Positions 1 through 64,000 of a DNA stretch of 64,000 nt are shown in pieces (positions within the stretch are counted from its first letter, which is position 1; each line of letters opens with the position of its first letter). The stretch is from Chiloscyllium plagiosum (lineage: Eukaryota). Where the stretch lies: assembly GCF_004010195.1 (NCBI RefSeq), contig NC_057729.1:37456999-37520998 (forward strand), given 5' to 3'. The notes below the pieces were generated by a model. It saw only the letters and a program-made list of their open reading frames with translations. It made no database searches and was not told the origin of the DNA. Both the position numbers and the translations under genes were made by a program.

Positions 1-109
1 GGGTGCTGGCAGGTGGGACTAGATTGGGTTGGGATATCTGGTCAGCATGGACGGGTTGGACCGAAGGGTCTGTTTCCATGCTGTACATCTCTATGACTCT
101 ATGACTCTA
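1..109 (+). mobile_element. 3' end of CR1 (HER1-like) LINE
   Basis: Same 3' UTR as the CR1 at 41815-41917; ends in a (CTATGACT)n tail. Confidence 0.85.
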
Positions 110-189
110 AGAACTTCAACAAAAACTAAAGCATCTTATCAGCAGATCCAAATATTCCATACAGTCATCACAGGAATTTATGGACAGCA

Positions 190-480
190 TCAAGAACATA
201 AACACAGCATCCACGGACTCCATCAACAGGCACATTGACCTCAACCCAATATACTGGCCACTACAATGAACAACTGGAACCGGCAACTGGAAGCAGCCCA
301 AACAGAACCAAATAAATTCCAGAAGACACCATACAGCAGCACTTCACAGGAGGCTCCAATGAACTGATGGTTTCACCTAGACGGAGGACAAAATGTCTGC
401 AAATCAACTTCCCAACTCAGCAAACATACCCACAATCACGACAACCAACATCCAAGCTACAAATCTTTACATAAACCATG
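190..480 (+). mobile_element. Penelope-like element 3' remnant (Poseidon-type C-terminus, decayed hammerhead)
   Basis: Encodes STDSINRHIDLNPIY, which resembles the GIY-YIG C-terminus of PLEs. Followed by CTGATGG...CAAAATGTC (~364-397), a decayed hammerhead-like motif. Confidence 0.5.
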
Positions 481-626
481 AATAAGTGACCCAAAGATTC
501 GAGTGAAACAGGTGATCAACCTGCTCTGACCGAACCTCCTGTTTCTGACCTTGCTCACTATTTCACTGAGGTAAACACTCTTATTCCACTTTTCATGCAT
601 ACAGCCTTGACATTGTCTAGTCTTTG

Positions 627-933
627 TGGGCGGCACGGTGGCACAGTGCCTCGCAGTGCCAGAGACCCGGGTTCAATTCCCGCCTCAGGCGACTGACTGT
701 GTGGAGTTTGTACGTTCTCCCCGTGTCTGCGTGGGTTTCCTCCGGGTGCTCCGGTTTCCTCCCACACTCCAAAGATGTGCAGGTCAGGTGAATTGACCAT
801 GCTAAATTGCCCACAGTGTTAGGTAAGGGGTAAATGTAGGGGTATGGGTGGGTTGCGCTTCGGCGGGGCAGTGTGGACTTGTTGGGCCGAAGGGCCTGTT
901 TCCACACTGTAAATAATCTAATCTAATCTAATC
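627..933 (+). mobile_element. HE1-type tRNA-derived V-SINE
   Basis: tRNA-like head with B-box GGTTCAATTCC, V-domain (GTGTGGAGTTTG...CTCCGGTTTCCTCCCAC), CR1-like tail, (AATCT)n end. Confidence 0.88.
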
Positions 934-2712
934 TTTAGCAATTGAGAAGTTAACCAACAGCAAGTATCATAGGTGTGTCACATCAATTGACATTAGTTGA
1001 CTTTGCCTCATTCGAGCTGCTTGCTTTCTTTGGAAGGAGGGCTCTCTCTCAGTCTTAACAAACCTTGACCCCAGGCCAGCCTGCTCATGGTAGCTCATGT
1101 AAGCTATTTCTTGTAGGTTTTGTGTTGTCCAGTCAGCTGAATGACATTCACACACCCTTTGGTCAACTTATTTTGTTTTGCCAATAAATGCTAAACATCC
1201 AGTGACCTGCATCTGGTTTTGACAGGATTGCATCTAGACACACTGTGTCACCAGTTCAGTAGACTACCTCCTAACTATAGCAATTAATTTAAACATACAC
1301 ATCCCTTCAGAAAACAAGCCACCACCTGATCAACTGGCCTTGCAATAGGGCAACATTCATGTCTTTTCTTACTCATTTCAGCTGAGCCAGCCTACAGGAC
1401 TTTCACTGAAATGTGCTCATATGCTCATTACTCTTATTTTAGGATTTAACATGCCCCCTAAAATTCTGGAAGCTGGATTGAAAATAATCCAGACTAGTGG
1501 GGTGCAAGGTTTCCCAATGAGCACTGTATTTATAATGAATTTGGATGTTCTCAATCTAGTTGTTCATGTTGACAGGCTTACAACTCAGAAGGAAATGTCT
1601 GCCATTAACTGGGAATCTCACTCACAGAGACTGCACAACTGTTGTTGTGGGAAATGGAGACATGTCACACTGTCGATGTATGTTATAATATGGTTGACAA
1701 ATTTAAAGTCTGCAACTGTTGCACTATATCTGGCCTGTGACATACTGAGGCTATCACAAGGAGCTAGATTTTATTCCAATGCAACACTGAAAATACATGG
1801 CACTGTGGAAGAAAAATAATTAAGAAACCAAGCACTCTGGGTCATGTTACACTCAACCCTACCTAGGACCCTCCCCTCCCATTATCACAGGTGGTGTGGG
1901 GACGCTATCTGCTGCCCCGATACAGCGCTATCATTTGTAAACGATGACGAACAGCTGAGTTACTCCCCTTCACCTCATATTCCAGAGACAAATTGCTGAG
2001 TCCTAATATTTGCCTCCTCTTGTAAAATGCTGAACCTGATCTCGTGACCCGAGAATCAGTGAAACTGTTCAAAGTTCTCCAAAGCAAAAAGGAAAATCTA
2101 GCCTGAGGCATTTAAAATGCAAAGAATTCCAGTCACCAATACTACTGTCAACTTGATAATCATTAAAATCAAGAACAACTGCCAGGAACAATTTTAACCT
2201 TCAACTTTCTTAGAGAAATATCTGCTGGAGAACAATGGTAAATGGGTTGTTATAAATGGACTGCAACAATTTTGTGAGCTGCAGTTCACATATTCATGAT
2301 AATTCTAGTGAATCTTTATGTTCAGTGTGAGAAGATTGGTTAGCATACACTGTACCCTTTTTGCTTCTGTATGCTGATACAACAATGGATCAGTTAATTT
2401 TTTCAGCAATTGTCATGTCTACCAAAAGACTAATCAATTTTGGATAATCCTGTGGAAAATTATATTTTTTTCTCTGGGAGCATACGGTTTAAAACTTGAG
2501 TAAGTAATATCTTTATCAGGTAGTTTTAATAAATTATATGTACAAGTTGACAAAAGACAAATCATTTCTCAGGCGTGCAAAGAAGGTAATTATGAAGATA
2601 ATGCAGTCATTGATATAATCAAAAAATGAGGACAGCATTTTATGTAAATTTTTTCAAAACCATTTTCCACTTTTGCCATAAAACCTTTTTTCAGATCCAC
2701 AATGAATTGTTA

Positions 2713-3057
<345 letters not shown>

Positions 3058-3839
3058 TTAGGCAGGTACAAAGCATTATAATCTAGATTGTAAAGAAATG
3101 CAGTTAATTTTTCTCAAGGTGTGTTCTGCAGTTTAGATTGCGAATAATGTACTTGCAGTGATCAATGTATCACATTGTACCAGGCTGAACAGAGAGAGAA
3201 AAAAATAAATTGGAAGAGCAACCAACCTCTGGCCATACTGAAAGATACTGGCAATATTTGTTTACCTCCCTCACATTATGTACTTGATCTTTTGCACTTC
3301 ACCCATATCAAATATGCAACTTAAGAGTACAGTATATCATTCTCAGAAATCTACATTCTGCCATTTAAAAAGTAGCCAAGTTGTTTAATGTGCTATCTTC
3401 AATTGCTGCAACCTGAAAAGAACAATCTAATGGTGAGCAAAACTGTGAGTTTGCATGAGAGCTACACACACTTCAAGAATAGCACTGGTGACATTACAGA
3501 TGTAGCTCTCCACTTATTTAAATCTCTGAAATAGTATTCCCAAGTCATACATTTATAAGGAATAGTGAAAGCACACATTAAATAAATCAGGAGTAGCAGG
3601 AATCATTGTCAATTGCTTCACAAGACTCTGAAGTTTTCACAGGAAACATTTCTGTAATATTTTGCTGAGCAAGGTTATACAATAAGATAACTAACATGAA
3701 TAATGATATGGTAGTACAGAACAAAAACAATGCTAAAAGGAGACAAGAAATTAGAGCTTATGCAATTCAAAACAAAGTGGCAGATCTGATCCAAAATAAG
3801 CTGAGAGACAGAACCCAGACTCTGATGATTCTGAGACTG

Positions 3840-4815
3840 GACATCTGTTTGTAGAGGGGTTCCATAGGTCTGGTTCTGGGGCCCTTGTTGTTTGTAGTGC
3901 AGAGAAATGATTTGGATTTAAATGTACAGGGTATGATTAAGAAATTCACAAAAGACACAAGAATTTATAGGATCATAAATAGTGAGGACAATAGACATAA
4001 ACTGCCGAAGGAAATCAATGGACTGGTCAACAGGACAGAGCAGTAACAAATAGAATTTGGGAAAAGCAGGAGGTAATGCACTTGTGAGGATTAGCAAGGC
4101 AAGAGATTACATTATGAATGGTCAGCCCCAAGAAAGTACTGAAGATCATAGAGACCTTGGAGTGCATATTCATAAGTCCTTGAATGTAGCTGGGCAAGTA
4201 AATAAGGTGCTTCAGATGATATTTGAGATAGTTCCCTTTGTTAGTCCAGGCATTATACACAGGTGCAGGGAGGTTATGATGGTACTGTGTATAATGCTTG
4301 TTAGATCATTACATGATTACTGCTTGCGTTTCTGGTCACCACATTATAGAAAGGACATGATTGCACTCGAGAGGATGGAGAGGAGATTCACCAGGATGCT
4401 GTCTGGGCTGGAGCATTTGAACTGTGAGGAAAGATTGTAGATGGTGGGAATGTTTTCCTTGAAGTAACAAAGATTGGGAAAGAACTTAAAAGTGGTGCAG
4501 AACATTATAAGGAGTATAAATAAGGTGGATAAGGAAGTCACTTTTTCCCATTTTTAGAAGGATTAAGAGCCAAGGTTTAAAAGGTAGAAAGCTAAGAGGG
4601 GAGGTGAGGAAAATCTTTCAGCCAGAGGGTAGTGGAAGTCTGGAACTCAGTGCCTGAAAATGTGGTTAAGTCAAACATTCTCAAACATTTAACTAGTATG
4701 TCGATATTCACTTGCATTGCCACAGCCTCCAGGTTTATGGACCAAGTGTAGAAAATTAGGATTCATTTTATTGACTGACATGGACATTTTAGACCAAATG
4801 CCCTCCTCCTGTGCT
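3840..4815 (+). mobile_element. Decayed CR1 LINE ORF2 3' half
   Basis: ORF 4057-4440 contains RDLGVHIH...LVRSLHDYCLRFWSPHYRKDMIALERMERRFTRML, typical of the CR1 C-terminus. Confidence 0.85.
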
Positions 4816-5187
4816 GGAACAGTCCCTGAGTCTACACATCAAAGCTTTTTATCTGGCATTCATCAGGACTAGGATGCAAGAAACAGACTTGAGGAATGAA
4901 ATACAAATTTGTATAACATGAGAAGAGTGGCTGGCTGGTTGGACTTTTATGACACGGAAAGGCAGTAGGAACAGTTAACTATCAATATTAGTCCTCACTA
5001 TCGACAGATAGACGATAATTAGAAAAGGAGATGCAGTAGGAATGCAGCAGAGATTGCCAGTCTTGTGGCCCCTTTCCCAATTTAACTGCTTGCCAAAGTC
5101 CATACCATCTGTAAAAGACCATCGTGCACTCAAAAAACTACTATCTGCCTGGAGCTGTACTGCATGGTTCCTGACACTTGACCTGAA

Positions 5188-5490
5188 TATGGCAGACATG
5201 GAGAAATTGACAGTTGCTTTGGTGGCAGAGATCTGAGGAGGCTATGCTAGAAGGGGTGATGCAGAGGAGAGCCGTCCTTTTCCCTGAGGATAGTAGCCAT
5301 GATGTGGAGGTGCCGACGTTGGACTGGGATGGACAAAGTTAAAAAGCTGAGGATGGACAGTGCAGTCCACAACACCAGACCATGCCAGTCTTGTCTGAGA
5401 TTTCCACCTGGGTCAGTGTAGATTCAGGTGTTCAGATGCATGTACAACAATGCAAGGAGAAGAGCAATGACATTCTCAACTCTGCCAATG
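5188..5490 (+). pseudogene. Myb/SANT-like DNA-binding ORF relic (Harbinger/PIF ORF1-type), interrupted by a 55-bp insertion
   Basis: Reconstruction with frameshifts: FGGRDLEAMLEGVMQRRAVLFPED-GQCSPQHQTMPVLSEISTWVSVDSGVQMHVQQCKEKSNDIL. Insertion 5292-5346 is flanked by CTGAGGAT direct repeats. Confidence 0.55.
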
Positions 5491-5587
5491 TTCAGTGTCA
5501 TTACCCTCTCTTGGAGAACTCACATTCAGCCTACCTCTGACAATGTATCCTCCTCCCTCCGAGCTCACAGTGTACCAGTCTCACTAC

Positions 5588-6188
5588 TGTCAGAAAGCTG
5601 GTTCCTTTTTTCTAAAAGCTTTTCCTTTTCTCAAGGATACTGTGTCCTTGGTTCTTTTCAGAGGGATCATGAATGCTCCCGGTGTCAATTAGACTGGTTT
5701 CGTACAGAGATTAAACAGATGAGACTTCGGGCCAACGTGGTCATGTTTTAGAAGTGACCTGTATAATACAAAGGGAACGGTTGCTCTCTAGCTGAGCAGT
5801 TCAGTCCAGAACTAGTTGGGAGTTAAAAAGTGAGCTGTATGGAAACTCTCTCTCTTCTTTTATCCTTCTAACTTCAACCTGTAAGCATTTGTTCAATTTA
5901 TACTGTTTTTTAAGGGAGTTTGCTTATTGGGACTGTTGTATATATTCTCAACAGCATAATTAAGTCAATTATGGATAGGCTGGGTTCTGTACGGGTTCTT
6001 TATTCTGTGCCTTGTGTTTCATTGTGCAATTTTGTGAATAAATTTCTGTCTCTTTTAAAATCTAGTTATCAACCTAGCGAAATTACTCCAGGTAATTTTC
6101 ACTGTACACTTCCTGAAACAAATTGCAAAGTTATGGTCTGGGCTGCCTGATCAAAAATGTTTTGAGTGGTCTGGCCTAGTCCATAACA
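5588..6188 (+). repeat. 5' LTR
   Basis: Starts TGTCAGAAAGCTGG, ends GGCCTAGTCCATAACA; diverged direct repeat of 12636-13246. Confidence 0.93.
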
Positions 6189-6191
6189 GAT

Positions 6192-6210
6192 TGGGGGGCT
6201 CTTTGTGGGA
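6192..6210 (+). promoter_or_regulatory. Primer-binding site (tRNA-Pro-like)
   Basis: TGGGGGCTC...GGGAT just downstream of the 5' LTR; the canonical tRNA-Pro PBS is TGGGGGCTCGTCCGGGAT. Confidence 0.75.
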
Positions 6211-6288
6211 TTTTAAGCAGCGAGCGGTAGGTGCTATTGTCTTTATTTCGGGTGTTGGTTTGGTTGCGTGGACAAAGCTTGGGAAAGG

Positions 6289-7420
6289 AATGGCTCTTTC
6301 AGTCGCCAAAAGTTTTCTGGAAGTGGTTGTGGTGACTTTGGAAGTTTTGCAAGAAGTGAATAAGACCAAGCTGCAAGATTGAATCTGCCTGCTTCTGTGA
6401 GAAAAGGAGATATAATTACAGCAGTAGCTCAGCATTTAAACTGGCTGGAGAAACCATCAGAATCTATAGAGATAGCAAGAATTTGATTGCAAATGAAGCA
6501 GCTTGAGTTAGAGGTGAGAAATAAGAAAAGGGCAGCAGAAATGAAACAGTTTGAGTTCCAACTAAAAGCGGGAGAGGGAAAAAGAGAAAGCTTTTGAACT
6601 TCAAAAACTGACACTTAAAAAGGAAAGTCAGCTTAAAAGGCTGGAGATAATGGCTGAGGGTAACCTTTGTGAGGACGGGAGTGAGGAGGAGCAAGCCCCT
6701 GGTAGTCAGAACTCTCGTGGGAAACTGTTTAAGTATGTTCAAGCATTGCCTAAATTTGATGAGAAGGACGTGAAAGTCTTTTTCATCTCATTTGAAAAGG
6801 TGGCTAAACAAATGCATCAGCCAGTGGCAATGTGGGTTTTGTTGATCCAAATGAAACTTGGAGGTAGGGCTAGTGAGGTATTCACATCCCTATCAGAGGA
6901 GGTGAAAAAAAGCCATTTTAAGTGCATATGAGTTTGTACCAGAAGCCAATAGACAATGTTTTAGGAATCCAAGGAAGGACCCAGGTCAAACCTACACTGA
7001 GTTTGAAAGGATCAAACAGAGTCATTTTAATAGATGGATAAGAGCTTTAAAAATCAAGCAAACCTATGATGCCCTTAGAGAGGTCATTACTTTGGAGAAA
7101 TTCAAAAATTCACCACCTGAAGTCGTGTGAACTCATGTGGAAGAGCAGAGAGCTAAAACATCAAGGTTAGCAGCTGAAGTGGCTGATGATTATAAAACAC
7201 GGTTTGGCTTCCAGAATCAATTTCAGTCCATGAGGAATAGAAACTGGGGCAAAGAGAAATTGTCATGTGGAAAGGGAAAGGTGGATCTCAGTGAAGATCA
7301 TAAGGATAATTTACCACAGGGTAAATTGAGGGGGACAAAGAACTTAAAATGCTCTGGTGTTTTCATTGTAATAAAGTGGGCCACACAAAATCACAGTGTT
7401 GGTGGGCTAGGAGAAAGCCA
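6289..7420 (+). pseudogene. gag (capsid and CCHC zinc knuckle), frameshifted
   Basis: LPKFDEKDVKVFFISFEKVA...W; YEFVPEANRQCF; CFHCNKVGHTKSQC knuckle. Confidence 0.85.
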
Positions 7421-7589
7421 GATGTAGGAAATCTGGACAAGCCTGGGAGTTTTGTTGGAGTAGTAACAAAGAGCACAAGGGAAGTTAGACAACTGCCTCG
7501 GAGTGTACAAAATGATCAGAGGTTGATTAAGGAGGAAGTGCCAGATCTGCTTAAAAAATATACATGTACGTAGGCCAGGAGCAGTGGGT

Positions 7590-7870
7590 AAGGAAGTTAC
7601 AATATTAAGGGACACAGGATCCTCTCAGTGATGCTGAAGGATGAGGAGATATGTACTCCTGAAAGACCATTGCCAGAAAAGGTACTGGTAAGAGGAATCT
7701 ATGGTGAGACAAAAAGTGCTCAATTATGTAAAGTGGGGTTAAAGAGTCCAGAGAAGGGTGGAGAATTTATGGTAGGTGTACTGGACAAAATCTCAGCTCC
7801 AGGCATACAATTTGTCCTTCCAAATGATATAGCTGATTTACTGGTAGGAAATCTGCTTGCTCTAGTTGAA
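7590..7870 (+). pseudogene. Aspartic protease relic
   Basis: ILRDTGSSQ motif at ~7602-7628. Confidence 0.8.
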
Positions 7871-8370
7871 AAGCCAGTGGAGACGCAGGCAACTGAAGCA
7901 ATGAAGGATCCTTATTCAGGAATTTTCCCTGATTGTGGGGTCACAAGATCGCAGAGGCACAAGTGCGAAGCAACAGACATCAAAAGGCACTGAAAAGGGT
8001 GGTGATGTAGCTTTATCAGAAGTGTATTTGATCAGATAAGTGGGACAGAGCAGGAGCAATTAGGTAAACATGCAAGTATCTTTAGCTCTGCTGAGCTGAT
8101 TGGGTTACAGCAGAAAGCAGACAGTGAATACATCCCTGTGTATTATTACTTAACAAATAATGTCTTAATGAGGAAATGGAGACCATTGCACATTCAAGCA
8201 GATGAGAAATGGGCAGAGATTCATCAAATTGTTTTTTCCAGGATATATGAAGGACGTGCCGTGAGTGGTGCATGAGCAAAAATATGGAGGTAATTTAGGG
8301 GTGAGGAAAACACAGGCTAAAATACAAAGACATTTTTACTGGAGTACACAAGGATATAGTTGCATTTTTG

Positions 8371-10262
8371 GTGAAGGTGAGGACTACAGATGCTGGAGAT
8401 CAGAGTCAAGATTAGAGTGGTGCTGGAAAAGCACAGCGGGTCCGGCAGCATCCGAGGAGCAGGAAAATTGACGTTTCGGGCAGGAGCCCTTCATCAGGAA
8501 TGAGGCTGGGATGGAGAGATAAATGGGAGGGGAATGGGGCTGGGGAGAATATAGATAAGAGCGCAATAGGTGGATGGAGGTGTGGATAAAGGTGATAGGT
8601 CAGAGAGGAGGGTGGAGCAGATAGGTGTGAAGGAAGATTGGCAGGTAGGACAGGGCATGAGGATGGTGCTGAGCTGGAAGCTTGGAACTGGGGTAAGGTG
8701 GGGAAAGGGGAAATGAGGAAACTGGTGAAGTCCACATTGATGCCTTGGGGTTGAAGTGCTCCAAGGCAGAAGATGAGGCATTCTTTCTCCAGGCATTGAG
8801 TGGTGAGGGAGGAAGTGGCAAGTGGGAGGGGGAGTTGAAATGTTCAGCCACAGGGCAGTGGGGCTGATTGATGCGGGTGTCGCAGAGATGTTCCCTAAAG
8901 CACTCTGCAAGAAATCGTCCAGTCTCCCCAACATAAAGGAGACTGCATTGGGAGCAATGGATACAATAAATGACATTGGTGGATGTACAGGTGAAACTTT
9001 GTTGGGTGTGGAAGGCTCCTTTGGGGCCTTGGATGGAGGTGAGGGAGGAGGTGTGGTCACAAGTTTTGCAATTCCTGTGGTGGCAAGGGAAGATGCCAAG
9101 AGGGGCAGGTGTGTTGTTGGGAGGCATGGACCTGACAAGGTAGTCACGGAGGGAATGGTCTTTGCAGAATGCAAATAGGGGTGGGAGGGAAATATATCCC
9201 TGGTGGTGGGGTCCATTTGTAGGTGGCGGAAATGTCGTTGGATGATGTGGTTTATATGGAGGTTGGTGGGGTGAAAGGTGAGGACCAGGTGGTTCTGTCC
9301 TTATTGCGTTTGGAGGGGTGGAGTTTGAGGGCAGAGGTGCGGGACGTGGATGAGATGTGTTGGAAGGCATCTTTAACCATGTGGGAGGGAAAATTATGGT
9401 CTTTAATTTCCATAAAGAAGGAGACCATCTGGAGTGTTCTGTGGTGGAACTGGTCCTCCTGGAAGCAGATATGGCGAAGGCAGAGGAATTGGGAATATGG
9501 CGTAGCATTTTTGCAGGAGTAGGGTGGGAAAAGTTATGATTCAGGAAGTTATGGGAGTTGATGGGTTTGTAAAAAATGTCAGTGGTGAGTCGGTCGTCGT
9601 TGATGGAGATGGAGAGGTCCAGGAAGGGGAGGGAGGTGTCAAAGCTGGTCCAGGTGAATTTAAGGTTGGAGTGGAATGTGTTGTTGAAGTTGATGAACTG
9701 CTCAACGTCCTAGAGGGAGTATGAGGTGGCGCCGATGCAGCCATCAATGTAGCGGAGGAAGATGTGGGGAGTGGTACCAGTGTAACTACGGGACGTGGAC
9801 TGTTCTACGTAGCCAACAAAGAGACAGGCAAAGCTGGGGCCCATGCGGGTGCCCAGGGCTCCCCCTTTCGTCTGGAGGAAGTGGGAGGATTTGATGGAGA
9901 AATTGTTAAGGGTGAGGACCAGTTCAGCCAAATGCATGAGAGTGTCAGTGGAAGGGTACTATTGGGAGTGTTGGGAGAAGAAGAAACGGAGGGCTTGGAG
10001 GCCCTGGTCATGGTGGATGGAGATGTAGAGGGGTTGGATGCCTATGGTGAAGATGAGGCATTGGGGACTGGGGAAACAGAAGTCTTGGAGGAGGTAGAGA
10101 GCATGGGTGGTGTCTCGAACATATGCGGGGAGTTCCTGGACTAGGGGGGAATAGGACAGTATTGAGGTAGGTGGAGATGAGTTTGGTGGGGCAGGAGCAG
10201 GCTGAGACAATGGGTTGGCCGGGGTGGTCAGGTTTGTGGATCTTGGGAAGGAGCAGAGGGAG
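8371..10262 (-). mobile_element. Penelope-like element (Neptune-type), 5'-truncated, nested in the Gypsy integrase
   Basis: RT motifs GxAxGTRMGPSFACLF and FLRYIDG; Cys-rich linker CHHRNCKTC; GIY-YIG NVIYCIHCSQCSLLYVGETGR; 3' terminal repeat with a hammerhead core. A single N at 10266 marks an uncertain junction. Confidence 0.92.
8470..8497 (-). ncRNA. Minimal hammerhead ribozyme core of the PLE terminal repeat
   Basis: Minus strand reads CTGATGA-A-GGGC-TCCT-GCCC-GAAAC-GTC, the PLE-type minimal HHR with a palindromic ACGT stem III. Confidence 0.75.
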
Positions 10263-11239
10263 TGGNTTTTCAAGGCAATCTCATGACACAACATCACAGC
10301 TAAAAGGGTTGTGGAAGAGTTGCTTAAACCTTTATTTGATACAGACTGCCAGTAGAGATCCAACCAGATCAAGGATCAAATTTCACATCCCAAATTATTC
10401 AAGGAGGTTCTGGATAACTTAGGAATAAAGCAATTTAAATCTACTGCATACCATCCGGAATCGCAGGGAGTACTAGAGAGATGGCAACAAACACTAAAGA
10501 CCTTGAAAGCTTATGGTCAGGATTATCCAGATGATTGGGATAAGGGAGTTCCGTTTTTTGCGATCAGAGATGCACCAAATGAATCAAACAAATTCAGTCC
10601 ATTTGAATTAATTTTTGGGCATGAAATAAGACGACCGTTAAAATTGATTAAGGAGAAATTAATAAGTCAGAATTCAGAGACCACCCATTTGGACTATGTG
10701 TCAATTTTTAGAGAATGACTAAATAGAGCTGGAGAGTTGGTTGGACAGCTTTTAAAAGTATCACAACATGCAGTGAAACAGGAAATGGATATGAAATCAC
10801 AAGTTTGTAATATTGCAATTGGGGATAAGGTATTGGTGTTACTTCCAGTAACATGTGTGCCTTTAAAAGCAAGGTTTAGTGGACCGTATCAAATCGAGAG
10901 GAAATTGAGTGAGTGGACTATTTGATAAGGACTCCATACAGGAAGAAATCTCACAGAGTGTGTCATGTGAATATGCTCAAAAAGTATTTTGTTAGGGAAG
11001 GAAAGCCAAGAGGAGAAGGTGTTAATGATTACAGCACAGAAGGAAGAACTAAGTTCAGAGGATTCTGAATTGGACATTCCTCAAATCAAATTGGACAATG
11101 AGGAAGTTGTCAAAAATTGTGATAAATTATTGAGTTAACTTGCTCAAGAAAATCGAAATGACCCGAACGAGTTATTATTATCACATGAGGAGATAAACTG
11201 GGAAGTACAAACCTAATTGTGCATGATGTACAGATAGAA

Positions 11240-12491
11240 GATGCTGTTCCAATTAAACAGCATCCTTAAAGGCATAACCCTCTAAAGCTGGCACAGATTC
11301 AGAAGGAGATAGAGCGCATGCTCCAAGATGGCATAATTGAAGTGAGTTACAGTGACTGGAACTCACCCATAGTCATGGTGCCAAAGCCAGATGATACCCA
11401 ACGGTTATGTGTGGACTATCGCAAAGTCAGAACTGTTACAAAAACAGATGCAAAACCAATTCCACAGCTGGAGAATTGTGTCAAAAACGTGGGACAAGCA
11501 ACTTACATTTCGAAGTTGGACTTGCTCAGAGGCTACTGGCAAGTACCTCTGTCAGAGAAAGCAAAGGCAATTTTGGCTTTCCTAACGCCAAATGGACTAT
11601 ATCAGTTCAAAGTCATGCCATTTGATATGAAAAACGCTCCAGCCACATTTCAGAGACTGACTAATAAAGTCATTGCCGGATTCCCCAACTGTGTGATGTA
11701 CATTGATGACCTGGTGAATTTTAGTCAGTCATGGAAGGAACATTTACAGCATTTATCAGACATTTTCAATTGACTTCAGACGGCAGGCTTGGTGGTAAAC
11801 CTAGCTAAAAGTGAATTTGCCAAAGCCCAAGTCGCCTTTCTGGGCCATGTATTGGACATGGACAAATGGCCTCACGGGATGCAAAAACAAAATTAATTGA
11901 GGAATTTCCCACACTGTCAATGAAAAAAAAAAGTACTACGGTTCCTGGGATTGAGGGGATTTTTCCAAAGTTTGTGCTGAACTTTAGCAGTGTGGCTGCT
12001 CCACTCACCGAATTATTCAAAAAAGGCAAGAAGTTTCAGTGGACAGCTGACTGCCAAAAGGCATTTGACAGCCTAAAAACTGTGTTAACCTCTGCCCAGT
12101 ATTAGTCACACCTGTTTACACAAAGCCTTTCAAGGTGGCTATCAATGCCAGTGATGTGGGTGTCGATGCGATGCTCCTGCAGGAGGATGACGAGGGAATA
12201 GAAAGACCCACCGGGTATTTTTCCAGGAAGTTGAACATTGAGCAACAGAAATATTCAACGGTGGAGAAAGAGACTTTAAGCTTGGTGTTGGCATTACAAC
12301 ATTTCCATGTTTATATTACCAGCAATGCATCTGAGCAACACATTGTAGACACTGATCATAACCTATTGATATTTCTGGAAAAGTTTAAGGACAAAAATGC
12401 CAGACTGTTTAGATGGAGCTTACTTTTGCAGCCATTCAACTTGACAATTGTGCATGTGGCCGGTCGTGAAAATGTGATTGCCGATGCTTAA
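11240..12491 (+). pseudogene. Reverse transcriptase + RNase H relic
   Basis: WNSPIVMVPKPD, LCVDYRK, SKLDLLRGYWQ, MPFDMKNAPATFQR, YIDD; RNase H NASDVG...YSTVEKE...TDH. Confidence 0.92.
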
Positions 12492-12624
12492 TCAAGACTC
12501 ATATGAGATATGGAGGCATTCGGTGGTGGGTATGCCAGAGTCTGAATTTGCATGTAGTTGTTCAAGTAGTTAGTACAGTGTATATGTGTGTTTAGCCATC
12601 TTTTGGTATTGATGGGTTTTTTTT

Positions 12625-12635
12625 AAGGGGAGTGG
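12625..12635 (+). promoter_or_regulatory. Polypurine tract
   Basis: AAGGGGAGTGG immediately 5' of the 3' LTR. Confidence 0.75.
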
Positions 12636-13246
12636 TGTCAGAAAGCTGGTCCATTTTTTCTAAAGGCTGTGCCTTTTCTCAAGGAAACTGTGTCCTTGGT
12701 TTTTTCCAGAGGGGTCGTAAACGCTCCCAGCGCTGATTAGATTGGTTTGATTCTGATATTAAAGGGTATCGAAAGACCTTTTTATTTATATATAAACAGA
12801 TGAGAATTCAGGCCAAAGCAGTCATGTTTTAGAAGTGACTTGTATAATGAAAGAGGAGTGGTCAGCTGTCTAGCTGAGCAGTTCAGTCCAGAACTAATTG
12901 GGAGTTCAACAGTGAACTGTGTGGAAACTCTCTGTCTCCTTCTGCCCTTCTAACTTCAACCTGCAAGCCTGTGTTCCATTTCTACTGGTTTTTAAGGGGG
13001 TTTGCTTATTGGGACTGTTGTGTATATTCAGAACAGCGTAATTAAGTCTGGTGTGGATAGACTGAGTTCTGCAGGAGTTCTTTATTCTGTGCTTTGTGAA
13101 TAAATTTCTGCCTGTTTTAAAACCTAGTAGTCAACCTAGCTAGCTTACTCAGAGTCATTTTTACTGTCCATTGAAACAAATTGTAAAGTTGTGGTCTGGG
13201 TTGCCTGCTCAAGAACGTTTTGAGTGATCTGGCCTAGTCCATAACA
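12636..13246 (+). repeat. 3' LTR
   Basis: TGTCAGAAAGCTGG...CCATAACA followed by TSD CTAC. Confidence 0.93.
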
Positions 13247-13639
13247 CTACATCATCTTTCCTCACCCAGGACAACATTTCAGTGTGGACTAAATAGTCTG
13301 CTTCCACACTGTAGTGAATCTATGATTCTATGATATGATCTGGAATGTATGATTGGAAGTATGGTGAAAATGGATTTGACAATAATGTACAAAATTTGCA
13401 AATTCTCTGGTGTAAGCTTCAAATATTATTTCCATTTCTGCTGTATTGTTCATGTTCATCTGTAGGGAACCTGTTGGACCATTTCCTGCTGTGTATCAGA
13501 GAAATAGAACATAGAACAGTACGCCACAGGGACAGGCTTTTCACCTACCATGTCTATGCCATTCTAAACTAATCGTATCTGCCTGCATATAATCCACATC
13601 CCTCTGTGCCCCGTCTCTTCAAGTGTCTTTCTCAAATCA

Positions 13640-15470
13640 TTCCAGAGACTGCCTCCATTCCACTAATTGAAAGTCACTTTAATGTTTTGATTACTTTTTC
13701 TATAAATTATAAATTGTAAATTGCTCATGACTGATTAGTCGTAAAAGTTTGATTTTTTTAACTAGTACGTTTATGCTTGTTGTCATTTTGTTTGATCATG
13801 CGGTTTATATATTTCATTTCATTCAATGTATTATCTACCTCTATAAACATTTTATCTTACAAATGTTTCCTTCTAAAGCTGAAAGTCTCAAGGTGCCCCA
13901 ATGCTTTCAATGATGTGTCTTTGCATTCTCATTTCCATAGGACTTGAATGTCTCCTTTATGTATCAGTGACCAGACAACATTGAAAGTTTGCCCGAGCAT
14001 GATAAGGTTTGATCTTAATTTCCACAAACTTGTACTGTTGGGCTTTGCAGTTTAGATTCTACTCTTTTGTTAATTGCCCAGTGACTCGTGGACTCTCAGA
14101 TTTTTAAAAATATGCATTTTTCGATGTTTGTCCTGCCTGGTACAAATTACTACTCTTGATTAATTGTGCTTGACAAGACACCCAGCCAATTTAAATGGCC
14201 CCCCTCTGCCTCCTTGGTAATGCTGGATTCTGGGACTTCAATTACATAAATGTTTGCAGATGGTATATTTTCACAATCAGCATTTCTTTTGAATAAATTC
14301 ATCATATCAGGTTGTATTCAATAACCTTTGTCAGTGCAAATGAAAACTCCCTGAGATAACAATGCCTGTTCTGTTGGTAGATCAGCTCTCTGTCAGATTT
14401 CCTCATACAGAAGGAATATTGAAATATTGAAAGGTTTGGGTCATGGTCACCAACTTCCCTGTTTTCTCTTTGAAGAATACTTTGAATTGTCTATTCACAT
14501 GATTATAAGGATATATTTTGGAATTTTTCTACTGTGGCAATGTTGTGATATTTAACAAGGGAATAAATTCTGGACTAAATTAAAAGGTCACATTCATATG
14601 ACTTGATTAATAATGCCATAATCCTAAAAATACCTTCTCTTATTCAGAAACCGTCAAACACCTAGGCTTCTGCAACTGATCTCAGTAACTGTAAGCTAGT
14701 TGATTTGAAACGATCAGAGAGAAAAATATAGGAGAATGTTACTGTGGCATACAGAAGCATTTATTACTGTTGAACACATGAACAGTTGAAATATCTCATC
14801 TACTATGTTCCTTTAACTTACCAGCTAGACAATTCAGGAATTCTCAGCCTTCAGTTTCTTCTCTCAATGCAAAAGTTTCAAACGCCTTCTCTAGATTACC
14901 AAAAGAATTGACCTTTTACACTTTTCCAATCTTTTTCAGTTACTCCCACAAGATTGCAAGGTAACAACAGATGAGAGAAGCCATCTTAATTCATACATCT
15001 GTCATACTTTCAGGTCTTTCTACTATTGTTTCGTAACTATTCCAGAGTTTGTCTCCATTCAATGAATCGGTAGTCAATTTGATGTTTTGATTAGTTCTTC
15101 TGTAAATTATAATTTATTCATGATGATTTCAGTCTTTTTATTTATTTTACCAGTGTGCTTATGCTTGTCCTACACTTGCTATTTAGTTGAATCATGTGGT
15201 TTACATTTTCCATTTCATTCAAAAACTATCTACCATCATAAACTATCCACCTTTTAAACACTTCCTTTCAAGGCTCAAAATCTCAAGTTGCTCCAATGCT
15301 CACGGTATTGACCATAGGACTTAAATGTCTCTTTCATATCTCAATGACCGGACTATATTGAAGCTGTGATTGGCCAGAGCATGATAAAGTTTGATCATAA
15401 TTTTCACAAACTTGTATTGTTGGGCTATTCGCATTACTATTGGTATTCTACTGGTTTTGTTCATTGCTGC
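13640..15470. repeat. Old diverged direct duplication (~430 bp; 13640-14080 and 15040-15470)
   Basis: Collinear shared blocks in both copies, e.g. CCATAGGACTTRAATGTCTC, GAGCATGATAARGTTTGATC, CACAAACTTGTAYTGTTGGGCT. Confidence 0.75.
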
Positions 15471-15884
15471 TTAGCATGATTGAACAGGTTGCAATTTGAG
15501 ATTATTTTGTGACCTACTCCTTACCTGTTGCAACTTTTTAAATAGCTGTTTTAGCACCATTCATGGGATTTGTGAAATGAATTTTTCCATCCTATGTAGA
15601 ATACATTTGTCTCAGTTAAATTATATTCATCATTGTACTGCACATATTCTTCCACTCCTGGAAACCCTGGCTGATATTAGGTGCAACATTATTGATGATG
15701 ATAGCCCTCATTGTTTTGCTCCAATGGTTATTTTTCACAAATGAACATTGGTAGAGACTGTTTATCTCATTATTCTATACTTATTTAGTTTTGCTTTATT
15801 TCAGATGGCATCTTTTAATTTACTTTCACTAAGAGCCCTTTCAATTTTTATCTCTCCCAGGTATTTTGATCTATTTGTTACTTT

Positions 15885-16600
15885 TTTTTATTAATTCATG
15901 GGATATGAATGATATTGGCAATACTAGAGTTGTTTGTCCATCCCTAATTGCCTTGAGAAGGTGAAAAAGAAACCTGGTTATTGAACTAACACAACCCAAG
16001 CAATAAAAATACAACAACTATTCCATTAGGTTAGTTTAAGAAGTTCCAAGATTTTGACTGAATATGATGAGTGAAGGGTGATATACAGGCAGGATGTTGC
16101 ATGACTTGAAGGGGAACTTATGGGTGATGGTACTTCCTGCTGCCTTTGTTTTTTTTTGGATAGTAGAAATAACAGATTTTGAAAGTATTATTAAAACATC
16201 TTGGCAAGTTGCTGCAGTGTACCTTATACAACATTGGCAGAGGGTGTAAATGTTTAAAATAATAGATGAACTGCCAATCAACCAGCCATTGAATTTCATG
16301 AATATTGTTGAAACTGCAGTAATCCGTGGAGATTATCCCATCACAATACTGACTTGTGTAACGTAGATGGCGGAAAAGCCAAGGGAAGTCAAGGTGAATC
16401 ACTCTTTGCAGAATACTTAGCTGCTGATAATATTTATGTGGCTGGTCCAGCTATGGTTGTGATGATCCACAAGATGTTGATGGCAGGATATCACCAAAGG
16501 TGATAGCATTCATTATTAACAGGAGGCAGTTAGACTCCCTCTTGTTAAAGACTGTCATTGTCTGGAACTTGAATAGCACAAATGTTACTTCTCATTCACT
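15885..16600 (-). mobile_element. 3' fragment of the second LINE family (same family as 18448-22402)
   Basis: Shares the tail (ATTCATGGGAT...CCATCCCTAATTGCCTTGAGAAG) and RT C-terminal sequence with 18448-19200. Confidence 0.7.
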
Positions 16601-17999
16601 AAGCAATGCATTGTTTCAGTAAGTGGTTCTATTAATATCATATATTTTCCACAGTTGTTTTGTTACACTTAGGTTGTCTCATTGGCAAATGTTTCACATT
16701 AAAAGTCTTCTTTTTAAATCTATTGCTGCTTTTGAAGAAAATATTTAAAGTTCCTGATTATTTTTCTCTTTCATGGTTTCCTACTTTATTACCTGGAAGC
16801 CAACATTTTGGACTGCTCTGCAGATGAGAATTGAACTTCTTTCTAAAAGTCACTTGATCATTCTTTTTGTTTCAGTGGCAGATTTGTGGGGAGAATTGTC
16901 CCATCATTATACACTAATTATGTCCTTATTACTACCACAGTTGAATTCCCATCCATCAATTCAGCAGCAACAATGGGTTAGAAATGATATATTTAATAAT
17001 AGTCAAAGAAATCTCCTAGCCTCTTGTAATACCTCAGGCAATATTTTAATTAGTTGCATTTGTGTGCCTAATGTTGATGATATTCTTAAAAGATTTTTAA
17101 AAAGAAAAATTACAACAAGCATGCTAAATTTTGCCATGCTCCACTCTGCTGAATTTTAATTGGTTTTCGGAGGGCCCTGCATTAATTCTGTCAAAATTGA
17201 CTACACATATGCTCACGTTCGTGACATAAGTATGTTGAAAGAAGCTAATGTGATTTAAATGGGTTAAACCCATGGTCTGAGAATAAAAAATGTAATTCTT
17301 TTGTCACAAAAACAGACATTTAAACATCTATAAAAAATCCTTCACCTGTTCTTTTTCATTATTAAAAACCATTTTCAGGATGGCAAGACAATAAAATACT
17401 GCTCATTCCCAGTAGCCCTGAGAGGATAGTGATGGTCTTCTCGTTTGAAGGATGTTTCCTTATTGAAATTCACATTCCATGTTAATGATTCTCCCTTTAA
17501 TACATGGCTTACAAATGTTCAGGATTTTGAATTTGCAGTGATCGAGAAATGGCAACATAGGTCCAAGTACAGGGGATGTGTGATGTAGGGACCTTATAGT
17601 TGATAGTGTTCTTCTAATCTTGCTGATCTTCTTGATTTTACAGAGTGTGAGATACGTAGTATATCCTATGGATAATATAAAGAAATATTTCTGCTGTGAT
17701 GCTTAGTTGTCACAAGAGAATTTTCAGATGGTCCTCAAATTCAGTGACACAGACAGTGACCCAACTGAAATATTCAACTTGCTCAACTGAGATCTTCAGG
17801 ACATTTGTTTTGTGTAAATCAGTGCTTTTACTACAACTTCCTCAACCTATCACAAACTAATATCATGACAAGTGAGGACTGACCCATTTACAACATTTCA
17901 GTGATGGAAAAAAAGTTTCTGATATTCTTTTGATCATCCTCATCATTAATTTTTTTTTTGTTCCCTGGTCACATTTGAGATGTCACAGAATCTGGCTTG

Positions 18000-18312
18000 T
18001 GGGCGGCACGGTGGCACAGTGGTTAGCACTGCTGCCTCACAGCGCCAGAGACCCGGGTTCAATTCCCGCCTCAGGCAACTGACTGTGCGGAGTTTGCACA
18101 TTCTCCCCGTGTCTGCGTGGGTTTGCTCCGGTTTCCTCCCACAGTCACAAAGATGTGCAGGTCAGGTGAATTGGCCATGCTAAATTGCCCGTAGTGTTAG
18201 GTAAGGGGTTAATGTAGGGGTATGGGTGGGTTGCGCTTCGGCGGGGCGGTGTGGACTTGTTGGGCCGAAGGGCCTGTTTCCACACTGTAATGTAATGTAA
18301 TCTAATCTAATC
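18000..18312 (+). mobile_element. HE1-type V-SINE, full length, young
   Basis: A-box TGGCACAGTGG, B-box GGTTCAATTCC, V-domain, (AATCT)n tail; nearly identical to 627-933 and 22438-22713. Confidence 0.92.
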
Positions 18313-19952
18313 TGAACTTGATGTTAAAGACTTTCAGGGGAAACTCCCTGCCAACTGGCACCTCTGCTGCACCTAGCAGTATCAATGGGAGATGACATAT
18401 TTTGGATACAGATGCAGGACATGTAGTCCCTCACTAATTTGAAGGACATTTTCACATTCACTCATGGGATTTGGCTGACCACTACTTATTTGCCATCCCT
18501 AGCTGCCCTTGAGAAAATGGTAGTGAGCTGTCTTTTTGAACTATTGCAGTCCATGTGTCGTAGGTTGACTCACAATGCCCTTAGGGAGGGAATTCCAGAT
18601 TTAGACCCAGTGATAGTGAAAGAACAGTGATATATTTCCTCAGGATGGTGAATGTCTTGGAGAGGAAGTTGCAGGTGTTCCCAAATATCTACTGCCCTTG
18701 TCATTCTCAACTGAAATAGTCATGGATTTGGAAGTTGCTCAGGATCTTTGGTGAATTTTTGCAGTGCATCTTGCAGATACTTCACACTGCTGCTACTGAG
18801 CATCGGTGATGAAGGGAATGGATGCTTGTGGATGTGGTGGCGATCAAGTGGGCTGCTTTGGTTTGGACGATATCAAGCTTCTCAAATGTTGTTGGAGCTG
18901 TTCCCATCCAAGCATGTGGAGAGTATTGCATCACACTCTCTTGCGGCTTGTTGACGGTGGACAGGCTTTAGGAAGTCACGTGGGGAGTTATTCCCTGCAA
19001 TATTCCTAGCTCCTGACCTGACCTTCTAGGCAATGTATTTAAATGGTAAGTTGAGTTGAGCTTCTGGTCAGTGGTAACCCCCAGGATGTTGATTAAGGGG
19101 GAATTCAGTAATGGCAACAGCATTAAATGTCAAGGAGCAGTGGTTAAATTGTCTCTTATTGAAGATGGTCATTGCATGGAATTTGTGTGGCATAAGTGTT
19201 ACTCCCAATCTGTCAGCCCAAACCTGAATATTATCCAGATCTGGTGAATTTGAACATGGTCTGTTCCAACATCTGAGTCATGAATGGTGCTGAACATTAT
19301 TCAATCTACAGCCAATATCCCCATTTCCAGTTTTATGATGGAGGCAAGATCGTTGATGAAACAGCAGATGATGGTTGGCCTTCGGACACAATCCTGAGGA
19401 ACTTCTGCTATAGATGTCCTAGAGCCAAGATGGCTGTCCTGCAACAAGCACAACCATCAACCACTGATGTGTTGGGCTGTTTCATCATTGAGGATGGGGT
19501 ATTTGTAGAGCCTCTTCCCCAACCAGTTTAATTGTCCACCACCATTCATGACTGGATGTAGCAGGACTGCAGAGCTTAAGATCTGATCCTTTGGTGTGGG
19601 ATTACCTATCTCTGTTGATCACTTACTGCTTATACTGTTCGGCACGTGTAGACCTGCTTTATAGCTTCACCAGGTTGATATCTCATGTTGGGTGCCGCTC
19701 CTGGCATGCCCTCTGTACTCTTCATTGAATCAGGGTTGAACCACTGCCTCGATGGTAATGTTAGAGTGGGAGATATGCCAGGCTATGAGGTTACAGATCA
19801 TGTTGGAGTACCATTCTGCTGTTGCTGGTAGCCCAGAGTGCTTTATGAATGCCCAGTCTTGAGTTACTACATCTGTTCAAATTCTGTTCCATTTAGCACA
19901 TTGATAGTGCCATACTACGTAACAGAGGGTATTCTCAATTACAAGGTGGGAC

Positions 19953-20763
19953 TTGGGTGTTTACTATAGGCCCCCCAATAGCAGCAGAGATGTGGAGAAA
20001 CAGATTGGGAAACAGATTTTGGAAAGGTGCTGGGCTGAGGAGTGGCAGACGGCGTTCAACCCTGCCAAGACAAATAAGAATGAGGAATACAGGGTTAATG
20101 GTAGGGTTCTTAGTGAGGTGGAGGAACAGAGGGATCTTGGGGTCTATGTTATAGATCTTTGAAAGTTGCCACTCAGGTGGATAGAGCTTGTAAGAAGGCC
20201 TATGGTGTATTAGCGTTCATTAGCAGAGGGATTGAATTCAAGAGTCGTGAAGTGATGTTGCAACTGCACAGGACTTTGGTAAGGCCACATTTGGAGTACT
20301 GTGTGCAGTTCTGGTCACCTCACTTTAGGAAAGATGTGGAAGCTTTGGAAAGGGTGCAGAGAAGATTTACCAGGATGTTGCCTGGAATGGAGAATAAGTC
20401 GTACGAGGATAGGTTGAGAGTGATAGGCCTTTTCTCATTGGAACGGCGAAGGACTTGATAGAGGTTTATAAGATGATAAGAGGAATAGATATAGTAGACA
20501 GTCAGAAACTTTTTCCCCGGGTACAACAGAGTGTTACAAGGGGACATAAATTTAAGGTGAAGGGTGGAAGGTATAGGGGAGATGTCAGGGGTGGGTTCTT
20601 TACCCAGAGAGTGGTGGGGGCATGGAATGTGCTGCCTGTGGGAGTGGTAGAGTCAGAATCTTTGGTGACCTTTAAGCGGCAATAGGATAGGTACATGGAT
20701 GGGTGCTTAAGCTAGGACAAATGTTCTGTGCTGTATTGTACTATGTTCTATGTTCTATGTTCT
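19953..20763 (+). mobile_element. CR1 LINE with a large internal deletion, nested
   Basis: APE fragment GVYYRPPN is fused to the post-RT segment WAEEWQ...LVRPHLEYCVQFWSP; (CTATGTT)n tail. Confidence 0.88.
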
Positions 20764-21252
20764 AAGTGCAGTAGTCACTCTGACTAATACTCTCATGGAC
20801 AGATGCATCTGCAGCGGGAAAATTGGTAAGGATTCCAGGGAAGCAGCTAGGTCCTTTAGAATCAGTGGCAGTGCTACAGAGCCACCCTTGGCATTAGACA
20901 TTGAAATCTCCCATCCTGAGTACATTCTGCTCCCTTGTCACCCATGGTTCAACATGGAAGAGAATTGATTCATCACAGAGTGAGGACAGTATTTGTTATT
21001 CAGCAGATTTCCTTGCCCATGATTAACCTGATGCCATGAGACTTCATGGGCTCCCAAGCTCATGTTGATGACTCCCAGGGCAGATCCTTCATGAGTGCAT
21101 ACCACTTTTCGGCCCCCTCTGCCGGATCTGTCCTATCAATTGGACAGGACATATCCAGGGATGGTATTAGTGGTGGCTAGGACATCGTCTGTAAGGCTTG
21201 ATTCAATGAGTATGAGTATGTCAGGCTGTTGCTTGACTAATCTGTGAGACAG

Positions 21253-21442
21253 TGAGAAAGTGAGGACTGCAGATGCTAGAGATCAGAGTTGAGTATGTGG
21301 TGCTGGAAAAAGCACAGCAGGTCAGGCAGCATCCAAGGAGCAGGAGAATCAGGAATGAGGTGATGAAGGCCTTATGCCTGAAACATTGATTCTCCTGCCC
21401 CTCGGATGCTGCCTGAACTGCTGTGTTTTTCTAGCACCACAC
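21253..21442. mobile_element. Fold-back PLE terminal-repeat insertion with decayed hammerhead core
   Basis: 14-bp TSD AATCTGTGAGACAG (21239-21252, 21443-21456); inverted arms; core TGATGAAGGCCTTATGCCTGAAACATT. Confidence 0.88.
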
Positions 21443-21873
21443 AATCTGTGAGACAGCTCTCCCAATTTTGGCACTAGCCCTTGACATTCATAAGGAGTAC
21501 TTCGCAAGTCAACAGGGCTGTTTTTGCTGTTGTCATTTCCAATGTTGACGCCAGGTGGTCCATCCAGTTTCATTTTATTTTATTGAGACTTAATAGCGAT
21601 TGGCACAACTGAGTTGCTTCCGAGGCCACTGCAGAGAACAGTTGAGGATATTGCTGGAGTTCCGGAGTCACATGCAAGCCAGACCTGGTGAAGATGGCAG
21701 ATCTCCTTCCCTGAACAACATTAGTGAGGCAGATGGGTTTTTCCTTCAATAATTGACAATGGTTTCCTAATCACCTAAAGATGCTTAATTCCAGATTTTT
21801 TAAAAAATTGAATCACAGCATCTTCTGTTGCTGGATTCAAACTCAGAACATCAGCTCAGATTCTAGATTAATA

Positions 21874-22380
21874 GAGTCATACAGTCAAACACTATGGAAA
21901 CAGACCCTTCTGCCCAACTCATCCATGCCGATCAGGTTTCCCAAACTGAACTAGTCACATTTGCCTACATTTGGCCCATATCCCTCGAAAGCTTTCCTAT
22001 CCATGTACGTGGACAAATGTCTCTTAAATGTTGTAATTATACCAGCCTCTACCACTTATTCCAGCTACTCTTTTCATATACGCATTACCCTCTGCATGAA
22101 AAAGTTGCCCCTCAGCTCCCTTTTAAATCTTTCCCCTTTCACCTTAAACTTATGTTCTCTAGCTTTGGACTCCCCTATCCTGGGTAAAAGAGCTTGGCTA
22201 TTCACTTTATCTATGCCCATGATATTATAAATTTCTATAAGGTCAACCCTCAACCGCCTATACTCCAGGGGAAAAAAGTCCTATCCTTTCCAGCATCTCC
22301 TTATAAATCAAACCCTCCTGTCCTGGTAACATCCTGGCAAAGCTTTTTTTCACCATTTCCCAAATAATAACATCCTTCTA
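21874..22380 (-). mobile_element. CR1 LINE 3' fragment
   Basis: Reverse complement of the CR1 3' end and tail (AGAGTCATACAGTC); inserted between the A and B boxes of the host element. Confidence 0.85.
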
Positions 22381-22437
22381 CACCACTTAGCCATCACCTG
22401 CCTGACAGGTTTGGGCCTTCACCTGAACCAGAGAATT

Positions 22438-22713
22438 GTGGGCGGCATGGTGGCACAGTTCCCGCCTCAGGCGACTGACTGTGTGGAGTTTGCACGTTCT
22501 CCCCGTGTCTGCGTGGGTTTCCTCCAGGTGCTCCGGTTTCCTCCCACAGTTCAAAGACGTGCAGGTTAGGTGAATTGGCCATGCTAAATTGCTCGCAGTG
22601 TTAGGTAAGGGGTAAATGTAGGGGTATGGGTGGGTTGCGCTTCGGCGGGGCGGTGTGGACTTGATGGGCCGAAGGGCCTGTTTCCACACTGTAAGTAATC
22701 TAATCTAATCTAA
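22438..22713 (+). mobile_element. HE1-type V-SINE with a deletion in the head
   Basis: V-domain and (AATCT)n tail nearly identical to the 18000 copy. Confidence 0.88.
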
Positions 22714-25377
22714 TTAGCTGGACCAAGGGAGATCCCAATGAGGGTCAATATAATCATATATCATATACACTTTAGTGTTTTGGTCAGTGACTGAAGTCCT
22801 GGTGAATCATTATAAGCCATCACAAATATCACAACTGATTGAAATAATGAATGATTTTCCAATTAGACACAATAAGTTGGACAAAGTAGAGCAAAAAGTA
22901 ATAAAGATAAAGATTGTTGCAGAGCCATTAGATGCCAGACTAGAAAGGTTAACAAAGAATGGCAAACTAAGAAAGAATAATCTGTACTTACTGATGTGTC
23001 TTTTACCTTGCCATTGAAATGTGACCTTTACCTTGAGACACCATCTTACAGCTACTTAAAGTAAAGAGATTGTACAAACAAAACTCATAACATGACATCC
23101 CCAAGGTAGATGATGGAGGAATTATATCAAAAATACATTTATTTTTCATTGTTTTGAAAGGTGTTTAAACTTAAGGTCTTCTTTAAGTCTATCTGTGTTG
23201 TTGGGTATACATAGTAAATTTTCCTGATGCTGGGATGTGTTTCATTTATAGCCCTTGATATTATCTGTCCTTCACTCAGGTGCCTCTGGAAGCCCTTGAC
23301 CAGCATTTTCTTCAGTGGATTTCACAGCCTCCAAGTTGATGAGCTGCCTATATCATCAATGTACAACCAAGGAGCAGGAGTAGGCAATTCAGTCTATCTT
23401 GCTGAATTGATTGTAATCTCAAATCTATATTACTGAATGTCCCCGATAGTCTTTCACTCCCTTGCATAATAGGATTCTACTTATCTCTACCTTAAAAATA
23501 TTCAAGGACCCTACTTCAATCATATTTTCAGGAATGAATTCCAAAGATTCACGACTCATTAAATGGAAAGATTTTAGCTATTCTCCGTCTTTAATGATCA
23601 AACCTTAATTTTAACAATGTAAATCGCACTTGCTTTTCTGTTCCACTGCTTCCCCTCCACCCAATACTGCAATCCACAAAACCATAGAGCCTTTTAATTC
23701 ATCTCTGAGTCATCCTGGAAAATGTGGCTGAGTGTCAGCAATTGTACCATCATGGAAATATGTTGAATGCAGCACACATACAATTCCAAGTAAATTATAT
23801 TAAATCAACACTCGGGAACCAAACATGCAGTTTACTATTTCACCTAATTTGATCTTGTTGGGAGGTGCTAATCAGAAACTTCATTGACCCAAAGTCATGT
23901 GTTGCATCTGGCATTTCAAACAGGAGTGCCTTATTTGTAGATTTAGAACCTATTTTCACTATTTCACCAAAATAATCCTCTTACACTAGTGAGGAATACA
24001 AAGAAATAAAGGAGTTCTTAGACACATCCACAAATATTGCCTTAATCAATATGTTCTAATATGCTTCATGTTGGACAAGTCAGAATACAGTACTGGGTCT
24101 AGTTCTGAATAATGAGAAGAGACATATAAATGACTAGAAGGTAAGAGAAATTTGGGAGGCTATAGTCGTGACTTAATCATGTTTACTGAGTTGAGATAAC
24201 AAGAAAGAGGAACCAAAGATAAATGAATTGATTTGGAATTAGTTGAATGCAGTGCACTGAAAGCTTGGAGGAACTGGTGGAGAAAATGGCTGTTCAAATA
24301 GTAAATCAACAGTGGGAAAGCCACTTAAAAAAGGAACAGATAATACACAGATGCAATAAATATTTACTATAAGTTCCTGAGAAAGAAAACAACAGGGTCT
24401 TCTTGAATGTGCACAGAGATTAAAACAAAAATTTGTTTTTGAAAGACTGTGAGAGATGAATAATATAGAAAGATATAATGAAACATTTGAAAGATCCAAA
24501 AGGATTAAACAGGCTGCTTGAAGAGATGAAGAGCAAGTATGAAACTTAGTTGTGCATTTAATTAACACGATTCGCTGGTACATTTGAAAAGTATATGATC
24601 ATCACAAACAAACATATATTTCAGAGACTTGCTAAATAAACAGGTTAAAATAAGCTATCATTACGAGATAAACTTAGATATCACTGCAATTAAAAAAATT
24701 AAATTTCATTCTAGTTGACAGGAGAGCCCCAATTTAGGAACCAAAAAAGTTACTAGTAGGTTTCAATTAGTTACCTATAATCCACAGGGAGATTTTATTT
24801 GAACCCAAATCATTCTTTTCCCATAAACCTAATGTTTTCAGCTGATGAATTCACAAAGCATTTTAATTTTGCCTTGCTGTGCACAGCGGTGATAGTGATG
24901 GGAAAACTATGCCATTTAACAGCATGCTGGATTAAGCAAATGTCTCTTGCTAAATCATTTTACATTAACAATTAATTCTGTGATACTAACCATCTCATCT
25001 ATATACATTCACTGAATTCTAATATAATCTTAGATCCACTCTGTCACATTGCCTTTAAAAAAAAATCACAAAAAAACAAGCTGTGCTGCAACAAAATTCT
25101 TTTCCCAATAATTCTTGCAGCTCTGCATATTAACTGAGGTTTAATGATTAGTTAACAAAGCTGTAAAATTCTGATAGTGTGAGGTCAATCAAAAAGGAAC
25201 TAGGTGAATTGACTTAAACAGAGAGCGATCATTATCCAGAATTTCAAAGATCGCGGGATTCAACTAGCATTTAACTGTAGGTAGAAGAGAAAGAGCAATT
25301 CATTGACTGTTGTTCAATGGTAAAGATTCTGAAGCTGGATGCCCTCATCACTGCTCAATTCCCTAAGCTTTGTTATA

Positions 25378-25495
25378 GACAAAAAAACCTGCAGATGCTG
25401 GAATCCAAAGTAGACAAGCAGGAGGTTGGAAGAACACAGCAAGCCAGGCAGCATCAGGAGGTGGAGAAGTCAACATTTTGGACATAACCCTTCTC
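25378..25495 (-). mobile_element. PLE terminal-repeat fragment
   Basis: CTGCAGATGCTGG...CACAGCAAGCCAGGCAGCATC motif shared with the other PLE ends. Confidence 0.65.
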
Positions 25496-25537
25496 ACTTC
25501 AGTTCCTAAGATTATGCAATGAGAAATAGGGGACACC

Positions 25538-26105
25538 TAAGAACATAAGAAATAAGAGCAGGTTTGGCCCCTCAAGCCTGATCTGCCTTTTAATAAGATC
25601 ACAACTAATCTAATTCTTTTCTTAATTCACTTTCCTGCCTATCGGTATAACGCTGATTCCCCAAAGATCAACCTAGCTGAGCTTTGAATATATTCAGCTA
25701 TATTTGTTAGTCTTTGAAGTTCAATACTTCAAAGAAGAATGGAGGCCAAATCATTAAATATGTTTAAGGCTAATGTAGATTGTCAAATAAGAGAGCTAAG
25801 AGTTATGGGGTTCAGGTAAGAAAGTGGAGCTAAGACCACAATCAGATTTGCCATTGTCTCACTGAATGATGGTGTAAAATCAATGGGCTGAATGACCTAC
25901 TCCTGCTCCTAACTCTTATGACCTTATGACTGAGCTTCCACTGCTCTCTTGGTTAGAGAATTCCAAAGATTAACCACCTTCATAGAGAAATTCCTTCCCT
26001 TCTCTGTGTTATCTGGGAGAACTTTCCCCAAAACTCTGCCTCCTAATTCTACATTCCCCTACATTCCCTCTCACTACCCAGGTTGTCAAGCTCTGACAAA
26101 ATCTA
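25538..26105. mobile_element. Old CR1 3'-end fragments (a plus copy at 25730-25928 inside a minus copy)
   Basis: GGGCTGAATGACCTACTCCTGCTCCT...CTTATG tail and its reverse complement TAAGAACATAAGAAATAAGAGCAG. Confidence 0.6.
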
Positions 26106-26227
26106 ATGTTTCCCTCAGATTATCTTTCGCTATTCCAAACTTTAATTAACTTGTCAAGTGCACTGCATGGCTTTAACATTTCCAGGGGTTTACTGATAAG
26201 CATTATTGAGCCTGTGCCAGAATACAT

Positions 26228-27981
26228 CTCAAGATTAGAGTGGTGCTGGAAAAGCACAACAGTTCAGGAAGCATCCGAGGAGCAGGAAAATCGACTTTCC
26301 GGGCAAAAGCCCTTCATCAGGAATAGAGGCAGGGTACCTGCAGAGTGGAGAGATAAATGAGTCAGGGGTGGGGGTGGGGAGAAAGTAGCAGGGAGTACAT
26401 TAGATGCANNNNNNNNNNNNNNNNNNNNNNNNNNNNNNNNNNNNNNNNNNNNNNNNNNNNNNNNNNNNNNNNNNNNNNNNNNNNNNNNNNNNNNNNNNNN
26501 NNNNNNNNNNNNNNNNNNNNNNNNNNNNNNNNNNNNNNNNNNNNNNNNNNNNNNNNNNNNNNNNNNNNNNNNNNNNNNNNNNNNNNNNNNNNNNNNNNNN
26601 NNNNNNNNNNNNNNNNNNNNNNNNNNNNNNNNNNNNNNNNNNNNNNNNNNNNNNNNNNNNNNNNNNNNNNNNNNNNNNNNNNNNNNNNNNNNNNNNNNNN
26701 NNNNNNNNNNNNNNNNNNNNNNNNNNNNNNNNNNNNNNNNNNNNNNNNNNNNNNNNNNNNNNNNNNNNNNNNNNNNNNNNNNNNNNNNNNNNNNNNNNNN
26801 NNNNNNNNNNNNNNNNNNNNNNNNNNNNNNNNNNNNNNNNNNNNNNNNNNNNNNNNNNNNNNNNNNNNNNNNNNNNNNNNNNNNNNNNNNNNNNNNNNNN
26901 NNNNNNNNNNNNNNNNNNNNNNNNNNNNNNNNNNNNNNNNNNNNNNNNNNNNNNNNNNNNNNNNNNNNNNNNNNNNNNNNNNNNNNNNNNNNNNNNNNNN
27001 NNNNNNNNNNNNNNNNNNNNNNNNNNNNNNNNNNNNNNNNNNNNNNNNNNNNNNNNNNNNNNNNNNNNNNNNNNNNNNNNNNNNNNNNNNNNNNNNNNNN
27101 NNNNNNNNNNNNNNNNNNNNNNNNNNNNNNNNNNNNNNNNNNNNNNNNNNNNNNNNNNNNNNNNNNNNNNNATTAATGGAGATGGAGAGGTCCAGGAAGG
27201 GGAGGGAGGTGTCAGAGATGGTCCAGGTGAATTTAAGGTCGGGGTGGAATGTGTTGGTGAAGTTGATGAATTGCTCAACCTCCTCGCGGGAGCACGAGGT
27301 GGCGCCAATGCAGTCATCAATGTAACGGAGGAAGAGGTGGGGAGTGGTGCCGGTGTGACTAGGGAAGATGGACTGTTCTACGTAGCCAACAAAGAGACAG
27401 GCATAGCTGGGGCCCATACAGGTTCCCATGGCTACCCTTTTTGTCTGGAGGAAGTGGGAGGATTTAAAGGAGAAATTGTTCAGGGTGAGGACCAGTTCAG
27501 CGAAACGAATGAAAGTGTCAGTGGAAGGGTACTGTTGGGGACATCAGGAGAGGAAGAAACAGAGAGCTTGGAGACCTCGGTCATGGCGGATGGAGGTGTC
27601 GAGGGATTGAATATCCATGGTGAATATGAGGCATTGGGAGCCGGGGAAACAGAAGTCTTGGAGGAGGTGGAGGGCGTGGGTGGTGTCTCGAACGTATGTG
27701 GGGAGTTCCTGGACTGGGGGAATAGGACAGTGTCAAGGTAGGTGGAGATGAGTTCGGTAGGGCAGGAGCATGCTGAGACAATGGGTCGGCAAGGGTGGTC
27801 AGGCTTGTGGATCTTGGGAAGGAGGTAGAATTGGGCGGTGCAGGGTTCCTGGAGGTTGGAAGCTGTGGGTGGGAGATCTCCTGAGGTGATGAGGTTCTGT
27901 ATGGTCTGGGTGATGACAGTTTGGTGATGGGGAGGTGGGGTCATGGTTGAGGGGGCTGTAGGAGGAGGTGTCTTCGAGTTA
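26228..27981 (-). mobile_element. Penelope-like element (Neptune-type), 5'-truncated, spanning an assembly gap
   Basis: RT MGPSYACLF...FLRYIDD; FYLLPKIHK; 11-bp TSD CCAGAATACAT (26217-26227, 27982-27992); mutated HHR core at 26293-26320. Confidence 0.92.
26409..27171. other. Assembly gap (763 N)
   Basis: Run of N. Confidence 1.
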
Positions 27982-28269
27982 CCAGAATACATTTGTTTAG
28001 TTTCCAAATGGAGGACCACAAGACAGGCACACTAAGACTAGAGGGTCTACGCAGATACAGGATCAATTTTTTAAGAATTCACCAGCAGCAGCTTCAACCC
28101 TTCTCGGTAGTCTCATGCATTAGGTTTATCTACATTCATGCTTTTAAATATACCTGATATCCGAATGGTCTCCTGACTGGTTTCTCACCAACTGCCCTAC
28201 ATAAAGGTCAGGGTATGTGAAACTCTGGTGCACATCCCTGAATTCATAAGTCTTGTTCACACATCACCC

Positions 28270-28612
28270 CTCTGCTTGCTGATTTATATTGGCTCCAGGT
28301 CTGGCAATGCCTCAAATGTAAAATGTTTGTTATTCTATTCTGCATTCAAGTCCACTCTATCTCATAAAGTCCTTGGTTTCATCAACATGCCAAGATATCT
28401 GTGCTCCTTTAGTTCTGGCTTTGACAGCATCTCCAATTGCAAACATGCCCAGTGAGAGTGATGCCTTCAACTGCCCAAGCCTGAACTTTTGGAAATCCCT
28501 CCCTAGAGTTTTGGTCTCCCTCCTATATCTACTTAAATTGCACCTTTTCAACCAGGTTCATGGTCAACAGATCTAATATCTTTTTATGTGGATCGGGTGT
28601 CAAGTTTTGTTT
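28270..28612 (+). mobile_element. L2-like LINE 3' remnant
   Basis: AFNCPSLNFWKSLP resembles the L2 C-terminal AFS..P.LWNSLP motif. Confidence 0.5.
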
Positions 28613-28617
28613 GAACC

Positions 28618-28965
28618 ATAGAACCACAGAATCCCAACAGTTTGGAAATAGTCCATTTAACCCTTCAAGTCCACACCGACCCTACAAAGTATCCTTCCCA
28701 GGCCCATCCCCTTAACCTATAACTCTACATTTCCCATAATTAATGCACCTAACCAATACTTCCCTGTACACTATTGACAATTTGGCATAGCCAATTCACC
28801 TAACCTGCATAACTTTGGGAGGAAACCAGATAATCCAGAGGAAACCCACGCAGACACAGTGAGAATGTGCAAACTCCACATAGAAAGTTGCCTGAGACTA
28901 TAATCAAATCTTGGACCCTGGTGCTGTGAGGGAACGGTGCCAACCACTGAGCCACTGTGCTGCAA
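28618..28965 (-). mobile_element. HE1-type V-SINE
   Basis: Reverse complement of head, V-domain and tail. Confidence 0.85.
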
Positions 28966-31900
28966 AGGTTCACTCCCTTTAATGTGCTTTCTAACTGCAA
29001 GTTTTTGATAACATGTTCAATATTCTAAAATGAATCTCTGACAAAGGCAAAAGAAAATGATTGGAATTGAACTAATCTCTAAAATGAATGAGTGCTTGGT
29101 TATTTGTGTAACTGAGAGATTTGTTGTTGATTGTTATCATTCCCATTTAAAGATCAACATCTCAGCATAGAAAGGGAGATGCCAATATAAATAGGAGATG
29201 CCAATATAAATGGCAAATTAACCCAACCCCAGGATATTGACCTATTTATGCACGAGGCTGATGATATTGGTGGAAAGCAAACTCCATCACAAGTTGGATA
29301 AGAGGGCTTCTGCTGACGAAATTAGAATCTTTATGTCTCTCCATACATCCCTATGTTTCCAGCTATGTTAACAGATACATATATTATGAATAAAAATCTG
29401 AGACAAGCATTTGCTCACACCAGCAATATTAAAATCTCATTGCAAATTAAACTATTACAATTTTGTTTTTTTTTGTACAAAAGTTGAAGAGTTTCATTCG
29501 TCCCAAAGCTCATGTGCCTGAGTTGACATTTTGTTAATTCTCTGCCTAACTCATAATACACATTGTCATTTTGGAATTATTTTATCTAGGGTCTTTTAAA
29601 AATAACACTTAATGCCTTCTTCTTTTTGATAAGAGGCAAGTTTGCACTTGTAGGAAGTGAGAACTCTTGGTTCATTGCATAGAGCACTGCATTCATAATT
29701 TTCTCACAGAAACTGGCTATTTCATTTCATTTAACCACAATGGTATTTATGCTCCATGCTTGCCTCCTCCAACCTAAAATATCTAAACAGATCAAGACTT
29801 ATTTTGGTCTTGTCAGAACTTAGAACCAAAAACCTTGACTGTTTTTCATTCCTTTGAGTCACTGATGCCAATTGTTACATGACTAGCTAAGATTAAATGC
29901 AGGTAATCTTAGTTCAAAGTGGGGATGATGTGGGCAGAGTGGACAAGTACCAAGCAGTGGCTCTATTTATGACAATTTACCATCATTTGAGAAGATGGTA
30001 GGCTTCTTTACCATTCCATGATTCTATGCATAATGGTCTTTCCTGTTATATTTCTACGTTTTATACTGTATTGCTGAAGAGAAAGATTTAGCTCTGAGCA
30101 CAACCCTGCTCTCACAACCCCTTTTTCATCTTCCTCTCACTTTGTGAGAAATGTTTAGTCAGCAGTTGGAAACTGACCCTAATAGCTCAGCACTGACATA
30201 AGATCTACAGAGTCTGCATAAATCAATTGCAAATTGTTGAAACTTTCTAAGACACTTTACAGAAGTCAAACAATATGAGTCACCATCAAGCACGAAGTTA
30301 GTGAACAGCGAAGTTGTGCAGTTAGTCAAGAAATAATTAATTGTATTTTAAAGTTTAAAATGGCAATCAAAAGTGCACCTGTTAGTACTAACAATCTAAT
30401 TTAGAATCTCTCAAACTATAAATGAATTGCTGTGTTAAATGAGCACAGATGGAACCACAGCTGCCTCTCCACTGCAAGCTATGTTACAGTATTTGCTAAT
30501 TCACATTGTTGATAATGTTGTTCTGAATTTTACCTTCATTGGCCTTAAAAAACAATTTGTTTGCCAAGTTTCATTGCAGCAAAGTTACTTGTCTTCTGTA
30601 CTATATGTTTACTGTTTACAATGTATGAGTTTATTAGTGAGCAAGTTAGGCCATGCCCATACATGAATTAGAATAAGATTTTCACTGAATAGACATTGGC
30701 AATAGGAGCAATAGATTCAATAATTAAAGATTTCTATCTCAAGATTATACATCCAACATCAAATGATAATGCATCTTAAAATGACATAAGGTGTTGATTT
30801 TATTTTGAATTGGGGTAGGAGAGGAACAAGATCAGTTCTCCCAAGGTTATCTCACTGAGGCCAAGCACTTAATGAAAACAGTGACATTGTTTGAGAAATC
30901 ATTGTTTAAACATCCTCATTTAATGAAATGGAAAGCACATCCCTCATATAAAAATTGGCAAAAATAAAAGCAAATTGCATTTAGTGATATGAATGATGAA
31001 CACATGGAGTAAAATTTCATTGAGAGCAACTGGCAGAGAGCCTAACATGTCTGGAAGGAAAATGGCAGATGCCTGATTCATAAGCTTATGTTGTTTCCAA
31101 CCATCAGAATAGTGTGCACTCATGATCTGGGCACATTTCCAAGTTTCTGTTCTTTGCTTGCATTGCACATTTACATATTCAGAGATGGTCATATGTCATT
31201 TCTCTGTTTACTTTGTGAATAGATAAATGGAGAAATAAAAGTGTATTAAAATATAAAGGAGCTGAGGTTTCTACAGGTGCTCTCCTGATCATTAGCTGTT
31301 CATGCCATTTCTCTGGTGATTCCAATAATCCAATTTATAGTGTAAACAACACCATGAAAACTCCACTTCAAAAAATATTTCACCCTGAACTGGTTGGTGC
31401 ACATATCAAAATAATAATGAAGTAACATCACAGAAATGTTCTCGTCTTGATCTACCAAAGTTATCAACAATAACAGTTTGACCAATATCCTCTTTTAATA
31501 GATCTTCTCAAGCAGTGTTTATTTTTTATTTAGTGCTGCATTGCTCAATTTCAAGGACAAAGACCTTTAAATATTTAAGGTACAAAATTGCCAGATATAA
31601 AATAAAGCCCTGTTTTCATAATGCAATGTGACTCACCTTTAATTATAATTGTGCTAAAATTGTGGCGATATCAAGGATTTATGTTTTGGAAGATATCTCA
31701 TTTTGGAAGATATCTGTTGACATTTGGGATACGCAGCTAACTATTGTGCTCTGTCTCTCAGTCAATTAAGAGATATGCGCATGATAATAGCACTGTTTCA
31801 TAGCATGCGACTCAAGGGTATATAGACATCTCTGATGTTATTGTACTTGGGATCACCTGAAGCATGGAATGCTCGTAACATGCTCTTCTGCTGGAAACAA

Positions 31901-33897
31901 ATAGCCTAAACACTTCTGTGAATGTGAAATTTAGATGTATTGGTGGGTGTGACAAATCTCTGTTGGATTTTTCAATATCATGTTATTCGTATCTAGTTTC
32001 TTACACAATGAGGGATAAAACAAGCATTGCCACATTAGGCAAAATCTCCGTCAGGAGGCAAAGCCCATATCACTAATCAAGTGTATTCTTGGATATGTTT
32101 GTTACCATGTCATTGCCCGTAATTTGATCCTTTTGATATTCCAGGCCATCAACTTAGTGTTTTGCAGAAGATTGTATTTTATATATATATTAACTCATCA
32201 TATAACCCCTACACTTTACTATCCCATACCATTTGCTTACTGTCTTGTCTGTCTTGACTGTGTCTGCATTTTCAATAAATTATTAACTTCTTTCTTTTAG
32301 TCCATAATTCTGGTACTTTTGAAGGCAGACTGTCAGCAAGCGATATCATTATCCCCCTGAAGGTGACACAATGGGTTTAGTGCATGCAAATATTAGCAAG
32401 AAAATTGTGAAGTAGTCTATCATCACTGGTCTGTAACACACTGTGCCAGACTCTTCCTGCAAGCCTAACCAATATGGCAAGCTACCAATCTGCAAAATCT
32501 ATTGATCTTTTCCACTCTCATATCACTGGAACAAACCCTTAAAAAAATTAAGCCTCGTTCAATGTAACTATTTTTTAACCTGCGCAAAAACTAATATTTT
32601 TAAACTACTGATCAGATGAGTAATCCACATCATCTTTGTGGAATATTATTAAACATCTCTACACTGATTAATAGCTTGCTTTTTAAAAAAAGATGGTTTC
32701 AAGGTAACATTCTCATGAGACAGAGATTTCTGAATGACAAAAGAGATGAAGAATAAAATGAAGCAGAACATCTGACTGATATCAAGTTGACAGTAAAACA
32801 GCGAAGCACAATAAATTGGGAAAGTTCATTTGGGAAGAAAATAAAACAGATACAAAGAGAATAGGAGAAGGAAGTGGCATCTAACATGAAATGAAATCAA
32901 TGGATCAACGTAAGCTAACATAAATTTGCTGAAGGAAAATCTTGTTTAATCAATTTGATTGAGCTTTTCTGATGATGGAATAGAGATGTTGACTGTAATA
33001 TAGTTGATGATAATCAAGTGGACTTTGAAGAGATCACATAATTACTGACAAAGCTGAAGGGTGGGATCTTCTCAGCTCTTGAATGACATGTGCCATGGTG
33101 AGAAATTGGGCAAGATGCCCAATGAGTACCTTCTTGACCTTGAGACCAAATGGTCCCAATTTCCAAACAAGTGTTGAATGGTGACACAAGATTCTCATCA
33201 GTGAATGGTGAGAGGCTGATTAATGTGGATTATCATTGTTTAACTACTGCATTATTCCATAATCTCACCTCATTTATATGCAGTTTACCTTCTCCAGCTG
33301 CTGCAGAGAAAGTAGATGTTGAGAATTCCCAACAGGAAAGTCAGCACAGTTATCTGGTAACTCCAGATACTGCTTGCTCCTTCAGATCTCTAGCTTGCAC
33401 ATCCGACAGCAGCATCCCAGGGCGCGGCCACAGGCAGCAACCATACACACTTCACATCCACAGATTTGCCTCAATGCATCATAGCAACAAATCTCCCATC
33501 CCCATACAGTACAACTATGCAGGTCAGTGCTGTCCTTTGCTGGCAATCAGTACCTTTCATTGGAATGCTGCTGCAAGAATACTTTGCACACAGGGACAAG
33601 CATGTGGCTCATGGATTAGATCAGCCATTGTTTCACTTGTACTGCTAATGCTCACTCATTGTGACTGCGTCGATGTTCACAACATTTTGCCTTGCGTTAC
33701 TTAAGTCTTCTTGTGCTTTGCCACCTCAGCTGCATTTTAAAGTACATAATACTTCCGTCTTTTCTTACTGCTAGTGCAGACACAGAGCCAAGCAGCTTGT
33801 CATGCTTGTCACCAGTCAACAATGAAGGAGGTAGGCATGTTGTCAGACAGCACTGTGCTATGTCCAATTTCACACTTAAGCATACACCAACAGTCTG

Positions 33898-33992
33898 AAA
33901 AATGCGTTGCTGGAAAAGCACAGCAGGTCAGGCAGCATCCAAGGAGCAGGAGAATCGACGTTTCGGGCATAAGCCCTTCTTCAGGAAATGTG
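33898..33992 (-). mobile_element. PLE terminal-repeat fragment with an intact hammerhead core (33957-33984)
   Basis: Minus strand CTGAAGA-A-GGGC-TTAT-GCCC-GAAAC-GTC; possible ACAGTCT TSD. Confidence 0.8.
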
Positions 33993-34854
33993 CCACAGTC
34001 TACAAGGCAAATACTCACTGCTTGTGCTTCAACCAACCGGCCATGTCTTCAAGCTACAGTTCTTCACCTTAAAGAAGAAACTATCAAGAGAAAGTTTGAG
34101 CAAGAGTTTTAAGATCCTCAGGGGATCTGGACAGAGGAAATAAAGAGAACATTTTCTCATTGGCAGAAAGGCTGAGTAGCAAAGAGGCTGGATGACTGGT
34201 AGAAGGAGCAATACCAACCAAAGAGAAATCTTTTTAAGCAACATGTGATTAGTTCTGGAATGCACTGTTTAACAGGCAGGCTCATTGAGAAAGCTAAAGG
34301 GAAAAGTTGAAAGAATGGGACTAGATGAATGGTTCCTGAAGAGAGCTGGCAATGATTGGATAGGCTGAATTCCACAGTGTAACCGTTTACTTGTGGGTGC
34401 TCGTGTGTTCCAGTTGGCCTAAAGCCTGTGAATGCCTCCATTTTTATTTCGCTCTCTGTAAAATTTTGAAATGTGATTCGATTCGCCGTGTTTTTCATGT
34501 CTTGGATGTCAGAATACTTTAATGCGATTGGCTGCTGGATGCCATCAGTGCAGCTCAATGTTAGAAAACCAAACTAAGCCACACTACAATCAATTCAACT
34601 TGGAAGACAATTATAATTCTCACTGGCCAGATTGCTAGATATCTCAGCAAGCCTTTTCCTGATGTCTACGGTAAGCAGCCTTGCATCACTGCTGTGTGAG
34701 TTCGGACCTTCTGAGTTTGATAAAGCACAAATGACTTGCAGTGTATGTTGACTCAAATCAGTATTTGAGGCCTCTCCAAGAAAGAACAAGTTAGCAATTC
34801 ATTCATAAAGCAAGTTCTAATTTTAAATCAGTTTCTCAGCAATGCAAGCCAGTC

Positions 34855-35015
34855 AAAAATGAGGACTGCAGATGCTGGAAACCAGAGTTTAGATCAGAGT
34901 GGTGCTGGAAAAGCACAGCAGGTCAGGCAGCATCCGAGGAGCAGGAAAATAGACATTTCGGGCAAAAGCCCTTCATCAGGAATAGAGGCAGGAAGCCTCC
35001 AGGGTGGAGAGAGCC
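34855..35015 (-). mobile_element. PLE terminal-repeat fragment with a hammerhead core (34952-34979)
   Basis: CTGATGAAGGGCTTTTGCCCGAAATGTC; possible GCCAGTC TSD. Confidence 0.8.
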
Positions 35016-36470
35016 TGGCCAGTCCATGTTCATTAGTGAGGTCCCTTCAGCTTAGAGTCAAAGAGTCATATACTTAAATAATGAGCAAAAGGTGGTTATT
35101 TTGCTCCTGGCAATGGGATGATATCAGATCAATGAAATGGTCAATAAAAAAGGTAATTTTGATTTGCTCTCTATTTTGTGCTTAATTGTAAGTTTAATCT
35201 TTCCCATGAAGACAAAGGCCCTATTTCTGAAGATCATGTTATCCAGAAGGCAAATGCAGCCAGCAGAGGCTCTGAAATTTTGCTGGTATGAAAACCAGAT
35301 GGTGCTGACAATTATTTTTCAGTTTCAGCATGACACATAGTGCTGCTACTGAAGAGAACTAGCAAGGTGTGGCACTTTGATGAAATCTGGAGACAGGCTA
35401 AAAGAATTCTGTCTATATTATATTAATCTGACTTGATATACTAATAGAAACAGCTCAGCATTGTAAAGATACAGTACAATGAAGAGAGTCAATTTGTTCA
35501 AAGCCATTTACGCCTGGAGATGATAGCCCTGAGCATTTCAAATTGCACCTCTATTTTGTCTTCATAAGGAACCAAGTCTCAGATCTCCACTGTCCATCAA
35601 ATTATTTTAATAATACTATCCAGCTGGGCTTATAGAATAACATTAATTGAAAATCATCTTTGTTCTGTTTTGAGCAGAGAACAATGACGTTTCACAAATC
35701 CGAATACCATAGCTGCAGAAATTGTGAAACGACAAAGATTTTTCAGTACTTACACTGTTCAATATCCCTGTTGTGATTGATTTCCACACTACCAAGCATC
35801 CTTAACAAATGGCAATGACTGCTGATTTATAACTTCTTAAGCTACTTAAGGTAAGTTTTCCAGATTCTATAATTACTGTCTTTATAGATTGTTCTTTAGA
35901 TTGAAATTTGATTTGGCTTCATGTGTAGTCTTCTATCCTTCATAAAATACATTATGAAATCTATTTTAATTAATTTTTTAATCTCTACAGCTTCCAATAT
36001 TCTTGGAAAACCAGTTTTACTTTGTTCACAGGTCTTTTCAAAGACAGTTTCCTACTTAGCAAAAAGAGCTTCTTTCAACAAAGAACTGTACTTTATCTCC
36101 AGTGTTGTAATTAGCAAGAAGAATCTTAATCAAGCATTTTGTTTAATAAGATTAAAATGTGTGCTACAAATAAACCAAAGCAGTTTATATTGTTTCTTTT
36201 TAAAATCTATTAGGAGTCAAAAAAATTAGTGCTTAAAGTCACAGTTATAAAAATATTGTAATTATTGTAGATGGAGGGGATTAATCAGCTGAAACAGTTA
36301 CATTCAAATGATTGCTGGAAACAGGTTGCCAGAATGACCTGGAATAAATGGTGATGGAACCAAGACAGCCATTTATGTTAAAGCTGGGAGATCCTAAAAA
36401 GTTCAAGTCAAGTTTCATATCCATAATTATTAGCTGAAAAGTTGAGAAAGGATGAAGTCCTGATCACTGG

Positions 36471-36523
36471 TCAGACATTGTTGGGGTAAGGAATCAGACA
36501 TTGTTGGGGTAAGGAATCAGACA
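36471..36523. repeat. 23-bp perfect tandem duplication
   Basis: TCAGACATTGTTGGGGTAAGGAA x2.3. Confidence 0.9.
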
Positions 36524-36607
36524 GCTGTCTCATGGCTATTTTCTGCACTGACCAGTTCAAAAAGAATGCTGTGGTACAACTTGCTGGAATTATGAGCTTG
36601 AGAGCAG

Positions 36608-37610
36608 CACAGTTAGGATAATTGGGTTTTCCTGGTACTCACAGTTAGGATAATGGGGTTTCCTGTTACTCACAGTTAGGATAATGGGTTTTTGTTACTC
36701 ACAGTTAGGATAATGGGGTTTTCTGTTACTCACAGTTAGGATAATGGGGTTTACTGTTACTCACAGTTAGGATAATGGGGCTTCCTGTTACTCACAGTTA
36801 GGATAATGGGTTTTTTGTTACTCACAGTTATTATAATGGGACTTCCTGTTACTCGCAGTTAGGATAATGGGTTTTCTGTTACTCACAGATAGGATAATGG
36901 GTTTTTTGTTACAGTTAGGATAACGGGGCTTCCTGTTACTCACAGTTAGGATAATGGGGCTTCCTCTTACTAACAGTTAGGATAATGGGGTTTCCTGTTA
37001 TTCACAATTAGGATAATGGGTTTTTTGTTACTCACAGTGGGGATAATGGGGCTTCCTGTTCCTCACAGTTAGGATAATGGGTTTTCTGTTACTCACAGTT
37101 AGGATAATGGGTTTTTTGTTACTCACAATTAGGATAATGGGGCTTCCTGTTACTCATAGTTAGGATAATGGGTTTTCTGTTACTTAAAGTTAGGATAATG
37201 GGTTTTTTGTTACTCACAGTTAGGATAATGGGGTTTTCTGTTACTCACAGTTAGGATAATGGGTTTTTTGTTACTCACAGTTATTATAATGGGACTTCCT
37301 GTTACTCGCAGTTAGGATAATGGGTTTTCTGTTACTCACAGTTAGGATAATGGGGTTTTCTGTTACTCACAGTTAGGGATAATGGGTTTACTGTTACTCA
37401 CAGTTAGAATAATGGGGCTTCCTGTTACTCACAGTTAGGATAATGGGGTTTTCTGTTACTCACAGTTAGAATAATGGGGCTTCCTGTTACTCACAGTTAG
37501 GATAATGGGGTTTACTGTTACTCACAGTTAGAATAATGGGGCTTCCTGTTACTCACAGTTAGGATAATGGGGTTTACTGTTACTCACAGTTAGGATAATG
37601 GGGTTTTCTA
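36608..37610. repeat. Minisatellite, ~31-bp unit, ~32 copies
   Basis: Unit CACAGTTAGGATAATGGGGTTTCCTGTTACT, with variation confined mostly to the G/T tract. Confidence 0.97.
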
Positions 37611-39070
37611 TTATTTTAGTTAATGCCAGGATCAACATTGCATTTCCTTAAAAAAAAAGAGGTTTTAGGATTGAGAAAGAAGGTCAGCACTGATGAAGAA
37701 GCAAAGCAAATCAGAGTGGGTGATTTAGTATAAAATTATTAAATGAAAAATTAAAGAGAAGAAAGATTGCATTGAGACAAAAGAAAAAAGAAGGAATGAT
37801 AAAATAAAAGTATACATGGATGAGAAACATAATTTAAATTGTTTCCATCCAACAGTTAAGCCACTGGTTGACACTGAGCTAACAATTACCTTTCATCAAA
37901 AGGTACTTTCATTCAATGACCAGATTTAACTTTGTGCTGAGTTTAGTATAAAGTAAAGTGAAAACACAAGTTCATAAAGATAATTGGGAGGCTAGGGGTG
38001 AAGCATAAGGAAAACAGTAGATGAGAACAAACACAAATTATGTAGATTCACAACTGAGATGAATCTTTTCATCCTGAAAAGTTGACTGATCAATTCACAT
38101 ATAGGCTTGTGTACCAGTTGTTAATTACTGACATGACCGAGCCCATGACAACAAGTGTGCAATATATATTTTTAACTGACTCTAAACATCATTGAAAGTT
38201 TCTTGTTGTCCTGCATACTACATTCACAACACATATAATTGCCATTTAATATCCAAAAGCCAACATGATAAACCTGGGGTTAGTGTAGCAAAATTGATTA
38301 TTTGTATCTATCCCTAAGCAGAACTGGTAATTTGAAACACAGTATGTACCAAAGAACTCTATGATCCTGGTTATTTCTTTTTAGGCTTCAATTTACCTTT
38401 AGTAATTGAGGAGAAATACGTTTGTATTATAAAAAGTTAACCAAAGTAAAAATGGTAAAACTTGCTTCCAAAATAATGTATTGGCATTTATAGAGAGTTT
38501 TATAAAATTAGAGAAATTACGACTGTCAGAAATACACTATGTCTAAGAATTGCAATACAGAGCACGATAATAGGATCACTATGTATTTGCAGAATGATCA
38601 ACAGAGAACATTTCCGACGTTGCAGCACTCCTTCAACAGCACGCTTAAGTATCAACTCACGGTCATATCACTAATATGTGGCATTGAGAATGCTACTATT
38701 TCTGGTTATAACGTTCTTGTGAAACCTTGGTCTATCTCCAAATACACAAACTGTCTGGTATTCCCTAAGTATCACAGTCAGTCAGGGAAATGATAACATT
38801 ACACTACCGTAGGAAATCATGTCAGATGATTAAATCATGTTAAAGCAAGAACAATGAGTTTCACTGGCAAATTAAAAAAAAGTTAAAGGCTAAGAAAACG
38901 GACTTACATTCATATAGCACCTGAGCACAATTCAGAGAGGTCTTAAAACACCTTTCACACGAGCAATTACATCATGTGTTTTTTTATTATTAGTGCATGA
39001 GCAAATGGCAGAGTTACTTCACTCAGAACTGGGTTCCACAAATAGCAAAATTAAAACTAAGGCTGTGTTA

Positions 39071-39392
39071 GATTAGAATCCCTATGGTGTGGAAACAGGC
39101 CCTTCAGCCCAACAAGTCCACACTGACCCTGTGAAGAGTAACCTACCCAGACCCATTCCACTACCTTATATTTACCCCTGACTAATGCACTTAACCTACA
39201 CATCCCTAAACACGATGGACAATTTAGTGTGCCAAATTCACCTGACCTGCACATCTATGAATTGTGGGAGGAAACCCACACAGACACAGGGAAAATATTC
39301 AAACTCCACACAGACAGTCACCTGAGGCTAGACTCGAACAGGGGTTCCTGGCCCTGTGAGACAGCAGTGCTAACCACCAAGCCACTGCGTCA
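39071..39392 (-). mobile_element. HE1-type V-SINE
   Basis: Reverse complement of tail, V-domain and head; sits within an older SINE-like repeat (~38900-39640) similar to 56420-56780. Confidence 0.85.
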
Positions 39393-40677
39393 CACACAAA
39401 AATACGAATGCCTTGTTTATTTGGTGATAGCTGAGGGAGGAACTTGACAAGAATAACTCCCTACTTTGCTTCAATTGGTACCATGAAAAGTTTAATAGCA
39501 GCAGGAAGAAATGCATGGTTTATCACCTCCAACAATGTAACAATTCCCTTTGTGCTGCTGAGGTGACAGTCTAGATATTCTACTCAAACTCTGGAATGGG
39601 AGTTAAATCTATGAACTGATGAATGAGGCCAGATTGCTGTTTGCTGTCTCAAATGACCACACAGCTGATCCAGCTGATCACAGCTGTAATTATTTACTTT
39701 GCTCAACTGTAAACTTTGAGGTTGAAATGTAAAATGCACAACACAGAAAGAACAACTGTCAGAACTTGTGTTGCGTTTAATATAATTTTCATTGTGATGC
39801 CATTTGTAAGGTGAAGTAAATGTAATTCCATTCAAAGTGTCTCTTGGAAATCCTTTTAGCTGTCCATATCCTCATTGCAAGTTAGTTTTTTTGAACTCTC
39901 AAGAATGTAACTGGAATCACAAAATCAATTTGACTAATCTGTTATGTGGAATTTAAAAGCACATTTCCCACTATACCCTATTCTACAAGAACATTGTTCA
40001 AAACTTAGGTTGATCCATCTTAAGCTTAAAAAAAAATGTATTTTTTCCTTTCACTATATGATGACTAAATACTACCCACATTATATTATTCATCTGGAGA
40101 AGTGTAGTTGGACTCTGTCATCATCCCGTTTCCCTTTCACCTATCGTGTTTACCTGTCCTCCATCCTCTACTTTTTACATTTTTTGGAGTTTCTGTATTG
40201 CTGTTCTAAGAGGGTAAGCAACATCAAACACCACGAGGAGAGACTGAAGGATAAAGAAACACCAACTTCTGGAGAAATGCAACCACTCTGGTAACATCAG
40301 AGGACAGACAAATAGAGATAATATTTTGAGTCCCATTGAGTCTTGTTTAGAATTGAAAGGTAAGGTACTTATTTTTTTTTACTACATACTTTAGAAGGAG
40401 GTGAGGCATAGTGCACAAGATAAAGGGCTTGTTAATGGTGGAGCAGAAAAGGATGAAAAATGGATCTAAATTAGAAGTGAAGGATTTGTGTGGTGGGATG
40501 TAGGGAGGCTGAATGTAAGAAAAATGGAGAACGGACATAATGGTATCAGCTTGGTGAGTATACAATGATTGATGGTGTAAATGATACCATGAAGTTGCAA
40601 AGCAACATTTTGGCAAAACGTTGCCCTCACTGGAAGGGGCAAGAAGGGGAATAATTGGGGCAGCACATGTCTTTACA

Positions 40678-40996
40678 GGTGGCATGGTGGCTCACTGGTT
40701 AACACTGCATTCTCCCAGTGCTGGGGACCTGGGTTTGATTCCAGCCTCTGGTGCCTGTCAGTGCAGTTTGCATGTTCTCCCTGTGTCTGCGTGGGTTTCC
40801 CACAATCCAAAAATGTACAGATTAAATGGATTGGCCACGCTAAATTGCCCTGCAGTGTGCAGGTTAGGTGGATTATCCATGGGAAATGCAAGGTTATGGG
40901 GAAAGGGTTGGGGCTTGATCTGGGCAGGATGCACTGAGAGTCGGTGCAGAACTCTACGGGCTGAATGGCCTCTTTTCACACTGTAGGAATTCTATG
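40678..40996 (+). mobile_element. HE1-type V-SINE (older)
   Basis: Head, V-domain TTTGCATGTTCTCCCTGTGTCTGCGTGGGTTTCC, tail. Confidence 0.82.
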
Positions 40997-41194
40997 AGCT
41001 GCCCCTAGCAAAATTTCTATTTTCTGGCCACCTCACCAACTACTCTCTCAATGAGAGGGTCCATTGGGAACTTTTTTCCGCCCACCATAGTTAAGAATTT
41101 CAAATACCAACAATTGGAGACTTAAGGGATTCACCTTATCAACTTCTCAATTACCTGCCTTACCCTTCAGCTAAGAAACATTTCTAGTTTTTTT

Positions 41195-41918
41195 GACTTA
41201 ATGGTAAGGTCCTAGGGAGTGTTGCTGAACAAAGAGATCTTGGAGTGCAGGTTCATAGCTCCTTGAAAGTGGAGTTGCAGGTAGATAGGATAGTGAAGAA
41301 GGCGTTTGTTATGCTTTCCTTTATTGGTCACAGGAGTTGAGAGGTCATGTTGCGGCTGTACAAGACGTTGGTTCGGCCACTATTGGAATATTGCATGCAA
41401 TTCTGGTCTCCTTCCTATCGGAAAGGTGTTGTGAAACTTGAAAGGATTCAGAAAAGATTTACAAGAATGCTGCCAGGGTTGGAGGATTTGAGTTATAGGA
41501 AGAGGTTGAATAGGCTAGGGCTGTTTTCCCTGGAGTGTCGGAGGCTGAGGGGTGAACTTATAAAGGTTTACAAAATCATAAGGGGCATGGATAGGATAAA
41601 TAGACAAAGTCTTTTCCCTGGGGTTGGGGAGTCCAAAACTAGAGGGTGTAGGTTTAGAGTGAGAGGGGAAAGATATAAAAGAGACCTAAAGGGCAACTTT
41701 TTCACTCAGAGGGTGGTATGTGTATGGAATGAGCTGCCAGAGGAAGTGGTGGAGGTTGGTACAATTGCAACTGGATGGGTATATGAATAGGAAGGGTTTG
41801 GAGGAATATGGGCCAGGTGCTGGCAGGTGGGACTAGATTGGGTTTGAATATCTGGTTGGTATGGACGAGTTGGACTGAAGGGTCTGTTTTCATGCTGTAC
41901 ATCTCTATGACTCTATGA
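41195..41918 (+). mobile_element. CR1 LINE 3' fragment
   Basis: ORF 41347-41790 LYKTLVRPLLEYCMQFWSP...FFTQRVV..WNELP; (CTATGACT) tail. Confidence 0.92.
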
Positions 41919-42295
41919 TGTGAAACTAGAGACAATAGACAATTGACTTGGTTGTGTGGGTGCCTCCAATTACCCCAGTCTGGGAGCAATTTGATGTACA
42001 ATTGGGAACAAGGGGGTGGGCTCTGAAAATTATTTTCCTGCCCTTGCCTCTGACCCCTCTCCAACTACCGACTTAATATATCCCTCACCTCACAAAGAAG
42101 CATACTCACTTAACTTCTCAGCACTGGATCTTCCTTGGGGGAAGCTTTCACCAAAAGGTTTTTCGGATCCAGTAGCAACCAGCCTCTGATTGGTTGGCAG
42201 CATCTGGTGACCCAGGTGCCAGTGTCAAAATCTGTGATAGGCTGACAAAAATAGCAAGGCTTTGCCAATCAGTTCTTAAGCAGCTGATTGGCACA

Positions 42296-42414
42296 TGATG
42301 AAGGGCTTTGGCCCGAAACATTGATTTTCTTGCCCGTCAGATGCTGCCTGACCTGCTGTGCTTTCCCAGCACCACTCTCATCTTGGCTCTAATCTCCAGC
42401 ATCTGCAGTACTCA
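42296..42414 (+). mobile_element. PLE terminal-repeat fragment starting at the hammerhead core
   Basis: TGATGAAGGGCTTTGGCCCGAAACATTG...CCAGCATCTGCAGTACTCA. Confidence 0.8.
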
Positions 42415-43750
42415 GGTTACCTCAGCTCTGGAGTGCATATTTTTTGCCATCTAACATGCTTGCCCCACATTTAATATCAAACATGGAAAATCATACTTTC
42501 AGTTATGGTGGTGGTGGGGGGGGTCATTTAAATTTCTTTATTTTTCTCATCTTTCAACTTTAAGCAGAGGTATTTTTAAAAATTCCTCTTGATTCAATTT
42601 GAAATAGGTTGTCATGTGTTTTCCCCAAACCCTCATGAGATCCAAATTAAAAATAATCTGCAAAAGACTTATCTGGGGTTAAAACAATATTAATGCTTAC
42701 TCACACATTCAAACTTGGGGGAAGATAGTCACAACACATACGCACTCAAGCATACAAGGAAAAAGGTTACAATTTAAGAATGCCTTAACAGAAATCAAAG
42801 ACATGGAGATGATGCACATGACTTATGTCCAAGTGTAGAAATTCAGTGTCTCATGAAGGTAAGTTTCTTTCGGTTTCCTGATTTCGATGAGAACCATTGG
42901 CTGAATTTGAATTTTTAGAGATTTTTTTGAAATTGATAAAGCTGCAGCCAGATAATATTGGTGTAGCGACTTGGTCCACTTTTCACAAATGCAGGGTTTC
43001 TTCCAGACAAATGTTTTTGAAGAGGTTAAGGCCTGAAATAGCTTAGCTCAACCTAGAATGTTTTTTTCTCTGCACAACACCAATTGCAGTAAATGTGGAT
43101 GTTAATGAGCTGATTGAATGTTAGCAATTAACTAGATATCCAGCGGCTACAATTCATCTCTTCAGAACCTGAGAGTTGGGGGGGAATGGGGGGATAGTGA
43201 GTGGAAGAAGGGGTCGGCCATATTATCCAGGCATCTATTAGTGTCTGTTCCTCTGGCCAGGGGTCCAGTATTATCCGTGCAATATTTAACTGATGAAAAT
43301 CAGGGAATAGAGGAGATCCAAAGAGATGCAAGTATAAATGCACAGTAAAATGTGCAAAAAAAAAAATCAATAAAGGCTAGTGGAACATTTATCTTTAAAA
43401 ATAGAGGACTAGAAAATAAAAGACACAAACCGTACAAACTACACAAGCAACACATACCTCCAATAAAACCATACTGTGCAGTCTAGTGTAAAGTCTGGGC
43501 ACTTTATTTTAAAGGGTCAGGAAACAGTGCACGAGGAATAGTATTAAGTTCCAGTGATTGTGTTATGAGGAAAGACTAGATCATATGGGCTTGTATTTAA
43601 CAGAATTAAGTAGATAAAGGAATGATTTTGTGAGGTTTCAAGAATTTTGACAGAAATTGGGAGCATCAGTGGAAATGTTTTCTGTTGACACGAATGTCTA
43701 AAACTAGAGAATACCTTCTTCGAAGCAGAGTCAGGCAATCAAGACACAAG

Positions 43751-44066
43751 TTAGAATAAATTCCCTACAGTGTGGAAACAGGCCCTTCGGCCCAACAGCT
43801 ACACACCGACCCTCTGAAGAGTAACCCACCCAAACCCCTTTTCCCCTCTGAATAATGCACCTAATTGACAATTTAAGCATGGCCAATTCATCTAACCTGC
43901 ACATCTTTAGACTGTGGAAGGAAACCGGAGCACCCGGAGAAAACCCACGCAGACACTGGGAGAATGTCTGTGTAGAGTTTGCACAGTCACCCGAGGTTGG
44001 AATCGAACCTGAGAATCTGGTGCTGTGAGGCAACAGTGCTAACCACTGAGCCACCGTGCCACCCCA
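43751..44066 (-). mobile_element. HE1-type V-SINE inside an old plus-strand CR1 remnant (~43270-44265)
   Basis: Reverse complement of the SINE; the flanks resemble a decayed CR1 3' region. Confidence 0.85.
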
Positions 44067-47000
44067 ATTAGGAACCAATTTGTCACAAAAATGCACTCGA
44101 TGCTACGTGAATTAATCATTTTTGAAAATAGAGATCTAGTCTTCCTTCCAGCTAAAGACATTAAGGGATATAGAGCAAAGGAAGGTGAAAGGTGTCCAGA
44201 TGCAGCTCATCCATGACCTCATTAAATAATGGAAAAGGCTTGAGGGGCCGAATGGCTGAATTTTATTCTTGTGTTTTTATTCAAGATATGATACATATAA
44301 ATCAATGCACAAAGCACTGTCTCAGTTCCTATAAAATTGACAATACAAATTGTTGTATAAATCACTACATAAAGTACTGTATCAGCCACTATAAAAGTCA
44401 TTGTATAATGTGTTGCATGAGTTGTGTAAATCGGACTAAGTGCTAAGTAACTGGTTATATATCAGGCACTATGCAAGTCCTCATATAATGTGTTGTTGAA
44501 TCACGACATAAAATGCCTTATAAGTTGCTTATATAGTCTAGGTTGATGCTTAAAAATGATTACATAGCTATTAACCTTTATTTAAGCCCAACATGAAATG
44601 AAACAGGCACAGTAACTCATAGAAGTGAAATGTAAATGTAAAAGTTCATTTTGATTGAGTTATCTATATTAAACCAACTGCTCGAGGAAATTCTAATCGT
44701 AAATTTAAAAAGTGGCTCATTGCTTCTGGTCTTATTTGTAAATATTTCTTGAATTCTAGAACATTAGTATTGAAAGCTCTTTGATGTGGAGTTTAAACAC
44801 ATTTGTTCACATATCTTGTCTTCAAGTGTGGTTTCCATCCACTTTATTAATAAAAGGAAACAAAATAATCATCACATGTTTCACAATTTGTGAATTCCCT
44901 GCTTAGAGCTGTGAAAAATCTATAGATAGCTCGAGCTGTTGGTGCAGGCATTGCAGTGAGGCATCTGCTGCTTTATATTTGTGAATGTATTAATGAACCT
45001 GCTGCAGCCTTGTACGCATGTATGTGCTTAATGATGTCATTTTGTGTCACTTCACCACAATTTTTAAATAAGAAATCAATTTTGAGTCTCACTAGATAGA
45101 TCATAAATCAGTTTCTCACAAAAATAAAATTGCACCACGCTTGACAGTGTGCAGACAGATGTCCGTATACCATAGCCACTAATTGCCCTGTCACTATCTC
45201 CAGTGATATTTCATTGTCCATCAACATTGTGAAAGTATGCTTGCGAAAGAGAGAAAAAAAATCACGCTTCTTCATTGAATATTCATTAGATCTGTTCAAT
45301 ATTTGGCAGGGCCACTTCTTCCTCAAATTTCTGGCTTAGCTTCGGAATGTTTATAATAGAATTGAAAGCAGAAAATAAACATGCACACTTGGCTATCAAA
45401 TAACATTTAACATAGATAACTATGTTTCCGTCACAAATAGACATGTTTAATAACAAAGAAATATAATTTATCCTGCAAAAACAAGATATTAAATCTTGTA
45501 GTAATTTCTGGCTTTTAGTGAAGAAACCAGACAGGTTTGTTAAATAAATCCTGCAAAAAGAGTAAGTAATTGTGTACTTGCCATAATGAGAGATGCATGT
45601 TTGAAAACTGTCCAGATAACAGAGTTGAGGTGTTCCAGGCTTCCTGCCTCTAGTAGATGACAAGGAAGTGGCTTTGAGAAGAAATCAGATCTGATGAATA
45701 ATCACCAGAATCAAAACAATAACTCTACTTTTTCCCACAAATGCTGCCACATCTGCTGAGTTTCTGCAATGATTTCTGTTTTTCCATTGGATCACATACT
45801 GCCTTGTGTGCATCAATACGCCAGCCATTGCCATCTTGAATAGGACACTGAGATAGGCAGCCTGACCATGTGCCTGTTTCAAGCAGAGCCATTTGTTGCT
45901 GTACAAAAATATGTAACTTAGGCGCCAGTGTTGAGAAAAAGTATTGATGGGATGTGAGAGACGATACTTCACTTAGAGCTCATAAAGTGTGAGGATATTT
46001 TTGTGATTAAAATGTTACAGTTGAAATTTGAAGCAAAGTTCTTGTTCCTTGGAGCACTGCAGCTTCAGCGTGTTGCCTGGTTTCTTTTCTTGTATATTCC
46101 TGAATACATTTACTTGGGAATAAAAATTATCTTCAAAGTGAGAAACATTGGGCAGAACCTTCCTGGTCCTTGAATGATGTGGGCAATGGCACGTTAGTTG
46201 GAAAAATATGGTGAGATCAGAAAAATGACATTCTCGATGACAAGAAAAAATGTCTGACTTGCATTCCAAGGATTAAAGGTAAGATGACTGTCTTGCTAGA
46301 GAGTTGTCAGAGACCTATGTGTCTGCATTAGCATCTCTTTATTACCTTGTTTCGCTGCTTGTTCCTCTGGGTCACCATTTGGGCAACATTCCTCAACATT
46401 TCAGGGCATGCTCCAGAAGCAGTGATTGTCTGCATTCTTCATCCATGAAAGTTGGCATCAGACATGCACTCACTTCACCATTCATCATGGCACATTTCTG
46501 GCTTACTTATAGTGAGCTCACCAACACCTTTCACTGCAATGCTTCAACCAGGCCATTTTGCACACAGGGACAGGCAACCATCTCATAGAGTCATCGTCAT
46601 AGAGATGTACAGCACGGAAACAGACCCTTTTGTCCAACACGTCCATTACAACCAGATATCCCAACCTACACTCTTCGGTCCAACTCATCCATGCTGAACA
46701 GTTATGCCAACCTAAAGCATATACTGACTTTTCACTTGCTTGGATGCTGACAGCATCTCCACTTTACCTTCAGTCAATACCACGCATAGAGTATGTGTTA
46801 ACAGGTTCCATGGCACATACTGATTGTGCCCTACCAAATGGCCACAGTCACATATCAGAAGACCAGGCCTCAGTCAAGTCAATAGGGATGATCGTCAGTC
46901 AGGGAGTTACACCACAGTCAGTCAGTTAGGGCTGCATCCAATATCAGTCCATTGACTTGAACACTGTCAGGGTCAAGGATTCCATACCCCTACAGTCTAA

Positions 47001-47084
47001 GAAGTAGGCCAAGGTCACTTGTCAAGTGCAACCTCTGTTCGGATATTAGTTAGAGAGGTGTACGGTGATCAGTCAGAAATCTAG

Positions 47085-47449
47085 AGTCAAGGGTGTGGTG
47101 CTGGAAAAGCACAGCAGGAATGGGTGAAGAGATGGAAATGTGTTGCTGGAAAAACGCAGCAGGTCAGGCAGCATCTAGGGAACAGGAGAATCATCCTGAA
47201 GAAGGGCTAATGCCCGAAACGTCGATTCTCCTGTTCCCTAGATGCTGCCTGACCTGCTGCGTTTTTCCAGCAACACATTTCCATCTCTGATCTCCAGCAT
47301 CTGCAGACCTCACTTTCTCCTCAAGGAATGGATGAAGGGTTTATGTCTAAAACATTGATTCTCCTGCTCCTTGGATGCTGCCTGATATGCTTTTCCAGCA
47401 CCCCATTCTCAACTCTGATCTCCAGCATCAACAGTCCTCATTTTCTCTT
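47085..47449 (+). mobile_element. Nested pair of fold-back PLE terminal-repeat insertions
   Basis: Outer TSD AGTCAGAAATCTAG (47071-47084, 47450-47463). Inner element 47130-47323 with TSD AGGAATGG(G/A)TGAAG (47116-47129, 47324-47337). Confidence 0.9.
47196..47223 (+). ncRNA. Intact minimal hammerhead core in the loop of a perfect 65-bp hairpin
   Basis: CTGAAGA-A-GGGC-TAAT-GCCC-GAAAC-GTC; arms 47128-47192 and 47224-47288 are exact reverse complements. Confidence 0.8.
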
Positions 47450-47629
47450 AGTCAGAAATCTAGTCAGCCATTGGTCAAGGCTCTACTTCTAAGTCAGTCA
47501 GAGGAGTGGGCCATGGTTGGACCTGGGCTTCTGACATTGTAAGTCAAGTGGATTATCGGGCTGTTACAATGATGGGCAAGGCTGACTTGTGACATCATCA
47601 CTGGCCAGCTGGAGCAAGACCTATAACCT

Positions 47630-48520
47630 GAATGGGTGAATGGCCATCCTATCCCAGTACTTATCAAGGTGACAACTGCATTAAATGTTTATGCAACTGA
47701 CTGCTTCCGAAGATCCACTGGAATCCTGTGTGGAATCTCTCAATCCTCAAACCACAAATGTGCAAGATTATTACCAACACAATTTATGCCAGATCATACC
47801 ACTTCATCTCATTTCTCCTTGCCAAGGCCCCAAGTGCCACAGCCCAGACAGTAGGCTTTGCCAACACAGGTGCAGGGTGCTGTAGACTGTACAGGTCACC
47901 GTGAGAACACCAGAACATAATTTGACTGACTTCAATAGGAAAGGCTTCCATTCAGTAAATATAAAGGTTATCAGTGATCATAGGTACCACATTTTAGAGG
48001 TCTGCACCAAACAGCCTCAATCGTGGAATCATAGAATCCCTACAGTGTGGAAAGCAGGCCATTCAGCCCATTGAGGCCTCATCGACCCTCTGAAAAGCAT
48101 CTCACCCAACCCAAACCCTGCTAATTTCCCGCAATTTTGCATTGCCCATGGCTAATCCACATAGCACATCCCTGGATACAATGGGTAATTTAGCATGGTC
48201 AATCCACCTAACCTGCTGAAAGCTGCTAATGCTTATATCCTTGAGAATTCTCATGTTTCTGCCTCATTTCAAGAGCTAACTGCCTTAGGAAGATGGTGTA
48301 TGACAAAGGGGCTACCCTTTGCAACCTATGGCCAATGACACCATTACACAATCCCTGGCTGAGGCTAAACATAGATGTAATGCAGCCCAATCTTCCATCA
48401 GGACCATCATGCAGCAGATAATAGCCTCCTGAAGATGATGTTCAGTTGCTTGGTCAAGGGAGAGTCTTGCAGTATATTCCTGACATTCTATGCTGTGCTC
48501 TGCACAATTGGAGCAGGAAA
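47630..48520 (+). pseudogene. PIF/Harbinger (HARBI1-like) DDE transposase relic
   Basis: IPVLIKVTTALNVYATDCFRRSTGILCGISQSSNHKC; VDCT; FNRKGFHSVN; KGYPL; HARBI1-like C-terminal block. Interrupted by a SINE tail fragment at ~48020-48216. Confidence 0.8.
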
Positions 48521-48984
48521 GAGAGGACATACTGGATACTGAAGAGCTACAGAGGGTTAGCAGACCGATGTTTGCTGTGATGCCCCACATTGAACAATGA
48601 AAAGAAGTTCTGCAACACTGGATTTTAAGCAAAGAGGAGCACACCATTAGAAATAGCTTTATGGTACTGAGCTCAGGTAGCATGCTTTATTTCATTCTTG
48701 TAACTGCAATTACAACTACAGATGATCCGACTTGTGATGATGTGAAAAGGCAATACATTTATAATTGTGCTGACAGAAACTTTTCATTTCTCTCCCCTGC
48801 ATGTGAAGTGAAGGGCCATTCCTCACTGGTAATGGTAGATCTAGTACACAGCTGGGCTTGAAACATAATTCAGGGGCACAACTCCTGGAAAGTCCTAGCA
48901 GTAGTAAGTACTTCTGCACTGTTACGCACACAATATCACAAACACTGCATATGTAATGAGGTGAGCAAGAAAGAATTAGAGTTA

Positions 48985-49503
48985 TGGAGTCATAGAGATG
49001 TACAGCACAGAAACAGACCCTTCGGTCCATGCTGACCCGACATCCTAAATTAATCTAGTCTCATGTGCCAGCATTTGGTCCATATCCCTCTCAACCCTTC
49101 CTGTTCATATCTCCATCCAGATGCCTTTCAAATGTTGTAATTGTACCAGCCTCCACCACTCCTTCTGGCTGTTCATTCCATGCACGCACCACCCTCTGCA
49201 TGTAAAGGTTGCTCTTAAGGCTTTTTAATTCTTTCCTCACTCACCCTAAACCCATGCTCTCTCATTCTGTACTCCCCCATCCTGGGGAAAAGACCTTGGC
49301 TATTCACCCTATCATGTCCCTCATGATTTTACAAACCTCTATAAGGTCACCTCTTAGTCTCCAACGCTACAGGGAAAACAGCCCTGCCCTATTCAGCCTA
49401 TCCCGATAGCTCAAATCCTCCAGCCCTGGTAACATCCTTGTAAATCCTTTCTGAACCCTTTCAAGTTTCACAACATTCTTCCTATAGGAGGGAGACCAGA
49501 ATT
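48985..49503 (-). mobile_element. CR1 LINE 3' fragment
   Basis: Reverse complement of the CR1 tail (GAGTCATAGAGATGTACAGC) and the ORF2 end. Confidence 0.88.
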
Positions 49504-50526
49504 CCAAAATTGTCAGAACTTGCTCGACCACACAGATAGAAACTCTCCATGTAACAATCTGAAATGAACCCTTTGCTGGTTTTTGGTTAATTCAACTCAG
49601 TCTATTTTGTCATGTTCCCATATCCTTAATGCTATGGCACATTTGCACATTAAGTACGGCCCAAGCCATAATATATGGTATTGAATATATGTGTATGTTA
49701 ATGAATGGGTGTCACACACTGTCATTTGTACACAAGAAACAAAGAGAGAAATTTTCTTTAGTGATTGCTTTGTGGAATGGACAAGCATTTGCAATTATGT
49801 CACTGTAGTTATCTTGCAGAATTACAGTACCAGTACAGATTACAGTTTGTCCCAAATTAAAATACTTAAAATTAATTCATTTACATCAGTCTCTGGTCCC
49901 TCTGTCAATATCTCATTGTGATACATTGAAAAAGGTAAATTACTTCTTGATTAAATCCACTTCTGTATTTTGACTCACCCATTTCTACTACAGGTCTTTT
50001 TCATTTTGCACGACAATCAATTTAAACCGAGGCTTATTTTATTTGGTTATGGGTTCATTACCCACACATCGGAATTCAGCAATATTTCAATAGAAAATCT
50101 ATCATGATAGGTCGTGTACAAAGCCCAGCACAGACATTTGCTCCCACTCAATTGTTACTTCTGCTATTTGATTTGCCAAGTTGATTGCAACAAAAACTTA
50201 TAACTAATTGGTATAGAACATAAAACAAGCCCTGCAAAGCACAGGTTAAATATCCAAATAATCTCTGATCTATAATCAGCTCAACAAGCACTGTAATAAA
50301 AGCAGTGAGACACAATATCATAGATTTAGTGTTAACGGAATAATCCTCTTCTTTATGCCTCAAATCAATCAATAGGATTTATCCAAGTATTTTGGATAAC
50401 TAAGTAATGCCTTAAATAGACCGTGCAGGAAAATCACTTTGCCATTGTTTAGACTCTTTTGTGGCACAAAAATAAAAGATCCTTACTTGCTATGAAGCAG
50501 AATTCAATTTACTTGTAAACTATACT

Positions 50527-51910
50527 GTCATAGAGTCAAGAAAGCAGACCTTTTGGTCCAACCAGACCATTTTGACCATAATCCCAAATGAAACTACTCC
50601 CACCTGCTGTGTTTGGCTCATATCCCTCCAAACATTTCCTATTCATGTACTTATCCAAATGTCTTTTAAATATTGTAACTGTAGCTGCATCCACCAATTC
50701 CTCTGGAAGTTCATTCCACATATGAACCACTCTGTAAAGAAAAATTGCCTTACGGCTTTGTAAAATCTTTCTCCTCTCATTTTAGGAATACACCTCCTAG
50801 ACTTGAAATTCTCCACCCTGGGGAAAAGACACCTGTCTTTTCACTTATCTGTACCCCTTATGATTTTATAAACCTCCATAAGGTTATCTCTCAACTTCCT
50901 ATGCTTCAGTGAGAGATATCTCAGCCGGAAGTTCATTCCACACATGAACCACTCTGTAAAGAAAAATTGCCTCACGGCTTTGTAAAATCTTTCTCCTCTC
51001 ATCTTAGGAATACACCTCCTAGACTTGAAATTCCCCACCCTAGGGAAAAGACACCTGTCTTTTCACTTATCTGTACCCCTTATGATTTTATAAACCTCCA
51101 TAAGGTTATCTCTCAACTTCCTATGCTTCAGTGAGAGATATCTCAGCCTATCCAGTCTTTTCTTATAACTCAAACCCTCCATTCCCAGCAACATCCTGGT
51201 AAATGTCTTCTGAACCCTTTCCAGCTTAATAATATCCTTCCTATAACAGGGCGAACAGAACTGGACATCTCAGAAGAGGCCTCACCAATGATCTGTAGAA
51301 CCTCAACATGACAGCCCAACTCCTCAAAGGTCTGAGCAACGAAGGCAAGCATGTTAAACACCTTCTTAACCATCTTATCTGTATGTGGTGCAAACTTCAA
51401 AGAATTATGTACTTGAAGTCTTGGGTGTCTCTGTTCTACAACACTGCCCAAGGTCCTACTTTTAATTAGATAAGTTTTATCTTTGTTTGCCTCACGTTTA
51501 TCCAAATTAAACTCCAATCAACATCTTCAGCCCATTGACCTAATTGATTAAGATTCCACACATGAACCACTCAGTCACTGTCTTCACTGTCCAGTGTAAC
51601 CACCAATCTTGGTAGCATCTGCAAATTTACTAACTATACTTTCTATATTCTCATATAAATCATTTATATGTATGACAAATAAAAGTGGATCCAGCACCAA
51701 TCCCTGTAGAACACTGCTGGTAACAGGTCTCAACTCTGTAAAACAATCCTCCACCATCACTCTCTGTCTCCTACCATTCAGCCAATTGTGTATTCAATTA
51801 GCAAGCTCACCCTGAATCCCATGTGATCTAACGTTACTAATTAGTCTACCATATGGAAGCTTGTCAAAGGCTTTACTGAATTACAAGTAAACAATGTCTA
51901 CCGCTTTGTC
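50527..51910 (-). mobile_element. CR1 LINE fragment containing a 222-bp tandem duplication
   Basis: CR1 RT/C-terminal motifs; units 50705-50926 and 50927-51148. Confidence 0.88.
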
Positions 51911-52554
51911 CTGTCTGGAAAAGAAAGACATATATATCCCTATCATTATGTTGTCTTATGCTACAAGGGTTCGATGAAGTCCAAATGGTCAGTATTGATA
52001 TTACTTTACTGCATGAATCGTTCACAGTTCTATTTTCCTTCTTGTTTGTCAAGGAGCATTCTTCTACGCCGTGATATTAATACTCAATGAATTTGAATAG
52101 ATGATTAATATGCAGCATCACTTCCAAACCTCTAATTTTATTCTAACATTTTTCTGTTTTTATTTTATACAAGCTATATTTGCAGTTTCTTTTAATATCA
52201 CCATTGCACTTAAATTCACTATGTTAATTTTAGATTGGATAGATCTTGCTGACCATACTCAAAATGCTGAATTTTACCGGTCATTTTGGTGAGTTTCATG
52301 GAAGGATTTTGTCTGCAACACCAAATGTGTTTTATCACGTAACTTTCCCATACTCACCTCATTACACACCCACCATTGTCCCATGGTGCCCTGGATGTTG
52401 TATTCTCCCACTCACTGTAGGCAAAAGTATCTGCCATTGTTGTTACCTCCGGGGATCCCTGGCATTGGAGTCATTTTTAAAACATAGTTATGTACCATGT
52501 CAAGCACTGGGACGCTGGAGCTTCCCTGCACATTGCTGTAATTTTCCCCACACA

Positions 52555-52775
52555 ATGTCAGACAAAGGAAAATCCTCACCTCATTTGCGGTCAGGGACAT
52601 AGACTTCCTGGTGGAGAGTGTGGTGTAAAGGAAGGCAGCCCGCATCTACCTGGAACTGCAGAAGGGACTATAATACAAGTCTATGCCAGCCTGGTTTGAG
52701 GTTACCAACAATGTCAATGTGGCCTCCACAGTCTCGAGGCACACCCAACAGTGCTGCAAAAGGTCAATAACTTTC
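52555..52775 (+). pseudogene. Second Myb/SANT-like (Harbinger ORF1-type) relic
   Basis: MSDKGKSSP-FAVRDIDFLVESVV*RKA...MPAWFEVTNNVNVASTVSRHTQQCCKR has the W...V...R...QC.K pattern and is homologous to 5188-5490. Confidence 0.6.
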
Positions 52776-55700
52776 CCTACTCCAACACTGCTATTGTACC
52801 CACCTCCCACCAAGGTTCATGTTCTCACACTTACTATCACAATAAATATCTTCCCTTGCTCTCATCCGCCCCCACCCCACATGCACTAGTAAACGTGGAT
52901 GGCCCTGTGCCACCTACTCATTCACTCATGACAGCTCACCACCTTTCCCTACTTGTACTAGCACAAAGAGCTGTTACATGCACATTCATCTCACTCAATC
53001 ACTGCCTTGTGACTTATTTCTAAGTGAAAATGTAGCACAAATAAGGAGGAGAAAGTCAGGATGGGGGCGGGGTTTGATGTGTGCCCACCATTAGGTTTTG
53101 CATCCTCGCAGAAGAGTAAGCCCTGGTCCTGACCTATCAAGGGCGATTGTTCACACAATGTCAATCTTCATGTCCCAGCAACCATTACTGTGCTGCTCTC
53201 TCTTTACTGCCACTCTGAATGAACACTTAACATGTCCAGTCTTCAACTCCTTGATCTCTTTTCTCTGTCTTGTCTCCTGCAGGCACCAGCAGCATCTGTG
53301 TGGTCTCAGTGACAAGAAGTCCAGTCCCAGTACACATCTTCTCCATCATCTCTGAATAAGAACACACAAGTACTTGGGTCAAGTACCAGTAACTCTGCCT
53401 CCTGCATGTCGAGCAGCTCAAAACGAAGTTCTGATCTGAGACCTCTGTGCCAGATATTGTTTGTGAGCTCAGTCTTCAGTAAGCTGACACTCCTGTACCC
53501 ATTGCTGCAGTGATGAGGATCAGGCAAATTATGCCTGAATATTCGCTGAGCTAAATCTGATAAAAAGCTGAAATGGTAGCCCTGAAATTGGGCTGCAAAA
53601 CCAGAGGTTAGCCCATCATGGTCATTTGTGGTAATCCTGATACAAGTCAAATGGCTACCAAGTATTGGTCTGGTTGGCCCTTTCGGGCAGAAGTCCTGTA
53701 TCCAAGAACTGCTAACTCATCAGAGATAGTGGTCAGCAATGCTGAGAATGCAGTTGCATTGGATCAGTAACCACAGAGGAGGATCCAGAGGGGAGGTATA
53801 CAGGTAGGTCTTACCCCAACCTGTCAGGAAAGTCTGGGGGAGGGAGGATGAGGTTTTGCTCTTTGAGCTAAAGGGTGTTTGATCAAAATGCTACCCCCTC
53901 CACCACCATCACCATGATTACTATTGGTCATTATTTGCCCACTTTAGGGCCTCAGTTGATGTCCATGCGAAATGACCTTCCCACTGCTGACTGACTTGCA
54001 GGGAGCTGAGAAGGTGACATGTTCCCAAACCCTGCCTTTAATCCTTCCAACCTACTCCCAAGTCTTGGGTGAAATTGCATCCATCAAGTGCAGATCTTGC
54101 TTCTATGCTTCAGTTTAAATCTTCTGAATACATGAAGGTAGATTGTGTGGTGAGAAGCAGAGGGAAATTTTGAGATGCCTGGATCTGCAGCCTATAAATT
54201 CTAAAAGGTGGTGAGATAACAGGGAGTTGGATGTGAGAAGATGGATTCGATGAGTGTATCCTATCACTCTCAATGGTTTGAATCCAAGTTCTGGCTGTGG
54301 CTTCACCAATGATCGTCAGTACCACTTCCCCCATGATGGCAAGGACATGTAGCCATGCCTGTCCCTGTCAATTTTGGAGCTGCTGCCACCAGTTATTCTG
54401 CAAGAAAATGAACATCAATTTGTCAGTGTGATTTAATGTGGAGTTTGGGTACTGGGCCTCCTGCAGGAGAATAATTGGCTGAGTTTACAAGCCACGGGAT
54501 GTGGACTTGCATTTTGCAGTGTATTAGGATTTGTTGAGAATATGACTTTGAGCTGTGAATCAAACTTGATATGTAGTGTTGAAGGGTGAATAAAGGGGTT
54601 ATTAGTGGAACAGTATGTGAAGCTAATGTTCCCTTGTAAGGAAATGGTATTGAAGATGCCATTGAAGATTGAAGGAGCCATTGACCTTGGCCCTCTCACA
54701 AGTCCATTAAATATCTTACATTCACTTCAGAGGCTAGACTGCTGATATAGGTGCGATGGTTTCCTTCTGCCACTACCTTCTTCATTTCTGCCTGACAGAA
54801 AGGAACTCTTTCCTCCAGTATACCTCCTGCATCCAAAAACTTGGGATATGCTGCATGATCTATTGCACCACTTCCAATGTTTTTCCTGCACTTTTACTAC
54901 TGAGAGCCACTTCTGCAGCCAGAATACACTTTGATTTTTAAGAGGTGCAGGTTGGCATTAAGTATGGCTTCTTGTGGTACTCGTCTCCCACATACTTGGG
55001 TCCCTTTTACATTTTTCAGCCACTCAACACTATATTCTGTATGTCACTATTTTTTAGGTGAGCAGACAGCACAATTGTTGCAGAATAATAATTATATTTA
55101 TCAAAATAATGCATTCGAATTGCAGTCAAATTGCAGATTAGTTAAATTTGAACACTGAACAAGTTAGAAAGACAAACTTGGAACTTGGGGAACAGCGTCA
55201 AGATTTTAAAAGTAAGAAAAAAGAATAATTGTCAATTATTGCAGCAAATGAATTGAGAATGAAAGGCATGCCATTTTATCAGTGGGTTAGGACTTGCTAA
55301 TGGAAAGGTTGAAAGTTGTTGGTTGAAAAACCAGAACAACTTGAATACTGGGTTGCATTGCTAAATTCGTTGAGTTCGAATTCTCAGTGACATGCTAATA
55401 TTGTATATAGTCACAAAGCATTTATGTTTGACTGTCATGACATGATTATCTAAAACTCAGATGCATTATAGAGGCAGATGAAGAAGTTAAATATGTCAGA
55501 GGGAAGACGGAGAGCTCTAAACATCACAATAAGCCAGAATTCTTCAATCTCAGAAAGCGATCTTTCTAACATGGCTTTACAGGCATACGCAAGATAGTTC
55601 TCAGAAAGAAATATGAAACAATACCTTTTGCGCAATAGGACAAGAGGGTGTATGTTCAGGATTATATAGAATTCCAGTGTGTGTTATGAAGGCTAAGATA

Positions 55701-56881
55701 CTTAGCTGATTAAAAAATAGATTGTTACTGGGGTTAGTGTTCTGGAAGAATGAGTTGCAACTTGTTCATCCAAAATTTATATTATGATTTATTTTCATTC
55801 AGGCCATTTCACATCACGACATAATGACGTGAGTCAAACTTCATGGAAGCATGATCACCCTATAAAATGGCATAAGATGACTGATTTCATCGCAAGGGAA
55901 CAAGTTACTACTCAACACTTGAGCTTTTCTTCCATCTGTAGTCCATTCAATGCAAAATAATGGGCATAATAAAATAAAATGGCAATATGTCATTAAAGTT
56001 TAAGGCTAACCAGAGATTGCTCTCAGAGGAGGAGGTGGTGGTCTGCAAGATATTTATTATATATATTACAATATCCTGTAGATATGGATAGCCTCCTATT
56101 CTGAAGCACCTTCAAGCAGACTGCAGATTGGAGAAAATTGATTATTTTTTCGGCTAATGTTCTACATGCCTTAAACATGTTGCTACTCATAATAAAATAA
56201 AATTTTCAAACAATACTTCTATTTATATGGAATATACACACCAGTATCAGTCTTCTCTTTGCTTGATTACTTAACGTAATGAGGTGTACTACTGAAATGC
56301 AGAACATTAATTAAATCAGTTTTATTGGGCCAATTAAAACTGAAGTTGGCGTCTAACATTTAATTAATAACACAGCAGCTATTAATTCTGGGTGCCAAAA
56401 AACGACCTTCCATTTAATGTTGCTTACCTTAACCTGAGGAGATTCTAAAATGTTTCACAGATAATGAATTATATTTTAAGTGTTGTGATTGTGCAATGTG
56501 AGAGAACAGCAGCAGTTAATTTGCACTTAGCATGTCCCACAAACAGCAATATGATAAATTATGAAACTCTTCAGTTAATTCAAGAATTAATCAGGTATCA
56601 GCCTGTTTTTCTTTGAATAGTGCTCTAAGATCTTTTATTGTCCTCTGAGAGGACAGACAAGGTTTCATTAGACTCTATTTGAAAGGCAACTTTTCTGACA
56701 CTGCCACACTCTAAAATTTTGTATACAAATCTGAGAAGAGAGCTAAAACTCACATCCATTGACTAACAGACAAGAGTTTTACCCCGATACCTTAAAGAGG
56801 TCACTAAACAGTTAAGCAATTTTTTTTCCTGACCATATTTTAACTTGAGAGCGCAGCATTATTGAAATGAAGAAATTCATT

Positions 56882-57195
56882 GAATCCCTATAGTGTGGAA
56901 ACAGGCCATTTAGCCCAACAAGTCCACACCAACCCTCCGAAGAGTATCCCACCCAGACCCACTTCCCTATCCAATCACTTTACATTTCCCCTGACTAATG
57001 TTCCTAACCTACACATCCCTGAACACTATGGGTAATTTAGCATGGCTAATTCACTTAGCTTGCACATCTTTGTGTCTGTGGGAGGAAATCCACACAGACA
57101 TAGGGGGAATGTGCAAACTCCACACAGACTGTCGCCCAAGGCGCTGTGATGCAACACATCTGGTGCTGTGATGCAGCAATGCTAGCCAGTGTGTT
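56882..57195 (-). mobile_element. HE1-type V-SINE
   Basis: Reverse complement of tail, V-domain and head. Confidence 0.8.
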
Positions 57196-58017
57196 ACCCT
57201 GAAATGCAGATACTTGTGTCGAAATTCTGATATCTCAATCGTTGAATGCATGCCAATGAAATAATGGTGCAGCGAGCATTCTCTGAACCTCATGGGAGGC
57301 CTGAGAAACTTATGGGTGAGTACATAGAGTGAATGCAATATGGAAACCAAAATTGGTTTGGTATCACCACAAATGTAGAGCTCACTTAGCTACCCTGACT
57401 ATCATGCTTTAATCTTATGAAGCATATGCCAAAGCATTTTATTTGAAAACGTACATGGTCTTATTCCAGCTTGAGGGCCTGAACACCTATTTTCTTTTCC
57501 TTTACCAAGAAATAAAACCAAAATGTGGACTTGATTAGCCATGCTTGAGGCATGGAGTTTTAGGGGGATGGTAGGTCAGTTAGCACACAAAAAATAGATA
57601 TTGGACTGCCGATTTTATAGGCCATTGTCTGTATGGGGCATAAAGTCCCACTTGTCTAATAGGTTTCGCCATGGAAGGGATCAAATTGCTCAGATAAATA
57701 GAGCTCAGAGGCGATATATTGTGCTGCTCTGCCACTGTAAGAGTATAAAACTTAAGTGGTACATTTTTCTTTTGCCTTGCAACTAAATTTAAAATTGCCT
57801 CCAATCATTAATCCAACGAAAATGAGAATTGAACATCTTTTCTCCCAAATATACTGGAGAGTTCTAAAAAAACACATGGCTCACTTTGCAGAAACTGAAA
57901 ATTACAGTGTTGTGAACTGTAGGAAACATTCAACACAGATGGACTATTTTTATCTTAGGTTCAGTGTGGAATTTATAACTGTGGGTAGCAACATTTTACA
58001 AATCTGCATTTAACATG

Positions 58018-58484
58018 ATTAGATTCCCTACAGTGCAGAAACAGGTCCTTTGGCCCAACAAGTCCACACCGACCCTCCGAAGAGTAACCCACCCAAACCC
58101 ATTCACCTCCTCCCTACTAATGCACCTATCACTATGGGCAATTTAGCATGGCCAGTTCTCCTGACCCGCACATCTTTGGACTGTGGAAGGAAACCGGAGC
58201 ACCCGGAGGAAACCCATGCAGACACAGGGTGAATGTGCAAACTCTACGCAAGCCAGGTGAATTGGCCATGCTAAATTGTCCATAGTGTTAGGTACATTAG
58301 TCAGAGGGAAATGGGTCTGGGTGGGTTACTCTTCGGAAGGTTAGTGTGGACTTGTTGGGCCGAAGGGCCTGTTTCCACACTGTAAGGAATCTAATAAATA
58401 AATAATTTTAAAAAGTTGCCCGAGGCTGGAATTGAACCCAGGTCCCTGGCGCTGCAAGGCAGCAGTGCTAACTACTGAGCCATC
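58018..58484 (-). mobile_element. HE1 SINE with an oppositely oriented 5'-truncated HE1 (58254-58413) inserted into it
   Basis: Minus-strand tail and V-domain 58018-58253; plus-strand 3' half 58254-58413; the minus-strand head resumes at 58414. Confidence 0.88.
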
Positions 58485-59194
58485 TCCATGGTGATAATGA
58501 ATGCCATTTTTTCCACATCACAAAGTTCCTGCATTATATTCTTGTGAATATTTGGAGGTAAACGTCTTTGGAGAAGATTGGGTTGAACACAGGGCTCCTG
58601 GTCAAGAGATAGGGGCATCATCACTACATTAGCAAACCTCTTTAAGAAGATAGTAAAGCAACTAAATGAGAAACTTTTCACATTGGATTGAATTCTACTG
58701 CTGCCTCTAAGGAGACTGGAACCTAAATCCAATGTCTTAGACAGCTCAGTCACACTGCCAGTCCTTATTATTTATAAGTACCTGTAGTGTGAGTCAACCT
58801 ATTGGGACGCCTTGAGAATTTCCAGCACAGGTGGGACTTTCTTGCTCAGAGGCTGGAACACTACCACTGTCACAACAGCTGTTCAAATTATTACTTGTAG
58901 ATACTTATATTCAAACCATTCAGACATTTTATGAAGCAGCTCTGGAGCAGGGCATTATAGCTCCTTGTTGTTTGTTGATATTTTTTATTAACCTGTTCAA
59001 AATGTCATCAGATACCTGAAGCAAGTAAAACCTGAAAGCAGGCCTTCTGGTTCAGAGGCAGGGACATTACCATAATGTCACAAAAGCCCTTATATATCAT
59101 TTGTGTAATGTGACTGGAAAAGCTTTTAACAAAGTTGGTTTCTGTCTGTTACCTAATATACTTCAAATCTTTCTCTATATATTATTTAAACATT

Positions 59195-59536
59195 AAACTG
59201 AGAGAATTCTGAATGCTGGAAATCGGAAACAAAAACAGAAATCGCTGGAAAAACTTAGCATCTATGGAGAGAAAGCAGAGTTAATGTTTTCTTCAGAACT
59301 GATGGTATCTCGGAAATGGTTGGTATCGATGCAGAAGGGAGGAGGGGAGGGGGAGGGAGGGGGACGAGTAAACAACAGGTGGAGATAGAGCACAAAGAGG
59401 GAGAAAAATGGTAGAGCAGAAAAAGGAATGGGTAAAGATCAGCTTGGGAGAATGAATGGCCACTAATGGGGACTATTAGTAACTGACAATGTGTTGTGTG
59501 TGGTAGTAGCCCATGTGATGACAAAGCCTGGTGTGT
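59195..59536 (-). mobile_element. PLE 3'-end fragment of another subfamily, hammerhead stem II missing
   Basis: 13-bp TSD TTATTTAAACATT (59182-59194, 59537-59549); GATGCTGGAAA/GCTGGAAAAAC-type terminal motif. Confidence 0.75.
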
Positions 59537-60127
59537 TTATTTAAACATTGTTTAATTTTTTTTTAAATCAACCTATTCAGAAATGTTACCACACCCCTCT
59601 GAAGCAAATGGGCATATGAACACAAACCTCCTGGTTCAAAGGAATGGACATTAGCACTGTGCCACAAGAGCCCAATGTGAATGGATACTGAATACAGACT
59701 AATTAGGTTTAACTGTAGTCAATTTGTACTAATTTTAGCTTGTTTGAAAAGAATATGTTATCACGAGCTTACTGATTTCCTCCTAATTATGTACTAAATT
59801 ATCACACCTGTCCACTTGGTAGAGACAAGAACTTATCAAAGCATAAAGTATCCAGTAACTAAATTAAAAACAAGAGTATTTAGATGCTGATCACAGATTA
59901 TTGTGCTGTTGAAAAGAAACAGGTATAAATGATGCGGAGAACTAAAAACGTGGAAACATCACCAGTTTTGGGAAAAGTTAAAAAGTGGGTTATCCAGAGT
60001 CTTTCTTCACAATATTTTCCAATTTGGTGCTACTCAGAATTGGTGCAATCGTTATAGAAGGTCACTTGTTTGCCCTTTCAGTTGGCATATAAAAACTAAA
60101 AGACAGTCAAATAAAGTAATATATGTA

Positions 60128-60363
60128 CTGAACAACAAATGCTGGAGATCACAATGGGTCAGACAATATCCACGGAGAGAGAGCAAGCTAACATTTTGAA
60201 ACTCGATGACTCTTCATCAGAGCTGGTGAAGCCATTTTGATGAAGACCTATCTAGACTCAAAACGTTAGCTTGCTCTCTCACCGTGGACACTGTCTGACC
60301 CATTACGATCTCCAGCATTTCTTGTTTTCAGTACAGATTCCAGCATCTGCAGTAATTTGCTCC
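60128..60363. mobile_element. Fold-back PLE terminal-repeat insertion (third subfamily) with two opposed decayed hammerhead cores
   Basis: Arms ~60124-60220 and ~60238-60335; TSD TAATAT(A/T)TGTA (60117-60127, 60364-60374). Confidence 0.85.
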
Positions 60364-61694
60364 TAATATTTGTATTTGTCAGTTATTAGATACTGGGGAA
60401 TAAACAAATATTTCTAATTATAAAAATGGTCACAAGATTTCTTTGATTCAATTTCTTTCCCCAAAACTCTGAATCCATGTTTAAATTGGATGCTCAATTA
60501 TTTTTGGTGCTTAGAAGAAATCTTCAATCTTTCAATGAAAATATAACTGAAAATCATAGGGTAAATGTTGATATACTTTTTTCGTCAGGTTTGAAACAAA
60601 ATGACCTTAAATTGCCTTTTTTCAAACTGGAGATCAATGAATTACAATATTGTGCAAATTATGTTATTTCCTTGACAAAATTTGAAGTGTTTGTTTAATG
60701 AATCTAGACAAAATATCTGCCTATTTTAATCTACAACTGAAGACACATTTCAAATCTATTACACTTGGGAAAATTATTTACACTGTAATCGAAAACAAAT
60801 GACATTTAATGCACTTGATTCACAAAATTGTCTTCACTTGGAAATCCATTCTGTCTTTGATTATTGGATTTGATTCTAGATGATTTCAGAAGGAAAATAT
60901 ATTTTTACGTATTTAAAATCTTGAGGATAATTTGATCTTCAAAATCTGAAAGTTAGCGTGAAAAACTGAAGTTATCTAATTGACCGAGTCCCATTTTACA
61001 TGCTACATTTGAGTATAATCTGACTCTAATGATCAATCTTATTTAGATAAGCATATTACAATGATCATGACACATTGTTATGGTAGAAACGCAATACAAT
61101 TTCTCAGGCATAGTTTGAAATGAGGTCGAGACCATTTGTTTGAACTTAGCACATTCTAACCTTAAGTGGCTTGTGAGACAAATACAGCATTTACATGGCC
61201 AGCAAGGAGAGAAATGATTTTCCACAAAACTCATCCCTATTATCACCACTACCACAAGCATCTGGAATAAATTCCTAATTGATATTTGATATTTATATTG
61301 CATATCTTTACAAAAAAAGCCACTTGACTGGAAACATTTTTGAGTCTATCTTATGTTTCGTGGCATTTGGCAGTTAAGTACCATAACTTCAGATAATTTA
61401 TGCATTTCAATGCAGAGACTTTGGGAAAGTTACGAGCTTGTGGAAGAACAGCGAAAATTGGACAGTAGTTGCCCAGTTTCTGCATTTAGCTACCCATTTG
61501 CAGACATTGTGAGTTGCTGATTAATTTACTTCTTGATAATGGCAAGTGGTGACAGTCTAACGCTAACCACTGAGTCAAAACTAAGATACGCATCATAGGA
61601 TGGTCTCCCTCTCCGTTTGACTAAAAAAAAGATACCTACTGAGAGTCCAGGAATGACATAGAGAAATAGACGTCCAGAGAAGTACAGTTTAGGT

Positions 61695-61863
61695 ATGTTG
61701 GCCATGCTAAATTGCCCATAGTGTCCAGATAGATTAGCCATAGGATATGCAGGGTTGCATGGATAGGGTAGAGGGTGGGTCTGGGTGGGAAGCGCATGGA
61801 GGGTCAGTATGGACTCAATGGGCTGAATGGCCTATTTCCACACTGTAGGGATTCTATGATTCT
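61695..61863 (+). mobile_element. HE1-type SINE 3' half
   Basis: TTGGCCATGCTAAATTGCCC...TTTCCACACTGTAGGGATTCTATGATTCTA. Confidence 0.8.
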
Positions 61864-63532
61864 AGTCTGGAGACCTGCCTTGCCCAAACTGTGCTCTGAA
61901 AAGATATTGCTCTGTAATATGAGCCTGACAAAGCTATCAAATTTATATTAATTTTTCTGGGTAGAGGCCAGAAATCCTTTTTGTTTGCAGTTGGCAAAGA
62001 TTGAGGTCCTAGGGACTTATTAGGAGAATAAAATCACAAGATTCCACAGTATTAAAGAAATACAATGAACTTTACAATACAATGTTTGGATAATAAAATA
62101 ATCTATATACACATATTTAACTTACGCTCTAAAAACCAGAGTTAACATGAGGTAAAAATTGGAAAGAAAACTAACTGTGGCTGAACACTGCACTTTAAAT
62201 GGTTGATGCAGTCAAGATGAATCCTACAGATATCTTAGCAAGTCCCTTCGATATTAGTGAATTTGTAGGTAATTAAATTACATAGAAATGTTGTCTCCCT
62301 TCCAAAGGATTCCAAGTCTTCACGTTTTGAGAATCTGACTTTGAAACTCATTTATAAGCCACTTCGTTGAGTGCTGCCTCAGTGACTGCTCACATCAAGG
62401 TTCTTCAATCTCTTTCCCTGAGATTGTGTTTCATTGTATTATTGAGGGTACACAGCGAGGAACTAGTTTAAGAGTGCATTTCAAGCTCATTCACAGATAG
62501 ATACTAGGGCTTGGGAAAGTAGCTATCAGCAAACTCAAACAAATACTGATTGAGGCTTTCCTTCACCCTACTCTCAGATGCATGGTTTCCATGGACTTCA
62601 CCTGCACTGATTGCCTGAAGTCTGCTAATGACAACATTTGTGCCGTCAAAAGTGACTTCTTTGTTTGAACACTCTCTCAACTTTAAATTGTCACTGCAAC
62701 TAACTTCTCCTTACAAGCACACAGATAAGTTGAAACCAGAACATCTTCATAAGCTCCACCCATTTCTTTGATAAGATTAACTCTGAGCTAATAGAGTTTG
62801 CTGGCTGCTTTTATTTTTAGACAATTTAGCTCAAACTCCCAAAGAAACAAAAAAAAAGTAATCATCAGGGCTTTTGTGTACTTGTGACCAGGCCATCAAT
62901 TTGACAAAAGGTAATGATAATAGTCTGACTCTCACTTGGTCTACAGACAGCTTCTCAAAACTGTAGGCTAAAAGAATTGACAGCAAATCTATACTATTTT
63001 TGAAAGGTTTGCCACAAACTTCAATCAGCCAATGAACTCTCATATAAGACCTACAATCAAGGTTAGACAATCAAGAGACACTCAACAACCTGTAAGGCCA
63101 AAAATGCATAATGGCAGATGAAGGCTGACATACATTTCATGTTACACATAACATGCAACGTATTCTTTTGAATGTTCTGACTACCAGACAGTGATAATTC
63201 AACACAAGGTTAAATGTGACAGATCTAGTTTATTATTGCAAATGTATATCTCCTCCGTAAGGGACCTGATTGTTTTTGATTAATATAGCTGCAAACATTT
63301 TGCTCTTTGCACCTGTAATTATTTGCATTTGATATGGCACCTTATGAAATGATAATGACATGAATACAATATATATGCAAATATCAGAGCAATTTTACTG
63401 AACCAAGGCAATGGAAGTTTCCACACACCAACAAACTATATTACTCCACTGGACTTTCAATAACACGTCCTATTGCTTTTATCTAACTTGCACTTCTGTG
63501 GTTTTAATAAGAACACATTAACAATGGCTCAC

Positions 63533-63707
63533 CTTTCACAATTAGTTCTGCATAGTTGGACACTCCTGAGCCTCCTTCTGAGCGGATCACACATCTATAT
63601 TTGCTTGTAGTCTTCTGTGATGTATCTGCCACACTGACAGTGGCAGAAAAACGCCTGTGGTTAACCACCCTTGTCACCATCAATGCTGTATCCTTTCCAT
63701 TCCATTG
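63533..63707 (-). CDS. PTPRT: PTPRT coding exon (Ig-domain C-terminal half; equivalent of human exon 6), 175 bp
   Basis: Manual minus-strand translation gives [58 protein letters not shown], nearly identical to human PTPRT as I recall it. Acceptor ...ttttgtacAG at 63709-63708; donor G|GTGAG at 63532. Absent from the ORF track. Confidence 0.96.
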
Positions 63708-64000
63708 CTGTACAAAACAAAATACATCTTAATTAGAAAATGCATCAATTTTTAGGTAAATTCTGATTGAATAATTATGAATTATTAATTGGTTTCAGCG
63801 TTGTGGTTCGAAGTATCCATATTCTAGTGTAATTTGCTTGCGTATCTTCTTAATTAGGGTTGTGTCTGATTACAGAACCGTACAAGCTTACAGCTCAAAT
63901 TCTAGCTGTTCAACCTCTCACGTTGCTTCACTTTCTCCCCATAGACTTGTAGAATTATGTTTTAAAGATTTGTTCAATTTCCCTCGAAAACATAAAATGA

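Follow-up and report, generated by a model that had tools for sequence, protein, structure and literature searches.

An elasmobranch CR1-Zenon LINE with a tRNA-like head and few T runs, and related short SINE-like forms, seen from a decayed copy in Chiloscyllium plagiosum

The window, by which we mean the whole 64-kb stretch of Chiloscyllium plagiosum DNA that was analysed, carries a degraded retroelement on its minus strand. A profile built from other copies located this element in five pieces (22382-22399, 21443-21875, 20765-21252, 19462-19955 and 18444-19458). Its parts and the sequences nested within it are as follows, from the 5' end of the element to its A tail.

22382..22399, minus strand: 5'-terminal piece of the element, which includes the Pol III A box (22383-22393) and matches family positions 3-20 at 15 of 18 positions
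21875..22381, minus strand: nested 3' fragment of a CR1 that splits the head; a shark CR1 control protein matches 21981-22377 by tblastn
21820..21874, minus strand: remainder of the tRNA-Ser-like head, with an anticodon-arm-like stretch, a shortened variable arm and the B box (21833-21843)
21607..21737, minus strand: highly conserved 5' UTR core, the segment earlier called 'Deu', also present in short SINE-like forms
21474..21573, minus strand: small frame opened by an upstream AUG, 35-37 codons long in the family, which runs over the APE start in a different reading frame
21443..21503, minus strand: beginning of the APE endonuclease, its first strand, as far as ELSHRL
21253..21442, minus strand: nested inverted-repeat fragment of 190 bp that splits APE, with a 14-bp TSD (repeat families D7/D13)
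20765..21252, minus strand: body of the APE endonuclease, frameshifted and with a deletion of about 100 nt (a sister copy free of stops matches Pfam PF14529 and PF03372)
19955..20764, plus strand: second nested CR1 3' fragment, with an (ATGTTCT)n tail at 20721-20764
19462..19954, minus strand: ORF2 linker from APE to RT (family positions 1064-1574), at 80% identity
18499..19458, minus strand: C-terminal half of RT and C-terminal region, with a stop at 18499-18501 (Pfam RVT_1 on a sister copy)
18449..18498, minus strand: what is left of a 3' UTR stem-loop, with a short A tail; both occur in the short forms too

At the first nested CR1, about 12 nt of the head are gone and there is no TSD, the head picking up again at 21874. 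The 190-bp inverted-repeat insertion, which we take to be Penelope-like, is flanked by its 14-bp TSD copies at 21443-21456 and 21239-21252. The window copy has also lost about 675 nt of RT (family positions 1575-2250) through an internal deletion at 19458-19462, and no TSD of its own was found. A sequence-only reading of the window had placed both promoter boxes on the minus strand and had described a nested CR1 dividing the head, followed by APE, RT remnants and a 3' tail; the positions of the boxes and the order of the parts were confirmed, the tail ending at about 18449.

The joint between head and APE proved to be multicopy, as a 421-bp query gave 5058 first-look candidates and all 40 scored matches carried the junction, and 24 of 29 other loci continued at least 200-300 bases further into APE. 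Furthermore, the head was reached without selecting for it. The 5'-most 60 positions were covered by 14 of 28 copies chosen by mid-ORF2 and by 12 of 19 copies chosen mostly by APE protein, and most of these 5'-reaching copies began at positions 2-10. The column majority of 47 copies, from which the copies diverge by a median of 7.9%, is 3.29 kb long and holds a single 950-codon APE-RT frame. The layout of the family is a head, a conserved 5' UTR core, this one frame, a short 3' UTR and an A tail. Many copies sharing the junction of middle segment and APE, and a consensus with an intact ORF2, were what the sequence-only reading had expected of a real family; we found many such copies, with the junction present in five species, and a column majority with the open 950-codon frame.

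All copies examined were dead, and none of the 150 genomic matches listed contained an intact ORF. For the stingray, 3 of 612 copies are reported as intact (PMC13343379). Protein libraries returned only fragments at 66-73% identity, shark-named where looked up. The 18 full-length copies were A-tailed rather than microsatellite-tailed, and no convincing TSD was found among them. The absence of ORF1 holds for a canonical ORF1, as only about 430 nt separate the 5' end from APE, but this interval does contain the 35-37-codon upstream frame that overlaps the APE start.

ORF1-less, poly-A-tailed Zenon LINEs of about 3.3 kb have been described in five elasmobranchs (CarCar, RhiTyp, ScyCan, HypSab and SquAca; PMC13343379). 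In the supplement of that paper, as far as it was accessible, the first 400 nt of seven elasmobranch consensuses from the five species are, by eye, nearly identical to our element and start with the same head. Over the same length and again by eye, the coelacanth consensus and two hagfish consensuses from this source start differently, without this head. By likeness of its DNA to these published consensuses, on which the name Zenon rests, the element is the elasmobranch CR1-Zenon of PMC13343379, and the window copy is a decayed, dead, thrice-interrupted example of it. The family can no longer be called new, its sequence being already in print there. A quick RT tree of 119 rows recovered a 31-row clade (SH-aLRT 98) together with Branchiostoma and moth proteins, and shark CR1 fell outside it; this tree held no protein labelled Zenon, and the assignment is therefore taken from the comparison of DNA consensuses.

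The head has the layout of a type 2 Pol III promoter, with an A box about 11 nt in from a precise 5' end and a B box downstream. The A-box columns are conserved at 65-100% in 23 copies. Compared with a natural tRNA-Ser gene, Ser being the only isotype compared, the family head reached a z of about 5, and in an older form of the head 13 of 14 positions of the anticodon arm match tRNA-Ser. ARAGORN reported no tRNA in 20 head loci, and Rfam gave nothing at the head in 5 loci. The predicted fold of the head exceeds those of shuffled sequences in stability (z -2.6) and differs from a cloverleaf, and the folding energy of the 5' UTR core is ordinary (z -0.45). Retention of the head across copies and in the consensuses of five species supports a family of ORF1-less LINEs with a tRNA-like head, as had been proposed from the window alone. 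In the accessible parts of PMC13343379, tRNA goes unmentioned in text and supplement, as do promoter, polymerase, Pol III and frameshift in the main text.

Shorter elements share the head and the tail of this LINE. Fifty exact matches join family position 318 directly to the last codons of ORF2. When 29 loci were selected with one short copy, inspection by eye assigned 10 to the 318 joint and 18 to a second fixed joint, at position 293, which left 1 with a different deletion. Selection by the head likewise gave 29 loci, among which 21 ran into APE, 7 had one-off deletions and 1 was broken by another SINE. Both the 5' and the 3' ends of the short forms are colinear with the partner LINE, the arrangement by which a SIDE, a short internally deleted element, is recognized. 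Core identity in the three groups is 0.85 (oldest short family), 0.92 and 0.94 (LINE), and of 35 diagnostic sites the younger short family has 24 in common with the LINE. When the LINE is paired with the oldest short family, the core is identical at 114 of 116 positions and the head at 142 of 176. The two short families, each a head plus a tail with its own breakpoint, are likely deletion derivatives of the LINE and not SacSINE1. Descent from such a LINE by internal deletion, suggested for shark DeuSINEs, probably applies to these short elements; the link to DeuSINEs and SacSINE1 that came with the suggestion is unsupported.

Alternatively, an older independent SINE consisting of head and core could have been captured by a LINE, with the oldest short family as its parent, a history compatible with Pol III transcription. 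The greater divergence of the core in the oldest short family would suit such a parent, as would the abundance of its junction in reads, and the head had to come from a tRNA or a SINE at some stage. Both short families are older than the sampled LINE copies, an age order that fits capture too. However, capture requires that the capture point coincide with the body/tail joint of the SINE itself, and it has to accommodate a second fixed breakpoint, many one-off deletions and a younger short family that follows the LINE. Zenon, moreover, repeatedly yields deletion derivatives, as with Persaeus in the accessible text of PMC6740152. Repeated deletion from a contemporary LINE fits better than a single capture; we consider capture unlikely, if worth keeping in view, and give it the same standing for the oldest form taken by itself.

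Runs of at least four T, as well as degenerate T5 elements, terminate transcription by human Pol III (PMC3141230). On its sense strand, the 3.29-kb column majority of 47 copies contains no TTTT, compared with 15 AAAA, 11 CCCC and 8 GGGG. Within the ORF, TTT occurs 4 times against an expectation of 13-23 under two codon-preserving nulls, a count as low being reached in 0 of 3000 shuffles. Four degenerate terminator-like patterns are found 0 times on the sense strand vs 14 on the antisense strand, and TTVTT once vs 17 times. In contrast, shark CR1 ORF2, used as a control, has 15 TTTT in 2.57 kb, and the density of TTTT in natural copies is 0.55/kb for Zenon and 6.0/kb for CR1, an eleven-fold difference. 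Further controls came from eukaryote-like LINE contigs in prokaryote genome records, 73 of 79 loci being kept because they have a frame, 400 aa or longer and without stops, that matches the element. The ratio of observed to expected TTT is 0.21 in the element, compared with 0.68-1.47 across these 73 CR1-group LINE frames, only one of which is free of TTTT. Head-less Zenon DNA was also sought as a control, and this search gave nothing in viral contigs and 5 weak loci in metagenomes. Against the strictest nulls, zero TTTT by itself is of marginal significance (P 0.064 by codon shuffle, P 0.077 by first-order Markov), and such strength as the case has lies in the TTT counts and the controls. The closest control relative, L236, is T-poor too (1 TTTT where 3.7 are expected; TTT ratio 0.81), and a low Phe content is common to the element and its close relatives.

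In genomic copies, TTTT does occur in an A-tract at about +113, in 4 of 17 copies chosen without the window query and in 4 of 10 chosen with it. We read it as a change after insertion, given the graded T counts, its occurrence in both subfamilies and its absence from the published consensuses. A master copy with this TTTT would halt Pol III early. RNA reads from one raw run covered all 30 bins without start sites, and a second run gave no reads. From the pattern in the DNA, we think it somewhat probable that Pol III transcribes the whole element from end to end.

As a rule LINEs are transcribed by Pol II, and they depend on translation, which speaks for transcription of this element by Pol II, either from an internal promoter in the conserved core or by host read-through. 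The head would then be a passenger in the LINE, with promoter activity confined to the short forms, and the scarcity of T would have some other cause. A conserved AUG upstream of APE is in line with scanning, T4 is frequent at +113 in genomic copies and L236 is T-poor already. Yet TTT loss of a like degree was seen in none of the 73 control frames, nor in shark CR1, and the depletion is strand-specific and extends over coding sequence absent from the short forms. The precise 5' end with its A box about 11 nt in also argues against Pol II, which we regard as rather unlikely compared with end-to-end transcription by Pol III.

Translation of ORF2 has an unusual start. The first in-frame Met is codon 266, beyond APE, and in several close relatives a Met is predicted 7-19 residues ahead of the first APE strand. 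An upstream AUG at about +349 is present in the published consensuses of all five species (PMC13343379, accessible supplement). It lies 83 nt from the APE anchor in 12 of 21 copies and 77 nt from it in 5 of 8 copies, out of frame with APE and with an identical offset in the two local subfamilies, and by eye the distance in the published ray consensus is 77 nt as well. Of 14 cross-species changes in these consensuses, 10, as judged by eye, affect a third codon position of the frame that the AUG opens. Directly behind the AUG the substitutions are mostly synonymous in that frame, and closer to APE they are synonymous in the APE frame, both over few sites. No canonical slippery heptamer and no strong stimulatory fold were found among frameshift signals. 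The simplest reading of the sequence would be a -1 frameshift from the upstream AUG into the APE frame, for which we see even prospects, with AUG-independent reinitiation as the alternative.

The head might instead act in the RNA, as a 5'-end processing site or a translation element, whichever polymerase makes the transcript. Its stability relative to shuffles, the nearly invariant core and the lack of an AUG belonging to ORF2 are all in keeping with such a role, but it leaves the loss of T runs over 3.3 kb unexplained, and neither the predicted fold, which contains no cloverleaf, nor the ordinary folding energy of the core favors it. We hold this role to be improbable.

The sequence-only reading had likened the middle segment to a Deu domain. 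This segment belongs to the LINE itself, as the core of its 5' UTR, and by eye it appears unrelated to the published Deu core (PMC7245038 Fig. S4, the accessible alignment). A natural DeuSINE of the same genome (L031) gave scores in the range of shuffled sequence with each of the 30 heads (z -2.3 to +2.1) in a pairwise test that ran with lax gaps, and in a profile search of the 5' region, added for this reason, its best E-value was 2.7. The comparison used this one natural copy and the published core of about 140 nt, as distinct from the full 330-bp consensus. The UCON3 and Meta central domains, compared by eye in published alignments, did not match the segment either. The tail had been likened to that of shark DeuSINEs, but it consists of the element's own ORF2 end and 3' UTR, whereas the tail of SacSINE1 is L2-type according to the accessible text of PMC5499810, the published description by which, rather than by its consensus, SacSINE1 was set apart here; the tail of L031 appears to be L2-type too. 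The proposed link to SacSINE1, AmnSINE1 and SINE3, and with it any clue to where the Deu domain came from, was tested and is unsupported, and our result carries no information on that domain. That the middle is a Deu domain with shark DeuSINEs descending from the LINE, or that a chance SINE lies beside a truncated LINE, is scarcely credible despite the tRNA-like head and a tail common to a SINE-like element, given the lack of Deu similarity, the L2 tail of SacSINE1 and the multicopy junction in five species.

Several known systems resemble this one in part. The elasmobranch Zenon of PMC13343379 is the same family, and its accessible text does not remark on the tRNA-like head, the T-run loss, the missing AUG or the short derivatives. 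Lepidopteran Zenon is also a single-ORF CR1-Zenon that repeatedly gives derivatives retaining 5' and 3' ends, among them the SIDE Persaeus, which, unlike the short forms here, is described in the accessible part of PMC6740152 as being without tRNA homology or a Pol III promoter. DeuSINEs (SacSINE1, AmnSINE1, LmeSINE1 and SINE3) likewise have a tRNA-type head with A and B boxes, but their bodies differ and the tail of SacSINE1 is L2-type. Bipartite RTE/Vingi SINEs use a LINE 5' UTR as the SINE body, as here, but their head is joined to a non-coding derivative, whereas here it sits on a coding CR1-Zenon LINE; RTE-1_DAn is said to contain a tRNA-like sequence (PMC5786205, accessible text). In the open literature we found no account of a tRNA-headed or Pol III-transcribed Zenon, nor of the T-run loss, the missing AUG or the short derivatives, and Repbase, Dfam and two supplements may contain the two short families. 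The family and its sequence are thus known, and the tRNA head, the T-run loss, the missing AUG and the short derivatives are apparently undescribed. Penelope-like elements are reportedly transcribed by Pol III and would set an example of a retroelement that encodes protein and uses this polymerase, but their RT class is unrelated to Zenon.

We propose that a Zenon ancestor may have gained the head before the shark/ray split, by template switching onto a tRNA or the RNA of a tRNA-headed SINE, and that selection would afterwards have cleared Pol III terminators over the entire element. Full-length RNA would be made by Pol III from the internal A/B-box promoter. More tentatively, translation of this uncapped RNA might begin at the out-of-frame AUG near +349 and enter the APE frame by a -1 frameshift or AUG-independent reinitiation, with possible help from the conserved core. 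With an internal promoter and an RT signal in the tail, any internal deletion would give a ready-made SINE, and such births probably occurred repeatedly. Taken as a whole, a coding LINE on Pol III through shark and ray history, with terminators purged over 3.3 kb, uncapped frameshifted translation and repeated SINE births, is a picture that we put forward as possible, at somewhat less than an even chance.

By the textbook division, LINEs are coding and transcribed by Pol II, and SINEs are non-coding and transcribed by Pol III. If the proposal is true, a LINE with a Pol III promoter blurs this division and poses the question of how an uncapped 3.3-kb RNA gets translated. Furthermore, with the LINE and its short forms side by side in one genome, elasmobranch Zenon offers a direct case for the hypothesis, put forward in the accessible text of PMC5786205, that conserved SINE bodies derive from LINE 5' UTRs.

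The decayed CR1-Zenon LINE copy is flanked by two of the three young, near-identical SINE copies in the window, a trio that we take to be an HE1-like V-SINE, and the same Zenon family is represented by two further, older fragments.

Other repeats in the window
674-932, 18052-18310 and 22456-22714, young near-identical SINE copies (n = 3)
15880-16594, minus strand, older 3' fragment of the Zenon family
17397-17630, minus strand, older 3' fragment of the Zenon family
36608-37613, minisatellite made up of about 33 repeats of a 31-bp unit
50705-51148, 222-bp tandem duplication within a CR1 fragment (97-98% identity)

A full-length natural DeuSINE, SacSINE1-like, lies at 1370-1840 of L031, a sequence from the same Chiloscyllium plagiosum genome, and is unrelated to the Zenon element.

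Across all G000 loci and the window, a set of loci enriched for the Zenon element, we counted TTTTAAAA 142 times vs 24 for AAAATTTT. T-then-A runs seem to arise from A-tracts after insertion.

We also observed intact eukaryote-type LINEs as contigs in many prokaryote genome records (L223-L301), which likely represent host contamination. The closest Zenon relative with DNA was one of these, L236 (35%, positions 1-3099), which has an in-frame AUG, a C-rich 5' end, a poly-A tail and scarce TTTT. In another, L279 (3380-5400), TTTT occurred once against 10 expected. Besides the Zenon element, further LINEs poor in T-runs may exist.

Follow-up and report, generated by a model that had tools for sequence, protein, structure and literature searches.

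A hammerhead core sits on top of a perfect hairpin at 47128-47288 of the window, that is, the whole 64-kb stretch of DNA analysed here, and the right arm of this hairpin begins at 47224, the first base past the GTC where the ribozyme is predicted to cut. The question raised by the locus is whether this coincidence keeps the trace of a self-cleaved RNA used as template, as proposed in a preliminary description of the sequence, or arises from another way of joining inverted copies. In Penelope-like elements (PLEs), the origin of head-to-head copies and the role of the hammerhead are both open questions (PMC3846280, PMC8557442, PMC11167929), and the tens of thousands of young copies of the present family form a natural record of insertion. 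The element is numbered from 47224, the first base 3' of the predicted cut, as +1, the first core base being -28.

Layout and history of the insertion

Recomputation confirmed the geometry given at first, with arms at 47128-47192 and 47224-47288 that are exact reverse complements (65/65), a loop of 31 nt, a right arm starting right after GTC and outward pairing that stops at the arm ends. The hairpin is the longest of three perfect inverted repeats in the window (arm of at least 14, loop of up to 120), the other two having 16-bp arms, and its predicted RNA fold has a z of -20, with equal stability in 0 of 200 shuffles. Regarding its origin, the hairpin is one young insertion of two head-to-head pLTR pieces of a PLE, so that the inverted terminal copy of a PLE repeat recognized at first corresponds to two pLTR pieces within one 14-bp duplication. 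The features of the locus, and of two related copies in the window, are the following.

47071..47463, no strand: older head-to-head pair of the same family, hosting the young pair in its junction (left arm about 47085-47118, right unit 47331-47447)
47116..47129, plus: left target-site duplication (TSD) of 14 nt, 13/14 identical to 47324-47337, its last 2 nt overlapping the arm
47128..47192, minus: inverted pLTR piece, element +1 to +65, without tail, from the inverted-repeat comparison
47193..47195, plus: junction ATC, a probable reading from the sequence set against the listed junctions
47194..47321, plus: direct pLTR piece, -30 to +98, beginning at the initiator-like motif that is also the start of most short units, as judged from the family ends
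47196..47223, plus: minimal type I hammerhead, read from sequence and fitting the description of minimal hammerheads in part of PMC4209133, predicted cut after C 47223
47289..47321, plus: one-sided tail, +66 to +98, about 33 nt, between two family 3'-end peaks, a tail being used as defined in parts of PMC8557442 and PMC11167929
47324..47337, plus: right TSD, 13/14 match to the left copy
8370..9709, minus: 3' part of an older autonomous-type copy, with the C-terminal part of the reverse transcriptase (RT), a CX4CxxC linker and a GIY-YIG region, then a pLTR with a sense hammerhead
21254..21441, no strand: a further older head-to-head pair that has a 14-nt duplication, left arm aligning from +1, junction read directly

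The older host pair carries its own 14-nt duplication at 47071-47084 and 47450-47463. The TSD of the young pair (47116-47337) has one mismatch despite the perfect arms. Those arms had been attributed to a young insertion or to gene conversion; the former holds, and the latter is not needed, because zero mismatches are seen in 26 of 57 young pairs (33/107 over all pairs). The junction ATC would consist of the commonest +1 junction of the family, a TC microhomology, plus a 3-nt duplication, or else of one extra base before a unit beginning at -30.

The layout of an inverted truncated pLTR, a one-sided tail and a TSD is already published, as is the minimal hammerhead, and the locus itself is an ordinary PLE stub. 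Pen2a_Av and other endonuclease-positive PLE units, as presented in parts of PMC3846280 and PMC8557442 (Fig. 2), have the same head-to-head, inverted and 5'-truncated pLTR, the same tail of 30-40 nt at one end, a TSD and a hammerhead in the pLTR; the window insert differs from these published units in having no ORF between the repeats and measuring about 195 nt in all. Two other types of insertion were rejected. In a LINE-1-type twin priming product a full overlap of the arms is not expected, and here they share all of +1..+65, and poly(A) is absent; in a non-LTR retrozyme the units are arranged in tandem, head-to-tail, and each contains a full hammerhead, whereas the window pair is head-to-head with the core on one arm only. 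A retrozyme preprint (bioRxiv 10.64898/2026.07.22.740005), in the part available, likewise concerns tandem units and not inverted pairs.

Among public contigs of this and a related species, none spans the hairpin, though both flanks are present. An assembly artefact is unlikely, because of the target duplication, the nesting in the older pair and the many sister pairs.

The element family and its hammerhead

The hairpin sequence matches about 10 places within the window. Exact matches in the 3.56-Gb genome number 81,382 for a 30-nt motif of the arm and 7,437 for the subfamily motif of the window copy, and head-to-head junctions of the family exceed 10,000. Regarding coding copies, besides the fragment at 8370..9709, an RT/nuclease frame at locus L088 is similar, with 101 nt between its end and a young hammerhead unit downstream, and is the young-subfamily counterpart. 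By motif reading alone, the arrangement of endonuclease-positive PLEs was found, with a sense pLTR and an RT followed by a C-terminal GIY-YIG nuclease with the CCHH motif, and a CX4CxxC linker was read upstream of the GIY-YIG motif both in the window (8600-9709) and at L088. Pfam gave no match on these two nuclease frames and only a sub-threshold RVT_1 match on another window copy. As a CX2-5CxxC zinc-finger linker between RT and nuclease marks Neptune/Nematis in the part of PMC8557442 that deals with these groups, the element would be, by the motif definitions of that paper, a Neptune/Nematis-type PLE, and the repeat its pLTR with a sense hammerhead. A literature search for shark Neptune elements returned none. 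Compared to Poseidon PAc of Anolis, the window family differs by its CX4CxxC linker of Neptune/Nematis; the two share a hammerhead that contains an ATG and lies close to the 5' end of the RNA (PMC11167929, in part, where inverted copies are not a subject).

The ATG within stem II of the hammerhead opens only a 26-codon frame. At L009 (1670-1890), L015 and L024, a frame resembling the start of the element ORF opens in the sequence beyond the tail, about 145 nt 3' of the predicted cut. A further copy of the PLE lies at 26200-28030 of the window (minus strand), with an assembly gap of 764 N inside and a weak RVT_1 match.

The hammerhead is composed of a CUGAAGA box, one extra A, a stem II of 4 bp, GAAA and a palindromic ACGU replacing stem III. 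By sequence, it possesses the conserved boxes, the G10.1-C11.1 pair, the extra base after position 9 and the palindromic 15.2-16.2. The minimal hammerheads found in metazoan PLEs, in the corresponding part of PMC4209133, likewise have CUGANGA and GAAA boxes, a base added behind position 9, a stem II closed by G-C, a palindrome at 15.2-16.2 and no stem III. These features of the window copy bear out the initial reading as a PLE pLTR with a minimal hammerhead, a weak stem I and a palindromic stem III. Among the sampled units, 181 hammerhead motifs were counted, with CGTC followed at the cut by GATT in 109. An Rfam scan of the hairpin gave no hammerhead family match, as would be expected for minimal PLE hammerheads; its only hits, sub-threshold miRNA hairpins, were rejected as generic stems. 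Pairs of hammerhead motifs on opposite strands, 100-700 bp apart, are also reported in part of PMC4209133.

Compared to those published motifs, the window copy has a stem II of 4 bp, and its inverted arm would offer a long stem I, but slipped. In the straight 65-bp hairpin, three extra bases separate stem I from the core, and according to the predicted fold, the hammerhead register needs a 3-nt bulge at +3.5 kcal/mol relative to the straight hairpin, with a pair probability of 0.003. The natural pLTR, with a stem I of only 2-4 bp, has a predicted register probability below 0.001, and the in-register sibling L219, with a plain TC junction, one of 0.98. The proposal that the inversion supplies a long stem I has, as regards a working stem, weak support at best, the active register being predicted at less than 1% in the window copy. 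In addition, stem III consists of the ACGU palindrome only, and a dimer is still required. In vitro, such minimal motifs had no monomer cleavage and low dimer cleavage, as reported in part of PMC4209133, and the hammerhead of an Anolis PLE cut only with protein, in the part of PMC11167929 on that element. The hammerhead of the window copy would be a passenger, with monomer cleavage predicted to be poor or absent.

An estimated 140 loci or so genome-wide have a perfect in-register stem I above 60 bp, L219 (near 1500) being an example; the estimate is made from 57 such joins among the first 100 of 250 listed +1 junctions. For a cleavage assay, these in-register loci would be more suitable than the window copy.

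Arms, tails and the probable priming from both strands

For the family statistics, units were sampled by motifs downstream of +25, hence blind to their 5' ends, taking most of the first 100 listed places of the arm motif and the first 100 of the subfamily motif, mostly in the first 40 Mb of contig C1. Of 230 units, 15 contained N and were removed, leaving 215 for the tally. The end tallies do not include the 30 loci of the first similarity search (L001-L030) or the junction-selected L191-L330; an arm-concordance table of 184 pairs also took in L001-L030 and L191-L250. Crude solo/inverted labels from the unit tally were not used.

The 3' ends of the units are bimodal, at about +60-67 and at +96-99. 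Accordingly with the layout of the window copy, 94 of 107 head-to-head pairs carry one tail, 11 none and 2 both. A flank match of 13-16 nt common to both sides was found in 66 of the 107, the TSD mode being 14-15. At subfamily-diagnostic sites, the arms are discordant in 7-10% of cases against 49-61% expected for random partners, and both arms therefore come from the same source. In 61 of the 94 one-tail pairs, the tail-less arm extends further 5' and each arm holds sequence that the other lacks; nested pairs resembling the window copy number 29 (61 vs 29, p = 0.001).

The reading that these data make probable is that the window hairpin is a young insertion in which both nicked strands primed reverse transcription on uncut RNA and the cDNAs were joined, its +1 start being most likely a coincidence of microhomology. 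According to this mechanism, the endonuclease would nick both target strands about 14-15 nt apart, one target 3' end starting a cDNA near +65 and the other near +98. Both cDNAs would run towards an RNA 5' end lying near -32, which is probably where transcription starts. The enzyme from +65 would usually lead, and the cDNA ends would anneal via microhomology of 2-3 nt or via a short templated patch. The reading is in line with the biochemistry of the Anolis PLE described in part of PMC11167929, where the protein nicks and extends both strands in vitro, two internal start sites bound the tail and uncleaved RNA is the main template. Poseidon PAc, in the same part of that paper, has the same two 3'-end sites about 33 nt apart bounding the tail and shows no sign of a cut-RNA template there. 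Several points weigh against this reading: the window pair has one arm wholly inside the other, which is compatible with fold-back; its junction needs a 3-nt duplication or an extra base; units starting at +1 outnumber those at +2 and -1; both pairs of the window align from +1; and RNA reads give no pile-up at the presumed transcription start.

LINE-1 twin or dual priming, as described in part of PMC2837659, is related by cDNA priming on both strands, inverted pieces within one TSD and a microhomology junction. The difference is that LINE-1 pieces do not overlap and the second primer falls at a chance site, whereas here both arms copy one stretch from two fixed starts. A search of open-access literature listings gave no paper in which twin or dual priming is applied to PLEs.

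The published account of head-to-head junctions in PLEs, in part of PMC3846280, invokes self-priming on an antisense template. In this alternative, one cDNA, or such an antisense template, snaps back via microhomology and copies itself into the inverted arm. It would explain why the left arm of the window copy is a subset of the right unit with identical sequence, and it fits the frequent junction microhomologies and palindromic centres and the 29 nested pairs of 94. It is nevertheless unlikely: fold-back of one cDNA cannot produce the 61 pairs with non-nested arms, it does not predict that the short arm ends at the +60-67 site also used by solo copies, and both outer ends adjoin a duplication of fixed length. 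The end statistics of the present family speak for priming from both strands rather than for the self-priming account.

Whether priming from both strands is also the default in PLEs, with two RTs, one per nicked strand, starting from the two tail-bounding sites on uncut, capped RNA, the +65 enzyme usually leading and reaching the transcription start and the +98 enzyme falling short of it, is a proposal for which the chances appear evenly divided. If true, a single step would account for the inversion of the pLTR, the tail on one side and the TSD of fixed length, the hammerhead would be irrelevant to integration, and the roughly 140 chimeric hammerheads whose stem I is perfect, in register and above 60 bp would be a by-product. 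The arm geometry makes a prediction that the PLE system already available in vitro can address directly. The value of the locus lies in the family statistics, which argue for uncut templates and two-strand priming.

The predicted cut among 5' ends and junctions

Among the 215 units, 35 have 5' ends far upstream, 5 at -59..-35, 98 at -34..-29, 64 at -28..-1, none at +1 (95% upper bound of 1.4%) and 13 further down. The peak sits on TCATTC (about -32), a motif 30-32 nt upstream of the cut that resembles an initiator. An internal promoter with an initiator (Inr) has been described for Penelope of D. virilis (part of PMC2377424). That the 5' ends lie about 30 nt before the predicted cut argues for uncut RNA as the integrated template. 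Similarly, BLAST ends place no arm start at +1 in 107 head-to-head pairs, and a strict junction parse allowing for microhomology found 1 of 36 pairs merely compatible with +1, after 19 of 55 pairs that stalled at subfamily variants were set aside. The first similarity search showed many +1 junctions but is query-biased, and was rejected as evidence on 5' ends.

Genome-wide, junctions counted by arm end amount to 8,603 at about -14..-27, 1,114 at +1..-12 and 482 at +18..+5, with single-position counts of 250 at +1, 104 at +2 and 103 at -2. The +1 junctions represent about 2% of the counted head-to-head junctions, an approximate share, as the search patterns differ in anchor. By hand count, the first 100 of the 250 listed +1 junctions comprise 57 TC-shared joins, 8 blunt joins to ATTCC and 7 CpG-decay-like ones, about 35 being neither of the simple TC form nor CpG decay, and the exact junction of the window is absent among these 100. 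Among the first 100 of the 1,114 listed junctions, 44 end at -5..-7 via a shared TT (hand count). In junctions free of inserts, microhomology of at least 2 nt was found in 14 of 23 against 3.6 expected (p = 1e-6).

Inverted junctions with short patches copied from nearby element sequence were seen at L032, L067, L086, L111, L144 and L154, suggesting repeated annealing and extension while joining.

A search for units with two transversion-type mismatches just upstream gave raw counts of 485 at +1, 132 at +2 and 236 at -1. These were rejected as a direct test, since the +1 pattern tends to pick up purine-rich inverted partners, and most of the units found at -1 are intact but for one base. As seen by inspection, an inverted partner with a purine-rich end passed the filter in 40 of 50 +1 units, and solos numbered 8/50 at +1, 11/31 at +2 and 4/30 at -1. 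The resulting solo estimates are 78 at +1 (35-141), 47 at +2 (25-72) and 31 at -1 (9-73), with overlapping intervals; L265, L275 and L310 read as misfiled solos, and their removal lowers the +2 and -1 neighbours slightly. A minor +1 excess, roughly twofold and amounting to no more than a few hundred units among about 81,000, may exist, and a small cleavage-derived class is possible.

The model of the preliminary description, in which hammerhead-cut RNA serves as template of the inverted arm and the cDNA runs off at +1, draws on the exact coincidence in the window copy, on the alignment of both window pairs from +1, on a +1 junction class larger than that at +2 or -2, on the roughly 35 joins of the first 100 listed that neither TC sharing nor CpG decay explains, and on a solo estimate about twice its neighbours. 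It is unlikely in the light of the same tallies, as +1 starts are lacking in all 215 units and 107 pairs, the +1 class stays below the TT-microhomology classes at -5..-7, the raw count of 485 is inflated by purine-rich partners and the solo intervals overlap. The pair at 21254..21441 is accounted for by a GAT jump, its left arm reading as a unit that would start at -36 and cross to +1 through that microhomology. Moreover, hammerhead mutants of the Anolis element left insertion unaltered and no reads ended at the cut, in the part of PMC11167929 on these mutants. The breakpoint tally that the preliminary description proposed leaves the breakpoint as the 5' end of a self-cleaved RNA unsupported, though a cleaved template keeps a small probability for the window copy taken by itself; breakpoints are not distributed at random either, as they cluster at the initiator-like motif and at microhomologies.

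A reading of the hairpin as a small non-autonomous unit that is copied as a whole, or as a ribozyme or hairpin RNA under selection and used by the host, is very improbable, in spite of its very stable predicted fold, of junction strings that recur many times and of the estimated 140 loci with an in-register long stem I, because recurrent junctions fall at microhomologies and on different subfamily backgrounds, the closest sibling (L002) differs from the window copy in junction and arm end, and the copy is young, lies inside another repeat and has its stem I out of register.

Regarding transcription, no RNA sequencing run was listed as containing the hairpin locus. Single-cell poly(A) reads from one run cover the family on both strands with no pile-up of starts or ends, many copies being passively transcribed and element transcripts inseparable from read-through.

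Other features of the window include a tandem array of units about 31 nt long (36590-37700), a head-to-tail duplication of 222 bp, 98% identical (50705-51148), and a reading frame at 11270-11773 that resembles a fragment of an LTR-retrotransposon reverse transcriptase.
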